A stretch of 64,000 nucleotides of DNA from a virus. The notes beneath the pieces were generated by a model that saw nothing but the letters and a program-made list of their open reading frames with translations, was not told where the DNA came from and ran no database searches. Below are positions 1 through 64,000 of this stretch, in pieces. The stretch is from IMG/VR virus record IMGVR_UViG_3300024348_000008. One strand, written 5' to 3'. The translations under genes were made by a program, and so were the position numbers. Numbering within the stretch: the first letter of the stretch is position 1; the number at the start of each line of letters is the position of its first letter.

Positions 1-1
1 A

Positions 2-214
2 GAAGAAATAATATGTGTAAATATAACAAATGAAGAAGGGGCTACTGGTGAACAGGGTCAACCTGATGGTGCCACATGTACAACAGTTAATCCACATCTA
101 GAAACAACAGTAACATATGAATTAGTAGATGGAGTTGTAACTGCAGTATCACAAACAGATGTTATGGATAGAATGAATGATCCAGATGATACAACAGTAG
201 TAGCTCCAACATAA
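2..214 (+). CDS. 3' part of a small acidic protein, truncated by the window edge; probably a fibre-associated chaperone
   Basis: Frame 2 is open from the window start: EEIICVNITNEEG...DTTVVAPT*. It ends in the same VAPT* and the same DNA as ORF 3560..3772. Confidence 0.7.
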   Translation, partial: EEIICVNITNEEGATGEQGQPDGATCTTVNPHLETTVTYELVDGVVTAVSQTDVMDRMNDPDDTTVVAPT

Positions 215-225
215 TAGGATATAAA
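200..225 (+). repeat. 26-bp cassette-junction repeat, copy 1 (GTAGCTCCAACATAATAGGATATAAA)
   Basis: Identical to 3758-3783. Similarity continues into ATGGCATTAAC. Confidence 0.9.
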
Positions 226-230
226 CAATA

Positions 231-3200
231 ATGGCATTAACTAAAATAAAATCAACAGGAATCGATACTCTGGCCGGAGATATATCTCTTGTGGATAGTG
301 CTAAAATTAATCTTGGTACTGGAAATGATTTACAACTGTATCATTCGGGTTCTAAGAGTTATATTAAAGATGCTGGAACCGGTAATTTAGCTATATTAAC
401 AAGTACGTTAGAATTAAATAATGCTGCAGATTCACAAAACATGGTTACTGCTAATGAAGGTGGAGGGGTTTATCTTTACCATGCTGGTTCAACTAAACTA
501 GCCACAACATCTACAGGAGTAACAATAACAGGAACAGCCGTAGCAACAGCATTTACTGGTAACGTAACAGGTAATGCATCAACTGCTACTCAAGCTTATG
601 TTAGTAATAGCGATGGTAATGGTAATTACAGATTAATATGGACTACTGGCACTACTTCAGGCAATTCACAGTTATTCAATACTGGTGGGGTTACATTAAA
701 TGCATCTACTAATGCAGTTAGTGCAACAACATTTATTGGAGCTTTAACAGGTAATGTTACAGGTAACACATCAGGTACAGCAGCTACAGTAACAACAGCA
801 GCACAACCAGCAATTACTTCTGTAGGAACATTATCAAGTTTAGCAGTAGGAAATATTACAACCACCGGATATATAAGAGGTCCTGCATCTTTTGTAATCG
901 ATCCGGCAACACATGGCGATGATACCGGTACACTTGTTATAGCAGGTAATCTTCAAGTTGATGGCACAACGACCACAATCAACAGCACAACAGTGTCTGT
1001 CGATGATGTTCAAATTATTTTGGCTCAAGGAGCTTCAAATTCTGCGGCAGCGAATGGTGGTGGTATTATACTTGATGGTGCAAATGCAAGTATTTCATAT
1101 ACTCATGCTACAACCAGTTGGGATTTTAATAAACCAATTAAATCAGCAAGCTATATAGAAGCCGTAGGCAATATATCTACAGGAACCAATGCTGGAAGAT
1201 TAAGAGCCGGTGGTTCTAATGAAATGCAACTCTATTTTACAGGGTCACATGGGATATTAAGCAGCAGCACAGGTAATTTCACAGTAGATGTAGCAGGAGA
1301 TATTATTCTTGATGCAGATGGTGGTGATATTAAATTCCAAGATGCGGGAACAGATATTGGATCATTAATTCATAGTGGCAATGACTTACAAATAAAATCT
1401 GCTATATCAAATGGAGATATGGTATTTAGAGGTAATGATGGCGGAACTATAATAACTGCTGGTTACTTTGATATGTCAGATGCAGGAGCATTCCATGTTA
1501 ATACTGACATACGCATCAAAGACAACATGGCTGTACGCTTTGGAGATGACCAAGATTTTAGAATATATACTGACGGTAGTCATACAACTCTACACAATGG
1601 AGTAAGTAACCAAGATATAATGTTTAAAGGTGTTGATGATGGCGCAGCTATCACAGCGCTTACTTTGGATATGTCAAACGCAGGAAAGGCAACCTTTAGT
1701 GGTATTGTAAAATCATTGGTTGGTTTTGAAAGCGGCGATTTATTTATAACCCCTAACGAAATTGACGTAAGTTCTGGAGACCTAACACTAGATGTAGCAG
1801 GAGATATTACTCTTGATGCTGATGGTGGTGATATAAGATTTAAAGATGCAGGTAATACTTTTGGTTATGCAAATGCTAACAATATGGATTTTGTTCTTGG
1901 AGTAGGAACTCCAGATAAAGATATAATCTTTAAAGGAACGGACTCAGACGGTGCTGGTGCAATAACAGCTCTTACTATTGATATGTCAGAAAGAGGAAAA
2001 GCAACCTTTATTAGTGGTATAACAGCAGGAACCAGTACTGCAGGAGATTGGGGTTTAACTCTCAATACTGAAGCTGGCGATAGTATGAAACTGTCTGTCC
2101 AAGATACTGGATCCTCAGGAGCTGCTCATGGAATACTATCTGTTTCAGATGGTGGGTTTACTATCGACGTGGCAGGAGATATTAATCTTGATTCTGCTGG
2201 CGAAATAAGAGTACAAAATCAAACTCTTGTAGATAGTGCAAATACAAATTATATTATGACCTTTCCCAATAATAAAGGTATTGCTATAGGCAGTGCCTAT
2301 ACGTATGGCGAATTAAATGCTAACAATGGCAACCTTTATTTAAGAGCTAATTCATATCCTGCGAATACAGGCTCAACCTCCAAAATATATTTACAAACTG
2401 CCAATGGTTCAGGCGGTCAAGCGGCAGATGTAGTAATTGATAATGGCAACGTTGGTATTGGAACAACTGATGTAGGTGCTCCACTAACTATTCAAACTAA
2501 CGATAGCACTACTGGTGATGTTGTAAATACCATTATGATTAGAAATACGTCAACTGGAACAACTACTACAGGATTTGGTGGTGAAATTAGATTCCAAGCT
2601 GAAAGAAACAATGGTGCTATTCAAAACACAGGTAGAATTGCATCAACCGCAGACGTTAATTCTGGAACTAATATATCTTCTGGTCTTGGTTTTTGGACAA
2701 GTACAGTTGGAGTTATTACTGAGAAAATGCGTATTTCTTATGATGGAAAAGTTACGGTATCTAACAACAAACCAATATGGTCAGGTTCTTATGGTGGTGG
2801 TTTATTCTTAAAAGGTAACAACTCCACCTCTGACAGATACGCGAGAATATGCACTGTTGACTCTACTGGTGCTGCAATTAACAACGGATTAACAGTCAAT
2901 AACGATGGCTCAACTACGATAGATTGCGGTCAAACATATGGATTAAATATTTTAGGAAATGGTAGTGGATTAAGATTTTCTACTGGCTCAAATCAAAGAC
3001 TATATTGGAACACTCATAGAGCTCTCGAAGGAGCAGCAGATGGTAGTGTCTTACAAGTTGGAGAAGGTTTCACAAAGATACTTTCGCAAGGACGAGAAGT
3101 TTGGTATGCAGACGGCGTATATCATTTCAAAATAAGCAAGGCTGTTACTTGTACTGGTAGTTCTGTTACTAGACACACGCTAAATATTAATACTCTTTTA

Positions 3201-3560
3201 GGTGCAGCCACAGGTGGCACACTACGATATGAAGTTTCAATAGCGGGTTACGGAAGTGGTGGCTCTAATGGAGCAAATGCTAAATATAGTGTGGCTGGTT
3301 ACTCTGGCCACAGTTATTCAGCTACTAACTACGGAAGTTTTGGTGCCGGAACTATTCAAAATGGTTACAAGTCAAGTAACAGCACATCTTATGATGCTAA
3401 GGGGATTTCATATCATCCATGTATAAACATGGGTTCGTATATAGCCAATGGGGAAGTGTGGGCATATGTTCCTGGTGCACAACAATATGGGTTCACAATT
3501 TCAAACAACAGTAGTAATAACTTCGGTGCTATTTTAACAGTAGAGGGGATTTATACATAA
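231..3560 (+). CDS. Tail fibre / receptor-binding adhesin, 1109 aa
   Basis: G/T/S/N-rich, with GNVGIGTT and repeated DVAGDIxLDADGGDI motifs. The N-terminus is nearly identical to that of 7652..11275. Confidence 0.8.
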   Translation: MALTKIKSTGIDTLAGDISLVDSAKINLGTGNDLQLYHSGSKSYIKDAGTGNLAILTSTLELNNAADSQNMVTANEGGGVYLYHAGSTKLATTSTGVTITGTAVATAFTGNVTGNASTATQAYVSNSDGNGNYRLIWTTGTTSGNSQLFNTGGVTLNASTNAVSATTFIGALTGNVTGNTSGTAATVTTAAQPAITSVGTLSSLAVGNITTTGYIRGPASFVIDPATHGDDTGTLVIAGNLQVDGTTTTINSTTVSVDDVQIILAQGASNSAAANGGGIILDGANASISYTHATTSWDFNKPIKSASYIEAVGNISTGTNAGRLRAGGSNEMQLYFTGSHGILSSSTGNFTVDVAGDIILDADGGDIKFQDAGTDIGSLIHSGNDLQIKSAISNGDMVFRGNDGGTIITAGYFDMSDAGAFHVNTDIRIKDNMAVRFGDDQDFRIYTDGSHTTLHNGVSNQDIMFKGVDDGAAITALTLDMSNAGKATFSGIVKSLVGFESGDLFITPNEIDVSSGDLTLDVAGDITLDADGGDIRFKDAGNTFGYANANNMDFVLGVGTPDKDIIFKGTDSDGAGAITALTIDMSERGKATFISGITAGTSTAGDWGLTLNTEAGDSMKLSVQDTGSSGAAHGILSVSDGGFTIDVAGDINLDSAGEIRVQNQTLVDSANTNYIMTFPNNKGIAIGSAYTYGELNANNGNLYLRANSYPANTGSTSKIYLQTANGSGGQAADVVIDNGNVGIGTTDVGAPLTIQTNDSTTGDVVNTIMIRNTSTGTTTTGFGGEIRFQAERNNGAIQNTGRIASTADVNSGTNISSGLGFWTSTVGVITEKMRISYDGKVTVSNNKPIWSGSYGGGLFLKGNNSTSDRYARICTVDSTGAAINNGLTVNNDGSTTIDCGQTYGLNILGNGSGLRFSTGSNQRLYWNTHRALEGAADGSVLQVGEGFTKILSQGREVWYADGVYHFKISKAVTCTGSSVTRHTLNINTLLGAATGGTLRYEVSIAGYGSGGSNGANAKYSVAGYSGHSYSATNYGSFGAGTIQNGYKSSNSTSYDAKGISYHPCINMGSYIANGEVWAYVPGAQQYGFTISNNSSNNFGAILTVEGIYT

Positions 3561-3772
3561 TGGAACTTTTAAACTTAGGTATAGTTCAAGTATATGAAGA
3601 TGGTCTTTTTAGACATATTCACCCATCTACAAAAGTAGATGAAACGTGGCAAGACACAGATGTATCAGGAGAAACAACAGAAGTTAAAGAATTTTGTGAA
3701 GCATCTTGGACTAATGAAATTAAAATAGAATATCAAACACACATTGATGCAAATTTGGTAGCTCCAACATAA
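3560..3772 (+). CDS. Small acidic protein coupled to the fibre gene (putative fibre chaperone)
   Basis: TAATG overlap with the fibre stop codon; 70 aa. Function inferred from position. Confidence 0.65.
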   Translation: MELLNLGIVQVYEDGLFRHIHPSTKVDETWQDTDVSGETTEVKEFCEASWTNEIKIEYQTHIDANLVAPT

Positions 3773-3783
3773 TAGGATATAAA
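3758..3783 (+). repeat. 26-bp cassette-junction repeat, copy 2
   Basis: Identical to 200-225. Confidence 0.9.
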
Positions 3784-3788
3784 AAGTA

Positions 3789-6700
3789 ATGGCATTAACA
3801 AAAGTAGTAAGACATTTAAGTAGCACACCAAGTATTGTAGATGGTGGGAACGCTACTGCGATCACGATTGATAGTTCAGAGAATATATCACTAGCTTCAC
3901 ACGTTCAAGTAGCCGATAATAAAAATTTAAAGTTTGGTGATGATACTGATGCACAATTGTATTATAATTCATCTAATGATATATTTTATATTTACAATAG
4001 TGGTGCTAATGGTGGCACTATTATACAAAATAATAGTGCATCAGGTGGAATTGTATTACAACCTGTTCCTAACGAAAATGCCGTATTTTGTGCACCTAAT
4101 GGCGAAGTTATACTTTATCATAATAGTTCAGCAAAACTAACCACAACATCGACAGGAATAACTGTCACCGGTGCAATTACTGGTACACTTGCAAGCACTG
4201 TTACTGCAACTACACAATCAGCAGGAACTAATTCAACTTTAATCGCAACGACAGCCTATACAGATGCTGCAATCACTGCGCTTGTTGGTGGTGCTCCTGC
4301 AACCTTAGATACACTTAACGAAATTGCGGCATCAGTTAATGATGATGCTAACTATGTTGGTACAGTTAATAGCTTACTTGCTGCAAAAGCACCTTTAGCC
4401 AGTCCTACATTTACTGGAACAGTAACTACTTCTGGTAATTTAGATATAAATGGAAATCAGTTAATCTTAGATGCAGATGCAGATACTTCAATTAGAGAAT
4501 CCGCAGATGATTATTTAATAATGAAAGTTGGTGGAACGGATTTAATTAAAATAGATGCAAGTGGTTTAGGAATAGGAATAAGACCAGCAGAAATGCTTGA
4601 TATTCAGTCGGCTTCAGGCGATGCAAGAATAAGATTAGATGCTCCTGCAGGTTCAGACACAGAAGTTAAATTCTTTAATGCCGGCTCTGCTCAATATACT
4701 ATTGGACATGATGATGGTACTGATAACTTTGTTATTGGTGGTGCTAATGTAGATGCACCTTATGTTAATGTAACTAAGGCAGGATATGTTGGTATAGGAA
4801 TTACGGATCCTTCAGATTACTATGCAAAAAATTTAGTTGTAAATAGTGGTGCCGAAGGTGGTATCACTATTGTCGGTGGAACGGGTCATGTGAACTATCT
4901 TATGTTCGCTGACGGGACATCGGGTAATACTCAATATCGTGGTTATATTGAGTATAGCCATATTACTGATGGAATGAAGCTCAATACAGCAGGTACTCCT
5001 GCGCTAACTCTTGATATATCTCAAAACGCTATATTTACAAACGATATTAAGTTTACTTCTGATGCTGGTGGAAACATAGGATTAAATTCCGGAAATAGAC
5101 CTAATAATATATCTATGGCAGGTGGGCTTGGTGTTAATGCGGCTGCTGGAGGTGCAGGAACGATCGCCTTCTCAGGTGATATAACACAAGCACAAGGTGA
5201 TTATCTTTATAGTGGTGGCACCAACTTTGATATTAAGCATACAGTTGCATCTCAAAATATAATTATTTCTACAAGACCTAGTGGTGGTTCTATAACACCT
5301 AGAATGAGAATCACTCATGATGGAAAATTTGGTATGGGAGATACTCCATCTAATTTAACCTCTGAAATAATAACAATAACAACTCCGGCTTCTGGTGGTG
5401 GACAAGGTATAGCCTTTAAACGATTAGACAGTAATAATGACCAAACAGTCGGACAAATAAGATTTTCTAATAATGCAACAGATAATTTAGCATATATTAG
5501 ATGTATTACAGATGGAGATACTACATCTTCAAGATTAGAGTTTCATACAAATACCGGTTCAGCAACTGCTGCAAACTTAGTAATTAAAAAAAATGGTAAT
5601 GTTGCTATAAATTACGGTTTAGGCGGTGGGGCTATAAACTCTAAGTTCAATGTTTTTGCAGATGGCGAAGCTCTTCGTTTAGATGGTACTGCAAACACAT
5701 CACGAACACTTAGATTTAGAAATGCTGCAGTCAATGGTTCTGGTAACGCAATTATAACATCAGATGGAATTTTACAAATAAAGACAGAAGATGCTAATGC
5801 ACACATATATGTAAACTCCGTAAGAGATATTGCCATGCAAGTCACGTCTTTAAACGGAACTGCTGGCCACTTTACATTCTCCTCTTATAATACAGAAATT
5901 ATGAGAATTGATGGTGCTAATAACAGAGTTGGTATAGGTACTGGAGCGAATCCTAATCTTAAATTGCACGTAGAAGAAAACGCTGATACTTGGGTTGGAG
6001 AGTTTAAGAACGTAAGAGGCGCTGGTGGTTATGGTTTAAGAGTTGATATGTCAGCAGGTAGTGCTACAGATACAAGATATGCTCTTGGTGTTTATACACC
6101 AGGTAATAGTGGCCTTTTTGTAAGAAATAATGGCAATGTTGGTATTGGAACAACGGCCCCTTCAGATACATTAGTTGTTCAAAGAAGTACTGCAAATATA
6201 GAACCTATACTCGTTATTAAAAACGATAATACTACTGATGATAATGGTGTATCAATAGATTTCTCAGGTAAAGATACATCATCAAATCATGTTATATATG
6301 GTCGTATTGCTACGAAATATACTAATCATAGTACTGAAAAATCTCATATGATTTTTACACACAGAAATAATAGTGGTACTTTTGATGAATGGATGAGAGT
6401 TAATCATGATGGCCAAGTTGGTATCGGAACAGCGAGTCCAAGTTCTGCATTGCATGTTCATGAGAATGATTCTGCCAAAGGCAATACACAATTACATATT
6501 CATAATGATAAAACAGATGATGCAGGTGTACTAAGAATTGAAGGTAAAAGAATCTCAGAAAACGATACAGCCCAAATTTTACTTGCTAATAATGGTAATT
6601 TAGTATCAGCAATTAAAGCATATTCAGGCGGAGATGGAGGGCATTTAAGATTTTATACAAGTAAATCTGGTAGTGGTTCTTCAGCTATGGATGAAAGATT

Positions 6701-7295
6701 ACGACTCCATGATACAGGTGTATTAGAATTTAAGGGTAGTGATAATACAGAAGGTATTAAATTTGGTTCTAATCAAAGAATATATGGTGGAACTATCCGA
6801 GCATTTGAACCCGCAATGACTTCCGATGGAACAGTTTCTATAGGTGAAGGATTAGATGCAGATGATGGAACAGTTTCTATTTTTGGAGTGGTAAATATTA
6901 GAGAACAGTTAACTTCTCCTGGAGGAGGAGTAGATGCTGGTGAATTTATTTCTTATATGCAAGGAACTGGTTGGACAGATATACTTAATATACATTTTTC
7001 TAACGCGTCTTGGGGGTCTATAACAATTAATGTTCAGTTCCCGGGCAATTCAAGTGGATCTGATTCTGTATTTCAACAAGTTACTGCTTATGGTCATGCT
7101 GCATTGACCGGAGCAAATGTAAGTTATTCGGATATTAGTGGAGAAGGAACAGGTTATTTTAATTGGGTTAGTTTCAGCGGTGGCACCAAACTTCAACTTA
7201 AAACACAATATTCAACAGATGATGCCGCAGTAAGAATTAGTTATACAATGAATCATCGAACAAGTCAAAATTTATGGGTAGAGAGGTTAGCGTAA
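3789..7295 (+). CDS. Tail fibre / adhesin, 1168 aa
   Basis: Several GxVGIGT repeats and the GGAPATLDTLNEIAA and APLASPTFTG phage fibre motifs. Confidence 0.8.
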   Translation: MALTKVVRHLSSTPSIVDGGNATAITIDSSENISLASHVQVADNKNLKFGDDTDAQLYYNSSNDIFYIYNSGANGGTIIQNNSASGGIVLQPVPNENAVFCAPNGEVILYHNSSAKLTTTSTGITVTGAITGTLASTVTATTQSAGTNSTLIATTAYTDAAITALVGGAPATLDTLNEIAASVNDDANYVGTVNSLLAAKAPLASPTFTGTVTTSGNLDINGNQLILDADADTSIRESADDYLIMKVGGTDLIKIDASGLGIGIRPAEMLDIQSASGDARIRLDAPAGSDTEVKFFNAGSAQYTIGHDDGTDNFVIGGANVDAPYVNVTKAGYVGIGITDPSDYYAKNLVVNSGAEGGITIVGGTGHVNYLMFADGTSGNTQYRGYIEYSHITDGMKLNTAGTPALTLDISQNAIFTNDIKFTSDAGGNIGLNSGNRPNNISMAGGLGVNAAAGGAGTIAFSGDITQAQGDYLYSGGTNFDIKHTVASQNIIISTRPSGGSITPRMRITHDGKFGMGDTPSNLTSEIITITTPASGGGQGIAFKRLDSNNDQTVGQIRFSNNATDNLAYIRCITDGDTTSSRLEFHTNTGSATAANLVIKKNGNVAINYGLGGGAINSKFNVFADGEALRLDGTANTSRTLRFRNAAVNGSGNAIITSDGILQIKTEDANAHIYVNSVRDIAMQVTSLNGTAGHFTFSSYNTEIMRIDGANNRVGIGTGANPNLKLHVEENADTWVGEFKNVRGAGGYGLRVDMSAGSATDTRYALGVYTPGNSGLFVRNNGNVGIGTTAPSDTLVVQRSTANIEPILVIKNDNTTDDNGVSIDFSGKDTSSNHVIYGRIATKYTNHSTEKSHMIFTHRNNSGTFDEWMRVNHDGQVGIGTASPSSALHVHENDSAKGNTQLHIHNDKTDDAGVLRIEGKRISENDTAQILLANNGNLVSAIKAYSGGDGGHLRFYTSKSGSGSSAMDERLRLHDTGVLEFKGSDNTEGIKFGSNQRIYGGTIRAFEPAMTSDGTVSIGEGLDADDGTVSIFGVVNIREQLTSPGGGVDAGEFISYMQGTGWTDILNIHFSNASWGSITINVQFPGNSSGSDSVFQQVTAYGHAALTGANVSYSDISGEGTGYFNWVSFSGGTKLQLKTQYSTDDAAVRISYTMNHRTSQNLWVERLA

Positions 7296-7624
7296 TGGAT
7301 ATAATGAATATAATATTAGAGAAAGGTGGATATGACAACTGTACAGCAGAAGAAAAAACTGCTGCAGATAATTATGCCTATGCTCAAGTACGAAATAGAA
7401 GAGACAAATTATTAGGATGGACAGATAAATATGCAGTTCCTGATTTTGCACATAAGACCGAAGATTTAAAAGCTTCAATACTTGTCTATAGACAAGCATT
7501 AAGAGATATAACAGATACAAAACCAACTTTAAATAATTATATGATAGTAAATAATATTACTTGGCCAACACACGAATATGTAACAGATGAAATGATTTTA
7601 AAATCTGGACCGTTTACAGTATAA
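7295..7624 (+). CDS. Phage tail fibre assembly chaperone
   Basis: Pattern RxxRDKLL-x2-TD...YRQALRDIT...WP. Start moved to ATG 7295, which overlaps the upstream TAA. Confidence 0.75.
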   Translation: MDIMNIILEKGGYDNCTAEEKTAADNYAYAQVRNRRDKLLGWTDKYAVPDFAHKTEDLKASILVYRQALRDITDTKPTLNNYMIVNNITWPTHEYVTDEMILKSGPFTV

Positions 7625-7638
7625 TGCTCATCATAGGA

Positions 7639-7646
7639 TATAAATA
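7639..7646 (+). promoter_or_regulatory. T4-type late promoter TATAAATA
   Basis: Exact gp55 consensus, 5 nt before ATG 7652. The context 7633-7658 matches 11650-11675 at 25/26 positions. Confidence 0.75.
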
Positions 7647-7651
7647 GTAAT

Positions 7652-10600
7652 ATGGCAACTAAAATAAAATCAACAGGAATCGATACTCTGGCAGGAGATA
7701 TATCTCTTGCGGATAATGCTAAGATTAAACATGGTAGTAGTAATGATCTTCAAATTTATCATGATGGTTCACACAGTTATATTAAAGATGATGGAACAGG
7801 TAATCTTTATTTAGGTGGATCTGCAGCAATATCATTTAATAGTTCAGACTTTGGTGAAACTTACGCTATAATGAATGATGATGGTGCAGTAGTTTTATAC
7901 CATAATAATGTTGCTAAGTTATCTACAGATGCTCAAGGTATTAATGTTACTGGTGGAATAGATGTAGCAGATATTACTGCCACTGGAAATATTAGTTTAA
8001 ACTCTGATAATGGAACATTATATTTTGGAGCTGGCTCAGATATGCGCCTATATCATGATAGTAACAATAGTTATATAGATGATTCTGGTACAGGTGGTTT
8101 AAAAATAAGAGCTAGTGAGTTTCAAGTACTGAAATATGGTACTGCTGAACAAATGTTGAGTGCAACTCAAGATGGTGCAGTCACTCTTTACTACGATAAT
8201 GCTGCTAAGTTGGCCACGACAAATACTGGTGTAAATATTACTGGTACTATAGTAGGTGCTACGGCTACTGCAAGTGGTGGTACTAGTACTACTGCACTTG
8301 CTTCTACAGCATTCGTACAACAAGAATTAACCACGCTAATAGGTGGTGCACCAAGCACCCTCAACGACCTGAATGAATTAGCGGCCGCTATCAACGATGA
8401 TGCAAATTATAATAGTACTCTTACTACGGCATTGGCTACTAAACTACCTCTAGCTGGTGGTGAAATGAGTGGCACTTTAAATATTACTCAAGCATCTACT
8501 AATGATACTATTAAATTAACTAGAGGTACAACTAGTCATAATAACATGATTAAGTTCCGAAGTGCTGGAGCAGATAAGTGGATTCTAGGACAAAGAAACG
8601 ATAGCACAGAGCATTTTAGACTTTATTCTTATGGTACAAGTACTGATGTGCTATCTATTTTAACAGACGGTAAAGTTGGTATAGGCTATAACAATCCACA
8701 AAATAATATTCATGTTCTAGGAAACAGCTCTATTCCTAATGTAGGTTTAACATTACAAACACATGATACTGCTAATGCTATTGCCAATATTAATCTATTG
8801 TCAAGGCTTGCAGATAATGTCAATAAGACAGTTGAGCTTAGAGCGTATAGAGGAAATCTAATAATTCTTGGTGACACAGGATATGGCAAGGTTGGTATAG
8901 GAACTACGACTCCTGATGCACAATTTGAAGTAAGAGGAGATGCATATAAAGCAAGATTTACAAGGTCAGGAAGTGCTGGAACAAACGTAGAGTTCTATTA
9001 TGGAGCAACTCAAGCAGGTGGAATACAAGTTCAATCTACGGGTCTTGGTATAAGTGGTGCTGCTCGCGAAAATGATTTATTTATTAAGAGTGATGGCAAA
9101 GTTGGTATAGGAGAAACTTCACCATTAGGTAAGCTTCATGTAAAAAGTAGCGATTCTGGCGCGACAGCTGATGCAAGCGCTGATGAATTGGTTGTTGAAA
9201 ATAATTCAAATACTGGAATAAGTATTTTATCTGGTACAAGTAGTACTGGTTCAATTTATTTTGGAGATAGTGGTACAAACTGGGACGGATATATAGCATA
9301 TACTCATGGATCAGGCGCTACTCATAGAAAATTTGTTATTGGAACTGCTGCTGGTGGTAACTCTCTATCTATAGATGCCATTGGTCATGTTGGTATTGCA
9401 AAACAAACACCTATTGCTTGGGGTTCTGGTTATAAATCATTACAAATTGGGGCTAGAGGTTATGTTGGAGCACATAGCGGTAGTGATCTTTATGTAGGTC
9501 AAAATGCTTATCATAATAGTGGATGGAAATACGAAGCTTCAGTAGCGGCTTCTCTAACTCAACATTCAGGCGGTCAAATAACTCATTATGTAACACCTGC
9601 TGGAACAGCTGGTAATGCAATAACATGGAATATCGGCATGCATATAAAACCAACTGGCGAAGTTGGTATAGGAACTACGGCTCCAGCAGTAAACTTGCAT
9701 ATTAACAAAGGTTCTTCAACATTCCAACCCGCTGCCGGAGTAATAAAAAATTATTTTGCACTAAATACAGACTATGATTCAACTGGGGTTCAAGGCATAT
9801 ATTTTTCAAATCTAGACGGCAATTGGGTAGATGGGACTTCAGGTGCTGATTCCCAATTTGGTATGTTATTTGGATATCAGAATGCAACACGAGGTGGCCT
9901 AATTTACGATCATCGTGGCTCTGAAATGATGTCGCTTTGGTCAAGTTACGGTCCTCTTACCTTTATGACACCAGATGCTGCAGATGGTGATGGTGTTCCT
10001 ACAGATAGTAATATAAAAAGTAGATTAACAATTGATATAGGTGGCAACGTTGGTATTAATGGCGAGACAGATCCGCAAGCACCTTTGGATTGTGGAGTGA
10101 CTAGTCAAAACCAACAGGTAGTATTACTTAGGCAAAACGGTAATTCACGAACAGGCTTTAGTATTTCAAATGATTGGGGCGTAAGAGCCTTTGGTCCAGC
10201 CGATGCTAGTTCAACCGGCTCATTGTTTGGGGTCGGTGAAATGACCAGCGGTACAAATTATTTAGGTGATTTGTTTACTATTCGATATGATGGACGAGTT
10301 GGTATCGGAACTACGAGTCCTGGCTACCTGTTACATGCACAAAACTCAACCACCACCGGCCAAAGTGTAATAGCAACATCTGGTAATGGTGCATTTATAA
10401 TGGCTATTGGAAGCCAAAATTCCCCTGGCGTAGCACAAGAGGCTTTCATTGGTACTTTAAGTGATTCACGCTTTAAAATCAAAGTTAACAATGTAGTCAA
10501 GGGGTCTTGGACTGATGGCGGTTTAGCTATAGGAACTCACTCGAGTGCAAGCGCCCCATTAGATGTAGTTTGTAATAATAATGTTTGGGCTGGTGAATTT

Positions 10601-11275
10601 ACACAATCTAATACTTCAAATGGTGATGGTGTAATTGTCACAGTAGGAAGCACAGCATCAGCAGACTATGCTTTATCAATTAGATCTGATGCGGGAAATA
10701 CTTCAGGCTTAGCTGTTAAAGCAGATGGCTATGTTGGTATTGGTACTTTTATTCCCAACTCTCCATTACACGTCTACGGGCGTTTCAACCATAACTCCGC
10801 TGGAGGAACTACTCATCCTGGCTCTGCATCTTCAACCGAGCACAACATAACGACGTCTATACTTGGCGGAAAGCTGCGTTTTGGATTAGCAGTGGCTTTT
10901 CCAAATGGTACAAGTAATCTAGCAATTAGAATATATATAGACACAACTAGTTTATGGCTGGCCGGAGAAGTTACGATTGGATCCACATACAGTAATGCAG
11001 CAGCAACGGGACTTAATCGTTATAGTTTTAGCCACAACCAAAACACCACCAACAACTATGGAAATGTTTTAACTCAGACTGAATATTTTGGCCAAGTCGC
11101 TAGTCATTTTACATTTGATAGCCATGGCTATGATTCCACTGAGGGTGCTCATTATTTTGAATTTAGACATGCAAACAGTTACGGTAATACAATGTATCTT
11201 CAGTTTGAAGGCATGGGCAGTTCTCCCGCTCATGCTAACCTTGGAACTTGGTACTATAAACACATAACCTACTAG
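7652..11275 (+). CDS. Tail fibre / adhesin, 1207 aa
   Basis: Many GKVGIG/GxVGIGT repeats and the LIGGAPSTLNDLNELAAAINDDANY motif. 35 bp at 7658-7692 are identical to 240-274. Confidence 0.8.
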   Translation: MATKIKSTGIDTLAGDISLADNAKIKHGSSNDLQIYHDGSHSYIKDDGTGNLYLGGSAAISFNSSDFGETYAIMNDDGAVVLYHNNVAKLSTDAQGINVTGGIDVADITATGNISLNSDNGTLYFGAGSDMRLYHDSNNSYIDDSGTGGLKIRASEFQVLKYGTAEQMLSATQDGAVTLYYDNAAKLATTNTGVNITGTIVGATATASGGTSTTALASTAFVQQELTTLIGGAPSTLNDLNELAAAINDDANYNSTLTTALATKLPLAGGEMSGTLNITQASTNDTIKLTRGTTSHNNMIKFRSAGADKWILGQRNDSTEHFRLYSYGTSTDVLSILTDGKVGIGYNNPQNNIHVLGNSSIPNVGLTLQTHDTANAIANINLLSRLADNVNKTVELRAYRGNLIILGDTGYGKVGIGTTTPDAQFEVRGDAYKARFTRSGSAGTNVEFYYGATQAGGIQVQSTGLGISGAARENDLFIKSDGKVGIGETSPLGKLHVKSSDSGATADASADELVVENNSNTGISILSGTSSTGSIYFGDSGTNWDGYIAYTHGSGATHRKFVIGTAAGGNSLSIDAIGHVGIAKQTPIAWGSGYKSLQIGARGYVGAHSGSDLYVGQNAYHNSGWKYEASVAASLTQHSGGQITHYVTPAGTAGNAITWNIGMHIKPTGEVGIGTTAPAVNLHINKGSSTFQPAAGVIKNYFALNTDYDSTGVQGIYFSNLDGNWVDGTSGADSQFGMLFGYQNATRGGLIYDHRGSEMMSLWSSYGPLTFMTPDAADGDGVPTDSNIKSRLTIDIGGNVGINGETDPQAPLDCGVTSQNQQVVLLRQNGNSRTGFSISNDWGVRAFGPADASSTGSLFGVGEMTSGTNYLGDLFTIRYDGRVGIGTTSPGYLLHAQNSTTTGQSVIATSGNGAFIMAIGSQNSPGVAQEAFIGTLSDSRFKIKVNNVVKGSWTDGGLAIGTHSSASAPLDVVCNNNVWAGEFTQSNTSNGDGVIVTVGSTASADYALSIRSDAGNTSGLAVKADGYVGIGTFIPNSPLHVYGRFNHNSAGGTTHPGSASSTEHNITTSILGGKLRFGLAVAFPNGTSNLAIRIYIDTTSLWLAGEVTIGSTYSNAAATGLNRYSFSHNQNTTNNYGNVLTQTEYFGQVASHFTFDSHGYDSTEGAHYFEFRHANSYGNTMYLQFEGMGSSPAHANLGTWYYKHITY

Positions 11276-11284
11276 GAAGATATT

Positions 11285-11623
11285 ATGTACAAATTTACTT
11301 ACAAAAACGAAGACTATTATTTTAATCCAGAGAATCCTGAGCCTAGTATGAATCTTGAGACTGGTGAGATGGAATATGGAGATAAACTTAAAAATGTATT
11401 AGGTATGACAAATGCAGAAGCACTACAATGCCATGCGGAAGGATTACTTAACGAACTCAGGGGAGAACGCGATCTAAGGTTGGCTAAATGTGATTGGGCT
11501 GGTTCATATGATGTTTCAGATTCTATTAAAGCTGTTTATGCACCGTATAGACAAGCTCTTCGTGATATTACAGATACATACACTAATTTAGATGACGTTG
11601 TATGGCCGGCATTAGAAGAATAA
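11285..11623 (+). CDS. Phage tail fibre assembly chaperone
   Basis: LRGERDLRLAKCDW...YRQALRDIT...VVWP; paralogue of 7295..7624. Confidence 0.75.
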   Translation: MYKFTYKNEDYYFNPENPEPSMNLETGEMEYGDKLKNVLGMTNAEALQCHAEGLLNELRGERDLRLAKCDWAGSYDVSDSIKAVYAPYRQALRDITDTYTNLDDVVWPALEE

Positions 11624-11655
11624 ATATTAATATGGTATTTGATAACACAATAGGA

Positions 11656-11663
11656 TATAAATA
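11656..11663 (+). promoter_or_regulatory. Late promoter TATAAATA
   Basis: Exact consensus, 5 nt before ATG 11669. Confidence 0.75.
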
Positions 11664-11668
11664 GTAAC

Positions 11669-14600
11669 ATGGCAAAATCAAAAGCAAGATATTTAGCAGA
11701 AATATTAGGATCAGACGGTAAAGTTCAAAAATCTAAATCAAAAGGTTTTACAGAACTTGCTGTAAGTGATTTGCCTGATAATATTACAAATGCTAAATTA
11801 CAAAATTCTAGTATAACTGTTGCTGGAGATTTAGTATCTCTTGGAGGCAGTGTTGCAATTGATACTTCTGAAATTACAGAACATACTAATGCTAAATTTC
11901 ATACTACTGCAAGAGCAAGATCTGCAATAAGTGCGACTGGTTCTTTATCATATAACTCCTCAACAGGTGTTATGTCATTTACAATGCCTGCACAAAATAC
12001 TTCTAATATTACAGAAGGTTCTAACTTATATTTTACAAATGCAAGAGCAGATGCAAGAATAACTGCTGCAGATACAGGAGATTTATCTGAAGGATCTAAT
12101 TTATACCATACAACTGCAAGAGCAAGAGCGGCAATAAGTGAAAACTCTACGCAATTAGCATATAATAGTAGCACAGGTGTATTAACATTTACACAAGGTG
12201 ATACTGACACTGTATCAGAAGGTTCTAACTTATATTATACTAATGCAAGAGCAGATGCAAGGGCAAATGCTCGTATTGCTGCATCAGATACAGGTGATTT
12301 ATCTGAAGGTTCTAATTTATATTATACTAATGCAAGAGCGGATGCAAGAATAGCAGCAGCAGATACCGGTGATTTATCAGAAGGTTCTAACTTATATTAT
12401 ACTAATGCAAGAGCAGATGCAAGAATAACAAATGCAGGTAGTGGAAATTGGAATACAGCATATGGATGGGGAAATCATGCCTCAGGCGGGTACGCGCCCC
12501 TGGCCGGGCCTGCCCTCACCGGTGCACCTACCGCCCCTACGGCCGCGGCAAATACAAATACAACACAGATTGCAACCACTGCTTATGTACAAACAGAACT
12601 TACCGATTTAATTGACGGAGCTCCAGGAACATTAGACTCATTAAATGAATTAGCCGCTGCGATCAACGACGATGCAAACTATAATTCAACTCTTACAACG
12701 GCATTAGGAACTAAAGTAGCAAAAACTTCTAATCAAGCATTAGGTACTGCGGCTAATGTTATGACAATTAGTGGTAATACAATTACACTTGCAAGAGGTG
12801 ATAGCACTACAGATACTGTTACGGTACCAGACACTAACACAACTTATACTGCAGGGACTAATATGTCTCTTAGCGGTACAGAATTTTCATCTACAAATAC
12901 AACATATTCTGTAGGCGATGGTGGTCTTACACAAAAGAATTTCACAACTACACTTAAATCTAAACTAGATGGTATAGCCGCTGGTGCCACTAATACAGCT
13001 GCTCCTCATTATACTTCTGCTATTGCAGTTGGAGATGGTGGTCTTACACAAAAGAATTTCACAACTGCTCTTAATACTAAACTAACAGGCATAGCCGCTA
13101 GTGCAAATAACTATACGCTACCTTTTACCGATAACTCAGCTAACTGGAATACTGCTTACGGTTGGGGTAACCATGCGAGTGCTGGATATGTAACTACTGA
13201 TAATAATACTACATATACTGCCGGAACAAATATGTCTCTTAGCGGTACAGAATTTTCATCTACAAATACAACATATTCTGTTGGAGATGGTGGATTAACA
13301 ACTAAAAACTTTACAGCAGCACTTAAAACTAAATTAGACGGCATTGAAACAAGTGCAACAGCAGATCAAACCGCAGTTCAGATATTAACTGCTATAAAAA
13401 CTGTAGATGGTGCAAGTTCTGGTTTAGATGCTGACTTATTAGATGGAATACATGGTGCTTCATTACTTAGATCAGATGTACATGATACTGGCGTAGGACT
13501 AGCTATAAACGGCGGAACTCTAAACCAAGCTCATGATTCAACCTTATATGTAACTGCAGGTAATAATAGTGACTGGGGTATTACAATTGGTGCTGCTTCA
13601 GGTAAAACTGAATACGGTATGCAAATTCAGATGCCCTCCTCATTCAATTACGCACTTAGAATTTTAAAGAACGGATCAGAGCACTTTAATGTTAATTCTA
13701 CTGGCGCAACAATTGGTGGAAACTATATTTGGCACGCTGGCAACGATGGTGCAAGTTCTGGTTTAGATGCTGACTTATTAGATGGACAACATGGTTCTTA
13801 TTACGCGGCAGCTAGTAGCTTAAGTAGTTACTTACCACTGTCGGGAGGTACTCTTTCTAGTTCTTTACATTTAGGAAATGATGTAGGATTAACATCTACT
13901 ACTACAGGTGAAACTTTACGTGTTTTATTCCCTGGTGGTGGCGCAAGAAAAAATAGCGGGTCAAGTGAAACTGGTGCAATTAAAATAACATTACCGGTTG
14001 GTATGACGAATAGTATGTTATCTGTTAAGGTTAGTGTCTATCAATATGATTCGCATGAATCTTTTGAAGTACATTTTGGTGGTTATAACTATCCTACTGG
14101 AAATACTTGGGCACACAATCCCTTTGGTTATATTACTGGATCTCCTAAAGCAAATCATGGACCTTATGCAATAAGATTTGGATATGATAGTAATAGTAAA
14201 GCTTGCGTTTATATTGGAGAAACTAATACTACTTGGTCTTATCCAACAATAAGTGTTACTGAAGCTGAAATAGGTTATTCTGGTTATACTAATACTTCAT
14301 GGGATAATGGTTGGGATGTATCAATTGTTACAAGTTTCGAAAATGTAACTGCTACAATAGCGGCCACCGAAACAAATATTGGTATTAGTTTAGCTAATGG
14401 AGTAACCCATCAGCAAACTGCTCAATTAAAATTAAAAGCTCATACAAATGGTTGGGCAGGTGGTTTGGCTCTGATTTCATCAGATGGATCTGATACTTTT
14501 CAAATTCATCCAGATGATAATGGTTATATGTATGTCGATAAAACATGGAATTTCTCGGCCGTACCTCATGTAGGTGTTGGAAACCCCGTTTGGTATACAG

Positions 14601-17497
14601 GCAATGACGGTTCTGGTAGTGGGTTGGATGCAGATTTGCTTGATGGAAATCATGCCTCTGCATTCTTAATAGCTTCTCCAACTAGTATAACAATTGATGG
14701 AACCCAAGATCAGACAATAAGTACTACCACCCATAGTTTAGAAATTAAAAATGCAGGCGCTACTAGTAGCGGTGGTTTAGTACTACAAGGATCAGACGGT
14801 ACACATGGTCTTCAGCTGTATTGGGACGGTAGTGGTGCTAACTATGGATTCTTAGATGGTGCATGGGCCAGTTGGGATATTCAAAAAGTTAGAAATGGTA
14901 CTTTTAAAGTTGACGAAGGTGCAGGTTTAAAACGAGTTCTTAACGAAGCTAACTGGTCAAGTTATATATCAAATAATAATCAGCTAACAAATGGTGCTGG
15001 TTATATTACCGCATCTGGTACTGCGAATCAGTCACACATGGTTTCAGGTTCTGCCTTTGGAACAACTAGTTCACCTAGTAGTGTTTTAGAATATCAACAA
15101 GCAAGCGGTCAGACCGATACAAGATTGGCTCCTTCTGGCGACTGGCATAACAGTATTCGAATGGGTCATGGTAACCCATATAATTACTACTCCAACACTA
15201 TTGCGGCAAGAATGACGGGCACAGGTTATGGAGATTTATACACTCAGTGCATTTATAACAATTCCGCACAAGGTTGGAGAAAGATTTGGAGTGCAGGCAA
15301 CGATGGTTCAGGTTCTGGATTAGACGCAGATTTACTTGATGGTGTTAATAGCGCTTCATTTCTAAGATCGGATACTGCAGATACATTTACTGGTACTCTC
15401 ACAATGGGTACACAATTTGCGTTAGTTCCCAATAATTATGGGCTTGGCCTGTTTGGTCTTTATGCATCTACTCGGTATCAACATGTTTGGTCAATGGGAA
15501 CAGCATATAAAACTTCTACTGATGGCACGTCATACGGTAATATATATGGTCTAACTTACACTCACCCAAACATTGGCACTGGTACTAATCAATCTATCTC
15601 AGGTTTAAGTCATCAGCTTCAGGGAAGAGAAAATGGTACATTGACCTGGGCTTTGGGCACAGGGATATGGACAGCTAATACTATTACTTCTGGGAACCAA
15701 GGTACTTTGTGGGGTTCAAGCAACGACGGCTCAGGCTCTGGTTTAGATGCTGATTTACTTGATGGACAACAAGGTTCTTACTATTCAGCTGCACACTCTC
15801 ATCCATATTTAGGTACATCAGCTAAAGCTGCCGACTCTGATTTATTTGATGGACATAATTCTGACAAATTTGTATTCGGTACTAGCGGATACGGTACTAC
15901 TAGTATGGGGTTTGCATCTATAACAAACCAAAAGTCAGGGTTTTACGATGTGCATAACAGCGGAACTCCTACATCAACATGGTACTCGCTTCTCAACATG
16001 GCTCATTATGGAACCAATCACGGGCATCAAATTGCTGGCTCGTTTTATAGCGCAGGAGATATCTATAATCGTAATAATAATAACACTAGTTTAAGTTCTT
16101 GGGCAAAGATATGGAACACTGCTAATGACGGTTCAGGTTCTGGATTAGACGCTGATTTGTTGGATGGCGTGCAAGGTAGTGGGTATGCTCGGTTAGGTGG
16201 CAGTAATCATGCAAGAACTTATCCAAATAGATGGTTTGCAACAGCAGATAGCGATAATATCATTGATTTTTATGATCAAAACCATGCAAAAGCCCATCTA
16301 GGAAATAGTAGTAAATATACAACCTCTAGGCCTGTTATTACATCAGATCAAAACTATTGGGTCGGCTCAATGGGATGGGGGAACGTTGATCTAAATACTA
16401 TCCTGAATTATGGATCAGGATTCTGGGATTCATGGAGTAGTCCCTCAAATAGACCTTCTACATATACTAGCCACTGGAATGGCTTTAACGCCATGCACTA
16501 TACAGCCAGTAGCACATATCACCACGGTATGCAGATGGCAATGGGTGCAGGTAATCCCGCACACACATATCTAAGGGGTTGGTGGTCTAGTAGTTCAGGT
16601 TATGCGTGGCAGAAAATATGGACAGACGGAAATGACGGCTCAGGTTCTGGATTAGATGCTGATTTATTAGATGGAAATCAAGCATCAGCATTTATGTTGG
16701 CTGGTGCTGCACCTAATGCTCATAATCACACCGGTGTTTATTTACCTATAGGTAGTAAGGCTGCTGACTCTGATCTGTTAGATGGTCTAAATTCGGCGTC
16801 TTCCGGGGCCGATATAGTTTTAAGAACCGACTCCAATTCTTATTTACAAATTAATAACTGGACACAGGTTGGTGGAGCCGGTATGTATTCATCCAGTGTT
16901 AATGGTTTCCACTGGTATGCTAATAATAGCTTTACTTATGGTTGTGGAAGATTAAACGGTGCAAGAAATGGTTATTCTGGTATTGTTCTAGATACCGGTG
17001 GGGATGTTGTTCTCGGCATGTATGATTCAGGTGGTAATGGTGGAGATTATAATACAAGTAGTGGATGGCATTCTTATTACCATAGAGGCAATGATTGTTT
17101 AGGAATTGCTGAATCAACCACATCAAGCTCATATGGATGTTATGTTACTGGTGCAATATATGCAACCGGTGATGTTGTAGGTTCTTCTGATGTAAGGCTG
17201 AAAAAGAATATAAATACTATTGAGAATGGTTTAGCTAAAGTTGAGAAACTAAGAGGTGTTACATACGAATGGAAAGATGCAAAAGAATCTGGTTCGGATG
17301 GAAATAATATAACCCCAGAAAGAATGGGTGTTATTGCTCAGGAAATTATAGATATAGTACCTGAAGTTGTAACACACGATAAAGAAAACGATCGATATGG
17401 TGTTTCTTATGGTCATTTAACAGGTGTACTTATCGAAGCTATAAAAGAACTAAGTGATAAAGTAAAAGAATTAGAGAAAAAATTAGAGGAAAAATAA
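11669..17497 (+). CDS. Long tail fibre with C-terminal intramolecular chaperone (peptidase S74-type), 1942 aa
   Basis: C-terminal SDVRLKKNI...GVIAQEI...VSYGHLTGVLIEAIKEL; 7 GLDADLLDG repeats and 5 EGSNLY repeats. Confidence 0.85.
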   Translation: MAKSKARYLAEILGSDGKVQKSKSKGFTELAVSDLPDNITNAKLQNSSITVAGDLVSLGGSVAIDTSEITEHTNAKFHTTARARSAISATGSLSYNSSTGVMSFTMPAQNTSNITEGSNLYFTNARADARITAADTGDLSEGSNLYHTTARARAAISENSTQLAYNSSTGVLTFTQGDTDTVSEGSNLYYTNARADARANARIAASDTGDLSEGSNLYYTNARADARIAAADTGDLSEGSNLYYTNARADARITNAGSGNWNTAYGWGNHASGGYAPLAGPALTGAPTAPTAAANTNTTQIATTAYVQTELTDLIDGAPGTLDSLNELAAAINDDANYNSTLTTALGTKVAKTSNQALGTAANVMTISGNTITLARGDSTTDTVTVPDTNTTYTAGTNMSLSGTEFSSTNTTYSVGDGGLTQKNFTTTLKSKLDGIAAGATNTAAPHYTSAIAVGDGGLTQKNFTTALNTKLTGIAASANNYTLPFTDNSANWNTAYGWGNHASAGYVTTDNNTTYTAGTNMSLSGTEFSSTNTTYSVGDGGLTTKNFTAALKTKLDGIETSATADQTAVQILTAIKTVDGASSGLDADLLDGIHGASLLRSDVHDTGVGLAINGGTLNQAHDSTLYVTAGNNSDWGITIGAASGKTEYGMQIQMPSSFNYALRILKNGSEHFNVNSTGATIGGNYIWHAGNDGASSGLDADLLDGQHGSYYAAASSLSSYLPLSGGTLSSSLHLGNDVGLTSTTTGETLRVLFPGGGARKNSGSSETGAIKITLPVGMTNSMLSVKVSVYQYDSHESFEVHFGGYNYPTGNTWAHNPFGYITGSPKANHGPYAIRFGYDSNSKACVYIGETNTTWSYPTISVTEAEIGYSGYTNTSWDNGWDVSIVTSFENVTATIAATETNIGISLANGVTHQQTAQLKLKAHTNGWAGGLALISSDGSDTFQIHPDDNGYMYVDKTWNFSAVPHVGVGNPVWYTGNDGSGSGLDADLLDGNHASAFLIASPTSITIDGTQDQTISTTTHSLEIKNAGATSSGGLVLQGSDGTHGLQLYWDGSGANYGFLDGAWASWDIQKVRNGTFKVDEGAGLKRVLNEANWSSYISNNNQLTNGAGYITASGTANQSHMVSGSAFGTTSSPSSVLEYQQASGQTDTRLAPSGDWHNSIRMGHGNPYNYYSNTIAARMTGTGYGDLYTQCIYNNSAQGWRKIWSAGNDGSGSGLDADLLDGVNSASFLRSDTADTFTGTLTMGTQFALVPNNYGLGLFGLYASTRYQHVWSMGTAYKTSTDGTSYGNIYGLTYTHPNIGTGTNQSISGLSHQLQGRENGTLTWALGTGIWTANTITSGNQGTLWGSSNDGSGSGLDADLLDGQQGSYYSAAHSHPYLGTSAKAADSDLFDGHNSDKFVFGTSGYGTTSMGFASITNQKSGFYDVHNSGTPTSTWYSLLNMAHYGTNHGHQIAGSFYSAGDIYNRNNNNTSLSSWAKIWNTANDGSGSGLDADLLDGVQGSGYARLGGSNHARTYPNRWFATADSDNIIDFYDQNHAKAHLGNSSKYTTSRPVITSDQNYWVGSMGWGNVDLNTILNYGSGFWDSWSSPSNRPSTYTSHWNGFNAMHYTASSTYHHGMQMAMGAGNPAHTYLRGWWSSSSGYAWQKIWTDGNDGSGSGLDADLLDGNQASAFMLAGAAPNAHNHTGVYLPIGSKAADSDLLDGLNSASSGADIVLRTDSNSYLQINNWTQVGGAGMYSSSVNGFHWYANNSFTYGCGRLNGARNGYSGIVLDTGGDVVLGMYDSGGNGGDYNTSSGWHSYYHRGNDCLGIAESTTSSSYGCYVTGAIYATGDVVGSSDVRLKKNINTIENGLAKVEKLRGVTYEWKDAKESGSDGNNITPERMGVIAQEIIDIVPEVVTHDKENDRYGVSYGHLTGVLIEAIKELSDKVKELEKKLEEK
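12860..13281 (+). repeat. Intragenic 53-bp exact direct repeat (12860-12912 and 13229-13281)
   Basis: AATATGTCTCTTAGCGGTACAGAATTTTCATCTACAAATACAACATATTCTGT occurs twice, indicating a recent internal duplication. Confidence 0.85.
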
Positions 17498-17673
17498 TGG
17501 CAACAATGAGAACAGCAACATTTTACGATGGGCCTTCAACGCCTACCGCTGATGATGACGATAAGCTTATTATCGATTACGATGATAACACACAAAAGAT
17601 TTTTGATAAAGACAGCAATGTCTCTGCCGAAGATACAAAAGTTAAAGCAATTTATAATGCTTGCTTTAGTTAA
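17497..17673 (+). CDS. Small acidic hypothetical protein, 58 aa (not in the ORF track)
   Basis: The ATG overlaps the fibre TAA and has GAGGA upstream. MATMRTATFYDGPSTPTADDDDKLII...YNACFS*. Confidence 0.7.
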   Translation: MATMRTATFYDGPSTPTADDDDKLIIDYDDNTQKIFDKDSNVSAEDTKVKAIYNACFS

Positions 17674-17694
17674 TTAATTATATAGGAAAATAAA

Positions 17695-17982
17695 ATGGCA
17701 ATTACATATAAAATAGACGAAACCTTTACTGGTAAAAGAACTACATCAATGCCTGATCCGGATAATGAAGGTGAAACTATTGATGAAGAAAATGATGTTA
17801 GAGATGTTATAGTAACATTTACTTCAGACTCTCCGGCTCTTACTCATACTAGAAACGTTAACGTTTGTTATAAAGCTGATGGTACTACATATGACGCCGA
17901 TGCAACAATAGCTAGAATTGAAGAAGTAGCATTAGGTATCGCACATAAAGTAGATATCGGTGTTATAGCACCAGCTAGTTAG
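17695..17982 (+). CDS. Hypothetical protein (fibre-associated)
   Basis: 95-aa ORF with an AGGA SD, in the fibre operon. Confidence 0.7.
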   Translation: MAITYKIDETFTGKRTTSMPDPDNEGETIDEENDVRDVIVTFTSDSPALTHTRNVNVCYKADGTTYDADATIARIEEVALGIAHKVDIGVIAPAS

Positions 17983-17994
17983 TAGGAATAAAAC

Positions 17995-18465
17995 ATGGGA
18001 GTTCCTAATAGTAATCCCACTTCACTTAGCGTTGTAACTACAGAGTTTGGCGGAGGTGGATCTATGCGGGCTGCTGCTGCAGCTGCGGGTTTATCTACAC
18101 CAGACGGTTTAGCCGAATTCAAAGGAATGTCTGCTGCGTGGTCAACAACTATGACAATAGGATCACAAACTGCCAAACCTGGTACAAGATATGGTTATAT
18201 TCCAGGAGTTTCAGTAGGAAGTTTAGGAGATACTACTGTTGATACTTTAAGTGGTACACAAATTAACGGTCTACATACTAACTTTTCGGGAGTAGGAGTA
18301 TTATTAACATGGAATGGAAGTTTGCAGACTGGCTGGACATCAATAACAATAGGATCAAATACTATTAATAGATCATCGTTTAGCACATATAGTACTGTAC
18401 ATTCACTTACTTCTGGTAATTATATAGCCACTTCAGGAACTCAAACTATAACGTTTAATATTTAG
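17995..18465 (+). CDS. Putative fibre-tip adhesin / small virion protein
   Basis: N-terminal VPNSNPTSLSVVTTEFGG motif typical of small proteins following S74 fibres; G/S/T-rich. Confidence 0.5.
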   Translation: MGVPNSNPTSLSVVTTEFGGGGSMRAAAAAAGLSTPDGLAEFKGMSAAWSTTMTIGSQTAKPGTRYGYIPGVSVGSLGDTTVDTLSGTQINGLHTNFSGVGVLLTWNGSLQTGWTSITIGSNTINRSSFSTYSTVHSLTSGNYIATSGTQTITFNI

Positions 18466-18479
18466 AATTCGAATTTATT

Positions 18480-19766
18480 ATGAACATATTGAACTATAAT
18501 TTGCCTAAGGCACATTTCCACTCATTAATAGAATTAGTAAAATCGGGTCATATAGTATATACTAATTGGCATGATACCACAAAGTATGAACCGTCTTTTG
18601 GAATAAATCATCTAGAAAATAATGATAATCTTATTGTAGCCACAGCTTCTGGCCCATTTATAAATGATGAAGAAAAAGAAGAAAGACAAAATGAGTTAAT
18701 ATCCCTTACAGAAAAGCTTATTAATGAATATAATATAGATATTTTACAAGTATGTATTCCAACTGCTGGGTTTCTTCATGATCATTTTGCCGATAAAGTA
18801 CAATATATAGGTCCTTCTGTAAAGGCAAGTAGATTAGAAACAGACAAACTTTATTCAAAATATTTAGCCCAAGAGCTAAAATATAAAATACCTAAACTTA
18901 TACGTAGTGGTAAATATTCGAATGAAAATTACTGTAAAGATTTAACATTTCCATGTATAGAAAAACCATCATATACTTGGAATCCAGCGTGTATATTTAA
19001 TTCTGAAAAAGACGCTCAACGAGCGATAGAGCAATTTCGAAATAGGGAATGGCCTAGACATCAAGATTTTCATTATTATATTGAAGAATATATACATGAT
19101 ATGATAGAAACTAATGTATTTTTTGTTATATCTAATGGAAAATATGTTATAACACACACTCAACAAATAATAGGAGAAAATCTTAATAAAACTGTTGATG
19201 CAAACGTTTGGTATTTTGGTTCATATATTAAACCACTTACAAAAGAAAATGATTTATTGGTAAGACAAAAGGCTCATAATTATTTAAATTATATTGCTAA
19301 AATGGATGGTTGGAAAAATTATGGGTGTTGGGAAGGAAGTTTTTGTGGAGCATTAACTTCTGATAATGAATGGTATTTTTTAGAAGTAAATGTTCGACCA
19401 GATATATTTAACAGTACTCCAATATTTATGACAGGAGACGAATATCTTAAAGGAATGTTTGAAGATATTAATATAATAGAAAATGCATGGAAAGATAAAA
19501 ATATAGAAAAGTTATTAATAACAACAAATGATTCATCTAATGAATATCCTATACATTTACATGACAAATATGGAGTATCATATCCTAATAATTTAGAAAT
19601 TGGAGATAATGGAAAATATTTTGGTAGTATTTATGGAATAACAAATCATAATAATCAATTAACTGGCTCTGGTACAATAATAGCAGATGTGAATATACCT
19701 ATAGAATTTATAAAAGAAATAGAAGAAACTACAGATTGGACATTTAATGAAGAACCTAATATATAA
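18480..19766 (+). CDS. ATP-grasp ligase, distantly PurD-like
   Basis: IGPSVKASRLETDKLYSK (cf. PurD FGPxxxAAxLExSK), PCIEKP, YIEEYI and FLEVNVRP (ExNxR). Confidence 0.7.
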   Translation: MNILNYNLPKAHFHSLIELVKSGHIVYTNWHDTTKYEPSFGINHLENNDNLIVATASGPFINDEEKEERQNELISLTEKLINEYNIDILQVCIPTAGFLHDHFADKVQYIGPSVKASRLETDKLYSKYLAQELKYKIPKLIRSGKYSNENYCKDLTFPCIEKPSYTWNPACIFNSEKDAQRAIEQFRNREWPRHQDFHYYIEEYIHDMIETNVFFVISNGKYVITHTQQIIGENLNKTVDANVWYFGSYIKPLTKENDLLVRQKAHNYLNYIAKMDGWKNYGCWEGSFCGALTSDNEWYFLEVNVRPDIFNSTPIFMTGDEYLKGMFEDINIIENAWKDKNIEKLLITTNDSSNEYPIHLHDKYGVSYPNNLEIGDNGKYFGSIYGITNHNNQLTGSGTIIADVNIPIEFIKEIEETTDWTFNEEPNI

Positions 19767-20472
19767 ATATGAAATCAATAATTACGAAGAAGTTAACAAA
19801 AATTTATTAGATTTTTTTGATACATTACCAACTAAAATAGGTACTCAAGAATATAATTTAGGTATTAGTAAATTTGATGGTCATAATCATTATACCTCTC
19901 CATTCTTACCACCCGAATGGCAATATCAAGATTTAACAAATGACTATCTACTAGATTTAACATTATCTAATAATACAAAACCCGAACTTGAACCTACTCC
20001 TTGGAAAGTATATGAAGAACAAGAACCTCATGTTGCTTACAAGAAAATATTTTTAGATTCTGCAGAAAATAAATTTCGCGAACATGCTAAATTTCATATT
20101 CAACCAGAAATAACCGGTTTAGAATATAGATTTAATATTATGCATATGTGGTATCATCAAATGAAAAAATCAGACTTTATTAGTTGGGATAATCATCAAT
20201 ATTGTCAATGGTCTGGTGTATATTTTATAGAAATACCTGATACAAAGTATATTACTGAGTTTTTAGATCCAGAAACACAACAAATTATAAAACCAGACGC
20301 AAAAGCCGGTGATATGCTTATATTTCCTTCTTGGTTATTGCATCGTGCACCAATAATAGAAGATGATGTACGTAAAAGTATTATAGCATGGAATATGGAT
20401 ATTTGTTATGTATTTCCAGATAAACACATAAAAAAATTAAAAGAGACGCATCCAGAAAATTGGAAGTTATAA
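19747..20472 (+). CDS. 2OG-Fe(II) oxygenase-family protein
   Basis: WDNHxxxxWSGVYF...GDMLIFPSWLLH...RKSIIAWN. Confidence 0.75.
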   Translation: MKNLIYKYEINNYEEVNKNLLDFFDTLPTKIGTQEYNLGISKFDGHNHYTSPFLPPEWQYQDLTNDYLLDLTLSNNTKPELEPTPWKVYEEQEPHVAYKKIFLDSAENKFREHAKFHIQPEITGLEYRFNIMHMWYHQMKKSDFISWDNHQYCQWSGVYFIEIPDTKYITEFLDPETQQIIKPDAKAGDMLIFPSWLLHRAPIIEDDVRKSIIAWNMDICYVFPDKHIKKLKETHPENWKL

Positions 20473-20508
20473 ATAGATCTAGACAGATTAATGGTAAACT
20501 TTAAAGAG

Positions 20509-20516
20509 TATAAATA
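20509..20516 (+). promoter_or_regulatory. Late promoter TATAAATA (a second copy at 20468-20475)
   Basis: Exact consensus, 5 nt before ATG 20522. Confidence 0.7.
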
Positions 20517-20521
20517 GAACT

Positions 20522-21223
20522 ATGGAATATAAAATCACAGCCTTAACATTAGTTGAAATGCAAGATTTAATAGATGACGGGACTTTTTCTAGTTGTTTTC
20601 AATCTTCTTTACCTCAATTAAAACACGCAACAAAGCCAACATATAATTGGGATCATCTTACCGGTGATTTATTAAATGATAATAATATGTACGACGAAAT
20701 TAGGGGTACGTTTATTAATACTTCTGGTTGGGATTCTCATAGAATACAAAAAATAACAGAAAAACCAGATGGTGGAGTAGAACGAATAATTGCATTAAGA
20801 GTTGGTTATTATGGACCAACACAACATTGGATTGATGATGGTGTAGATCAAAGTAATTTTTATTGGGCCCATGTAGAATTAACTAGAAATGATGGAAATG
20901 GTTCTAAATCGTGGATATATGATCCAGATTTTTTAAAAATTGAAGGTCCGTTTTATAAAGCTTTAGGAATTACAAACTGGAAAATGTTAATGGTACCTAA
21001 TACAGATTATACTGATTCAATAACAACTCAAGCTAATTTGAGATTAAATAGTGATTCATTTAAAACACCAATATGGTCAGATTTAGATATTACATATAAT
21101 AGTAGAGATTTTGCAATTAAACATAATGCAAAGGCCGAAAATGAAGATTTCCAACTAGATCTTAATGTACATCCAGATACTGATATTACTAATAGTTGGA
21201 AAAATTTGGAGTTTAATATTTAA
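20522..21223 (+). CDS. Hypothetical protein
   Basis: 233-aa ORF behind a late promoter; no family recognised. Confidence 0.7.
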   Translation: MEYKITALTLVEMQDLIDDGTFSSCFQSSLPQLKHATKPTYNWDHLTGDLLNDNNMYDEIRGTFINTSGWDSHRIQKITEKPDGGVERIIALRVGYYGPTQHWIDDGVDQSNFYWAHVELTRNDGNGSKSWIYDPDFLKIEGPFYKALGITNWKMLMVPNTDYTDSITTQANLRLNSDSFKTPIWSDLDITYNSRDFAIKHNAKAENEDFQLDLNVHPDTDITNSWKNLEFNI

Positions 21224-22413
21224 TGTCATATTATACCGCAGCAATGAACGTGGGAACAGCAGCTTCACAGAGTGTTGGTGAAACAGGTTTTACTACAATA
21301 ACACAAAATGTTACTGGTACTAATAATCAAAAAATCTTAGTGATATGGAGAACAGCAATACACGATGGAGGATCTGGAGGAAATCTTTATTCTTTTGCAG
21401 CAAGTGATAAAACTAATTGTAGTACAGGACAAATTAGATCTGTTTATAATGGTGCAGACCGACATTGGTTTTGTTGGGTTACTATTACTGGTTCTGGTTC
21501 CTATTCTGTAACGTTTAATGAAATAACGTATGCAATATTTGGATGGGAAACTATATATTATAATAATAGACAAAAATTAGTGGGCACCACTGCACCTGAT
21601 ATAGGTACTCCAGATATAAGTGCCACAGAAATTTTATCGGTTCATAATGAAGGAAATACTCCTTCTGGAGGTATTAAATTTAGTGATTTATATAAAGGTG
21701 GTTCATATGTGCCCAATAATAGTGTAAATGCTAATATTCCTACAAGTGGTTCTATAAGTTATGGTGATTTTGTTAATACTAATAAAACGTGTGCTAATCG
21801 CGGTGATGGTAGTGATACATTAGAAAATATTGTAATAACTGCAGGAATAGCCGGTAGTACTACTTCTAGCGGTGGAGGTGGCGGAAAAGGTGGAGGTACT
21901 ACTTACACTTTTAATTATAGGATAGGATATGGTGAAGCAAATTCTGGATATGGGGATTCTGGTGATTTAGGATCTATTACTGGTGATGGTAAATATAGAG
22001 GATTAGGACTTGGAAGTTATAGTACAAACCCTGATAGAGAAATTACTGCTGCATTTGTTGGGATCACTGGATCTAGTACAACTAATAATTACGTAACTCA
22101 AGGAACAGAAAATTTTAGGATAAGATTTTCCCAAAGGGCCGATAATGCAACATATGAAGGATTAGGTGGAACACACACTAGTGGAAGTGCTACCGCAAGT
22201 AATAGCGTTGCCAATTGGCAACAATGTTTTTGGTGTAATGTCGATGATAATACGGGACAATATGGTATGCTTGATATAGATGATGCAACTTTAACTAACT
22301 ATGAACATGGAAGTAATAATAATTATTCTGATCTTGTGTGGACACACAGTGGTATAACCCAAATGATTAGCGGAGAAACATACGTTTTGGCATTCCTCGA
22401 TTGGGACGTATAA
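21223..22413 (+). CDS. Putative virion / fibre-tip structural protein
   Basis: G/T/S-rich, with an IPTSGSISYGDF motif and a GGGGGKGGG linker. Confidence 0.55.
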   Translation: MSYYTAAMNVGTAASQSVGETGFTTITQNVTGTNNQKILVIWRTAIHDGGSGGNLYSFAASDKTNCSTGQIRSVYNGADRHWFCWVTITGSGSYSVTFNEITYAIFGWETIYYNNRQKLVGTTAPDIGTPDISATEILSVHNEGNTPSGGIKFSDLYKGGSYVPNNSVNANIPTSGSISYGDFVNTNKTCANRGDGSDTLENIVITAGIAGSTTSSGGGGGKGGGTTYTFNYRIGYGEANSGYGDSGDLGSITGDGKYRGLGLGSYSTNPDREITAAFVGITGSSTTNNYVTQGTENFRIRFSQRADNATYEGLGGTHTSGSATASNSVANWQQCFWCNVDDNTGQYGMLDIDDATLTNYEHGSNNNYSDLVWTHSGITQMISGETYVLAFLDWDV

Positions 22414-22416
22414 ATA
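22409..22416 (+). promoter_or_regulatory. Late promoter for the neck operon
   Basis: TATAAATA upstream of gp13. Confidence 0.7.
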
Positions 22417-22435
22417 AAGATATAGAGAGAACAAT

Positions 22436-23410
22436 ATGGCTAAACCAAATTCAAGAGCGACACTTATAGCTTACTGCAAAAGAGCATTAGGTCATCCAGT
22501 GATCGAAATTAATGTTGATGACGATCAGGTTGATGATAGAATCGATGAAGCATTTCAATTTTATAACACGTATCATAGCGATGCAGTAGAAAGAGTATTT
22601 CTTAAGCACTTAGTAACAGCATCGTATTTAACATTATCTGCCTCAGTCGCGGGTAATTTTACCGTAGGTGAAACAATTACAGGAAGCTCATCTGAAGCAA
22701 CTGCAGTTGTAATTGCAGGTTCTGCAGGAGTTAAATTATATTATCCGTATATAACACACGCAACCGTTACTACATTTACAGTAGGTGAAACAGTAACTGG
22801 TGGAGCTTCTGGAACAACCGGTGTTATAAGTTCAATCACTCTAGGTGACATAGAAAAGGGATATTTAGATGTTCCTGATCTTGTTACAAATGTAACTCGT
22901 ATATTCCCTATTAGCGATACTACTACAACTGCTTCATTGTTTGATATTAAATATCAATTACATTTAAATGATATATATTCGTTAGGTTATTTAGGAAGTT
23001 TAGTTAATTATGAAATATCACAACAGTGGTTATCAATGGTAGATCTTATTATTGATAGCGATGATCATCATTATGATTTTAATAGACATCGTAATACGAT
23101 TAGAATCGATATGGATTGGGAAAAAGAAGCAGTTGCAGGACAGACATATTTAATATTAGATTGTCAAAGAATATTAGATCCTGCATCATATACAGATATA
23201 TATGATGATTATTTCTTAAAACAATATGCAACACAATTAATTAAACGACAATGGGGTGCAAATCTTATTAAATTTGAGGGTATGGTAATGCCTGGTGGAG
23301 TTACCTTTAATGGTAGACAATTATTTGATGATGCAAACGAGGCATTAATACAATTAGAAGAACAAGCACGACTCAATTGGGAAGATCCAATTGATTTCAT
23401 GGTGGGGTAA
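22436..23410 (+). CDS. gp13: Neck protein gp13
   Basis: YCKRALGHPVIEINVDDDQVDDRIDEA, KRQWGANLIKF and MPGGVTFNG. Confidence 0.92.
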   Translation: MAKPNSRATLIAYCKRALGHPVIEINVDDDQVDDRIDEAFQFYNTYHSDAVERVFLKHLVTASYLTLSASVAGNFTVGETITGSSSEATAVVIAGSAGVKLYYPYITHATVTTFTVGETVTGGASGTTGVISSITLGDIEKGYLDVPDLVTNVTRIFPISDTTTTASLFDIKYQLHLNDIYSLGYLGSLVNYEISQQWLSMVDLIIDSDDHHYDFNRHRNTIRIDMDWEKEAVAGQTYLILDCQRILDPASYTDIYDDYFLKQYATQLIKRQWGANLIKFEGMVMPGGVTFNGRQLFDDANEALIQLEEQARLNWEDPIDFMVG

Positions 23411-23415
23411 AATAA

Positions 23416-24354
23416 GTGGCAAGATCTGTTTACTTTTCTCAGGCAGTTAAGTCAGAGCAAAATTTATACGAAGACTTGGTTATTGAATCTTTAAAGATTT
23501 ATGGCCAAGATGTATATTATATGCCTAGAACAATGGTAAGTAGAGATTTTGTTTTAGGTGAAGATAGGGCATCGAAATTTAATGATGCTTATATGATAGA
23601 AGCGTATATAGAAAGTTCTGATGGATTTGAAGGAGCAGGAGATTTATATTCTAAGTTTGGTTTAGAAATTAGAGATGAAGCCACCTTTGTTATCTCACGT
23701 AGACAGTGGGAAAAATATATAGGGTTTTGGAATACTGCTGATATAGTAAGTCCTAAACCTTTAGAAGGTGATATTTTATTTCTTCCTATGACAAATAAAT
23801 TCTTCGAAATTACTTTCGTAGAACATGAACAACCATTTTATCAATTATCTAACTTACCCGTTTATAAACTTCAGTGTTCATTATATGAATATAATGACGA
23901 AGATTTTGAAACTGGTATCGAATCTATTGATGTTGCTCAAGTTACAAGTTCATATCAAGTTACTTTAGATTATAATTGTACTGCTAATGAACATCCAGAA
24001 GCAAGTGAAATTATAACTCAAATATTAACAACATCTCCTAACACTTCAGTGTTTGGTGAAATACAAACAATTACTAAACTATCTCCAACAACGGGTAGAC
24101 TTGGAGTATCTAATATTGGTGTATCTGGTATTGCTGAAGCAAGAGATTTTGTTGTTTCATCTACATTAACTGCTGTTGGTGGAACAAGCGCAAATACAAT
24201 TACAATAACTAAGGTTTACGATATAGGCGATAATAGCATATATGTAGATCCAACTGACGATCAATCGGGTAATTTAACCTTTGAAGTTGAAGCCGATGGT
24301 TTCTTAGACTTCACTGAATCTAATCCGTTTGGCGATGCATCGGAAAATTACTAA
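23416..24354 (+). CDS. gp14: Neck protein gp14
   Basis: EQNLYEDLVIESLKIYGQDVYY, FGLEIRDEATF, DFTESNPFG. Confidence 0.92.
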   Translation: MARSVYFSQAVKSEQNLYEDLVIESLKIYGQDVYYMPRTMVSRDFVLGEDRASKFNDAYMIEAYIESSDGFEGAGDLYSKFGLEIRDEATFVISRRQWEKYIGFWNTADIVSPKPLEGDILFLPMTNKFFEITFVEHEQPFYQLSNLPVYKLQCSLYEYNDEDFETGIESIDVAQVTSSYQVTLDYNCTANEHPEASEIITQILTTSPNTSVFGEIQTITKLSPTTGRLGVSNIGVSGIAEARDFVVSSTLTAVGGTSANTITITKVYDIGDNSIYVDPTDDQSGNLTFEVEADGFLDFTESNPFGDASENY

Positions 24355-25373
24355 TGTTTGGAACTCATTTTTATCATTCAACCTTAAGAAAATCCGTAGC
24401 AGTTTTTGGTACGATGTTTAATAATATTAGTGTTATTAGATTAGACGGTTCTGGAGGAGTATTAAATCAAATTAAAGTTCCTCTTTCTTATGGACCTAAA
24501 CAAAAATTCTTATCTAGAATAGACGCTAGTACTGGTTCAGATGCAAGTATGGCTTTAAAACTACCTAGAATGTCATTTGAAATTACAAGTTTAGAACAAG
24601 ATAATACTTCTAAATTAAATAAAATGGCAGTTATTTCAGAAAAACATGCAACAGATTCTTATAAGAAAAAGGTAGTTAAGCATATGTCGCCATATAATAT
24701 TGGTATGCAGCTTACTATTATGGCAAAAAACCAAGATGATGGTTTACAAATTTTAGAACAAATACTTCCATATTTTCAACCTGAATATACCGTTTCTATT
24801 AAACCTATTAATGGTTGGTCATATAAACAAGATGTTCCTATTATTTTAAATAGTACTGCAATAGAAGATGATTATGAAGGTGATTTTGCAACTCGAAGAG
24901 TTCTTATGTATACATTAGATTTTACATTAAAAATGAGATTCTTTGGACCTACTGCAAATACTGCTATAATTAAAGAAATAGATATAGATTACTTTAATAA
25001 AGCTAATACCGACGAAAAATTTTATGGTGTTGATTTAGGACTTAATCCTCTTACGGCTGATCCTGAAGATACACTTATATCTTCTGGAACTCCAGGAGCA
25101 AATGAATATAAAATAACTACCGCATATGATCCTATAGGTGTTCCAGAATCATTCGCAATATATGGTACTGTGTTAAGTGGTACGTTTGTTTCTGGCGAAA
25201 CTATTACTTCTTCGATTTCAAATAATACAATGGAAGTGAGTAATACTGCATATACAACTAATCCTGATACTGGAACAATTACAGTTGCACAACCAACAGG
25301 TTGGTTAAATATAGGTGAAGTTTTGACTGGTTCAACGTCTGGTGCTACAATAACTGTTGCATCATACACATAA
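24354..25373 (+). CDS. gp15: Tail sheath stabiliser / terminator gp15
   Basis: FGTHFYH, VPLSYGPKQKF, LPRMSFE, QILEQILPYFQP. Confidence 0.92.
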   Translation: MFGTHFYHSTLRKSVAVFGTMFNNISVIRLDGSGGVLNQIKVPLSYGPKQKFLSRIDASTGSDASMALKLPRMSFEITSLEQDNTSKLNKMAVISEKHATDSYKKKVVKHMSPYNIGMQLTIMAKNQDDGLQILEQILPYFQPEYTVSIKPINGWSYKQDVPIILNSTAIEDDYEGDFATRRVLMYTLDFTLKMRFFGPTANTAIIKEIDIDYFNKANTDEKFYGVDLGLNPLTADPEDTLISSGTPGANEYKITTAYDPIGVPESFAIYGTVLSGTFVSGETITSSISNNTMEVSNTAYTTNPDTGTITVAQPTGWLNIGEVLTGSTSGATITVASYT

Positions 25374-25386
25374 GATTGGTAATATT

Positions 25387-25803
25387 ATGAATAAAAGAAA
25401 GAAATTAGAAGATAGTCTCGCAAAAAATCTACCACAAAAAGATAGAATTTTAACAACAGACGATATCGATAATAAAGACATAAAAGACGATTATGAATTC
25501 TCACGGGCAACTTATAGAGATTTAATACACAATGGTACAAGATCATTAGATGTTATGTCAGAATTAGCCAGAGAGTCTGAGCATCCTAGAGCTTTCGAAG
25601 TACTTAGCAATTCCATTAAGAATATTGCTGATGTCACGGATAAACTTATGGCTTTACAAACAACAAAGAAAAAATTAAATAAAGAACGTTTAGATGCAAA
25701 TAAGCGTATTACTAATAATAATGTTTTTGTCGGAAGTACTACTGATTTGCAAAAAATGTTAAATTCAAAAAATGAAAATATAATAGAACATGGCGAAGAT
25801 TAA
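25387..25803 (+). CDS. gp16: Terminase small subunit gp16
   Basis: DYEFSRATY, ESEHPRAFEV, NNNVFVGSTTDLQKML; position before gp17. Start set at ATG 25387. Confidence 0.9.
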   Translation: MNKRKKLEDSLAKNLPQKDRILTTDDIDNKDIKDDYEFSRATYRDLIHNGTRSLDVMSELARESEHPRAFEVLSNSIKNIADVTDKLMALQTTKKKLNKERLDANKRITNNNVFVGSTTDLQKMLNSKNENIIEHGED

Positions 25804-27403
25804 AAATAACGAATTTGGTTATTTAGGTAATGTTAATGTAAAGCGAGATGGCCTTGAAGAAGGTTTTACTGCGGAACAAGTTCGAGAATACAAAAAGTGC
25901 ATGGATAATCCTGCATATTTTGCAAAAACTTATGTAAAAATTATATCTCTTGATGAAGGTTTAGTTCCATTTGATTTATATCCATACCAAGAAGAAATGT
26001 TTAATCATTTTAATGCTAATCGTTTCAGTATATGTTTAGCATGTCGACAAAGCGGTAAATCAATATCTAGTGTAGTATATCTTTTATGGTATGCTCTATT
26101 TCATTCTGAAAAAACTATTGCAATCTTGGCAAACAAGGGTGTAGTTGCAAGAGAAATGTTAGCTCGTGTTACTTTAGCATTAGAAAATATTCCATTCTTT
26201 TTGCAACCAGGCACAAAGGCACTCAATAAAGGCTCAATAGAATTTTCAAATAACTCACGAATTATTGCAACTGCAACATCTGCTTCTTCAATTAGGGGTT
26301 TATCTGTTAATTTATTGTTTCTTGATGAGTTTGCTTTTGTAGAAAATGATGCAGAATTCTATACTTCAACATATCCTGTTATTTCATCAGGTAGTGACAC
26401 TAAAATAATTGTTACTTCTACTGCAAATGGTGTTGGTAATGTATATCACAAATTATGGGAAGGTGCAGTTTCAAAAGAAAATGAATTTAAAGCGTTTAGA
26501 GTTGATTGGTGGGATGTTCCGGGTAGAGATGAAACTTGGAAAGCATTAACAATTGCTAATACTTCAGAATTACAGTTCGATCAAGAATTTGGTAATACCT
26601 TCCTAGGCCGGGGCGGGACTCTAATAGATGCAAATTCTTTGCTTGCACAAAAGATGCATGAACCGGTTATGGTAAAAGAAAACGTATATATTTATGAAAT
26701 GCCTTTGCAAGATCATGAATATGTAATGTGTGTTGATGTGGCCAGAGGTAGAGGACAAGATTATTCAACTTTTACTATTATTGATATTAGTACAAATCCA
26801 TTTCAACAAGTTGCGGTCTTTAGAGATAATATTATATCGCCTATATTATATCCAGATCTAATTTATAAATACGCATATTTGTTTAATAAAGCTTATGTGA
26901 TTATAGAATCTAATGATGCTGGTCAATTGGTATGTAATGGATTATATTATGATTTAGAATATGAAAATATGTTTGTAGAATCGACTGTTAAACGAGGAGC
27001 AATTGGTGCTACTATGACTCGTAGAGTTAAGCGTATTGGTTGTTCTAATATAAAAGATTTAATAGAACAAAGAAAAATAAACATTGTAGATGCAAACACA
27101 ATAGTAGAAATGAGTACATTTGTTGCAAAAGGTCAATCTTTTGAAGCTTCACTTAGTAATCATGATGATTTAATGATGAATCTAGTATTATTTGGTTGGT
27201 TTACAACAACTGACATCTTTTTGGGTATGACAGATATAGAAATGAAGAAGATGTTATATAACGAACAACTCAAAGCTATTCAGGATGATGTAATTCCGTT
27301 TGGTTTTGTTAACGATGATCCAGAAAAACCTAAGTATGAAGTAGACGAAGATGGTCAAGTATGGTTCGAAACACCTAATGGAAGACATGACGGTGTTTTC
27401 TAG
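25790..27403 (+). CDS. gp17: Terminase large subunit gp17
   Basis: Walker A RQSGKS, LLFLDEFAF, DVARGRGQDYS, HDDLMM. Confidence 0.96.
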   Translation: MAKIKNNEFGYLGNVNVKRDGLEEGFTAEQVREYKKCMDNPAYFAKTYVKIISLDEGLVPFDLYPYQEEMFNHFNANRFSICLACRQSGKSISSVVYLLWYALFHSEKTIAILANKGVVAREMLARVTLALENIPFFLQPGTKALNKGSIEFSNNSRIIATATSASSIRGLSVNLLFLDEFAFVENDAEFYTSTYPVISSGSDTKIIVTSTANGVGNVYHKLWEGAVSKENEFKAFRVDWWDVPGRDETWKALTIANTSELQFDQEFGNTFLGRGGTLIDANSLLAQKMHEPVMVKENVYIYEMPLQDHEYVMCVDVARGRGQDYSTFTIIDISTNPFQQVAVFRDNIISPILYPDLIYKYAYLFNKAYVIIESNDAGQLVCNGLYYDLEYENMFVESTVKRGAIGATMTRRVKRIGCSNIKDLIEQRKINIVDANTIVEMSTFVAKGQSFEASLSNHDDLMMNLVLFGWFTTTDIFLGMTDIEMKKMLYNEQLKAIQDDVIPFGFVNDDPEKPKYEVDEDGQVWFETPNGRHDGVF

Positions 27404-27415
27404 AATATTTTATAT

Positions 27416-27423
27416 TATAAATA
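27416..27423 (+). promoter_or_regulatory. Late promoter for gp18
   Basis: TATAAATA in the gp17-gp18 intergenic region. Confidence 0.75.
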
Positions 27424-27500
27424 TAAGTATGAATGTAACCGAAAGGTTAATTAACTTATAATGTGGACTTATAACTAAAACTCATTGAGAGGATAAAGCG

Positions 27501-29201
27501 ATGGCATTTCAAGTATCACCAGGCGTCCAAGTCAAAGAAATTGACGCAACGGGCGTGGTACCAGCAGTCTCTACCAGTATTGGCGGAACTGTAGGTGCAT
27601 TTAACTGGGGTCCGGTAGGCGAAGTAGTTTCAATAAGCTCTGAAAAGAACTTAGCGGAAGTATTCGGAACACCAGACAACAGTACATATAAATACTTTTT
27701 AACTGCTGCCGGATTTCTTAAATACGGTAACAGCCTAAAAGTTGTTCGAACCGATAGCACAAGCATGCGTAATGCTACTGCTGATGGTTCAGGCCTATCC
27801 ATCAAAAATGATTCAGTGTATGATGCTTCATATAGTAGTGGTGCAGCTTCTGTAGGAATTTGGGCAGCCAAATACTCCGGAATTAAAGGAAATAGTCTTA
27901 GAGTAGCTATGTGTACAGAGGGCAGTTTATTTGCCGGTTGGACATATGCTTCAAGCTTTGACTCTGCTCCTGGTACTTCTAACTATGCGACATCATTGGG
28001 TAAAGGCTCCATTGGAGACGAACTACACGTAATCGTTATTGACGAAGATGGCGACATTAGCGGAACTGCTGGAACAGTTCTAGAAACTTTTGCATTCATG
28101 TCACAAGGTTCTGACGCTAAAAAAGAAGATGGCACATCAAACTATTATAAAGACGTAATCAATACTGGTTCTTCTTATATTAGATGGATGGATCATCACA
28201 CAACATTAACCGAAGCGGGTAGTGCAATTAGCACAGTATCATCTATGGCTGGTTTATCAAGTGCTTCTGACATAGAAGTAACTGGTAGATCTCTATCAGG
28301 TGGTGTTGATGATAGTACACCAACCGCAGCAGAAATTGCAACAGCATTCGACTTATTAGAAGATGCTGAAACAGTTGATGTTCAACTTCTATTTGCATAT
28401 CCAGATGCAAATGGAGCAAATACGATATCAAATGATTTGATCTCTATTGCAGCCGCAAGAAAAGATTGTATGTCATTTGTATCTCCACCAATCGACGACA
28501 CAGTTAACGCTACTACTCCAGCAGCTGACGTTAAAGCTTGGGCTGACACGCTCACTTCAAGTTCTTACGCATCTGCCGATTCTGGTGCGATTTATGTTTA
28601 TGACAAATATAATGATGCATATAGATGGATTGGAGCAGCTGGCCATATTGCTGGTCTTTGTGCAGCTACCGATAAAACTGCCGATGCATGGTTTTCACCT
28701 GCAGGAGCAACAAGAGGTCAACTGTTTGGTGTAATTAAATTGGCATTTAATCCTGTTAAAGCCGATAGAGATACTCTCTATAAAGCGCGGGTTAATCCAG
28801 TTGTCTCATTCCCAGGAGAAGGAACACTTCTCTTTGGTGATAAAACTTTGCTTTCTAAGCCTTCAGCTTTCGATCGTATTAACGTACGTAGATTGTTTAA
28901 TACTTTAGAAAAAGCAATTTCAACTGCTGCTAGAGCGCAGCTTTTCGAATTCAATGATGAATTTACAAGAGCGCAATTTAGAAACTTAGTTGAACCGTTT
29001 TTAAGAGACGTAAAAGGTCGTAGAGGAATAACTGATTTTTCAGTTGTTTGCGATACAACCAATAACACGGGTCAAGTCATTGATACTAATAATTTTGTAG
29101 CTGATATTTATATTAAACCTGCAAGATCTATTAACTTCATAACTTTGAACTTTATTGCAACTAGAACCGGTGTAGATTTCTCTGAAATCTCAGGTTCTTA
29201 A
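27501..29201 (+). CDS. gp18: Tail sheath protein gp18
   Basis: MAFQVSPGVQVKEID, WFSPAG, FDRINVRRLF, YIKPARSINFI. Confidence 0.96.
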   Translation: MAFQVSPGVQVKEIDATGVVPAVSTSIGGTVGAFNWGPVGEVVSISSEKNLAEVFGTPDNSTYKYFLTAAGFLKYGNSLKVVRTDSTSMRNATADGSGLSIKNDSVYDASYSSGAASVGIWAAKYSGIKGNSLRVAMCTEGSLFAGWTYASSFDSAPGTSNYATSLGKGSIGDELHVIVIDEDGDISGTAGTVLETFAFMSQGSDAKKEDGTSNYYKDVINTGSSYIRWMDHHTTLTEAGSAISTVSSMAGLSSASDIEVTGRSLSGGVDDSTPTAAEIATAFDLLEDAETVDVQLLFAYPDANGANTISNDLISIAAARKDCMSFVSPPIDDTVNATTPAADVKAWADTLTSSSYASADSGAIYVYDKYNDAYRWIGAAGHIAGLCAATDKTADAWFSPAGATRGQLFGVIKLAFNPVKADRDTLYKARVNPVVSFPGEGTLLFGDKTLLSKPSAFDRINVRRLFNTLEKAISTAARAQLFEFNDEFTRAQFRNLVEPFLRDVKGRRGITDFSVVCDTTNNTGQVIDTNNFVADIYIKPARSINFITLNFIATRTGVDFSEISGS

Positions 29202-29216
29202 TAGGAGGACAGTATA

Positions 29217-29744
29217 ATGGCAATCTTAGGAGTAGATGATTTTAAATCTAAACTTACTGGTGGCGGTGCACGTCCTAATATGTTCAAAGCGACTGTTAAC
29301 TTCCCGAGCTATGCTCAGGGTGATGTTGAGTTAACTTCCTTTATGTGTAAGCAAATTTCAATTCCTGCATCTACTATAGGTGCTGTTGAAGTTGCTTTCC
29401 GCGGAAGAAAATTTAGTATTGCTGGTGATAGAATATTCGAAAATGTCGGATTAACTATCATTAATGATGTTGACTTTGCTGTTAGGAACGCGTTCGAACG
29501 ATGGATGAACGGAATTAATGGACATGAAAGTAATACTGGCATAGCCAATGTTACTGATTATTCAGCCGATATAATCATCGAACAACTTGATAAAAGTGGC
29601 GCAACAGTAAAAACTTATAATATGAGAGGGTGTTGGCCTGTTTCAGTAGCAGCAATTGAACTTAACTATGATTCTTCAGATGAAATTGAAGAATTTGCAG
29701 TTGATTTAGTTTGTAGCTATTGGGAATCTGACACAACTAGCTAA
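29217..29744 (+). CDS. gp19: Tail tube protein gp19
   Basis: GGGARPNMF, FRGRKFSIAGDR, IEEFAV. Confidence 0.94.
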   Translation: MAILGVDDFKSKLTGGGARPNMFKATVNFPSYAQGDVELTSFMCKQISIPASTIGAVEVAFRGRKFSIAGDRIFENVGLTIINDVDFAVRNAFERWMNGINGHESNTGIANVTDYSADIIIEQLDKSGATVKTYNMRGCWPVSVAAIELNYDSSDEIEEFAVDLVCSYWESDTTS

Positions 29745-29754
29745 AAATAAGTTG

Positions 29755-29762
29755 TATAAATA
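29755..29762 (+). promoter_or_regulatory. Late promoter for gp20, followed by hairpin GAGAGGAC-AATT-GTCCTCTC
   Basis: TATAAATA with a perfect 8-bp stem just after the predicted +1. Confidence 0.7.
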
Positions 29763-29810
29763 ATATTAGAGGAGAGGACAATTGTCCTCTCTGATAATAT
29801 TGGAGTAATT

Positions 29811-31298
29811 ATGGCAGAATTTTTCGGATTCGAAATCAACAGAAAAGGTGGAAAAGGCGGGGAACCGATCTCTTTTGTGCCAGATACCGAACAGGACGGT
29901 GCAGGTGTAATATCTAGCGGTGGACATTTTGGTGCATATGTTGATTTAGACGGTGATAAACAAAAGAATGAACAAGATCTCATTATTAAATATAGAGATG
30001 TAGCTACTCAGCCTGAAACTGATGCGGCTATTGAAGATATTGTAAATGAGGCAATTATTGGTGATGGAGATTCAGCTCCAGTCTTTATAGTATTAGACAA
30101 AGTTGATGCATCAGATAAAATAAAAGATTCTATTAGAAATGAATTTAAAACAGTAATACGTTTACTTGATTTTACTTCATATGGAAATGATATTTTTAGA
30201 AAATGGTATATTGATGGTAGATTACCATATCATGTGATGATAGATGACACAAATCCTAAAGCTGGAATTAAAGAGCTTAGGTATATTGATCCTTTAAAGC
30301 TTAGGAAGGTAAAAGAAATTGAATCTAAAAGAGATCCAAAAACTAATGCCGATGTTATTGTTAAGCAAAAAGAATATTTCTTATTTCAAGATGACAAAAT
30401 AGGACAATCAAATGAAGGTTTAAAAATACATCCAGATGCTATTGTATATGGCACTTCTGGAATGTTAGATCCTTCTCGCAAACGAATTTTATCTTATTTG
30501 CATAAAGCAATTAAGCCTGTGAATCAATTAAGAATGATGGAAGATTCACTTGTAATATACAGAATATCACGTGCACCAGAAAGGCGTATATTCTATATTG
30601 ATGTTGGTAACTTACCTAAAGGTAAAGCAGAAGAATACTTAACCAATATCATGAATAAGTATCGTAACAAAATGGTATATGATGCTAGTACTGGTGCAGT
30701 TAAGGATGATCGTAAACACATGTCGATGTTAGAAGATTTCTTCTTACCGAGACGTGAAGGTGGTCGAGGTACTGAAATTAGTACTCTTCCAGGTGGAGAG
30801 AATCTTGGACAAATTGATGATATTTTATATTTCCAAAAGAAACTATATAGAAGTTTAAATGTACCTATGGCTAGATTAGAACAAGAAGTTCAATTTAGTT
30901 TAGGTAGAAGCACTGAAATCACAAGAGATGAAGTGAAGTTTAAGAAGTTTATTGATAGACTTCGAAAAAGGTTCTCAGATGTCTTTATGCAAGTATTGAA
31001 AACACAGTTATTGCTTAAAGGTATAATTACAAAAGAAGATTGGACTAAGTTTAGACAAGATATTGTTTTTGATTTTATTGAAGATAATTATTTTGCAGAA
31101 CTTAAAGAATCTGAAATGTATAGAGAAAGATTTGAAATGTTAGGAACGTTGGAAGATTACGTTGGAAAGTATGTTTCAGATGAATGGATTAGAAAAAAGA
31201 TCTTAAGACAGTCCGATGTTGAAATAAAAGAGCTAGATAAGCAAATAAATGCTGAAAAAGCTGCTGGGGACGTCGACGATATAGACCTTGACATCTAA
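29811..31298 (+). CDS. gp20: Portal protein gp20
   Basis: IYRISRAPERRIFYIDVGNLPK, LPRREGGRGTEI, EITRDEVKF. Confidence 0.96.
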   Translation: MAEFFGFEINRKGGKGGEPISFVPDTEQDGAGVISSGGHFGAYVDLDGDKQKNEQDLIIKYRDVATQPETDAAIEDIVNEAIIGDGDSAPVFIVLDKVDASDKIKDSIRNEFKTVIRLLDFTSYGNDIFRKWYIDGRLPYHVMIDDTNPKAGIKELRYIDPLKLRKVKEIESKRDPKTNADVIVKQKEYFLFQDDKIGQSNEGLKIHPDAIVYGTSGMLDPSRKRILSYLHKAIKPVNQLRMMEDSLVIYRISRAPERRIFYIDVGNLPKGKAEEYLTNIMNKYRNKMVYDASTGAVKDDRKHMSMLEDFFLPRREGGRGTEISTLPGGENLGQIDDILYFQKKLYRSLNVPMARLEQEVQFSLGRSTEITRDEVKFKKFIDRLRKRFSDVFMQVLKTQLLLKGIITKEDWTKFRQDIVFDFIEDNYFAELKESEMYRERFEMLGTLEDYVGKYVSDEWIRKKILRQSDVEIKELDKQINAEKAAGDVDDIDLDI

Positions 31299-31303
31299 AT
31301 TAT

Positions 31304-31311
31304 TATAAATA
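31304..31311 (+). promoter_or_regulatory. Late promoter
   Basis: TATAAATA upstream of the gp67/gp21 genes. Confidence 0.7.
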
Positions 31312-31330
31312 TATTAAAGGAAAGAAACGA

Positions 31331-31501
31331 ATGAGTAAAATTGAAGAACTTATTGGTAACGTAAAAGATGATGATTTGGTAAAAGCTAAAACAGCTTTCG
31401 ACGGTATTATGACAGCAAAAATAGATGCTGCTATGAATGCTAAGAAAGTTGAGTTGGGCTCTACTGTAATCAATCGCGTTAAAGAAAAACAAGCGGATTA
31501 A
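31331..31501 (+). CDS. gp67: Prohead core protein (gp67-like), 56 aa (not in the ORF track)
   Basis: MSKIEELIGNVKDDDLVKAKTAFDGIMTAKI...; syntenic position between gp20 and gp21. Confidence 0.7.
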   Translation: MSKIEELIGNVKDDDLVKAKTAFDGIMTAKIDAAMNAKKVELGSTVINRVKEKQAD

Positions 31502-31502
31502 A

Positions 31503-32150
31503 ATGAAATTAATTACGGAATATACAGAAAGCAATATTAGTCATTTCACCGAAGCTACTAAATCCGGTGGAAAACAACATGTTATTGAAGGCGTGTTTAT
31601 GCAGGCTGATAAGAAAAATCGTAATGGCCGCATATATGAGAAAAAAATTCTAGAGGCTGCAGTTGACAAATATGTCGCTGAGCAAGTTCTCAGTGGTAGG
31701 GCAGTTGGTGAGTTAAATCACCCCGAAGGTCCTACTATTAATCTAGATAAGGTTTCACACAAAATTACAGACCTCAGATTTGAGGGAAATAATGTTGTAG
31801 GAAAAGCATCAATTCTTAAAACCCCTATGGGACAAATCGTTGAAGGTTTGTTAGATGGAGGAGTTAAGCTTGGTGTATCAAGTCGTGGTATGGGTAGTCT
31901 TGTACAGAAAAATGGTACTAGTTATGTTGGGTCTGACTTTATGTTAGCCACAGTAGATATCGTTCAAGATCCTTCCGCTCCAGAGGCATTTGTCAATGGA
32001 ATTATGGAAGGAGTAGATTGGATATGGAATAATGGTATTTTAGAAGCACAAGAAATTGAAAAGATTGAGACTGAAATTAAGCGTACGCCGTCGAAGCATT
32101 TAGCTGAGGCGCAAATAAGAGCGTTTAAAAATTTCCTCTCTAAACTTTAA
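31503..32150 (+). CDS. gp21: Prohead protease gp21
   Basis: IEGVFMQA, NRNGRIY, GELNHP, GVSSRGMGS, DPSAPEAFV. Confidence 0.96.
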   Translation: MKLITEYTESNISHFTEATKSGGKQHVIEGVFMQADKKNRNGRIYEKKILEAAVDKYVAEQVLSGRAVGELNHPEGPTINLDKVSHKITDLRFEGNNVVGKASILKTPMGQIVEGLLDGGVKLGVSSRGMGSLVQKNGTSYVGSDFMLATVDIVQDPSAPEAFVNGIMEGVDWIWNNGILEAQEIEKIETEIKRTPSKHLAEAQIRAFKNFLSKL

Positions 32151-32170
32151 CTCTATAATAGGAGAGAAAA

Positions 32171-33322
32171 ATGTCAGAATTAGACACAAAAGCAGTTGAA
32201 GAAACTGTAGTCGATTTAGGCGAATCTCAAGATGCAGAGCAAGTTGAAGTGGAAACTTCAGAAGAGCTCGTTGAAAACGAAGTTGGAAACGAGGAAATTT
32301 CTGAAGACGCTGATGCTGGAGAAGTAACAGAAGCTAAAAAAGAAGAAGAAGAAAAAGAAGAAGTAGAAGAAACTGCTCCTGCTTTTAAAACTCCTTCTAC
32401 TAAAGCTGGTGTTATTAACGCTGCAGTTGAGATGCTTAAAAAGGCAAAAAAACATGAAGCGCAAGCTATGTTTGCAAAGATGAATAAAGTCGATGAGTCT
32501 GAAGATGATGGTTCCCTAGATAAAGCTATTAAGAAAGCACCGAAAGCTGTTGATCCTAAAGCTAAACCTAGTGATGCATCTGCGAAAGCAGAAGCAGTGG
32601 AATTTGATTATTCAGAAGATTTAGATGCATTAGTATCTGAGGAAGCTACATTGTCTGAAGGATTCAGAGCAAAAGCTGAAGCAATCTTCGAAGCAACACT
32701 TAAGTCAAAATTAGGTGCAGAAATCGATAGATTAGAAGGCGAATACGCGCAAAACCTTGAAGAAGAAGTTGGTGATATTCAAAAGACTATCGTAGAAAAA
32801 GTAGATAACTACTTGAACTATGTTGTAGAATCTTGGATGAAAGAAAATGAAGTAGCAGTAAGTACTGGTCTTAGGACTGAGATTGCTGAAGACTTTATGG
32901 CTTCTTTACAAACTGTCTTTAAGGAACATTACATTGAAGTACCAGAAGGTAAAGCAGATTTAATCGACGATATGGCCGAGCAAGTTGCTGAACTAGAGGA
33001 ACAACTCAATAAATCCACAGAAGAAAACATCAAGTTACATGAAACTACGCAAACATATGCGCGCGCTCAAGTAATAAGAGAAGCTTCTTCAGGGCTTGCT
33101 GATACAGAAGCTGAGAAACTCGCATCATTAGTTGAATCTATTGATTTTGAAGATCTAGAAACTTTCACTATGAAAGTAACTACTATCAAAGAATCATACT
33201 TCAAGTCTGATGTAAGTGAAACAGAATCTGAAGTAGATGCAGTTATAGGAAATGATTCAGCTCCGGTTGATCTTTCAGATAATATGAGCAGATACACACA
33301 AGCTATTACTAACTCAAAATAA
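32171..33322 (+). CDS. gp22: Prohead core scaffold protein gp22
   Basis: Highly acidic; VDNYLNYVVESWMKENEVAV; synteny. Confidence 0.9.
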   Translation: MSELDTKAVEETVVDLGESQDAEQVEVETSEELVENEVGNEEISEDADAGEVTEAKKEEEEKEEVEETAPAFKTPSTKAGVINAAVEMLKKAKKHEAQAMFAKMNKVDESEDDGSLDKAIKKAPKAVDPKAKPSDASAKAEAVEFDYSEDLDALVSEEATLSEGFRAKAEAIFEATLKSKLGAEIDRLEGEYAQNLEEEVGDIQKTIVEKVDNYLNYVVESWMKENEVAVSTGLRTEIAEDFMASLQTVFKEHYIEVPEGKADLIDDMAEQVAELEEQLNKSTEENIKLHETTQTYARAQVIREASSGLADTEAEKLASLVESIDFEDLETFTMKVTTIKESYFKSDVSETESEVDAVIGNDSAPVDLSDNMSRYTQAITNSK

Positions 33323-33345
33323 TTTTATCTAATTAGGGGACAAAT

Positions 33346-34680
33346 ATGTTTAATACAGATAATAAATTAGTCGAGAAATGGCAACCAGTACTTGAGCACT
33401 CAGATGCTCCAGCTATAGACAGCAAGTACAAGCAAGCCGTTACTGCTCGACTCTTGGAAAACCAAGAAATTGCTTTGCAAGAAGAGCGAAACCAAACTCA
33501 AGGTTTTGTTACAGAAGCAGCCGCAGCTAACGCTACCGGTTCTTCTGTTGCTAACTTTGATCCGGTTTTGATCTCTTTAGTAAGGCGTGCAATGCCTAAC
33601 CTTATCGCTTATGATATTGCTGGCGTTCAACCTATGACTGGTCCAACTGGTCTAATCTTTGCAATGAAGTCTAAGTACAGCACTCAAGGTGGTACTGAAG
33701 CATTATTCGACGAAGCTGATACTGATTTCTCAGGAGCAGGTACTCATCAAGCAGATCCTACTGGACTTGCTGGTGTAGTTGATGCTGATACTGATGGATC
33801 TATTGCTGATACTGCTGATGTAGTATCAACTTACGGTGAAGGCGATACTACAGCTCAAGCTGAAGCCCAAGGTACTCACGTAGCTGGTTCAGCAATTGCT
33901 GGTGGTGACGCATTTGGCGAAATGGCTTTCTCAATCGAGAAATCAACCGTTACAGCTAAATCAAGAGCTCTTAAAGCTGAATACACTATGGAACTTGCTC
34001 AAGATCTTAAAGCAGTCCACGGTCTAGACGCTGAAGGCGAACTTGCTAACATTCTTTCAGCTGAAATCTTAGCTGAAATTAACCGTGAAATGGTAAGAAC
34101 TATTCTTACTAAAGCAAAAATCGGTGCACTTCAAACTTCAACTGCAGTATCTGGTATCTTTGATGTCGGTACTGATAGTGATGGTCGTTGGATGGCTGAA
34201 AAATTCAAAGGTCTAGTTATGCAACTCGAAAGAGAAGCTAATGTGATCTCTAAAGAAACTCGTAGAGGAAAAGGCAACTTTGTTGTTTGTTCTTCTGACG
34301 TTGCTTCTGCACTAGCTGCTGCTGGTGTGTTGGATTATTCTCCAGCTCTTGCAACTAACCTAAACGTTGATGATACTGGTAATACTTTTGCCGGTGTTCT
34401 TAACGGTCGTATGAAGGTTTATATTGATCCTTATTCAACTACAGACTTCGCGTGTGTAGGTTATAGAGGATCTAATCCATATGATGCTGGTATGTTCTAT
34501 TGCCCATATGTTCCTTTGACTATGGTCAAAGCTATTGGTGAAAATGACTTCCAACCTCGCATCGGATTTAAAACTCGATATGGTATGGTTGCTAACCCAT
34601 TTGTTGCAGCTGATGGAACAGGTACTAATAGGGCTAATCCTTATTTCCGTATCTTCCGCGTTGACGACATTATGGTCTAA
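33346..34680 (+). CDS. gp23: Major capsid protein gp23
   Basis: LVRRAMPNLIAYDIAGVQPMTGPTGLIFAM, KSRALKAEY, FQPRIGFKTRYG. Confidence 0.97.
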   Translation: MFNTDNKLVEKWQPVLEHSDAPAIDSKYKQAVTARLLENQEIALQEERNQTQGFVTEAAAANATGSSVANFDPVLISLVRRAMPNLIAYDIAGVQPMTGPTGLIFAMKSKYSTQGGTEALFDEADTDFSGAGTHQADPTGLAGVVDADTDGSIADTADVVSTYGEGDTTAQAEAQGTHVAGSAIAGGDAFGEMAFSIEKSTVTAKSRALKAEYTMELAQDLKAVHGLDAEGELANILSAEILAEINREMVRTILTKAKIGALQTSTAVSGIFDVGTDSDGRWMAEKFKGLVMQLEREANVISKETRRGKGNFVVCSSDVASALAAAGVLDYSPALATNLNVDDTGNTFAGVLNGRMKVYIDPYSTTDFACVGYRGSNPYDAGMFYCPYVPLTMVKAIGENDFQPRIGFKTRYGMVANPFVAADGTGTNRANPYFRIFRVDDIMV

Positions 34681-34704
34681 ACCAAAAAAAGACTTAGCGC
34701 TTTT

Positions 34705-34735
34705 AAAGCAGGATCTTCGGATCCTGCTTTTTTTT
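34705..34735 (+). terminator. Rho-independent terminator after gp23
   Basis: AAAGCAGGATC-TTCG-GATCCTGCTTT followed by a T-run; cUUCGg tetraloop. Confidence 0.92.
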
Positions 34736-34738
34736 GCG

Positions 34739-34746
34739 TATAAATA
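34739..34746 (+). promoter_or_regulatory. Late promoter
   Basis: TATAAATA directly after the terminator, 5 nt before ATG 34752. Confidence 0.75.
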
Positions 34747-34751
34747 GATAT

Positions 34752-35054
34752 ATGAAAAATTATAAAACGCAACAATTAGAAATGATTGATCTTAATTGGG
34801 ATGGTAATGTTGATGACGATGTTAATTCGAAGATTGCTTCAGCCTTTGCTTTAAATCCTTCAGACAATATTGCTTTTTCAGATAGTGAAAAAGTGTCATA
34901 TAATCAGTTTTGTACTAGAATGTGGTTAGATAATTGTGATGAAAATCTTGCTTTTGGTTCAACGCGATATACACAAAAAGAATACACTGTAAAGTTTCAA
35001 TCTTGGTTAAAAGAAAAATGGAGAATAAATAATGGCAACGTTAACAGCAAATAA
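34752..35054 (+). CDS. Hypothetical protein
   Basis: In-frame ATG 34752 after the promoter; FCTRMWLDNCDE. Confidence 0.65.
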   Translation: MKNYKTQQLEMIDLNWDGNVDDDVNSKIASAFALNPSDNIAFSDSEKVSYNQFCTRMWLDNCDENLAFGSTRYTQKEYTVKFQSWLKEKWRINNGNVNSK

Positions 35055-35496
35055 GAATTTTTTAACTCCAATAGGATTTAAATTTTCTATTGATAATACT
35101 TTGTATCCTAATTTAGAATATTTTTGTAATTCTGTAACATTGCCAAGTATATCTTTAGCAGGAGTTGATACTCCATATAAGGGTGTTAATTTAGGTTTTA
35201 CCGGTGATAGATTAGAATTTGATGATTTAACTATTACATTTAATATAACAGAGAATATGGAAAACTATAAAGAAACGTTTGATTGGATGCATAATAGTAT
35301 TACAACAAATGAATCTTTCACTTCCGATGCTACACTGAGTGTGTTATCTTCACACAATAATGTTACACAGGAAATTATATTTAAAGATTGTTTTCCTACA
35401 TCTTTAAGTGGAGCTGATTTTACATCAATAGCTAATGACGTTGAGTATTTACAAGCTTCTGTGACATTTAAATATACGTACTTTGAATTTAAATAA
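35032..35496 (+). CDS. gp3: Tail tube terminator gp3-like
   Basis: NFLTPIGFKF, GDRLEFDDL, FKDCFPTSLSG. Confidence 0.85.
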   Translation: MATLTANKNFLTPIGFKFSIDNTLYPNLEYFCNSVTLPSISLAGVDTPYKGVNLGFTGDRLEFDDLTITFNITENMENYKETFDWMHNSITTNESFTSDATLSVLSSHNNVTQEIIFKDCFPTSLSGADFTSIANDVEYLQASVTFKYTYFEFK

Positions 35497-35503
35497 AAAA
35501 ACA

Positions 35504-35532
35504 TGTACTTTTGAGTGAAACTGTGGTATAAT
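35504..35532 (+). promoter_or_regulatory. Early (sigma70-type) promoter TGTACT-N17-TATAAT
   Basis: Member of a family of nine near-identical promoters with an extended -10 (TGGTATAAT). Confidence 0.75.
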
Positions 35533-35549
35533 AAACAGTTAACTATAAT

Positions 35550-36005
35550 ATGGAGAAAATTATGGATTTAGATACTATTCTAGAAATGTGGAAGAAAGAT
35601 TCACAAATAGATGAAATGGCCTTAGACGAAGCTTCTCGTCAATCTGCAAATTTACATTCTAAATACTTAGAGCTCTTAAGTTCAAATCGCATGCGGTTAA
35701 AGAAAGCTCAATTAGAATATAAGGTTATACTTAAAGATAAGTTTAATCATTATGGCGGTAAATTAACTCAAGAAGAAATGGATTCAAAAGGATGGGAATA
35801 TGATCCTTTACATGGTAATACTGTGCTCAAAGGAGACTTAGATAAATATTATGATGCAGATCCAATTATTCAAGAACACCAAGCCAAAATTGCATATTTA
35901 GAAGAAATTACAAGTGTTCTTAAAGAAATGTTAGAGAATATTAAATGGAGACATCAGAACATTAAGAATATGATTGAATGGAGAAAGTTTACCAGTGGCA
36001 TATAA
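35550..36005 (+). CDS. uvsY: Recombination mediator UvsY
   Basis: WKKDSQID...LHSKYL...IKNMIEWRKFTSG; synteny with uvsW. Confidence 0.88.
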   Translation: MEKIMDLDTILEMWKKDSQIDEMALDEASRQSANLHSKYLELLSSNRMRLKKAQLEYKVILKDKFNHYGGKLTQEEMDSKGWEYDPLHGNTVLKGDLDKYYDADPIIQEHQAKIAYLEEITSVLKEMLENIKWRHQNIKNMIEWRKFTSGI

Positions 36006-36918
36006 AATATATGATCATAAGTTTGAATGGAAAGGGAACTTCGATTATGCACGTACGTGTATAAAACAAGCATTGGAACAAATAGATTATCCAGAAGATC
36101 TTAATATATTTAATCATACTGATTTAACTCAGATGAATTATTCGAATGTGTTATTTGTTAAACCTACAGCACCTACTTCAAAACATTTTGCAATTGATAC
36201 TATTGGATATGCTAATGCTTCTAAATTGGCTTTCGAAGAACCATATGAACCAGATATAATGTATTCTCATTTAAATTCTAAGAACAATATGGATTGGAGT
36301 AAAATAGAAACTCTAATTAATCAAAGATCTAATAAATGGGATGATTCTATATTACTCAAATGGAGAAAGGCTAAAGATGTACCAAAAGAGCATATATTAG
36401 TTATCGGCCAGATGCCCGATGATGAAACTGTAAAAGGATTTGGTTTAGGTGGTCATTGGGAAAGTATTACATTGATAGTAGAAAGATTATATGCACAGGT
36501 AACAGAGTTTCCAATCGTAGTAAAGATTCATCCAAGATTAAAGCTAAGAGGCAAACAAAAAGATATTGTAGATAAATGGATTCAAGATGGAATAGATGTA
36601 AGAGATGGATATGAATCTATACATGACTTCCTTCCGCATACTCGAGTTGCAATATTAGATAATAGTACTGCAGGAATAGAATGTTTAATGCATGAAGTAC
36701 CTATTATATCATATGGTTTTCCGGAGTATCATTGGGTAACTAAACAGCTACAAAGCTTAACTCAATTACCTAAATTATGTAATGATATAAGTTGGCATAA
36801 AAAAGAAAAGGCCATGAAATTTATATATTGGTACATTAATGATTATCTTTGTTATGATGTTGAAAGCACAAAGAATAGGTTGAATGAAATTTTTAATATA
36901 AGTAGGTTTAAAGATTAA
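35995..36918 (+). CDS. KpsS/KpsC-like (capsule synthesis family) GT-B glycosyltransferase
   Basis: LVIGQMPDD, IVVKIHP, NSTAGIECLMHEVPIISYG. Start inferred at GTG 35995. Confidence 0.65.
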   Translation: MAYKIYDHKFEWKGNFDYARTCIKQALEQIDYPEDLNIFNHTDLTQMNYSNVLFVKPTAPTSKHFAIDTIGYANASKLAFEEPYEPDIMYSHLNSKNNMDWSKIETLINQRSNKWDDSILLKWRKAKDVPKEHILVIGQMPDDETVKGFGLGGHWESITLIVERLYAQVTEFPIVVKIHPRLKLRGKQKDIVDKWIQDGIDVRDGYESIHDFLPHTRVAILDNSTAGIECLMHEVPIISYGFPEYHWVTKQLQSLTQLPKLCNDISWHKKEKAMKFIYWYINDYLCYDVESTKNRLNEIFNISRFKD

Positions 36919-36924
36919 ATTTAA

Positions 36925-38403
36925 ATGGAACAGATTGTAATATCTAAATTAAACGAAAGTTTTTTACAAATTAGTTGCGAATCCAGTACAGAAAGAGAGT
37001 TATCAGAACACTTCTGTTTTTATGTACCTGGATATAAATTTATGCCGGCATACCGTAATAGAGTATGGGATGGTAAGATTAGATTATTTGATTATCGTAA
37101 AAAACAAATCTATTGTGGACTATTTAATTATTTAAAAGAGTTTGCACAAGAACGTGGTTATAAAATAATTACAGATTATGAACCTACCAGCACAGAAAAT
37201 GTAGATGAACTTATCTCCCGCCTGCCCCTGACGGCCGCGGGCGCGCCTATCCACCCGCGCGGGTACCAGATAGAAGGTATTAAACATGCTCTATCTAATA
37301 ATAAATCCTTATTATTATCTCCTACTGCAAGCGGTAAATCATTAATGATATATTTAATGATAAGACATTTTTTAGAATCTAATGATAAACAAAACATATT
37401 AATAGTGGTTCCTACAACATCATTAGTAGAACAAATGTATACTGATTTTGGAGATTATAGTTCAACCGATAGTTGGAATGTTGATAACAATTGTCATAGA
37501 ATATATTCTGGTAAAGAAAAAATAAATTTAAAACATAGAGTTATTATAACAACTTGGCAATCTGTATATAAAATGAATTTGTCTTGGTTTAATTCATATG
37601 GTATGGTTATAGGAGATGAAGCTCATAATTTTAAAGCTAAATCTCTCACTGCTATATTAGAAAAATGTGTTAATGCTAAATACAGAATTGGCACCACAGG
37701 AACTTTAGATGGTACCCAAACCCATCAATTAGTATTAGAAGGTTTATTTGGACCTGTGCACAGAGTTACATCAACAAAATCATTAATGGATGCAGATGAT
37801 TTAGCTCAATTAGAAATACGCATATTATTGCTTAAGTATGCAGATAGATATATGCGTAGCATAGCAAAAGCAAAATATCAAGAAGAATTAGATTTTCTTG
37901 TTGGACATAGTCCACGAAATGAATTTATAACAGATCTCACCGTTAAATTACGTGGAAATGTATTGGTGTTATTTCAATATGTAGAAAAACATGGTAAACC
38001 TCTACATGATATTCTTAAGAAAAAGGTAGCTAAAAATCAAAAATTATTTTATGTGAGTGGAGAAACTGACGTTGATACACGAGAAAATATAAGATCTATT
38101 ACTGAAAATGAAAATAATGCTATTATTGTTGCGAGTATGGGAACATTTTCTACCGGTATTAATATTAAAAAGTTACATAATATAATATTTGCATCACCTT
38201 CTAAATCACAAATAAGAGTCTTACAATCTATTGGTAGAGGTCTCCGTAAGAGTGGAGATGGTATAAATACTATAGTATATGATATTGCTGATGATTTGCA
38301 TTGGAGAACTCAAAAGAATTATACTTTAAAGCATGCGGCAGAAAGAATAAATATATACAGTAAAGAGAAATTTACATACAATATAAATGAGATAAACCTA
38401 TGA
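36925..38403 (+). CDS. uvsW: SF2 helicase UvsW
   Basis: SPTASGKS, GDEAH, GTTGT, LQSIGRGLR. Confidence 0.95.
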   Translation: MEQIVISKLNESFLQISCESSTERELSEHFCFYVPGYKFMPAYRNRVWDGKIRLFDYRKKQIYCGLFNYLKEFAQERGYKIITDYEPTSTENVDELISRLPLTAAGAPIHPRGYQIEGIKHALSNNKSLLLSPTASGKSLMIYLMIRHFLESNDKQNILIVVPTTSLVEQMYTDFGDYSSTDSWNVDNNCHRIYSGKEKINLKHRVIITTWQSVYKMNLSWFNSYGMVIGDEAHNFKAKSLTAILEKCVNAKYRIGTTGTLDGTQTHQLVLEGLFGPVHRVTSTKSLMDADDLAQLEIRILLLKYADRYMRSIAKAKYQEELDFLVGHSPRNEFITDLTVKLRGNVLVLFQYVEKHGKPLHDILKKKVAKNQKLFYVSGETDVDTRENIRSITENENNAIIVASMGTFSTGINIKKLHNIIFASPSKSQIRVLQSIGRGLRKSGDGINTIVYDIADDLHWRTQKNYTLKHAAERINIYSKEKFTYNINEINL

Positions 38404-38786
38404 AACCAGAAGATATGAACATACGACATTTTAAGCTTATTAATGGCGACAATATATTGGCTTTGGTTCATAAAAAGGAACAAGGCAGAGTTATAGTAGA
38501 AAGACCTGTAATAGTTACGGAAACCATTATAGGAAGCTATTCATTACGTCCATGGTTTTCATTTTCATCTCAAACACTATATACTATACTTGATTCTGAT
38601 ATTATGGCACATGTTTTAATTGATGAAGATGTAAAGCATACTTACTTAAAGGCAGTAACAACACCAATGTCACCTGCAGATATAAGATCTGTAGATGAAC
38701 TATCTGATGAACTTGAAAGATACATGAGTGAAACTCTAGAAGATATATTACCCTCTGATACAATTCCAAAGAAGACATATCATTAA
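38400..38786 (+). CDS. Conserved T4-like hypothetical protein (possible Sm-like fold)
   Basis: FKLINGDNILA N-terminus, resembling 53314..53604. Confidence 0.6.
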   Translation: MKPEDMNIRHFKLINGDNILALVHKKEQGRVIVERPVIVTETIIGSYSLRPWFSFSSQTLYTILDSDIMAHVLIDEDVKHTYLKAVTTPMSPADIRSVDELSDELERYMSETLEDILPSDTIPKKTYH

Positions 38787-38821
38787 TAATAGTATCCTCC
38801 TCTACTCAAATGGCCTCTTAT

Positions 38822-38850
38822 ATTATACCATATTTGGAGCGATTTGTACA
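38822..38850 (-). promoter_or_regulatory. Antisense early promoter TGTACA-N17-TATAAT
   Basis: Reverse complement reads CATGTACAAATCGCTCCAAATATGGTATAATA. Confidence 0.75.
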
Positions 38851-38893
38851 TGTTTATTTTCATTTATTTCGCATTAATTTTTTAATTTAACTA

Positions 38894-38922
38894 TGTACAA
38901 AGCTTAAAAAATATGGTATAAT
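38894..38922 (+). promoter_or_regulatory. Early promoter for gp55
   Basis: TGTACA-N17-TATAAT followed by ATACC. Confidence 0.8.
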
Positions 38923-38955
38923 ATACCCTAACAAGCTAAAAATGGAGATTATATT

Positions 38956-39525
38956 ATGGCTGATCCTAAAAAGAAAGCACATTATATCAATAATAAAGAA
39001 TTCTCATATGCAGTTGTAGAATACGTAAAGTCTGCTAATGAGGCAAAAGCCAAAGGAGAAAAAGTACCGGTAGTAACAGATTATGTTGCACAATGCTTTT
39101 TAAAAATTTCTGAAGGATTATCACATAGACCAAACTTTGTTAGGTATACATACCGCGAAGAAATGGTTATGGATGCAGTTGAAAACTGTTTAAGAGCAAT
39201 CAATAATTATAATATTGAAACTGCTACAAGAACAGGCAAACCAAACGCATTTTCATATTTTACTCAAATTTGTTTCTTTGCATTTATACGTAGAATTGCC
39301 AAAGAGAAAAAACAACAAGAAATAAAGTTTAGATTCATTGAAAAAATGGGTATTGATGATTTTGTATCAATGGGTATGGATGAAGAAGGTGCAGGTCAGA
39401 CTGCGGCATATGTAGATACTCTAAGAAGTAGAATCTCTAAAATTAGAAATACTGATAAAGCTATTAAAGCATTTGGAAAAGAAGAGAAAAAGAAATTGTC
39501 AAAATTAGAGTTATTTATGGTATGA
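38956..39525 (+). CDS. gp55: Late transcription sigma factor gp55
   Basis: HYINNKEF, LSHRPNFVRYTYREEMVMDAVENC, NAFSYFTQI. Confidence 0.95.
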   Translation: MADPKKKAHYINNKEFSYAVVEYVKSANEAKAKGEKVPVVTDYVAQCFLKISEGLSHRPNFVRYTYREEMVMDAVENCLRAINNYNIETATRTGKPNAFSYFTQICFFAFIRRIAKEKKQQEIKFRFIEKMGIDDFVSMGMDEEGAGQTAAYVDTLRSRISKIRNTDKAIKAFGKEEKKKLSKLELFMV

Positions 39526-39731
39526 AGAAATTAACAAGAGCGCAAAAGGATATTCAAACAAACCTTGGCAAAAAAAGACATAAAAAAGATCTTAAACGTA
39601 GACCTCGTGTAAAACTAATAATTGCTTCTATGCGAAAACTTAATAGAATTCAAAAGAAATTAGAAAAAATTAAGTATCTTCAAGTTAAATATGGTAATAA
39701 GGTTGAAGTAAAAACAGGTCAATTGCTATAA
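39522..39731 (+). CDS. Small basic hypothetical protein
   Basis: 69 aa, K/R-rich, translationally coupled on both sides. Confidence 0.6.
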   Translation: MKKLTRAQKDIQTNLGKKRHKKDLKRRPRVKLIIASMRKLNRIQKKLEKIKYLQVKYGNKVEVKTGQLL

Positions 39732-40795
39732 TGAAAATAGCTATATTGAATGACACACATTGTGGTGTTAGAAATTCCTCTGATATATTTTTAAATTATC
39801 AAAAACGATTTTACGAAGAAGAATTCTTTCCATATCTTAAAGAGCACAATATAAAAAACATATTGCATTTAGGTGATTATTATGAACACCGAAGATTTGT
39901 TAATTTTAAAGCGTTAAATCAAAATCGAAGAGATTTTTTAGAACCTATGCGTGATGCAGGTATTACTATGGATATCATTCCAGGTAATCATGATGTTTAC
40001 TTTAAAAACACTAATGAATTATGCAGTCTTAAAGAATTACTCGGATATTTTACATCTAATGTTAATATTATAATGAAACCTACAGTCTTAGACTATGATG
40101 GTTGTAAAATTGGTGTAGTTCCATGGATTAATAATTCTAATTATAGTGAATATACTGAATGGTTAAAAACATGTAAAGCAGATATTATAGGTGCACATTT
40201 AGAATTAAAAGGTTTTGATATGATGCCTGGTATGCCGAATCCTCATGGTATGAGCTCTGAAATATTTCAAAGATTTGAAATGGTATTATCAGGACATTTT
40301 CATACAAAATCAGATAGAGATCCAATACATTATTTGGGTGCACAATTTGAAATGACATGGGCAGATGTTGATGATCCTAAATATTTTCATGTATTAGATA
40401 CAGAAACTCGAGAATTAACACCAGTTAGAAATCCTATTACAATATTTAAGAAGTTTGTATATGATGATAAGAAGGTTGATTATAATACTATTGATATACA
40501 ACAATTTAGACAAAAATTCGTTAAATTTATCGTAGTAAATAAAACAGATCTTTATATGTTTGATAAATTTGTAGACAAATTACAAAGCATAGATACATAT
40601 GAATTAAAAATAGCAGAAAACTTCGAAGAGTTTATTGGTAATAATGTAGACGATGAGTCAATTAATCCAATGGAAGATACAACAGAATTATTAGATTCGT
40701 ATGTTGAAGCAGTTGAAACTGATCTTGATAAAGATGCTATAAAATTGAAATTAAGAGAATTATATACAGAGGCTCAAAACTTAGAAATAATATGA
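39731..40795 (+). CDS. gp47: Recombination nuclease gp47 (Mre11-like)
   Basis: DTHCG, LGD, GNHD and SGHFH metallophosphoesterase motifs. Confidence 0.95.
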   Translation: MKIAILNDTHCGVRNSSDIFLNYQKRFYEEEFFPYLKEHNIKNILHLGDYYEHRRFVNFKALNQNRRDFLEPMRDAGITMDIIPGNHDVYFKNTNELCSLKELLGYFTSNVNIIMKPTVLDYDGCKIGVVPWINNSNYSEYTEWLKTCKADIIGAHLELKGFDMMPGMPNPHGMSSEIFQRFEMVLSGHFHTKSDRDPIHYLGAQFEMTWADVDDPKYFHVLDTETRELTPVRNPITIFKKFVYDDKKVDYNTIDIQQFRQKFVKFIVVNKTDLYMFDKFVDKLQSIDTYELKIAENFEEFIGNNVDDESINPMEDTTELLDSYVEAVETDLDKDAIKLKLRELYTEAQNLEII

Positions 40796-42507
40796 TCGAA
40801 TTTAAATCGTGTAAGTGGAAGAACTTTCTATCCACTGGTAATGAATTTACCAATATTCAATTAGATAAAGAACCAACAACATTAATAGTCGGAGCTAACG
40901 GAGCTGGTAAATCTACTCTTTTGGATGCTATTTCCTTTGGTTTATTTGGAAAACCACACAGAGACATTAAAAAAGATCAAATGATCAATAGTATTAATAA
41001 AAAAGGTACAGTTGTTGAAGTAGAGTTTGATGTTGGAGGTCAATCGTTTAGAATTTATAGAGGAATTAAACCTAATAAATTTGAAATATACCAAAACGGT
41101 CATCAAATTAATCAAGCTTCAAATGCCAGAGATCATCAAAAATATCTCGAACAAAATATACTTAAATTAAATCATAAATCTTTTCATCAAGTTGTAGTTC
41201 TAGGATCTTCAAGTTTTATTCCCTTTATGCAATTACCAACTTGGACTCGAAGAGAAGTAATTGAAGATCTCTTAGATATTAACATATTCTCTAAAATGAA
41301 TGGTTTATTAAAAGAAAGAAACAATAAAATTAAAGATGAATTAATTGATATTACACATCGCTTAGATCTAAATAAAACAAAAACAGATTCACAAAACAAA
41401 TATATAAAAGATCTACAAGGTATTAATAAAGATATGATAGAACAAAAAGAGCTATCTATTAAAGATCATAAAACAGAAATATTAGAATATTTTGCAAATT
41501 CAAAAAAATTAGGAAAAAATCTAACTAATGAAATGGATATTAATGCAAAAACTAATTCTAAAATATCAGATAATATTAGTCAATTAAATTCAAAAGATTA
41601 TTCTAATAAAGAGGCTATTAAAGGTTTAGTTAAAGAAGCAAGGTTTTATGAAGACAATGATCACTGCCCTACATGTGATCAAAATATAGATGAAGAAACG
41701 AAAGCATCAAAGTTATTATCTTTAGGTAAAACTGCAGGATCAATGCAATCTAATATGAATATATTAAAGAAAGAATTAGATGCAGCAATAGTAGATCTAA
41801 ATGAAAACAAAAAGATTATGCAAAAATTACAAAATCGTCAAATAAAAATTAATTCAAACAATGACGCAGTAACAATATTACAAAAAGAAATTGATCGTAT
41901 TCAAAATGAAATAAAAAACTTAAGTGGCCAAACAGGTGATGTAAAAGTTGCCAAAAGAGATTTAGAAACATTACGACTAGAAAAAGATAAATGTACAGAA
42001 AGAAAACTAACATATGTAGAAGAACGTACATATAATGAAGTAATTGGAGAAATGCTTAAAGATACTGGTATTAAAACTAAAGTGATTAAACAATATCTTC
42101 CAGTAATGAATAGATTAATTAATAATTATCTTCAAGTATTAGATTTCTTTGTTGCATTTCATCTAGATGAATCATTTAATGAAACAATTAGATCTCGCCA
42201 CAGAGATTCATTCAATTATGCTTCATTTTCTGAAGGAGAGAAGCAAAGAATAGACTTAGCTTTGCTCTTTACTTGGCGCCAGTTAGCTAAAATGAAAAAC
42301 AGTGCAAGTAGTAATTTATTGATCCTAGATGAGACTTTTGACTCTAGTTTAGACGTAGATGGCATAGATAATCTCACCAAGATACTAAATACGCTCGAGG
42401 AAGGCACAAATGTGTTCATTATATCACATAAAGGTGATATTTTAGAAAATAAGTTCAGATCTAAGATAGAATTCTATAAAGATAGGAACTTTTCTAAGAT
42501 TAGATAG
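40792..42507 (+). CDS. gp46: Recombination ATPase gp46 (Rad50-like)
   Basis: GANGAGKS, CPTC zinc hook, FSEGEK signature, LILDE. Confidence 0.95.
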   Translation: MIEFKSCKWKNFLSTGNEFTNIQLDKEPTTLIVGANGAGKSTLLDAISFGLFGKPHRDIKKDQMINSINKKGTVVEVEFDVGGQSFRIYRGIKPNKFEIYQNGHQINQASNARDHQKYLEQNILKLNHKSFHQVVVLGSSSFIPFMQLPTWTRREVIEDLLDINIFSKMNGLLKERNNKIKDELIDITHRLDLNKTKTDSQNKYIKDLQGINKDMIEQKELSIKDHKTEILEYFANSKKLGKNLTNEMDINAKTNSKISDNISQLNSKDYSNKEAIKGLVKEARFYEDNDHCPTCDQNIDEETKASKLLSLGKTAGSMQSNMNILKKELDAAIVDLNENKKIMQKLQNRQIKINSNNDAVTILQKEIDRIQNEIKNLSGQTGDVKVAKRDLETLRLEKDKCTERKLTYVEERTYNEVIGEMLKDTGIKTKVIKQYLPVMNRLINNYLQVLDFFVAFHLDESFNETIRSRHRDSFNYASFSEGEKQRIDLALLFTWRQLAKMKNSASSNLLILDETFDSSLDVDGIDNLTKILNTLEEGTNVFIISHKGDILENKFRSKIEFYKDRNFSKIR

Positions 42508-42592
42508 AAAAACAGCTCTGGTGTGAATTGTTGCGTATGTATACCTTAGTAACTGTTTCAAAACGCACACCCGCTCACAAAAAAATCAACAC

Positions 42593-42720
42593 TGTGACTA
42601 ATATATCACTATGGTCACATAAAGTGAAAATAAATGAAAAAAAGTGAAAAAAAGCATGTACATACCCGGTCCATATGGTATAATATACCTATATTAAAAA
42701 ATAAAACACTGTAAGGAGTG
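42593..42720 (+). repeat. ~128-bp promoter cassette, copy 1 (palindrome, A-tracts, early promoter at 42657-42684, SD)
   Basis: Near-identical to 44977-45105 except in the -35/-10 spacer. Confidence 0.9.
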
Positions 42721-44976
42721 GATATGCAAAACAAAACAATAGGTAAATTACTCGCAAAAGAGAATATTACTATTCAACATGGTAATTATCATACCGCTTG
42801 GTTTGACATACAAAACAGAACTTTGGGACTTCCGCAATGGGCAGATCATGGTAAAGATGTATATGATTTGTTAATTGGTCATGAAGTTGGTCATGCATTA
42901 TTTACCCCCTTTGAAGGATGGCACGATTCTCCTGAAAAATTAAAAGGTTGTCCTAGATCTTATATTAATGTAATTGAAGATGCTCGTATTGAAAAACTAG
43001 TACGTCGAGCATATCCTGGTCTTGTTGGTCCTTTCTTAAGAGGATATAAAAAGCTTTCTGCTGATAACTTTTTTGGTGATTTAGATAAATTAAAGATGCA
43101 ACAAGTTAAGCTTATCGATAAAATTAACCTTAAAGCAAAATTAGGTAAAGAAATTGATATACGATTTAATACACTAGAGCAAGCTTTATTTGACAGAGCA
43201 ATGTTAACAGAAACGTTTGAAGAAGTAGTTGAATTAGTAAAAGATGTTCTTGCATATACTAAAGAAAATCAAAAAGAATTAATGGATCAACCCGCACTAT
43301 TACCTAATGTTGAACCATCACTATTACCTAAAGGTAATGATGATATACCTAAAGGTCATGATGATATGGATTCTGAAGAAGCTTCTCCTCAAGAAGAAAC
43401 TTCTTCTACTCAAAATGAGGAAGAAGAAAATTCTTCAACTCAAGAAGCAAAAGAAAATGAAGAAGCAAAAGAAGATAAAAATAATATTGTTTCTAAAGAA
43501 CCTATACATAATGATCATGAAGATACCTCAATAACTGATACAATATTTAGAGAAAACGAAAGTGGATTAGTTGCAAAAGATCATTTAGGTCATGAAGTAT
43601 TATATTCTTCAGGTATATCTAAAGAGCTTATTAACGAAATTGTAATCGATTATAAAACATTAGCTAAAGATAGATTATATCAAACAAAACTAAATAATAA
43701 TAAGTCTTTAGAAAATCGTAATTTAGAATTTAAGCAATATATGAAAGATACTCGTAAGAATGTTAATTTTGCTATTAAAGAATTTGAAATGAGAAAGGCA
43801 GCACATCAATGGCAAAGAGCTACTACAGCTAAAACTGGTTCTTTAGATGTTAATAAAGTACATAGTTATAAATATAATGAAGATATTTTTGCAAGAGTTA
43901 CTTCATTAGCAGATGCTAAAAATCATGGTATGATTATGATTATCGATTATAGTGGTTCAATGTGTGAATCAATGCCATATGTTTTAGATCAATTGATGCA
44001 TTTAATAGTATTTTGTAAAGCAGTAAATATACCTTTTGAAGTATATGCATTTACTACTGGAAACCCAAATTTTGTTAATTGGCATCATAGAGAAGATGAT
44101 GATGTTGAACGTAAAGCTTTCATTGAATCTCATAACACAATAGTAAACAATAATATTAAAAAATTTAAAGATGCATCTTTATCCATAGATGATCTTTCAA
44201 TGCCTTTATTGGTTTCTTCAAAGTTGAAAAAAAATGAATATATTACTGCAATGGCTAACTTACATTGTAAAATAAAGTCATCCACTTGGAATAGTGGATT
44301 TACTAGTCAGTATGAACAATGGGGATCAACTCCATTAAATGCTGCTTTAGTTGTATCTCATCATCTCATTAAAAAATTCAAAATGAAACATGGTGTTGAA
44401 AAAATGAATTTTGTATGTTTATCTGATGGAGATACTAATCAAATGCATGTTATACATGATCATAAGCTTACTAGTAAAAGAACAGAAACAAATAGTTGGG
44501 GTAGATCTGGATTAAATATTACTATTGATGGTAAAAATATCAAGACAAGTGATAGCTCAAAGGGTGCAACCAAAGAGTTATTACTCAATATTCAAAAAAG
44601 ATATAATACTAATACTTTAGGGTTTTTTATGGCAGATGACAATAGACATTTTTATAATAGAATTCAATCTGCTGTTATGGATTCAGAAAAATCACAATTT
44701 ATTGATTATTATTCACAAGAATGGAAAGATCTTAAGAAAAACTCAAATACAGAATTTCGCAAAAATAAATGCGTAGTTAAAAATAATGTATTAGGTTATA
44801 ATGAATATTACATCATTAAAGGTGGAGCAACGCTATCTGCTCAAGGCGATGAACCAATGTCTGATTTAAATGATGATTCTTCAACTGCTCAAGTTAGGAA
44901 CGCGTTTAAAAAACAAGCTAAATCAAAGAAAACAAACAAAGTGTTATTAACAAGATTTGGTAAAGCGGTAGCATAG
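42718..44976 (+). CDS. CobT-like vWA protein with an N-terminal HExxH motif
   Basis: HEVGH, NVIEDARIE, MIDAS-like IIDYSGSM, STPL and LSDG; adjacent to an AAA+ partner. Confidence 0.8.
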   Translation: MDMQNKTIGKLLAKENITIQHGNYHTAWFDIQNRTLGLPQWADHGKDVYDLLIGHEVGHALFTPFEGWHDSPEKLKGCPRSYINVIEDARIEKLVRRAYPGLVGPFLRGYKKLSADNFFGDLDKLKMQQVKLIDKINLKAKLGKEIDIRFNTLEQALFDRAMLTETFEEVVELVKDVLAYTKENQKELMDQPALLPNVEPSLLPKGNDDIPKGHDDMDSEEASPQEETSSTQNEEEENSSTQEAKENEEAKEDKNNIVSKEPIHNDHEDTSITDTIFRENESGLVAKDHLGHEVLYSSGISKELINEIVIDYKTLAKDRLYQTKLNNNKSLENRNLEFKQYMKDTRKNVNFAIKEFEMRKAAHQWQRATTAKTGSLDVNKVHSYKYNEDIFARVTSLADAKNHGMIMIIDYSGSMCESMPYVLDQLMHLIVFCKAVNIPFEVYAFTTGNPNFVNWHHREDDDVERKAFIESHNTIVNNNIKKFKDASLSIDDLSMPLLVSSKLKKNEYITAMANLHCKIKSSTWNSGFTSQYEQWGSTPLNAALVVSHHLIKKFKMKHGVEKMNFVCLSDGDTNQMHVIHDHKLTSKRTETNSWGRSGLNITIDGKNIKTSDSSKGATKELLLNIQKRYNTNTLGFFMADDNRHFYNRIQSAVMDSEKSQFIDYYSQEWKDLKKNSNTEFRKNKCVVKNNVLGYNEYYIIKGGATLSAQGDEPMSDLNDDSSTAQVRNAFKKQAKSKKTNKVLLTRFGKAVA

Positions 44977-45105
44977 TGTGACTAATATATCACTATGGTC
45001 ACACAAAATGAAAATAAATGAAAAAAAGTGAAAAAAAGCATGTACAAAGCTATATGTTTATGGTATAATATACCTATATTAAAAAATAAAACACTGTAAG
45101 GAGTG
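44977..45105 (+). repeat. ~129-bp promoter cassette, copy 2 (early promoter at 45041-45069)
   Basis: Direct repeat of 42593-42720. Confidence 0.9.
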
Positions 45106-45113
45106 TATACATT

Positions 45114-46298
45114 ATGAAAAAAAGTGAAATGAAACCATCAACCCAAAACATCTTGAAAGAATTATCTTCAAGATTTCCAGATCAAAATGAATTTCGTACT
45201 GCGACAATCATAGAGACTGCAAAATCTTTGGGTTATAAGTATGGTGATTGGAAAGATATTATCTCATCAGAATTTAGAATTAGACGTGGAACGTTTGATC
45301 TTGCTGGTATGGTAGTACCTTTACATCCAGAAACAGAAACAAATATAACTGTTCCACAAACCGCTGCACAATTGCATTCAATTGTAAATTCGGAAAAAAC
45401 ATTTGCAGAAGTTGATCCTTCATATGTTCCATGGGGAGCACATGCGGATATTACTAAAGTTGTAAAATCTGGAATGTTTTATCCAGTATATATTTCTGGA
45501 TTATCAGGAAATGGTAAAACATTTATGGTTGAACAAACTTGTGCAAAACTTAAAAAGGAGTTTATACGAGTTCAAATAAATCCTGAAACTGATGAAGATG
45601 ATTTAATTGGTGGATTTAGATTACTAAATGGTGAAACTGTATTTTCAAAAGGTCCAGTACTTAAAGCAATGGAAAACGGAGCTATTTTGCTTCTTGATGA
45701 AATTGATAGAGCTACAAATAAAATTATGTGTCTTCAAGGTATTCTCGAAGGAAAACCTGTTCTTGTTAAGAAAACTGGTGAGATTGTAAGACCTTCTCCA
45801 GGATTTAACGTTATAGCTACTGCTAATACAAAAGGTAAAGGTTCTGAAGATGGAAGATTTACTGCAGCAACTATTATCGATGATGCATTCTTAGAACGAT
45901 TTACAATTTCAATTGATCAAGCATTTCCTGCAGCAAGAACTGAAAGTAAAATTGTTATTAATCATTTCGAAAAATTTGGAATGAAAATTGATCAAGATAT
46001 TAAAGATTTTACTAAAAACTTAGTTGATTGGGCAGACATAATTAGAAAAACGTTTTATGATGATGGTGTTGATGAAGTTATTTCAACAAGACGCCTTTGT
46101 CACATTGTTCAAACATATTCTATATTTAATGATAGAATGAAAGCAATTGATCTTTGTATAGCACGATTTGATGATGATACAAAAGAAGCATTTCTTGATT
46201 TGTATACAAAAGTAGATTCTGGTGTTGTATTTGAATCTCCTATTAGTGATGAAATTGCAACAGATTATGATGATTATAACGAACAAGATGACGAATGA
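45114..46298 (+). CDS. CobS/MoxR-like AAA+ ATPase
   Basis: GLSGNGKT, LLLDEID, ATANTKG, AFLERF, STRRL. Confidence 0.88.
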   Translation: MKKSEMKPSTQNILKELSSRFPDQNEFRTATIIETAKSLGYKYGDWKDIISSEFRIRRGTFDLAGMVVPLHPETETNITVPQTAAQLHSIVNSEKTFAEVDPSYVPWGAHADITKVVKSGMFYPVYISGLSGNGKTFMVEQTCAKLKKEFIRVQINPETDEDDLIGGFRLLNGETVFSKGPVLKAMENGAILLLDEIDRATNKIMCLQGILEGKPVLVKKTGEIVRPSPGFNVIATANTKGKGSEDGRFTAATIIDDAFLERFTISIDQAFPAARTESKIVINHFEKFGMKIDQDIKDFTKNLVDWADIIRKTFYDDGVDEVISTRRLCHIVQTYSIFNDRMKAIDLCIARFDDDTKEAFLDLYTKVDSGVVFESPISDEIATDYDDYNEQDDE

Positions 46299-46573
46299 GT
46301 AAAAAAGTCGATTATAAATTTAATGAAGGTGAGCTCTGTGATGAGCTCAAAGCCTACATAGATAGTACGTATACTGCGCATTATTCTAAAAACAAATTTC
46401 AAGCAACCGAATTTATTATTGACGGTGGTCATGGTGAAGGCTTTTGTTTAGGAAACATATTGAAGTACGCACAACGATATGGTAAAAAAGATGGTTATAA
46501 TAGAAAAGATCTGATGAAGGTTTTACACTATGCAATTATCGCACTTTCGGTTCATGATGAGCGTGAACTATAA
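46295..46573 (+). CDS. DUF3310-like protein (putative nucleotide kinase or hydrolase)
   Basis: HY...GFCLGNILKYAQRYGKK...DLMK pattern. Confidence 0.65.
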   Translation: MSKKVDYKFNEGELCDELKAYIDSTYTAHYSKNKFQATEFIIDGGHGEGFCLGNILKYAQRYGKKDGYNRKDLMKVLHYAIIALSVHDEREL

Positions 46574-46587
46574 TTGAGGATTATATT

Positions 46588-47262
46588 ATGAATATATCAA
46601 ATGACACATTAAAAGTGTTAAAAAACTTTGCAACGATTAATCCAAATATCGTTTGTAAACCTGGTCAAAAATTATCGACCATATCAGATGCAAAAAACAT
46701 ACTTGCATCGTGCACAATCCCTGAGGATTTTCCACAAGAGTTCGGAATCTATGATTTAAACGAATTTTTATCTGTGGTAGGTTTGATGGATAATGCATCA
46801 TTATCTTTTGAAGATAAATTTGTTACTATTAATGGAGATCATAAACAGAGAATGAACTATTATTTTTCTGCTCCTGAAATTTTAACATCTCCTGAAAAAG
46901 ATTTAACAATGCCAGAAGCAGAATTTAGTATATCATTATCAATGGATACTTTAAACAATATTAGAAAAGCTTCTGCAGTTTTAGGACACAATGAATTAGT
47001 TATTAGTGGTGAAAATGGAGATGTAAGTGCAAAGGTTGTTGATTTAAAAGATGCAACTGCTAATTCTTATGAAATGCATTTAGATCATGACAATGATTGT
47101 AAAAATAAATTTAGTTTTGTAATTAATATTGCAAATTTAAAGCTATTAGAAGGCGATTACTTCTTAATGATTTCATCTAAATTGATTTCATCGTGGCAGA
47201 ATACGGATTTTCCGGTAAATTATTTTATCGCTTTAGAAAAAACGTCTGAATTTCATGTATAA
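46588..47262 (+). CDS. gp45: Sliding clamp gp45
   Basis: LKNFATINPN, FGIYDLNEFL, YFIALE. Confidence 0.94.
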   Translation: MNISNDTLKVLKNFATINPNIVCKPGQKLSTISDAKNILASCTIPEDFPQEFGIYDLNEFLSVVGLMDNASLSFEDKFVTINGDHKQRMNYYFSAPEILTSPEKDLTMPEAEFSISLSMDTLNNIRKASAVLGHNELVISGENGDVSAKVVDLKDATANSYEMHLDHDNDCKNKFSFVINIANLKLLEGDYFLMISSKLISSWQNTDFPVNYFIALEKTSEFHV

Positions 47263-47265
47263 ATA
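47258..47265 (+). promoter_or_regulatory. Late promoter
   Basis: TATAAATA overlapping the gp45 stop codon. Confidence 0.6.
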
Positions 47266-47365
47266 TACATGTAAAAGAAATTCTCATATATCATGAGGAT
47301 ATGGTGGAAGATGCCGCAATTGCGGGTCTTCTTAATATAGTCTACTTTGCAAAGGAGAAAACAAA

Positions 47366-47623
47366 ATGACTGATCAAGTAGAAAATCAAGCAGCAGAGCC
47401 TGTACAACTCTCGCTTCAAGATATCGCAACAATGGTACAGATTATCGACATCTGTTCTAAAAGAGGCGGTTTTGAAGGTCCAGAAATGGAAGCAGTAGGT
47501 TCTTTGAGAACTAGAACTGTTAAATTCTTGGAAGCTAATCAACCGCAAGGTGAACAAGCTCCAGAAGGAACAGTTCCTCAAGAAGAGCCAGTTGTCGAGA
47601 CTGTAGAAGCCGAAGAAGCTTAA
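47366..47623 (+). CDS. Small acidic hypothetical protein
   Basis: AAGGAG SD; QIIDICSKRGGFEG. Confidence 0.75.
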   Translation: MTDQVENQAAEPVQLSLQDIATMVQIIDICSKRGGFEGPEMEAVGSLRTRTVKFLEANQPQGEQAPEGTVPQEEPVVETVEAEEA

Positions 47624-47637
47624 CTCGATTAGCTTAA

Positions 47638-47664
47638 TGTGAGGGTAGCTCCCTCACGCATTTT
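47638..47664 (+). terminator. Putative intrinsic terminator
   Basis: GTGAGGG-TAGCT-CCCTCAC followed by GCATTTT. Confidence 0.65.
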
Positions 47665-47687
47665 ATATTATATTATGGAGATCATTA

Positions 47688-47945
47688 ATGGATCGTAATG
47701 AAAAACAACGCCTATTCGAGGCACTTAAACAAGGTACAGTAACTGTAACCTTTCAAAAAATTAACTCGGACGAGATTCGAGTTATGCCATGCACTCTAAA
47801 TCCAATAGTATTAGAAGCTTTTGGTATCAATCAAAAAATCGGTAATATCACACCAGAATCAGAGCATTATGCTGCTTGGGCATTAGACAAAGAAGATTGG
47901 AGATCTTTTCGTTTAGATACAGTTCTAGGTTGGGAGGTATTATGA
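47688..47945 (+). CDS. SH3/WYL-like beta-barrel protein (DUF2693-like)
   Basis: VTFQK...RVMPCTL...WRSFR. Confidence 0.7.
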   Translation: MDRNEKQRLFEALKQGTVTVTFQKINSDEIRVMPCTLNPIVLEAFGINQKIGNITPESEHYAAWALDKEDWRSFRLDTVLGWEVL

Positions 47946-48880
47946 TGCAAGAATTTTTATGGTGTGAAAAGTATAGACCAAAGACAATCGCTGATTGTAT
48001 TTTACCAGAGCCAATAAAGAAAACTTTTGAAGATATTGTTAAAGGCGGTGAATTACACAATATGCTTCTAACCGGAACTCCCGGTTTAGGTAAAACAACA
48101 GTGGCAAAAGCTTTATGTAATGAATTGTCTTTGGACTTTCTTTTAATAAACGGTTCGGAAGAAAGTGGAATTGACACACTTCGAACCAAGATCAAACAGT
48201 TTGCTTCGTCGGTATCCTTACAGGGTGGTTATAAAGTAGTCATCCTCGACGAAGCAGACTACCTTAATCCACAATCAACTCAACCAGCGCTTAGAGGATT
48301 TATTGAAGAATTCTCTGCTAATTGTAGATTTATTTTAACATGTAATTTTAAAAATCGTATTATTGAACCATTACATTCAAGATGTACTACAATAGAATTT
48401 AATATGACTAAAAGGGATAGTGCAGTATTATGTTCTAAGTTTTTAGATCGGTGTGGATTTATTCTTGAAACTGAAAATATAACATACGATGAAGCGGTTG
48501 TCGCAGAACTTATTATGAAACATATGCCAGATTGGCGTAGAGTTATTAATGAATTACAACGATATAGCTCTAGCGGTGTTATCGATAGTGGTATATTAAT
48601 ACAATTAAGTGATATCGCAATAAGTGATTTAATGGAGCACCTTAAACTTAAAAACTTTAAGCTTATGCGACAGTGGGTATCAGACAACATGGACAGTGAA
48701 CCTGCTGCTATATATAGAAAAATATATGATCATATGTATCACCATATTGAAGTTACCTCTATCCCACAAACGGTTTTAATTTTAGCAGATTATCAATATA
48801 AGAATGCATTCGTTGCAGATCATGAATTAAATACCGTTGCATGTTTAACAGAAATAATGGCAGGAGTCAAATTTAAATGA
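47945..48880 (+). CDS. gp44: Clamp loader large subunit gp44
   Basis: LWCEKYRP, GTPGLGKT, ILDEAD, SRC. Start set at ATG 47945 after GGAGG. Confidence 0.95.
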   Translation: MQEFLWCEKYRPKTIADCILPEPIKKTFEDIVKGGELHNMLLTGTPGLGKTTVAKALCNELSLDFLLINGSEESGIDTLRTKIKQFASSVSLQGGYKVVILDEADYLNPQSTQPALRGFIEEFSANCRFILTCNFKNRIIEPLHSRCTTIEFNMTKRDSAVLCSKFLDRCGFILETENITYDEAVVAELIMKHMPDWRRVINELQRYSSSGVIDSGILIQLSDIAISDLMEHLKLKNFKLMRQWVSDNMDSEPAAIYRKIYDHMYHHIEVTSIPQTVLILADYQYKNAFVADHELNTVACLTEIMAGVKFK

Positions 48881-49122
48881 CAGATAAAATAACACAAAAC
48901 GTAGTAAAACAATTAGATGTTCTTGAAAAAAACATTAATGAACTACAAAAAAGTCTTCAAGATGCATATAAACGTATTGGAGAATTGACTTCTGAATTAT
49001 ATGAAATAAAACAAAAAAATAATACTAAAAATTCTGATTTTTCTGATCTTGAAGATCTTAGAGAGTCATCATATGAAGATTGGGAATATGCATTATATTC
49101 TGATCCACCTAAATCCATATGA
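48877..49122 (+). CDS. Hypothetical coiled-coil protein between gp44 and gp62
   Basis: ATGA overlaps on both sides; heptad pattern. Confidence 0.6.
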   Translation: MTDKITQNVVKQLDVLEKNINELQKSLQDAYKRIGELTSELYEIKQKNNTKNSDFSDLEDLRESSYEDWEYALYSDPPKSI

Positions 49123-49499
49123 ATCCGTTTGAATATTTAAAAGCAATTAACATAACAAAAAAAGATGTTATGGTTGATGATATAGCAGAAAACAATTATA
49201 ATAGTTTTATTGTTAATAGATCTCTTTCATACTTTCCTGATACTGTTTTGTTTGCTAATGAAATGAATATAAACCATCATATTGACGCGCGTCTTCAATT
49301 CGATTTTTTTATAAATATAATTAAGAAACGAAAAAGATTCTCTAAGTGGACTAAAGCTAATGAAATAGAGAATTTAGCGGTCATTAAAGAATATTATGGT
49401 TATAGCGATGAAAAAGCTAAATCTATATATAATTTATTCAGTAATGAAGAATTACTAACATTGAAAAATAGGATTTACAAAGGTGGAAGAAGAAAATAA
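49119..49499 (+). CDS. gp62: Clamp loader small subunit gp62
   Basis: FIVNRSLSYFPD, KRKRFSKW, KEYYGYS. Confidence 0.92.
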   Translation: MNPFEYLKAINITKKDVMVDDIAENNYNSFIVNRSLSYFPDTVLFANEMNINHHIDARLQFDFFINIIKKRKRFSKWTKANEIENLAVIKEYYGYSDEKAKSIYNLFSNEELLTLKNRIYKGGRRK

Positions 49500-49911
49500 A
49501 GAAATACACCCGTGGACTCCAAGTAATATGCTTGAAGTTACACTTAATGAACCTGACGACTTTTTAAAGGTTCGAGAAACGCTGACTCGTATCGGAGTAG
49601 CATCAAGAAAAGAAAATAAATTATTTCAATCTTGTCATATTTTACATAAACAAGGTAGATATTTTATTGTTCATTTTAAAGAATTGTTTCTATTAGATGG
49701 AAAACCTTCTAATTTAATAGAAAACGATATACAACGTAGAAATACAATTGCTACGTTGTTAGCTGACTGGGGATTAGTTAGTATGATTGATCCCACACAA
49801 GCGAAGGATATTGCACCATTAAGACAAATCAAGGTAATACCGTTTAAAGATAAGTCTATATGGGAATTATGTCCTAAATATAATATAGGAAATAGTCAAT
49901 CTAAAGACTAA
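49483..49911 (+). CDS. regA: Translational repressor RegA
   Basis: DDFLKVRETLTRIG, QSCHILHKQGRYFIVHFKELF. Confidence 0.95.
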   Translation: MEEENKEIHPWTPSNMLEVTLNEPDDFLKVRETLTRIGVASRKENKLFQSCHILHKQGRYFIVHFKELFLLDGKPSNLIENDIQRRNTIATLLADWGLVSMIDPTQAKDIAPLRQIKVIPFKDKSIWELCPKYNIGNSQSKD

Positions 49912-49916
49912 TCTTG

Positions 49917-49985
49917 TATAAATATAACCGGTTGTCCCATTAGGGAGACCATATACTAATCTTGCTTTAAATAGGAGAAAAAATT
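49917..49985 (+). promoter_or_regulatory. Late promoter and structured hsp20 leader (ROSE-like)
   Basis: TATAAATA 49917-49924; hairpin 49930-49950; TCTTGCT 49960-49966 can pair with the SD AGGAGA 49973-49978. Confidence 0.6.
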
Positions 49986-50450
49986 ATGACAAGAAATAAT
50001 ATAAAAATGCATGTACCACGTTCGCTTTTTGTAGGATTCGAACATCTGTTTGATGACTTAGAACGTATTCACGGATCTGCTAGATCTGGAGATAATTATC
50101 CCCCTCATAATATAGTTAAAATTGACGACGAAAAGTTCTTGATTGAACTTGCCGTTGCCGGTTTTGCTGAAGAGGATATAAACATAGAAGTTAAAGAAGG
50201 CATCTTAGCGATATCTGGTGAAACTTCTGATGAAGAGCGCGCTTATGTACATAAAGGAATCTCGTCACGCAAATTTGAGAAAAGCTTCCGCATCTCAGAA
50301 TTTGTGGTAGTAGATGGGGCTGATCTTGTGGACGGAATACTCGTTATTAGTTTAAGAGTAGAACTTCCCGAAGAGAAGCGACCTAGGAAGATCAACATAG
50401 GATCTACTGGGAAATCAACGAAGCAGTCACCTGAATTTATTCAAGACTAA
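49986..50450 (+). CDS. hsp20: Small heat-shock protein (Hsp20/IbpA-like)
   Basis: YPPHNI, IELAVAGF, HKGISSRKF, DGILVI. Confidence 0.93.
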   Translation: MTRNNIKMHVPRSLFVGFEHLFDDLERIHGSARSGDNYPPHNIVKIDDEKFLIELAVAGFAEEDINIEVKEGILAISGETSDEERAYVHKGISSRKFEKSFRISEFVVVDGADLVDGILVISLRVELPEEKRPRKINIGSTGKSTKQSPEFIQD

Positions 50451-50499
50451 ATTAGCGAAAATACTAGTAGATATTAAGTAATATTTACTGGAGTTAATC

Positions 50500-50619
50500 A
50501 TGGGCTACTATCGTAAGCACAAAAATGACATCAGATCCGCAGTTGAATTAATTACAGTACTATTTTTTACAATAGGAATAGCACCAACATTAATGCTTCT
50601 TGCGTCTTTTAGTCATTAA
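50500..50619 (+). CDS. 39-aa single-pass membrane peptide (not in the ORF track)
   Basis: GGAG SD; MGYYRKHKNDIRSAVELITVLFFTIGIAPTLMLLASFSH*; followed by a terminator. Confidence 0.6.
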   Translation: MGYYRKHKNDIRSAVELITVLFFTIGIAPTLMLLASFSH

Positions 50620-50625
50620 TAACCT

Positions 50626-50660
50626 TTCATGGGGGGAAATAATTTTCCCCCTATGAATTT
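50626..50660 (+). terminator. Hairpin terminator
   Basis: TTCATGGGGGGAAA-TAAT-TTTCCCCCTATGAA then TTT. Confidence 0.7.
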
Positions 50661-50665
50661 AAGCA

Positions 50666-50694
50666 TGTACAAGTGATAAAAAATGTGGTATAAT
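50666..50694 (+). promoter_or_regulatory. Early promoter for gp43
   Basis: TGTACA-N17-TATAAT. Confidence 0.8.
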
Positions 50695-50727
50695 ATACCC
50701 AACGACTGATAATTATAATGGTGACTT

Positions 50728-53259
50728 TTGAAATTTTATACTAATGTAAGCAGATATGGTAATATGCTTCTTTATCGTGGATATGATCATGGTAATGCAA
50801 TTAAGAAGCGAATTAAATATAAACCAACTCTTTTTGTAACAACTCCAAACGAATCAACGTGGACTTCCCTTGATGGTAAGGCCGTTGCACCTGTGCCTAT
50901 GGATTCTATGAGAGATGCTAAAGAATGGATACACACAAATAAACATGTCGCAGGTAGACAGATTTATGGTAATATTCGTCATCAATCTGCATTTATTCAA
51001 GATGAATTTCCTGGTGATATCAAATTCGATCGTAATGCAATTAATGTAACATCACTTGATATTGAAGTTGCATCTGATCAAGGTTTCCCAGAACCAGACG
51101 AAGCATTACACGAAATCACAGCCATAACAATTAAAAACAATAAAGATAATACATATTATGTGTGGGGTTGTGGAGATTATGACGTCACACGCTCTAATAT
51201 GAAAACACATAGAGTAGTTTATTATAAATGTGAATCAGAAGCAGCACTCTTAGTTGATTTTATTACGCATTGGTCTTCAGACGCACATTGTCCAGATGTA
51301 ATTACGGGTTGGAATTCAAGATTCTTTGATATACCATATATTGTTAATCGTACTATTCGCGTATTAGATGATAGTTGGGCAAAGAAGTTGTCGCCATGGG
51401 GATTAGTAGATGCTCGTGATGTAACAATCATGCAGCGAAAACAGACAGCATATGAAATTCAAGGTATTTCTCAAATGGATTATCTCGAATTATTCAAAAA
51501 GTTCGGCCATTCATATGGTCCACAAGAATCATATAAATTAGATCATATCGCAAATGTTGTTCTTGGTGAACGTAAGTTATCATATGAAGAACATAGTGGA
51601 TTATTTGATTTATACAAATTTGACTATCAAAAATTCATCGATTATAACATAAAAGACGTTGAATTAGTTGATCGTTTAGAAGATAAACTTGGTTTAATTA
51701 CTCTTGCAGTAACAATGGCCTATCGTGGTGGTGTAAACTATGGTGATACATTTGGTACAACTGCAATATGGGATTCTATTATATTTCGTAATCTTTACGA
51801 TAAAAATGTTATAGTTCCCTTTGCAGAAGATAAGATTAAATCTGCATATCCAGGAGGTTTTGTAAAAGATCCTATTGTTGGTATGCATAAAAACGTAGTT
51901 AGTTTTGACTTAAACTCTCTATATCCATCTATTATTATGCAATATAATATGTCACCAGAAACTATTATTGATGGTAATGTTTCTAGTATTGATGTCGATA
52001 AAATAATAGATGCAAAAGCAGCTGGTAGAACATTCTTAATCGATTGTCCAGGTGAAAGCGTTGCTGCAAATGGGCAACATTTTAATATAAATAAAAAGGG
52101 TATATTACCTACTATTATTGAAGGTATGTACAATGAACGTGTAAGCATAAAACGAGCTATGCTTAACGCTCAACAAGAATTACAACAGGTAAATAAAGAT
52201 GATAAACAAGAATTATATAGAATCGAAAGGGATATTGCAATATCTGAAAACCAACAAATGGCTATTAAGTTATTACTTAACAGTCTTTATGGTGCTCTCG
52301 GTAATCGTTATTTCCGATTCTTCGATCAACGTATCGCAGAAGCAATTACTCTCACCGGACAACTTACGATTAGATGGGCCGAATTATCGCTTAATGCCTA
52401 CTTACAATCTGTGCTTAAATCTAATGCCACCAAAGATTATGTCTTGGCCATCGACACCGATTCGGTGTATGTATGCCTAGATGATTTAGTACAAGCAGTT
52501 AATCCTTCTAATCCAATTGATTTCTTAGATAAAGTATGTCAAGATAAACTTGAACCGGTTCTTAAAGAATCGTATGCAGAATTATATGATCTCCTTGGTG
52601 GTATAGAAAATAAAATGGTTATGGCCCGAGAGGTTATTGCTGATGTTGGTATATGGACTGCCAAAAAACGTTACATTCTAAATGTATTTGATAATGAAGG
52701 AGTACGATATGCATCACCTAAACTTAAGATTATGGGTATTGAAGCTATTAAATCTTCTACCCCAGCACCTTGTCGCGAAGCACTAAAACAAATATTTAAA
52801 GTTATTGTTAGTGGTAATGAGAATAAAGTACAAGAATCGATATCACAATTTAAATCATATTTTAAATCTCTTCAACCACATGAGATTGCATTTCCTCGTG
52901 GAATAACTAAAATATCTGCATTTAAAGATAAAGAATTGATTTATAAGAAAGGTACTCCAATTCATGTACGAGGTGGATTATTATATAATAAAGAATTACA
53001 AGACAAATCTCTAACTCAAAAATATGAACGTATACAAAACGGTGAGAAGATTAAATTTATATATCTTCGCATCCCAAACCCAATTAAAGAAAATGTGATA
53101 TCATTTCCACAATATCTTCCCGAAGAATTTGGATTACACAAATATATCAATTACGAATTGCAATTCCAAAAAACGTTTTTGGATTCAATAGATCCGATAT
53201 TAGAGGCTATCGGATGGAACTCAAAGGAAATATCTACACTTGAAGATTTTTTCGCATAA
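50728..53259 (+). CDS. gp43: Family B DNA polymerase gp43
   Basis: DIE exonuclease motif, SFDLNSLYPSII, KLLLNSLYGALG, DTDS. Confidence 0.97.
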   Translation: MKFYTNVSRYGNMLLYRGYDHGNAIKKRIKYKPTLFVTTPNESTWTSLDGKAVAPVPMDSMRDAKEWIHTNKHVAGRQIYGNIRHQSAFIQDEFPGDIKFDRNAINVTSLDIEVASDQGFPEPDEALHEITAITIKNNKDNTYYVWGCGDYDVTRSNMKTHRVVYYKCESEAALLVDFITHWSSDAHCPDVITGWNSRFFDIPYIVNRTIRVLDDSWAKKLSPWGLVDARDVTIMQRKQTAYEIQGISQMDYLELFKKFGHSYGPQESYKLDHIANVVLGERKLSYEEHSGLFDLYKFDYQKFIDYNIKDVELVDRLEDKLGLITLAVTMAYRGGVNYGDTFGTTAIWDSIIFRNLYDKNVIVPFAEDKIKSAYPGGFVKDPIVGMHKNVVSFDLNSLYPSIIMQYNMSPETIIDGNVSSIDVDKIIDAKAAGRTFLIDCPGESVAANGQHFNINKKGILPTIIEGMYNERVSIKRAMLNAQQELQQVNKDDKQELYRIERDIAISENQQMAIKLLLNSLYGALGNRYFRFFDQRIAEAITLTGQLTIRWAELSLNAYLQSVLKSNATKDYVLAIDTDSVYVCLDDLVQAVNPSNPIDFLDKVCQDKLEPVLKESYAELYDLLGGIENKMVMAREVIADVGIWTAKKRYILNVFDNEGVRYASPKLKIMGIEAIKSSTPAPCREALKQIFKVIVSGNENKVQESISQFKSYFKSLQPHEIAFPRGITKISAFKDKELIYKKGTPIHVRGGLLYNKELQDKSLTQKYERIQNGEKIKFIYLRIPNPIKENVISFPQYLPEEFGLHKYINYELQFQKTFLDSIDPILEAIGWNSKEISTLEDFFA

Positions 53260-53262
53260 GCA

Positions 53263-53291
53263 TGTACAAATGCCTTAATATATGGTATAAT
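53263..53291 (+). promoter_or_regulatory. Early promoter
   Basis: TGTACA-N17-TATAAT. Confidence 0.8.
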
Positions 53292-53313
53292 ATACCCCTA
53301 ACTGGAAAAAAAG

Positions 53314-53604
53314 ATGAAAAATATAAAATTAATTAGATTAACAAGCGGTGAAGAAATACTCGCTACAATTATAGATGATACTGATGGAGACGTCAATTTT
53401 AAAGAACCCATTGCTTTATATGCCGTAGAAGAAGGCAAAATGGGATTTATGCAATGGATGCCTTACACGACAGTAAAAGACGGAGTAACTATTAGCAAAT
53501 CAAAAATAATGTTTATGGCCGATCCTGTTGATGATGTATTAAATCAATATAAAGAAGCAACAGGTGGAATTGTTGTACCACCAAAACAAGGACTTATAGT
53601 ATAA
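53314..53604 (+). CDS. Conserved hypothetical protein (possible Sm-like fold)
   Basis: IKLIRLTSGEEILA...WMPY...GGIVVP. Confidence 0.65.
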   Translation: MKNIKLIRLTSGEEILATIIDDTDGDVNFKEPIALYAVEEGKMGFMQWMPYTTVKDGVTISKSKIMFMADPVDDVLNQYKEATGGIVVPPKQGLIV

Positions 53605-54020
53605 TGAATGATAATGATTGGGTAAAAGACATCTCTAATATGCAATACAAGTATAAAACTAAACTTTGGATGTATGAGAATAGAAATAATCCAGAAGCTT
53701 TGGCTAAATACTTAGAATTTCGTATTAATTTTTTAAAAGAAGAATTAGATGAAACAACTACAGCAGTATTGAATAATGATGCAGAAGAAATAGTAGACGG
53801 TTTAATAGATCTATGTGTAGTAGCAATTGGAACGCTTGATGCGTTTGGAGTTGATGCTAATGAAGCATGGAATGAAGTTCTAAAAGCTAACTTAAGTAAA
53901 GAAGTTGGAATAAAGCCAGAAAGGCCAAATCCATTAAATCTTCCAGATCTTATTAAGCCAGAAGGCTGGGTAGCTCCGTCACATAAAGGTAATCATGGAA
54001 ATTTCCCTAACGATATTTGA
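53604..54020 (+). CDS. MazG-like all-alpha NTP pyrophosphohydrolase
   Basis: EELDE...EIVDGLID...ANLSK...KPEGW. Confidence 0.8.
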   Translation: MNDNDWVKDISNMQYKYKTKLWMYENRNNPEALAKYLEFRINFLKEELDETTTAVLNNDAEEIVDGLIDLCVVAIGTLDAFGVDANEAWNEVLKANLSKEVGIKPERPNPLNLPDLIKPEGWVAPSHKGNHGNFPNDI

Positions 54021-54915
54021 TTCAATATATGATAATAAAACGGATAAAAGAATGGACTATCCGTCATTCGATGAATTTGAAAAGGTCCTTTATAGACTTG
54101 CCGAGTCCAATAAATACCCTACTAAGTCTGAAGCACCTCTTATTAGTCCTGCTACATATTTGCCTAATACAACTCGTGCTAATAATAATGTGGTTGCTTG
54201 GGGCGGCTTTGGTATTGTTGATGTCGATGACTATATCGGCGATATAAAAGAAATTGAATCAATATATGCAAAATATAAATACATATGCTATTCAACGGCA
54301 AGCTCTAGAGTAGAGCATCCTAAATTTAGATTAGTATTTCCTCTTACTCGATGGATAGATAAAGAAGAAATTAAACATTTTTGGTTTGCTTTAAATAAAG
54401 AAATAGGCGATATTGCAGATGCGCAAACTAAAGATTTAAGTCGCATGTATTATATTCCTAATCAATATAAAGATAGTTTTAATTTTATTTTTACACATGA
54501 TGGTGATATAATGGATCCATCAGAATTAATGTCTAAACATACGTATATAGAACCAAATAGAGGTATGTTTGCAAAATTTCCAAAAGCAATTCAAGAAGCT
54601 ATTATAAAAGATAGAAAGTCAAAATTAACAAATACAAATTTTACATGGACAGGATATTCTGATTGTCCATTTGTTAATCAAAAGAAAGTAGAAGAATATA
54701 AAAGAACAACAGAAGGTGGTTGGTATTATGGAATGTACCAAATAATGGTTTCAATTGCTGGAAATGCAACATCTCGTGGTTATCCAATAACTGCAAAAGA
54801 AATCGAATATATAATTCGCGATTTAGATAGCGAAACCGGAAATTGGTATGTAAAACGACCAATAGAAAAAGAAGCAGAACGTGCAATCGAATTTGTGTTT
54901 GCAAACAATAGGTAA
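53995..54915 (+). CDS. Archaeo-eukaryotic primase (AEP/PrimPol)-like protein
   Basis: IVDVDD, YSTASS..PKFRLVFPL, DxxTKDLSRMYYIP; helical C-terminal domain. Confidence 0.65.
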   Translation: MEISLTIFDSIYDNKTDKRMDYPSFDEFEKVLYRLAESNKYPTKSEAPLISPATYLPNTTRANNNVVAWGGFGIVDVDDYIGDIKEIESIYAKYKYICYSTASSRVEHPKFRLVFPLTRWIDKEEIKHFWFALNKEIGDIADAQTKDLSRMYYIPNQYKDSFNFIFTHDGDIMDPSELMSKHTYIEPNRGMFAKFPKAIQEAIIKDRKSKLTNTNFTWTGYSDCPFVNQKKVEEYKRTTEGGWYYGMYQIMVSIAGNATSRGYPITAKEIEYIIRDLDSETGNWYVKRPIEKEAERAIEFVFANNR

Positions 54916-54923
54916 AGTAAAAA

Positions 54924-55430
54924 ATGAAAAAATTTAGAACACTTCATATATGTGTTATGTTAATAATATTTATAGGACTATTAACAATAACCCAAAAGGC
55001 TAATGCAATTGATGTAAACGATGAACTTTATTGTTTAGCTCAAAATATATATTTTGAATCAGGTAATCAACCAAAGGTTGGAAAAGTTGCAGTAGCAAAT
55101 ACAACTATGAATAGAGTAGCCAATTTATCATATCCAAATACTATTTGTAAAGTAGTTTATCAAGCAAAAATGAAAGAAAACTGGAAAGGAAATTTAGTTC
55201 CAATCAGACACATGTGTCAATTCAGTTGGTATTGTGATGGTAAATCAGATATGCCTACAGATTCTGCAACATGGATGGAATCCATTGATATTGCAAGACT
55301 TACTATACAAGGAGTGTTTTTTGATGTAACTGAAGGCGCAACACATTATCATAATCATTATGTCTATCCATATTGGGCAGAACACTTAAATGAAACAGTA
55401 GTAATTAACGATCATACCTTCTATAAATAG
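54924..55430 (+). CDS. SleB-like cell wall hydrolase (Hydrolase_2) with an N-terminal signal or TM segment
   Basis: CLAQNIYFES, NRV, CQFSWYCDG, GATHYH, HTFY. Confidence 0.9.
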   Translation: MKKFRTLHICVMLIIFIGLLTITQKANAIDVNDELYCLAQNIYFESGNQPKVGKVAVANTTMNRVANLSYPNTICKVVYQAKMKENWKGNLVPIRHMCQFSWYCDGKSDMPTDSATWMESIDIARLTIQGVFFDVTEGATHYHNHYVYPYWAEHLNETVVINDHTFYK

Positions 55431-55437
55431 CATTTCT

Positions 55438-55445
55438 TATAAATA
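55438..55445 (+). promoter_or_regulatory. Late promoter
   Basis: TATAAATA upstream of the nuclease gene. Confidence 0.65.
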
Positions 55446-55477
55446 GTACTTTAATCAGATAATCATGGGAGATTATT

Positions 55478-56044
55478 ATGTATGAGTACAGAGTAAAAAT
55501 AGAACGCGTTATAGACGGAGATACGGTTGATGTGGATATCGATTTAGGTTTTGGAGTTCAATTAAATGATGAAAGAGTTAGAATAATGGGAATAGATACA
55601 CCTGAAAGTAGAACTTCAGATAAAGTTGAGAAAGTATTTGGTAAAGCAGCTAAAGCTGCATTAATAGACATGTTAGGAGAAACTGCAATATTAAAAACTC
55701 AAATCAATAAAAGTGGTGAAGACATGAAGGGAAAGTTTGGAAGAATCCTTGGTGACTTTGATGTTGAACATAAAGGTGTAAAGAAGACTGTAACAGCAGC
55801 TTTAATCGAAGATGGCCACGCAGTACTGTATTATGGCGGTTCTAAAGAAGATACCCAAGCAGCACATTTAGTTAATCGTAAAAGATTAATTGATGAAGGT
55901 TTGGTTAACATGTCATATGAAGAAGCTGGAATTGTATGTTTATGCGAAGATTGTCAATGCGATCCTTGTAATTGTAATACAATTGATGTTCAAATGAACG
56001 AAGCACACGATCAATTAGAAGCAGAAGAAGTTGAAAATATTTAA
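55478..56044 (+). CDS. Staphylococcal nuclease-like (thermonuclease) protein with a Cys-rich tail
   Basis: RVIDGDT, RIMGIDTPE, KFGRILG. Confidence 0.85.
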   Translation: MYEYRVKIERVIDGDTVDVDIDLGFGVQLNDERVRIMGIDTPESRTSDKVEKVFGKAAKAALIDMLGETAILKTQINKSGEDMKGKFGRILGDFDVEHKGVKKTVTAALIEDGHAVLYYGGSKEDTQAAHLVNRKRLIDEGLVNMSYEEAGIVCLCEDCQCDPCNCNTIDVQMNEAHDQLEAEEVENI

Positions 56045-56063
56045 CAATAAGTGAAAAAAAGGG

Positions 56064-56092
56064 TGTACAAACACCTAAAACTATGGTATAAT
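56064..56092 (+). promoter_or_regulatory. Early promoter for the DNA-modification operon
   Basis: TGTACA-N17-TATAAT with an upstream GTGAAAAAAA tract. Confidence 0.8.
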
Positions 56093-56121
56093 ATACCTAT
56101 ATTAAATAATGGAAATACATA

Positions 56122-56499
56122 ATGAGAGAATCAGTTAAAGTCTTGCAAGAATGCATAGATTTACAAACTCAAAAAGCGAATGATTATCAGAATCCAAATT
56201 CTAAAGTAAAACAAGCAGATTATTACCCAAATGGTGTAATGACTTTGCTTGATATTAATCATGCAAAAATGCTTAGAATGCAATCAGTAGTTGCAGCAAT
56301 GCAACACGATCCCGAATATAAACCAAATTTTGAATCTATAGAAGATTCTGCTAAAGATATGATTAATTATTGTAGTTTTATAGTTTCTTATTGTCGAGGT
56401 AAGATGGAAGGTCAAGATCCAAATAATGATTTTTTAAATAGACCAATGATTCCACTACTCATGACTGTGGAAGAGGTATTAAATAATGATAACGATTGA
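56122..56499 (+). CDS. Nucleotide-modification-associated domain protein (Nmad1/DUF1599-like)
   Basis: KANDY...KMLR...ESIEDSAKDMINY pattern. Confidence 0.6.
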   Translation: MRESVKVLQECIDLQTQKANDYQNPNSKVKQADYYPNGVMTLLDINHAKMLRMQSVVAAMQHDPEYKPNFESIEDSAKDMINYCSFIVSYCRGKMEGQDPNNDFLNRPMIPLLMTVEEVLNNDND

Positions 56500-57166
56500 A
56501 GCCGTAAGAAAGTATTTTAGATACCAATTAGATAATGGAATCTATACTACTGATAGAAATGGTGGTAAAACAATGGAAATGCTCGGCGCAGCATTTTTAG
56601 CAGATGAACCATCAATATTTGGTAAACCTAATAAAGAATATATCGATGCAGAAATAGAATGGTATATTTCACAATCAACAAATATTACTGACATTTATCC
56701 AGATGGTGATAAAGAACCACCTAAAGCGTGGCAAATGACTGCGAATGTTCATGGTGAAGTCAATTCAAATTATGGTAGACTTATTTGGGGTGATGAATAT
56801 GGTAATCAAAGAGAAATGGTTTGTCAAGAATTATTAGATAATAGAGATTCTCGTAGAGCATCGATGATTTATACTCGACCATCTATATGGAAAGAATATA
56901 ATTCCCAAGGCAAAAATGATTTTATATGTACAAATTCAGTAACATATTATATTAGAAATAATAAACTCCATTGTGTAGTTCAAATGAGATCTAATGATGT
57001 AGTATTTGGTTATAAGAATGATTATGCATGGCAAAAATGGGTTTTAGAAGATATGTGCTCGTCATTAAAAGTATTAAGATATAAAGAACTAAAGGTTGGT
57101 GATATACATTGGCAAGTACAAAATTTACATGTATATGAACAACATTTTAATTTGGTGAAAAGATGA
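56486..57166 (+). CDS. gp42: dCMP hydroxymethylase (thymidylate synthase superfamily, T4 gp42 type)
   Basis: DFICTN and MRSNDVVFGYKNDYAWQ (T4 gp42: MRSNDVVFGFRNDYAWQ). Asp occupies the dCMP-specificity position. Confidence 0.85.
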   Translation: MITIEAVRKYFRYQLDNGIYTTDRNGGKTMEMLGAAFLADEPSIFGKPNKEYIDAEIEWYISQSTNITDIYPDGDKEPPKAWQMTANVHGEVNSNYGRLIWGDEYGNQREMVCQELLDNRDSRRASMIYTRPSIWKEYNSQGKNDFICTNSVTYYIRNNKLHCVVQMRSNDVVFGYKNDYAWQKWVLEDMCSSLKVLRYKELKVGDIHWQVQNLHVYEQHFNLVKR

Positions 57167-57627
57167 AAACAAGTTTTAAATGGGACGAAAGATATTTACA
57201 ACTAGCTAAACAAGTGGCTACTTGGAGTAAAGATCCAAGCACACAAGTTGGTGCTGTTGCTGTCGGTGATAAAGGTCAAGTTTTATCTCAAGGATATAAT
57301 GGATTTCCACGTGGAATAAAAGATAATGAGAGATATAACGATAAAGATTTAAAATACAGATACGTAGTACATGCAGAAATGAATTGTATATACAATGCAA
57401 CATTTCATGGAACTTCTTTAAATGGAGCTACGCTTTATGTACATGGATTACCGATGTGTAATGAATGTGCAAAAGCAATAATTCAAGTAGGAATAGTAAG
57501 AGTAGTTTCTCCATATAATGGAAATACAGATGTACCAGAAAAGTGGAAAATATCTTGTGCACATACACAACTTATATTAAAAGAAGTAAATATTCCATAT
57601 CAATTCATAAAGATGAATAAACAATGA
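57163..57627 (+). CDS. cd: dCMP deaminase
   Basis: SKDPSTQVGA, GYNGFPRG, HAEMN, PMCNEC. Confidence 0.9.
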   Translation: MKTSFKWDERYLQLAKQVATWSKDPSTQVGAVAVGDKGQVLSQGYNGFPRGIKDNERYNDKDLKYRYVVHAEMNCIYNATFHGTSLNGATLYVHGLPMCNECAKAIIQVGIVRVVSPYNGNTDVPEKWKISCAHTQLILKEVNIPYQFIKMNKQ

Positions 57628-57914
57628 CACAAAAATTTGACAAAAAAGAATTAGAAAATTCAAAAAGAATATTTAAATCAACAACACCAAGATATACAAT
57701 AGATTGGTATATTAAATGGGTTGCTTCGGCGTTTATATTAGCCGCAATGTCAATTAGAGGTGTAGAAGGATTTGTATTTTATGATGTATCTTTATCAATA
57801 ATTGGAATATTTTTATGGACTATAGTTAGTGTAATGTGGAATGATAGAGCTTTAATTATGTTGAATGCTGTAGGTCTTGCCTTTTTACTTTCTAGCTTTA
57901 TAAAATTATTATGA
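57624..57914 (+). CDS. Small membrane protein
   Basis: About three hydrophobic segments after WYIKW. Confidence 0.65.
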   Translation: MTQKFDKKELENSKRIFKSTTPRYTIDWYIKWVASAFILAAMSIRGVEGFVFYDVSLSIIGIFLWTIVSVMWNDRALIMLNAVGLAFLLSSFIKLL

Positions 57915-59068
57915 TAAAAACTCGATATTATGATGATTTTATAAGATACTTTTATTTAGCAAAAGATCAACAAGAAAAATGCAATGTTCCAAATTTTATG
58001 CCACATCTAAAAAGTGGTATGAACGATGATCTAATGGAAAACGTTGAACTCTACGATGTTGTAGAACGTAAGTATGCAGGATTTTCTCAAATCATTAATG
58101 ATTGCTTTTATGGTTGGACAGATCAACACCCATATTGGTCCCGTATGCAAGCAGGAAAAGCTACTTCGCAAAGAGAATTAGTAGCTAATAATTGGACAGG
58201 AAAAAAATTCGATTTAGACACATGGTTGTTTTTGTTTATATTGCACAGAGTTACAGGAAGTGCAATTAATTACGCAACTAAACCTTCTGGTTATCATAAT
58301 ACAATATTATTTAAGTTTCATTTAGCAGAAAATATAGACGACATGAAGAAGATTATAAAAGCTGAAGGTAAAATGGGTAAACCGTTTTATACATCAGTTG
58401 GTTATCAATTTCCTGCATTTCCAAAACCTACAAAAGAATATAAAAAAGGCGGAGATTATTTTCTTTGTGAATATGTACCTAAACTTGCATACGAATTAGC
58501 AAGATTTTTAGAAACCCATGGAAGAAAAGATTTAAGAGAAATCGGTGATTTTATGTTAAATTGGAATGTTGAAAACGGATTACGAAGATATGTATTTCAA
58601 TATGCAGCAGTTGTTGCAGATATTGCCGATTGGTTTCCAGGATTTGTGAATCGTGAAAGCGCATTTTATTATGGTACAAATGCAGTAGAATGTATTTCAT
58701 ATCTCGGTGAAAATAATAATAAATTAAAGAAAGAAGAGTTTTTAGATGAAGTAATGATGCAAATATATGAAGATACAGGAAGTGTTCCATATAACGCAGA
58801 AGACGTATGTTGTGATTATATACGATGGGTTGAGAATTATGTTCGACCTGGTGCAGATTATTCTCATCTCGATTATGATCAGATTTGGTCAAGTAGTTAT
58901 ATTAAAGATCATCCGAGAGGAAGACAAAAAGCAATGTTAGATTTAGGATTAGTAGAAACATTTAATGGAATGACTGCTCACCCTTCGGATCTGAAAGTTT
59001 TAAATGATAATAATATTGGTATTGAAGAATATCAAGCAATGGTGAAATCATATGGCTCTGTTTCCTAA
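57911..59068 (+). CDS. aGPT-Pplase-like (HhH DNA-glycosylase fold) DNA-modification protein, paralogue 1
   Basis: YDVVERKY, FQYAAVVADIA..VNRES..YGTNA and NAEDVCCDYIRW, recalled as resembling the aGPT-Pplase1 pattern; operon context. Confidence 0.5.
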   Translation: MIKTRYYDDFIRYFYLAKDQQEKCNVPNFMPHLKSGMNDDLMENVELYDVVERKYAGFSQIINDCFYGWTDQHPYWSRMQAGKATSQRELVANNWTGKKFDLDTWLFLFILHRVTGSAINYATKPSGYHNTILFKFHLAENIDDMKKIIKAEGKMGKPFYTSVGYQFPAFPKPTKEYKKGGDYFLCEYVPKLAYELARFLETHGRKDLREIGDFMLNWNVENGLRRYVFQYAAVVADIADWFPGFVNRESAFYYGTNAVECISYLGENNNKLKKEEFLDEVMMQIYEDTGSVPYNAEDVCCDYIRWVENYVRPGADYSHLDYDQIWSSSYIKDHPRGRQKAMLDLGLVETFNGMTAHPSDLKVLNDNNIGIEEYQAMVKSYGSVS

Positions 59069-60017
59069 CGAACATAATATAATATATCCAAACACATCTG
59101 AGGTTCCTATGAAGAAAGGTAAACCTACAGATACGTGGATGCAAGAATATACACTTGATGAACGAAAATCAAAGTTCTTTGAGTTTTGTGAAAAGTTTGA
59201 TCAAAGAAAGGATGATCTACTTAGAGATGATTTTCAAATATTTTCACATAGACTACATTGGGATGAACACCCATATGTAGAATTTTTACAGAATGAAGGA
59301 AGTAAAATAAAGTTAAGAAATTTCGAAAAGATTTGGTATACAATTGTTTTCTCGTTTTCAAATGAACATTGGGGAACATTTAAGGCAGTATATACCGGTG
59401 GCCAAAGCGGTCTAAAAACGCGCTTTGAAAAACATAGACATGCAAGATCTGATTTATTTCAAATATATTATCCAAAAGGAACAAAAGTTGCTCAATGGTT
59501 AATCGATGCACCTCTTAAATGTGCACACAAAATGCATAAAGTTTTAGACGAAAGACAAAAACCATGGACTATGATGGAACTTGCAAAAACGTTTGAAGCA
59601 TATTTTAAAGAAGAAGGTTTTAGATCTCCATTGTACCCATGTAAGAATTTCGCAAGATACATGGCTATGACATGGCCACATCAAGTTGATCCTGAATCTG
59701 TATTATTTGGAGGAACAGGTCATTTTGATGGAATGCAACAAATATTTGGTGGTAAAAACCTAAACGGTAAAGTGAAATATGATATCGTAGATGGTAAATT
59801 TATACCTCAAAATGAAGCAGCAGAATTATGGATGGAGCAAATGCAAGAATTGGTTGAAGATCCTAGAAATCCTATGACAAAACAAAAATTATTAAATATC
59901 GAAGATAAAACATGTTTCTTTTATAAGCATATGGCCATATCCCATGGAGCCAAAAGACCAACAAAGAGAATTCCACGAGATTGGATTTTCCCTAAGGAGT
60001 TTAAGCTTGAGTCATAA
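59052..60017 (+). CDS. aGPT-Pplase-like DNA-modification protein, paralogue 2
   Basis: VDPES..GGTGHFDG and NIEDKTCFFYKH align by eye with paralogue 1. Confidence 0.5.
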   Translation: MALFPNEHNIIYPNTSEVPMKKGKPTDTWMQEYTLDERKSKFFEFCEKFDQRKDDLLRDDFQIFSHRLHWDEHPYVEFLQNEGSKIKLRNFEKIWYTIVFSFSNEHWGTFKAVYTGGQSGLKTRFEKHRHARSDLFQIYYPKGTKVAQWLIDAPLKCAHKMHKVLDERQKPWTMMELAKTFEAYFKEEGFRSPLYPCKNFARYMAMTWPHQVDPESVLFGGTGHFDGMQQIFGGKNLNGKVKYDIVDGKFIPQNEAAELWMEQMQELVEDPRNPMTKQKLLNIEDKTCFFYKHMAISHGAKRPTKRIPRDWIFPKEFKLES

Positions 60018-60882
60018 TAAACACATTGAAGATGGGTTTAATAAAGATCGTGGCATGATGTTACCAAATCAAGCTATTGAGTATTATATGGATTTAGCAA
60101 ATGGTTGGGAAGATCCAAATCCACCAATCGTTGAAACAATTCATGAAGGTATTCGAGTAGTACGAGATGATTTAATAACAGGTTCAAAACAAAGAGCTGC
60201 AGATTTATTAATGTCAACAATCAAAGAAGATACAGTTGCTTATGTACAACCAAGAACTGGTCTAGCTGGAGTTTGTATCTTGCAAGCAGCTAAAAGGTAT
60301 AATAAGAAAGTACGTTTATATATGCCTTCTAGCAAGAGAATATCACACCATCAAGCGTGTTGTATTGAACAAGGAGCTGAAATAAGCTTCCATCGCATAG
60401 CTGCAATGCCAAATCTTAACAAAATCGCTGCCGAGGACGCCAAAAAGAATGGATTTTACTTTATTCCTCTTGGTTTGAAGCACAAATTAGTCACTGCAGG
60501 CTTCGTAAAGATAGCGCGCTCCCTCGTGCACCCAACAGAAGTTTATACAGTTATATCAACGGGAGTTCTCTCTCGTGCACTCCAGATCGCTTGGCCCATG
60601 GCAAAATTTACTGCGGTTGCAGTTGCAAGAAATATGAAAGCAGGTGAGAGTGGTAGAGCAGAATTAATTAGTGCACCAGAACCATTCACAAAAAATATTA
60701 AAAAAGAAGAAATGCCACCATTTCCAAGTATAGGAACATATGATGCAAAAGCATGGAGATATATACCTAAGAATACTGGAAGAAATATCTTATTTTGGAA
60801 TGTTGGTTCTGAACCGATATTACAAGATGAAACATTATATAACACAGTTGATAGCTACAGAGATTGGGATAAAAATTTATGA
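60007..60882 (+). CDS. PLP-dependent enzyme, fold type II
   Basis: RVVRDDLITGSKQR (cf. KRDDL..GxKxR), ISTGV, YDAKAW, LFWNVG. Start set at TTG 60007 after AAGGAG. Confidence 0.75.
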   Translation: MSHNKHIEDGFNKDRGMMLPNQAIEYYMDLANGWEDPNPPIVETIHEGIRVVRDDLITGSKQRAADLLMSTIKEDTVAYVQPRTGLAGVCILQAAKRYNKKVRLYMPSSKRISHHQACCIEQGAEISFHRIAAMPNLNKIAAEDAKKNGFYFIPLGLKHKLVTAGFVKIARSLVHPTEVYTVISTGVLSRALQIAWPMAKFTAVAVARNMKAGESGRAELISAPEPFTKNIKKEEMPPFPSIGTYDAKAWRYIPKNTGRNILFWNVGSEPILQDETLYNTVDSYRDWDKNL

Positions 60883-61832
60883 TTACAGGAACATTTAATA
60901 AAATTCCTAAAAAACGTAATAGTCATGGATATGGATGGGCCAGAACTTGGGCAGAGAATTTGGATTGTGAAATTAATTATGATGGTGATCCTACAGATTT
61001 ATTATATTTAGATCATGGTGTTAATTTCGGAGGATCTCTAAACTTATTTGCTGGATTTAATGAAGATTTAAAGAAAAGAATAGATAACTTTTTAAAAGCT
61101 AACGTTGTATATTCTTTAGATATTGATATGCCAGATTATGGAGCAATGTTAAAGAAAAGAAAAGACGTAAAAGATAAAGAATGGTGTGATATAATTTCAG
61201 ACAAATGCGCACAAGCTATACCATTAAAATCAACAGATTTATTAGAATTGAACTGGTTAACTATAGGCGATTCTCATACTGCAGCATATGCACGACCAAA
61301 TTCAATGGTTATTAAAACAGATGGATTAACACTAAACGGACAAATTAATAGTAATTTTGAATATATTCAATCTCATATCAAAGAATGTAACCCAAAGGGT
61401 ATAACTATGGTATTTGGTAATATCGATATAAGACATCATATATGTAGACTTAATATCGATCCAACAGAAATGCTTACCAAATGGAGAAACTTTGGATTAT
61501 TGTTAGAACATAAAGGAATATCTGTTGAATATTCTACTCCATGGCCAATTGAACATGAAGATCGAAAATTACCAAAAACTGGATATTATAAAAATCAACC
61601 ATTTTGGGGAACAAGAGATGAAAGAATATCAGCATTAAATCAATGGATTTTAATAATGGATACATTAGGAATGAAAAGAATTAAATATCCAGATGATTGG
61701 TTTTTGTTAAACGGTGAACGTTATGCTAAAGAAAAAATGGAAAATACATCGTCTGTACACCTCTCACCTGAGATGTACAGAAGAAAAAATTGGGGAAATA
61801 ACCATGTACAATTGTCTCAATTTATGGTATAA
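60879..61832 (+). CDS. Protein with an SGNH/GDSL-like C-terminal domain
   Basis: TIGDSH, FGNIDIR, SVHL. Confidence 0.55.
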   Translation: MITGTFNKIPKKRNSHGYGWARTWAENLDCEINYDGDPTDLLYLDHGVNFGGSLNLFAGFNEDLKKRIDNFLKANVVYSLDIDMPDYGAMLKKRKDVKDKEWCDIISDKCAQAIPLKSTDLLELNWLTIGDSHTAAYARPNSMVIKTDGLTLNGQINSNFEYIQSHIKECNPKGITMVFGNIDIRHHICRLNIDPTEMLTKWRNFGLLLEHKGISVEYSTPWPIEHEDRKLPKTGYYKNQPFWGTRDERISALNQWILIMDTLGMKRIKYPDDWFLLNGERYAKEKMENTSSVHLSPEMYRRKNWGNNHVQLSQFMV

Positions 61833-61849
61833 TATACCCTATATAAATA
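61805..61849 (+). promoter_or_regulatory. Tandem early promoter (61805-61833) and late promoter (61842-61849) for bS21/uvsX
   Basis: TGTACA-N17-TATAAT, then TATAAATA. Confidence 0.75.
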
Positions 61850-61865
61850 ATAATACTGGAGAAAC

Positions 61866-62123
61866 ATGCCCTCAATAGATTTAAGACCTAGGAAAAACAA
61901 AAATCCTAAGGATAAAAGACAACCTAAACCAATGCCATTTGACGTTGCACTACGCAAATTTAAAAAAGCCGTCGAACGCGCTGGAATTATTCAAGAAGTA
62001 AAACGTAGAGAATTCTATGAAAAACCTACGGCTAAACGAAAACGTAAAAAAGCAGAAGCTGTAGCTCGAACCCGAAGGCAGCATGCTGCAAATGAATTAA
62101 AACCTAGAAACCACTGGAGGTAA
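61866..62123 (+). CDS. rpsU: Ribosomal protein bS21
   Basis: [10 protein letters not shown]...[26 protein letters not shown]. Confidence 0.92.
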
Positions 62124-62126
62124 ATA

Positions 62127-63197
62127 ATGGGAATAATGGATAAATTGAAAAAGAACTCTAAAATTAAGACAACAGAGGTTTTGTCTAATTCGGTTTTTTT
62201 TAAAGAACAAGACGTAGTAGTAACAGACGTTCCAATGATAAATGTTGCTTTAGCTGGTGATATAGATGGAGGACTAACATCTGGTTTAACAGTTTTAGCT
62301 GGTCCATCAAAACACTTTAAAACTTCTTTTGCTTTGCTTATGGCATCTGCATATTTGAAAGAGCATCCTGATTCAGTATTGTTGTTTTATGATTCTGAAT
62401 TTGGATCTCCTCAACAATACTTCGAATCTTTTGGTATAGATACTGATAGAGTATTACATACTCCTATAACAGATGTAGAGCAATTAAAATTTGATTTAGT
62501 TAGTCAGCTAGATAATATTGAAAGAGGCGATAAACTAATAATAGTTATTGACTCTATTGGTAATTTAGCTTCTAAGAAAGAATTAGAAGATGCGCTAAAT
62601 GAAAAAGGTGTAGCAGATATGTCAAGAGCTAAGGCTCTTAAAGGGTTGTTTAGAATGACAACGCCATATTTAACTATGAAAAACATTCCGTTATTAGCAG
62701 TTAATCATACGTATCAAGAAATTGGATTGTTTCCTAAAGCAATCGTTTCAGGTGGTACTGGTATTTACTATTCAGCGGATAATATTTGGATAATCGGTCG
62801 CCAACAAAATAAACAAGGTACCGAAATAAAAGGTTACAATTTTGTAATCAATGTGGAGAAATCAAGGTTTGTTAAAGAAAAATCTAAAGTTCCTATCGCC
62901 GTTTCTTGGGAAGGTGGGATTGAATGTTATAGTGGTCTTTTGGACGTTGCTCTTGCTGGTAATTACGTTGCTAAGCCTAGTAATGGTTGGTATTGTAGGG
63001 TTGATCGTGAATCTGGAGAATTGGTGTACCCAAAGGTTCGCGAAAAAGATACACTTAAAGAAGAATTTTGGACACCCATATTTGAAGGAACAGATTTCAA
63101 AAAATTCATCAAGGGTCATTACCAAATTGGACATAAACCATTATTGGAAGTTGAAGTAACTGGATTGGAATCTTCTAATGAGGAAGAAGATGAATAA
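62127..63197 (+). CDS. uvsX: RecA-like recombinase UvsX
   Basis: AGPSKHFKT, FYDSEFG, IDSIGNLAS, SGGTGIYYSAD. Confidence 0.95.
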   Translation: MGIMDKLKKNSKIKTTEVLSNSVFFKEQDVVVTDVPMINVALAGDIDGGLTSGLTVLAGPSKHFKTSFALLMASAYLKEHPDSVLLFYDSEFGSPQQYFESFGIDTDRVLHTPITDVEQLKFDLVSQLDNIERGDKLIIVIDSIGNLASKKELEDALNEKGVADMSRAKALKGLFRMTTPYLTMKNIPLLAVNHTYQEIGLFPKAIVSGGTGIYYSADNIWIIGRQQNKQGTEIKGYNFVINVEKSRFVKEKSKVPIAVSWEGGIECYSGLLDVALAGNYVAKPSNGWYCRVDRESGELVYPKVREKDTLKEEFWTPIFEGTDFKKFIKGHYQIGHKPLLEVEVTGLESSNEEEDE

Positions 63198-63534
63198 TTT
63201 AACCTATAAAGATTATGTATTAATAGAAAATCCAAATGAAGATTTTTATGGAATAGAATTAAAAACTGGAAAGTGGCAAGGAGTAAGATACATATATGGT
63301 AAGGTTTCTATTAAAGAGTCACCAGAACTAGATACTGCTACTATGAGTTTTTCATATACAATTACTGATAGTACAGAAAAATATGAAGAAGCAGAATTAA
63401 TTGGAGATATTAATTTTAAAAATCATTTAGGTGATATTTTAAATCATTGTATTCAAGATTCATTAGATAATAAGAAGGCAGAAATTGGACATATCAACAC
63501 AAATCCCGACACACGTACTAAGTCATCTAATTAA
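63190..63534 (+). CDS. gp40-like head vertex assembly chaperone
   Basis: Lies between uvsX and gp41 as in T4; GVRYIYGKV. Start set at the second ATG. Confidence 0.55.
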   Translation: MNNLTYKDYVLIENPNEDFYGIELKTGKWQGVRYIYGKVSIKESPELDTATMSFSYTITDSTEKYEEAELIGDINFKNHLGDILNHCIQDSLDNKKAEIGHINTNPDTRTKSSN

Positions 63535-64000
63535 TGATGAAGAGTATTGCCGTAAAGTAATACCATATCTTAAAAAGGAATACTTTGAAGGAAGTCATAA
63601 ATTAATATTCGATTTAATTGTAACATTTGTTACAACTCATAATAAAATACCATCAGGAAAAGTATTAGAATTAGAACTAAGAAAGGTTGATGCACCAGAA
63701 GATGTGTTAAATCAAGCTAATCAACTTATTCATGAATGTAAGGAAAAATCAGATATCGATCATGAGTACATTATACGAGAAAGCGAAAAATGGTGTCAAG
63801 AAAAAGCTGTCTATAATGCGATCATGGAATCAATATCAATTATCGACGGAAAGTCTAACGACGAGAGAGGTGAAGGAGTTATTCCTGAAATACTCACTAA
63901 TGCTCTTGGTGTGTCTTTTGATCCTAATATTGGACACGATTATATAGATAATTCTGACGATAGATATGAATTTTATAATAAAGTCGAAAGTAGAATTCCA
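63485..64000 (+). CDS. gp41: Replicative helicase gp41, N-terminal part (runs off the window)
   Basis: TTG start; YCRKVIPYLKKEYF...EKWCQEKAVYNAIMESI...GVSFDPNIGHDY...RYEFY. Confidence 0.9.
   Translation, partial: MDISTQIPTHVLSHLINDEEYCRKVIPYLKKEYFEGSHKLIFDLIVTFVTTHNKIPSGKVLELELRKVDAPEDVLNQANQLIHECKEKSDIDHEYIIRESEKWCQEKAVYNAIMESISIIDGKSNDERGEGVIPEILTNALGVSFDPNIGHDYIDNSDDRYEFYNKVESRIP

What the first reader, a model, noticed from the sequence alone, without database searches (positions are those of the whole stretch)
12481..12550. Extreme GC patch in the fibre gene sharing a motif with a patch in uvsW
Seen: 55 of 70 nt are G/C in an AT-rich genome, achieved largely through synonymous third positions. 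The related peptide APLASPTFTG near 4390 uses ordinary AT-rich codons. The patch contains GCCCCTACGGCCGCGG (12533-12548), which recurs as GCCCCTGACGGCCGCGG at 37224-37240 in an unrelated gene; both patches also carry GCGGGTAC. Inference: a nucleotide-level signal is overlaid on coding sequence, such as a packaging, replication or recombination site, a protein-binding site, a dense target for C modification, or a ribosome pause.
Basis: partly seen in the sequence, partly recalled or inferred. Interest (0 to 1): 0.7.

Follow-up and report, generated by a model that had tools for sequence, protein, structure and literature searches.

The report
Inherited GC islands inside phage genes
Two short, very GC-rich stretches written into the codons of a tail-fibre gene and a helicase gene of an AT-rich marine phage are real, and the helicase one has been kept GC-rich by related phages against the genome's mutation bias, so something acts on the DNA or RNA letters themselves, most likely to slow the ribosome.

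Summary
In this 34%-GC marine T4-like phage window only two stretches reach 80% GC: fibre gene 12479-12550 and uvsW 37216-37269. Both are made of codons the phage otherwise avoids (GC3 17/24 and 18/19; P about 1e-9 and 1e-14). They are not artefacts. Four independent IMG/VR contigs (L161, L259, L260, L261; UvsW about 81-84% identical) carry the uvsW island at the same codons. 125 more distant AT-rich uvsW genes show no GC3 excess there. Synonymous sites in the island turn over at the normal rate but towards G/C. Amino acids shifted too (positions 1-2: 9-14 AT-to-GC changes against 2 reverse). A neutral model predicts decay to GC3 0.27-0.55; the window and L260 hold about 0.9. So a local GC-favouring force maintains the island, not a frozen sequence. 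Both islands lie at domain or module junctions and are the most stable mRNA segments of their genes. My best reading (about 40%) is a conserved rare-codon, stable-mRNA "speed bump". Rivals are a GC-biased conversion hotspot and a DNA-level site. The shared 16-of-17 motif is only weakly beyond chance. Intein scars, T4-type origins, structured RNA and an identifiable GC-rich donor were tested and not supported.

The parts
12479..12550 (+). Fibre-gene GC island: 24 codons (residues 271-294, ASGGYAPLAGPALTGAPTAPTAAA) of the 1942-aa fibre ORF; 79% GC, GC3 17/24
   Evidence: It lies at the 5' edge of a widely shared fibre module (117 of 378 tblastn HSP starts fall at residues 270-279). It is the most stable 60-nt mRNA segment of the gene (-24.6 kcal/mol against mean -9.0, sd 3.6, 962 windows).
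37216..37269 (+). uvsW GC island: 18 codons (residues 98-115, SRLPLTAAGAPIHPRGYQ); GC3 17/18 (18/19 counting codon 97)
   Evidence: It is conserved at the same codons in L161, L259, L260 and L261. It covers the linker between UvsW_N (residues 9-84) and the helicase core (from residue 109). It is the most stable 60-nt mRNA segment of the gene (-21.6 against mean -7.2, sd 3.8, 237 windows).
12533..12548 (+). Copy of the shared motif GCCCCTACGGCCGCGG (encodes A-P-T-A-A)
   Evidence: Chance assessment.
37224..37240 (+). Copy of the shared motif with one extra base, GCCCCTGACGGCCGCGG (encodes P-L-T-A-A-G). It lies inside the 20-nt run CGCCTGCCCCTGACGGCCGC that is identical in window, L161 and L260
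   Evidence: Runs of 21 and 19 identical nt also occur in AT-rich parts of the gene, so the run is not exceptional.
11669..17497 (+). Tail-fibre ORF (1942 aa) that holds the first island; gene-wide GC3 0.21
   Evidence: PHROG tail-fibre families; Peptidase_S74 chaperone domain at the C-terminus.
36925..38403 (+). uvsW helicase ORF (492 aa) that holds the second island; GC3 0.15 outside the island
   Evidence: (E 1e-91 to T4 UvsW, PDB 2oca).
4389..4418 (+). Internal control: the paralogous fibre peptide APLASPTFTG written in ordinary AT-rich codons
   Evidence: GC3 0.07 over the 30-codon stretch.

Best explanation
Shown: the two patches are genuine, sharply bounded GC islands of about 18-24 codons inside AT-rich genes. 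The uvsW island arose once in the ancestor of a small clade of marine T4-like phages. It has since been held GC-rich at the same codons by a local force that favours G/C at all three codon positions, while the actual letters keep changing. Inferred (about 40%): the property under selection is what GC content does to the message. That is a run of about 20 codons that phage and host rarely use, plus the most stable local mRNA structure in the gene, placed at a domain or module junction (UvsW N-domain to helicase core; fibre N-terminal module to shared collar module). It would act as a translational speed bump that slows or throttles ribosomes, to aid folding or assembly of the part just made or to limit output of these low-copy late proteins. 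The fibre island is read as the same kind of thing by analogy. The motif shared by the two islands is mostly a by-product of similar peptides written in the same GC-rich codons.
For: Real and inherited: the uvsW island is present at identical codons in 4 independent IMG/VR contigs (patch GC3 0.63-0.89 against 0.20-0.23 in the rest of each gene; window 0.95 against 0.15). Relatives P0002-P0004 from ENA, Logan and JGI keep the island peptide. Clade-specific: 79 of 80 more distant loci show no island there, and mean GC3 excess at the site is 0.00 in 125 distinct AT-rich outgroup genes. Maintained: 4-fold sites outside the island are near saturation (identity 0.46 against 0.35 expected). A two-state neutral model predicts GC3 0.27-0.55 even from an all-GC ancestor, but the window has 12/13 and 13/15 (P 9e-5, 3e-6) and L260 14/15 (P 1e-7, 1.5e-3). 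Rarity rather than identity is conserved: synonymous conservation is 8/16 in the island against 165/321 elsewhere, with G/C interchanges at codons 105, 111 and 112. This is the signature Chaney et al. 2017 describe (PMC5438181, abstract read). All island codons are rare in this phage (for example CTG 0.017, GGG 0.036, CGC 0.058 of their families). Position: Pfam puts UvsW_N at 9-84 and the helicase core from 109. The fibre island sits at a module junction. Both islands are the single most stable 60-nt mRNA stretch of their genes, and the 5 best windows in each gene overlap them. Native folds are no better than shuffles (z -1.5 to +0.8), as expected if composition and not a specific fold is selected.
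Against: Codon rarity alone does not predict the amino-acid shift: positions 1-2 show 9-14 AT-to-GC changes against 2 reverse relative to 49 distinct outgroup sequences, including D to G in the near-invariant PRDYQ. 125 outgroup uvsW genes do without any island at this site. L161's island is compatible with neutral decay (8/13 and 9/15, P 0.08 and 0.44). The other uvsW island seen (L004 and L024, residues about 370-392) lies inside the second helicase domain, not at a junction. No expression, ribosome or folding data exist. Inheritance of the fibre island rests only on one relative's peptide (P0062 keeps PLAGPALTG; P0058 does not). The 16-of-17 motif shared by the two islands (P 0.002-0.007) is not explained by this reading.
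Confidence: 0.4

Rival explanations
1. GC-biased gene conversion or repair at a fixed recombination hotspot. The islands mark places where heteroduplex or break repair recurs in these highly recombinogenic T4-like phages and is resolved in favour of G/C. This drives AT-to-GC changes regardless of codon position and without benefit to the phage.
For: AT-to-GC changes occur at all three codon positions (pos1 0.53 to about 0.8, pos2 0.43 to about 0.7, pos3 0.26 to 0.67-0.94). There are 9-14 W-to-S against 2 S-to-W changes at positions 1-2, including a near-invariant residue. In L259 and L260 the island has grown by five contiguous codons (CTG GCG GGG GTG AAG) with three amino-acid changes. Turnover rate is normal with a flipped equilibrium. 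The fibre island sits exactly at a mosaic junction where modules are exchanged. T4 origins coincide with recombination hot spots (reference list of PMC3016281, passages read).
Against: The 5' edge is sharp and identical in all five sequences, with no GC shoulder. Relationships among the three lineages do not switch across the island, though this is a weak test. The genome as a whole is 34% GC despite recombination-dependent replication. My searches found no report of GC-biased conversion in phages (titles and abstracts of the 6 listed of 9 papers only). Only 2 of 125 outgroup uvsW genes have any such island.
Confidence: 0.2
2. A DNA-level functional site that needs high GC, possibly with the shared core GCCCCT(G)ACGGCCGC. 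Examples: a protein-binding or recombination-joint sequence, a hard-to-melt barrier, or a dense cluster of modified cytosines that serves as a landmark for replication, recombination or packaging.
For: GC is maintained against mutation bias. The two islands share a 16-of-17 match in the same orientation (P 0.002-0.007) that falls in the best-conserved part of the uvsW island. GCGGGTAC occurs nowhere else in the window. The window encodes thymidylate-synthase-family, dCMP-deaminase and MazG-like enzymes. An earlier unchecked note (e1-5903137) reads these as a hydroxymethyl-cytosine pathway, which would make each island a block of 40-57 modified C on the two strands (base counts).
Against: There is no sequence conservation above the gene's background. 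The motif is changed in L259 and L261 (ACG to GCG) and L161 (GCG to GCA). No further copy exists within 3 mismatches in 64 kb on either strand. Promoter and terminator matches are at chance level. T4-type origins need an A+T-rich unwinding element, the opposite composition (PMC3016281, passages). The motif was found post hoc.
Confidence: 0.2
3. Functionless relics of short patches imported from GC-rich homologues. For the fibre this could be what is left between two module-swap crossovers with a fibre from a phage of about 55-65% GC.
For: Only GC-rich phages (locus GC 0.55-0.69) encode the fibre motif with comparable GC (0.68-0.88) and GC3 (0.47-1.0). The fibre island is at a module junction. 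Both edges are sharp. The amino-acid differences are those typical of GC-rich versions. L161's uvsW island looks like it is decaying.
Against: No donor was found. The best nucleotide identity among 130 motif instances is 0.75, against 0.71 (sd 0.04) expected for the same peptide with random GC-biased codons (P 0.19). A word-based search of 5.8 billion proteins found the uvsW island peptide only inside the clade (4 hits among 9 candidates). The window and L260 hold GC3 far above neutral decay. G/C interchanges show continuing GC-directed turnover.
Confidence: 0.1
4. Assembly, chimera or sequence-handling artefact in this contig.
For: Raw reads could not be inspected. The exact patch sequences are absent from IMG/VR. 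The fibre island's DNA is seen only in this window.
Against: The uvsW island recurs at the same codons, with lineage-specific differences, in four contigs from different metagenomes. The window's exact UvsW and fibre proteins are recorded on 9 and 4 contigs. Both islands keep frame and homology.
Confidence: 0.02

Closest known systems
Position-conserved synonymous rare-codon clusters (Chaney et al. 2017, PLoS Comput Biol, PMC5438181; abstract and outline read)
   Same: A cluster of about 20 codons that are rare for the organism sits at the same aligned positions in homologues. Rarity is conserved rather than codon identity. It is thought to tune translation rate and co-translational folding.
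   Different: Here the shift also changes amino acids towards GC-rich codons. The cluster is confined to one small clade and absent from 125 outgroups. It lies in a virus, and no effect on translation is shown.
GC-biased gene conversion tracts at recombination hotspots (for example in mammals; PMC12290510, abstract only)
   Same: Clustered AT-to-GC substitutions hit synonymous and non-synonymous sites alike, including conserved residues. The island can extend over time.
   Different: The 5' edge is sharp and stable, and no hotspot is demonstrated. No GC-biased repair is known to me in T4-like phages, and the surrounding genome is strongly AT-rich.
Motif-guided module exchange in T-even tail-fibre genes (recalled from memory; an earlier unchecked note on this genome, e1-5903132, describes such joints in these fibres)
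   Same: The fibre island lies exactly where homology to many other phages' fibres begins, that is, at an exchange junction on a highly conserved peptide motif.
   Different: Known joints are conserved DNA words shared between partners. This island is a compositional outlier shared with no sampled partner, and the uvsW island is not in a shuffled gene.
T4 replication origins oriF and oriG (Kreuzer and Brister 2010, PMC3016281, passages read; that they lie in uvsY and gene 34 is recalled, not seen in the passages)
   Same: These are about 100-bp nucleotide-level elements embedded in genes of the same functional neighbourhoods (recombination genes, a large fibre gene). They are linked to R-loops that UvsW unwinds and to recombination hot spots.
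   Different: T4 origins consist of a middle-mode promoter plus an A+T-rich unwinding element. The islands are GC-rich and have no promoter match above chance.

Membership tests
Position-conserved rare-codon cluster | Run of codons that are rare in the organism's own usage | tested here: met
   17/24 and 18/19 G/C-ending codons against 3.5 and 2.7 expected; each codon used has a frequency of 0.02-0.11 within its family.
Position-conserved rare-codon cluster | Rarity kept at the same aligned positions in homologues while codon identity varies | tested here: met
   Met within the clade: 5 sequences in 3 lineages, island GC3 0.63-0.95 against 0.15-0.23 elsewhere; synonymous conservation 8/16 against 165/321. 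Not met beyond the clade: excess 0.00 in 125 outgroups.
Position-conserved rare-codon cluster | Purely synonymous: protein sequence unaffected | tested here: not met
   Positions 1-2 show 9-14 AT-to-GC against 2 reverse changes relative to outgroups; for example NK to AP and D to G.
Position-conserved rare-codon cluster | Slows translation or affects folding | not testable with these tools
   Indirect only: the islands are the most stable mRNA segments of their genes and sit at domain or module junctions.
GC-biased gene conversion tract | AT-to-GC bias irrespective of codon position | tested here: met
   GC rises at positions 1, 2 and 3.
GC-biased gene conversion tract | Coincides with a recombination hotspot | tested here: inconclusive
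   No switch of relationships across the uvsW island (low power). The fibre island is at a mosaic junction.
GC-biased gene conversion tract | Graded decline of GC away from the centre | tested here: not met
   The 5' edge is abrupt and identical in all five sequences; only the 3' edge varies (codon 115 against 120).
Homing-endonuclease, intein or intron landing site (recoded target or co-conversion scar) | Relatives carry an intein, intron or endonuclease gene at the site | tested here: not met
   In the 8 longer UvsW homologues found (7 with Hint, LAGLIDADG and homing-endonuclease domains, the eighth with a Hint domain), inserts map to helicase motif I (after residue 135) and motif II (about residue 232), not to 97-115 or about 370-392. 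0 of 176 uvsW loci are split by an insertion. No endonuclease gene flanks the islands.
Homing-endonuclease, intein or intron landing site (recoded target or co-conversion scar) | Foreign tract contiguous with the insertion point | tested here: not met
   Codons 116-135, between the island and the motif-I intein site, are AT-rich.
T4-type R-loop origin (oriF/oriG) | Middle-mode promoter upstream | tested here: inconclusive
   Sigma-70-like matches are at chance level (9 against 6.6, sd 2.7; 3 against 2.7, sd 1.7). MotA boxes were not modelled.
T4-type R-loop origin (oriF/oriG) | [quoted passage not shown] | tested here: not met
   The islands are about 80% GC. The requirement is stated in PMC3016281.
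Horizontally acquired mosaic patch | A donor lineage with above-chance nucleotide identity | tested here: not met
   Best 0.75 against null 0.71 (sd 0.04), P 0.19, over 130 motif instances. No out-of-clade carrier of the uvsW peptide. The genome and metagenome scans were uninformative.
Horizontally acquired mosaic patch | Amelioration towards the recipient's composition | tested here: not met
   The window and L260 stay at GC3 about 0.9 against 0.27-0.55 expected; only L161 fits decay.
Structured RNA element | A fold better than composition predicts, conserved among relatives, or a match to a known family | tested here: not met
   z-scores are -1.5 to +0.8 on both strands. MFE folds differ between the window and L161. 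There are no Rfam or tRNA/tmRNA hits in the window.

The most novel reading that the evidence does not exclude
The islands are DNA-level landmarks peculiar to this phage lineage. They would be blocks of densely (hyper)modified cytosine, with a shared core GCCCCT(G)ACGGCCGC, written into coding sequence and kept GC-rich because a phage protein or the recombination and replication machinery uses them, for example as start or pause points for recombination-dependent replication or packaging. That would be a new kind of cis-element hidden in genes of T4-like phages.
Probability: 0.12. Interest if true: 0.8.

Novelty: new variant of a known kind. Interest (0 to 1): 0.5.

Why it matters
Marine T4-like phages are among the most abundant viruses. 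Their genes are usually read as protein code shaped by AT-biased mutation. Here a stretch of about 60 nt has been held at about 80% GC for longer than it takes synonymous sites to saturate, at the cost of changing conserved amino acids. That gives a clean natural case for asking what selection or biased repair can do to 'silent' sites in a virus. The two main readings make different, testable predictions. One is a translational speed bump at a domain junction. The other is a gene-conversion hotspot, which would be the first such island described in a phage as far as my searches show. Practically, such islands are easily mistaken for chimeras or foreign DNA in metagenome curation. They also matter for anyone recoding or expressing these genes.

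Tried and rejected
Artefact: rejected for uvsW (four independent contigs). Read mapping was unavailable and no whole genome is held, so the other roughly 80 kb of the phage could not be scanned.

Exact patch sequences in IMG/VR: none.

Metagenome scan with the window's patch segment: two spurious hits only. A profile built from several clade members' segments was not run. Clade DNA is therefore limited to L161, L259, L260 and L261, and no DNA was obtained for the ENA/Logan relatives P0002, P0003, P0062 and P0058.

Fibre orthologues in IMG/VR: none closer than about 53%.

Donor search: nothing above chance.

Structured RNA, tRNA, Rfam: nothing.

Promoters and terminators: chance level.

Intein, intron or homing scars: inteins exist in UvsW but at motifs I and II, and no split loci were found.

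DGR-type mutagenesis: not pursued. A and T are equally depleted (5-8 each) and no reverse transcriptase is in the window.

T4-type origin: wrong composition.

Other candidate spikes: L401 is an alanine-repeat effect (GC3 0.56). L161 520-571 is driven by amino-acid composition in a non-orthologous gene.

-1 frameshift signal: a slippery-like heptamer precedes the fibre island, but none precedes the uvsW island (and reading), so it is not a common explanation.

Literature: two searches found nothing on short GC tracts in AT-rich phage genes (listings and abstracts only).
Full report
**What the window is.** The 64-kb window is 34% GC and all its larger ORFs are on the + strand. PHROG and Pfam scans show a T4-like myovirus. 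The structural genes include several giant fibres, sheath, tube, portal, major capsid and terminase. The DNA-metabolism genes include UvsX, UvsY, UvsW, gp55-like sigma factor, Mre11/Rad50-like nuclease, clamp and clamp loader, DNA polymerase, a thymidylate-synthase-family enzyme, dCMP deaminase and MazG. It also encodes ribosomal protein S21. GenBank phages match only distantly, at 64-74% nucleotide identity to cyanophages, Pelagibacter phage HTVC008M and Methylophilales phages. It is therefore an uncultured marine T4-like phage.

**The observation.** These are 55/70 G+C at 12481-12550, the two motif copies at 12533-12548 and 37224-37240, GCGGGTAC in both patches and nowhere else in the window, and the paralogous peptide APLASPTFTG at 4389 in AT-rich codons (GC3 0.07).
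- A 50-nt sliding scan finds exactly two stretches at or above 0.66 GC in 64 kb, with peaks of 0.80 and 0.82. The median is 0.34 and the 99th percentile 0.52.
- In frame, the fibre patch is 24 codons (ASGGYAPLAGPALTGAPTAPTAAA, residues 271-294 of ORF 11669-17497). The uvsW patch is 19 codons (ISRLPLTAAGAPIHPRGYQ, residues 97-115 of ORF 36925-38403).
- Given these peptides and the window's codon usage, G/C-ending codons are 17/24 against 3.5 expected (P 7e-10) and 18/19 against 2.7 expected (P 8e-15).

**Rarity of such islands.** I applied the same kind of scan (45-nt window at least 0.34-0.36 above the local +-500-nt background) to 417 fetched loci, 2.83 Mb of marine phage DNA.
- Apart from the window it found only the orthologous uvsW islands of L161, L259 and L260.
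- It found one island at another uvsW site, in L024.
- It found L401, an alanine-repeat artefact with GC3 0.56.

**The uvsW island is inherited.** The 80 closest IMG/VR uvsW loci from a whole-protein query are at most 69% identical. In the 79 that cover the site, none has an island; their peptide is L.DL.LTAGGNKI.PRDYQ in ordinary codons.
- A search of the large protein collection restricted to residues 85-128 found the window's own protein (on 9 contigs, the longest 144 kb). It also found three relatives 81-86% identical overall that keep the island peptide.
- Their DNA could not be fetched. Reference-based scans of IMG/VR did recover four contigs of this clade from different metagenomes: L161, L259, L260 and L261. 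L261 is cut at codon 105, and its first 288 nt are identical to L259.
- All four carry the island at the same codons. GC3 inside is 0.63, 0.84, 0.84 and 0.89; outside it is 0.20-0.23. The window has 0.95 against 0.15.
- The 5' edge is at the same codon in all. In L259 and L260 the island runs five codons further 3' (CAG CTG GCG GGG GTG AAG), with I>L, E>A and I>V.
- In 125 distinct AT-rich outgroup uvsW genes the mean GC3 excess at this site is 0.00. The island is therefore an innovation of this clade.

**It is maintained, but as composition, not as sequence.** The three lineages (window; L161; L259/L260/L261) are roughly equidistant, at 0.75-0.83 nucleotide identity in every segment.
- Between window and L161, 4-fold sites outside the island are 0.46 identical, against 0.35 expected at saturation.
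- I fitted a two-state W/S model to those sites. Even an all-GC ancestor should have relaxed to GC3 0.27-0.55. The window shows 12/13 and 13/15 (P 9e-5, 3e-6) and L260 shows 14/15 (P 1e-7, 1.5e-3). L161 (8/13, 9/15) fits decay.
- Synonymous conservation across three full-length sequences is the same inside the island (8 of 16 comparable codons) as outside (165 of 321).
- Several island codons differ between lineages by G/C interchange: 105 GCG/GCA/GCC, 111 CCG/CCA/CCC, 112 CGC/CGT/CGG.
- The 20-nt run identical in three sequences (CGCCTGCCCCTGACGGCCGC) is matched by runs of 21 and 19 nt in AT-rich parts of the gene.
- So substitutions proceed at the normal rate, towards an equilibrium of about 0.85 GC3 instead of about 0.2.

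**The force acts on nucleotides, not only on codon choice.** Relative to the majority codons of 49 distinct outgroup sequences, GC rises at position 1 (0.53 to 0.78-0.83), position 2 (0.43 to 0.67-0.72) and position 3 (0.26 to 0.67-0.94). Changes at positions 1-2 are 9-14 AT-to-GC against 2 GC-to-AT. This includes D to G in the otherwise near-invariant PRDYQ. The fibre island shows the same tendency: S>G and V/T>A relative to the usual APLASPALTG[VT]PTAPTAAA.

**Where the islands sit.**
- UvsW: Pfam places UvsW_N at residues 9-84 and the helicase core from 109. The protein aligns end to end with T4 UvsW (2oca, E 1e-91). The island therefore covers the interdomain linker and the first helicase motif.
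- Fibre: the island is at the 5' edge of a module shared with many phages. 117 of 378 tblastn HSPs to the first 450 residues start at residues 270-279, and upstream-module HSPs end at 250-259.
- Each island is the most stable 60-nt mRNA segment of its gene. uvsW is -21.6 kcal/mol against -7.2 +- 3.8 (237 windows). The fibre is -24.6 against -9.0 +- 3.6 (962 windows). The five best windows of each gene overlap the island.
- The native sequences fold no better than dinucleotide shuffles (z -1.5 to +0.8), and the folds of window and L161 differ. Stability comes from composition, not from a specific conserved fold.

**The shared motif.** With both peptides fixed and codons drawn with the observed GC3, an exact common 10-mer has P 0.12-0.29. 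A 16-nt match with one indel has P 0.002-0.007; with plain shuffles the values are 0.03 and 0.0007.
- It rests on similar peptides (P-T-A-A and P-L-T-A-A; G-G-Y and R-G-Y) written with the same codons.
- It was noticed post hoc.
- It is altered in L259, L261 and L161.
- No third copy exists within 3 mismatches in the window.
- I treat it as suggestive only.

**Explanations tested and not supported.**
- Homing scars. Inteins do occur in UvsW: 7 of 8 longer homologues have Hint, LAGLIDADG and homing-endonuclease domains, and the eighth has a Hint domain. The inserts lie in helicase motif I (after residue 135) and motif II (about residue 232). Codons 116-135 are AT-rich. None of 176 uvsW loci is split by an insertion. 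No endonuclease gene flanks the islands.
- Foreign donor. GC-rich phages (55-69% GC) encode the fibre motif with similar GC. The best identity among 130 motif instances is 0.75, against 0.71 +- 0.04 expected by chance. The uvsW island peptide occurs only in the clade.
- T4-type origins. These need a promoter and an A+T-rich unwinding element (PMC3016281, passages). The islands are GC-rich, with promoter matches at chance level.
- Known RNA families and tRNAs: none.

**Interpretation.** What is shown is a clade-inherited, position-fixed compositional island that is kept GC-rich against the genome's mutation bias by a force acting on the nucleotides. What that force is remains inferred.
- I favour selection on the message (about 40%). 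About 20 consecutive codons that the phage uses at 2-11% of their families, plus the strongest local mRNA structure, at a domain or module junction, is the configuration proposed for conserved rare-codon clusters. In those, rarity and not identity is conserved (Chaney et al. 2017, abstract). Selection on GC or mRNA stability, rather than on codon rarity alone, would also account for the amino-acid shift.
- Against this: the island is absent from 125 outgroups, one lineage seems to be losing it, and the other uvsW island (L004 and L024, residues about 370-392; 2 of 125 outgroups) is inside a domain.
- A GC-biased conversion hotspot (about 20%) explains the position-independent AT-to-GC drive and the 3' extension. 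It does not explain the sharp, stable 5' edge.
- A DNA-level site (about 20%) would explain the shared motif. It would be especially interesting if the DNA carries modified cytosine, as an earlier unchecked note suggests. But sequence conservation is not above background.
- A functionless foreign relic (about 10%) remains possible mainly for the fibre island, whose inheritance I could not test. Only the peptide of the nearest relative, P0062, keeps PLAGPALTG; P0058 has PIASPGLTG.

**Limits.**
- No raw reads were available, and the rest of the genome was not available.
- Only four relatives provide DNA, one of them truncated and two nearly identical to each other, so the comparison rests on effectively three lineages.
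- The neutral model rests on 13-15 four-fold sites in the island and on small counts outside it.
- Outgroup polarity is assumed from the majority state.
- Papers: Chaney et al., abstract and outline only. Kreuzer and Brister, the passages returned by a term search. All other papers, search listings and abstracts only.
- The locations of T4 oriF and oriG in uvsY and gene 34, and the T-even fibre recombination motifs, are recalled and were not seen in a call.

Noticed in passing
L024:2665-2708 and L004 around 2658-2707: Two uvsW genes less than 69% identical to each other each carry a GC3-rich island at the same other site (LFYVSGETDVDTRE, window residues about 370-392). L024's is a sharply bounded 42 nt in which every codon but the last ends in G/C. 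They are the only 2 of 125 AT-rich outgroup genes with an 18-codon window at GC3 excess of 0.5 or more. The family-wide mean excess there is small (0.04-0.09).
   Followed up: partly
window 12469-12475: A slippery-type heptamer G_GGA_AAT in the fibre frame (codons TGG GGA AAT of GWGNH) lies about 9 nt upstream of the fibre island, the most stable mRNA segment of the gene. The -1 frame stays open for 48 codons. The second GWGNH in the same gene (nt 13160) is written TGG GGT AAC and has no such heptamer. No heptamer precedes the uvsW island, so this may be chance.
   Followed up: partly
proteins P0129-P0136 (homologues of window 36925-38403): Intein-bearing UvsW helicases exist in metagenomes. 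Inserts of about 280-350 aa, with Hint, LAGLIDADG and homing-endonuclease domains in 7 of the 8, lie in motif I (…SPTA|SGKS…). In two proteins a second insert lies in motif II (DEAH).
   Followed up: partly
window 35974-36915: A 314-aa ORF between uvsY and uvsW matches Pfam Capsule_synth (capsule polysaccharide biosynthesis protein, E 1.5e-8) and no PHROG family. This is an unusual neighbour for the recombination genes.
   Followed up: no
L161:1-615: In the clade relative L161 the gene upstream of uvsY is a different, non-orthologous ORF (at least 204 aa, cut by the contig end) from the tube-like gene at window 35032-35493. Gene content next to uvsY therefore varies within the clade.
   Followed up: no
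L259 and L261: Two IMG/VR contigs from different metagenomes are identical over the first 288 nt of uvsW. The same phage population was sampled twice.
   Followed up: no
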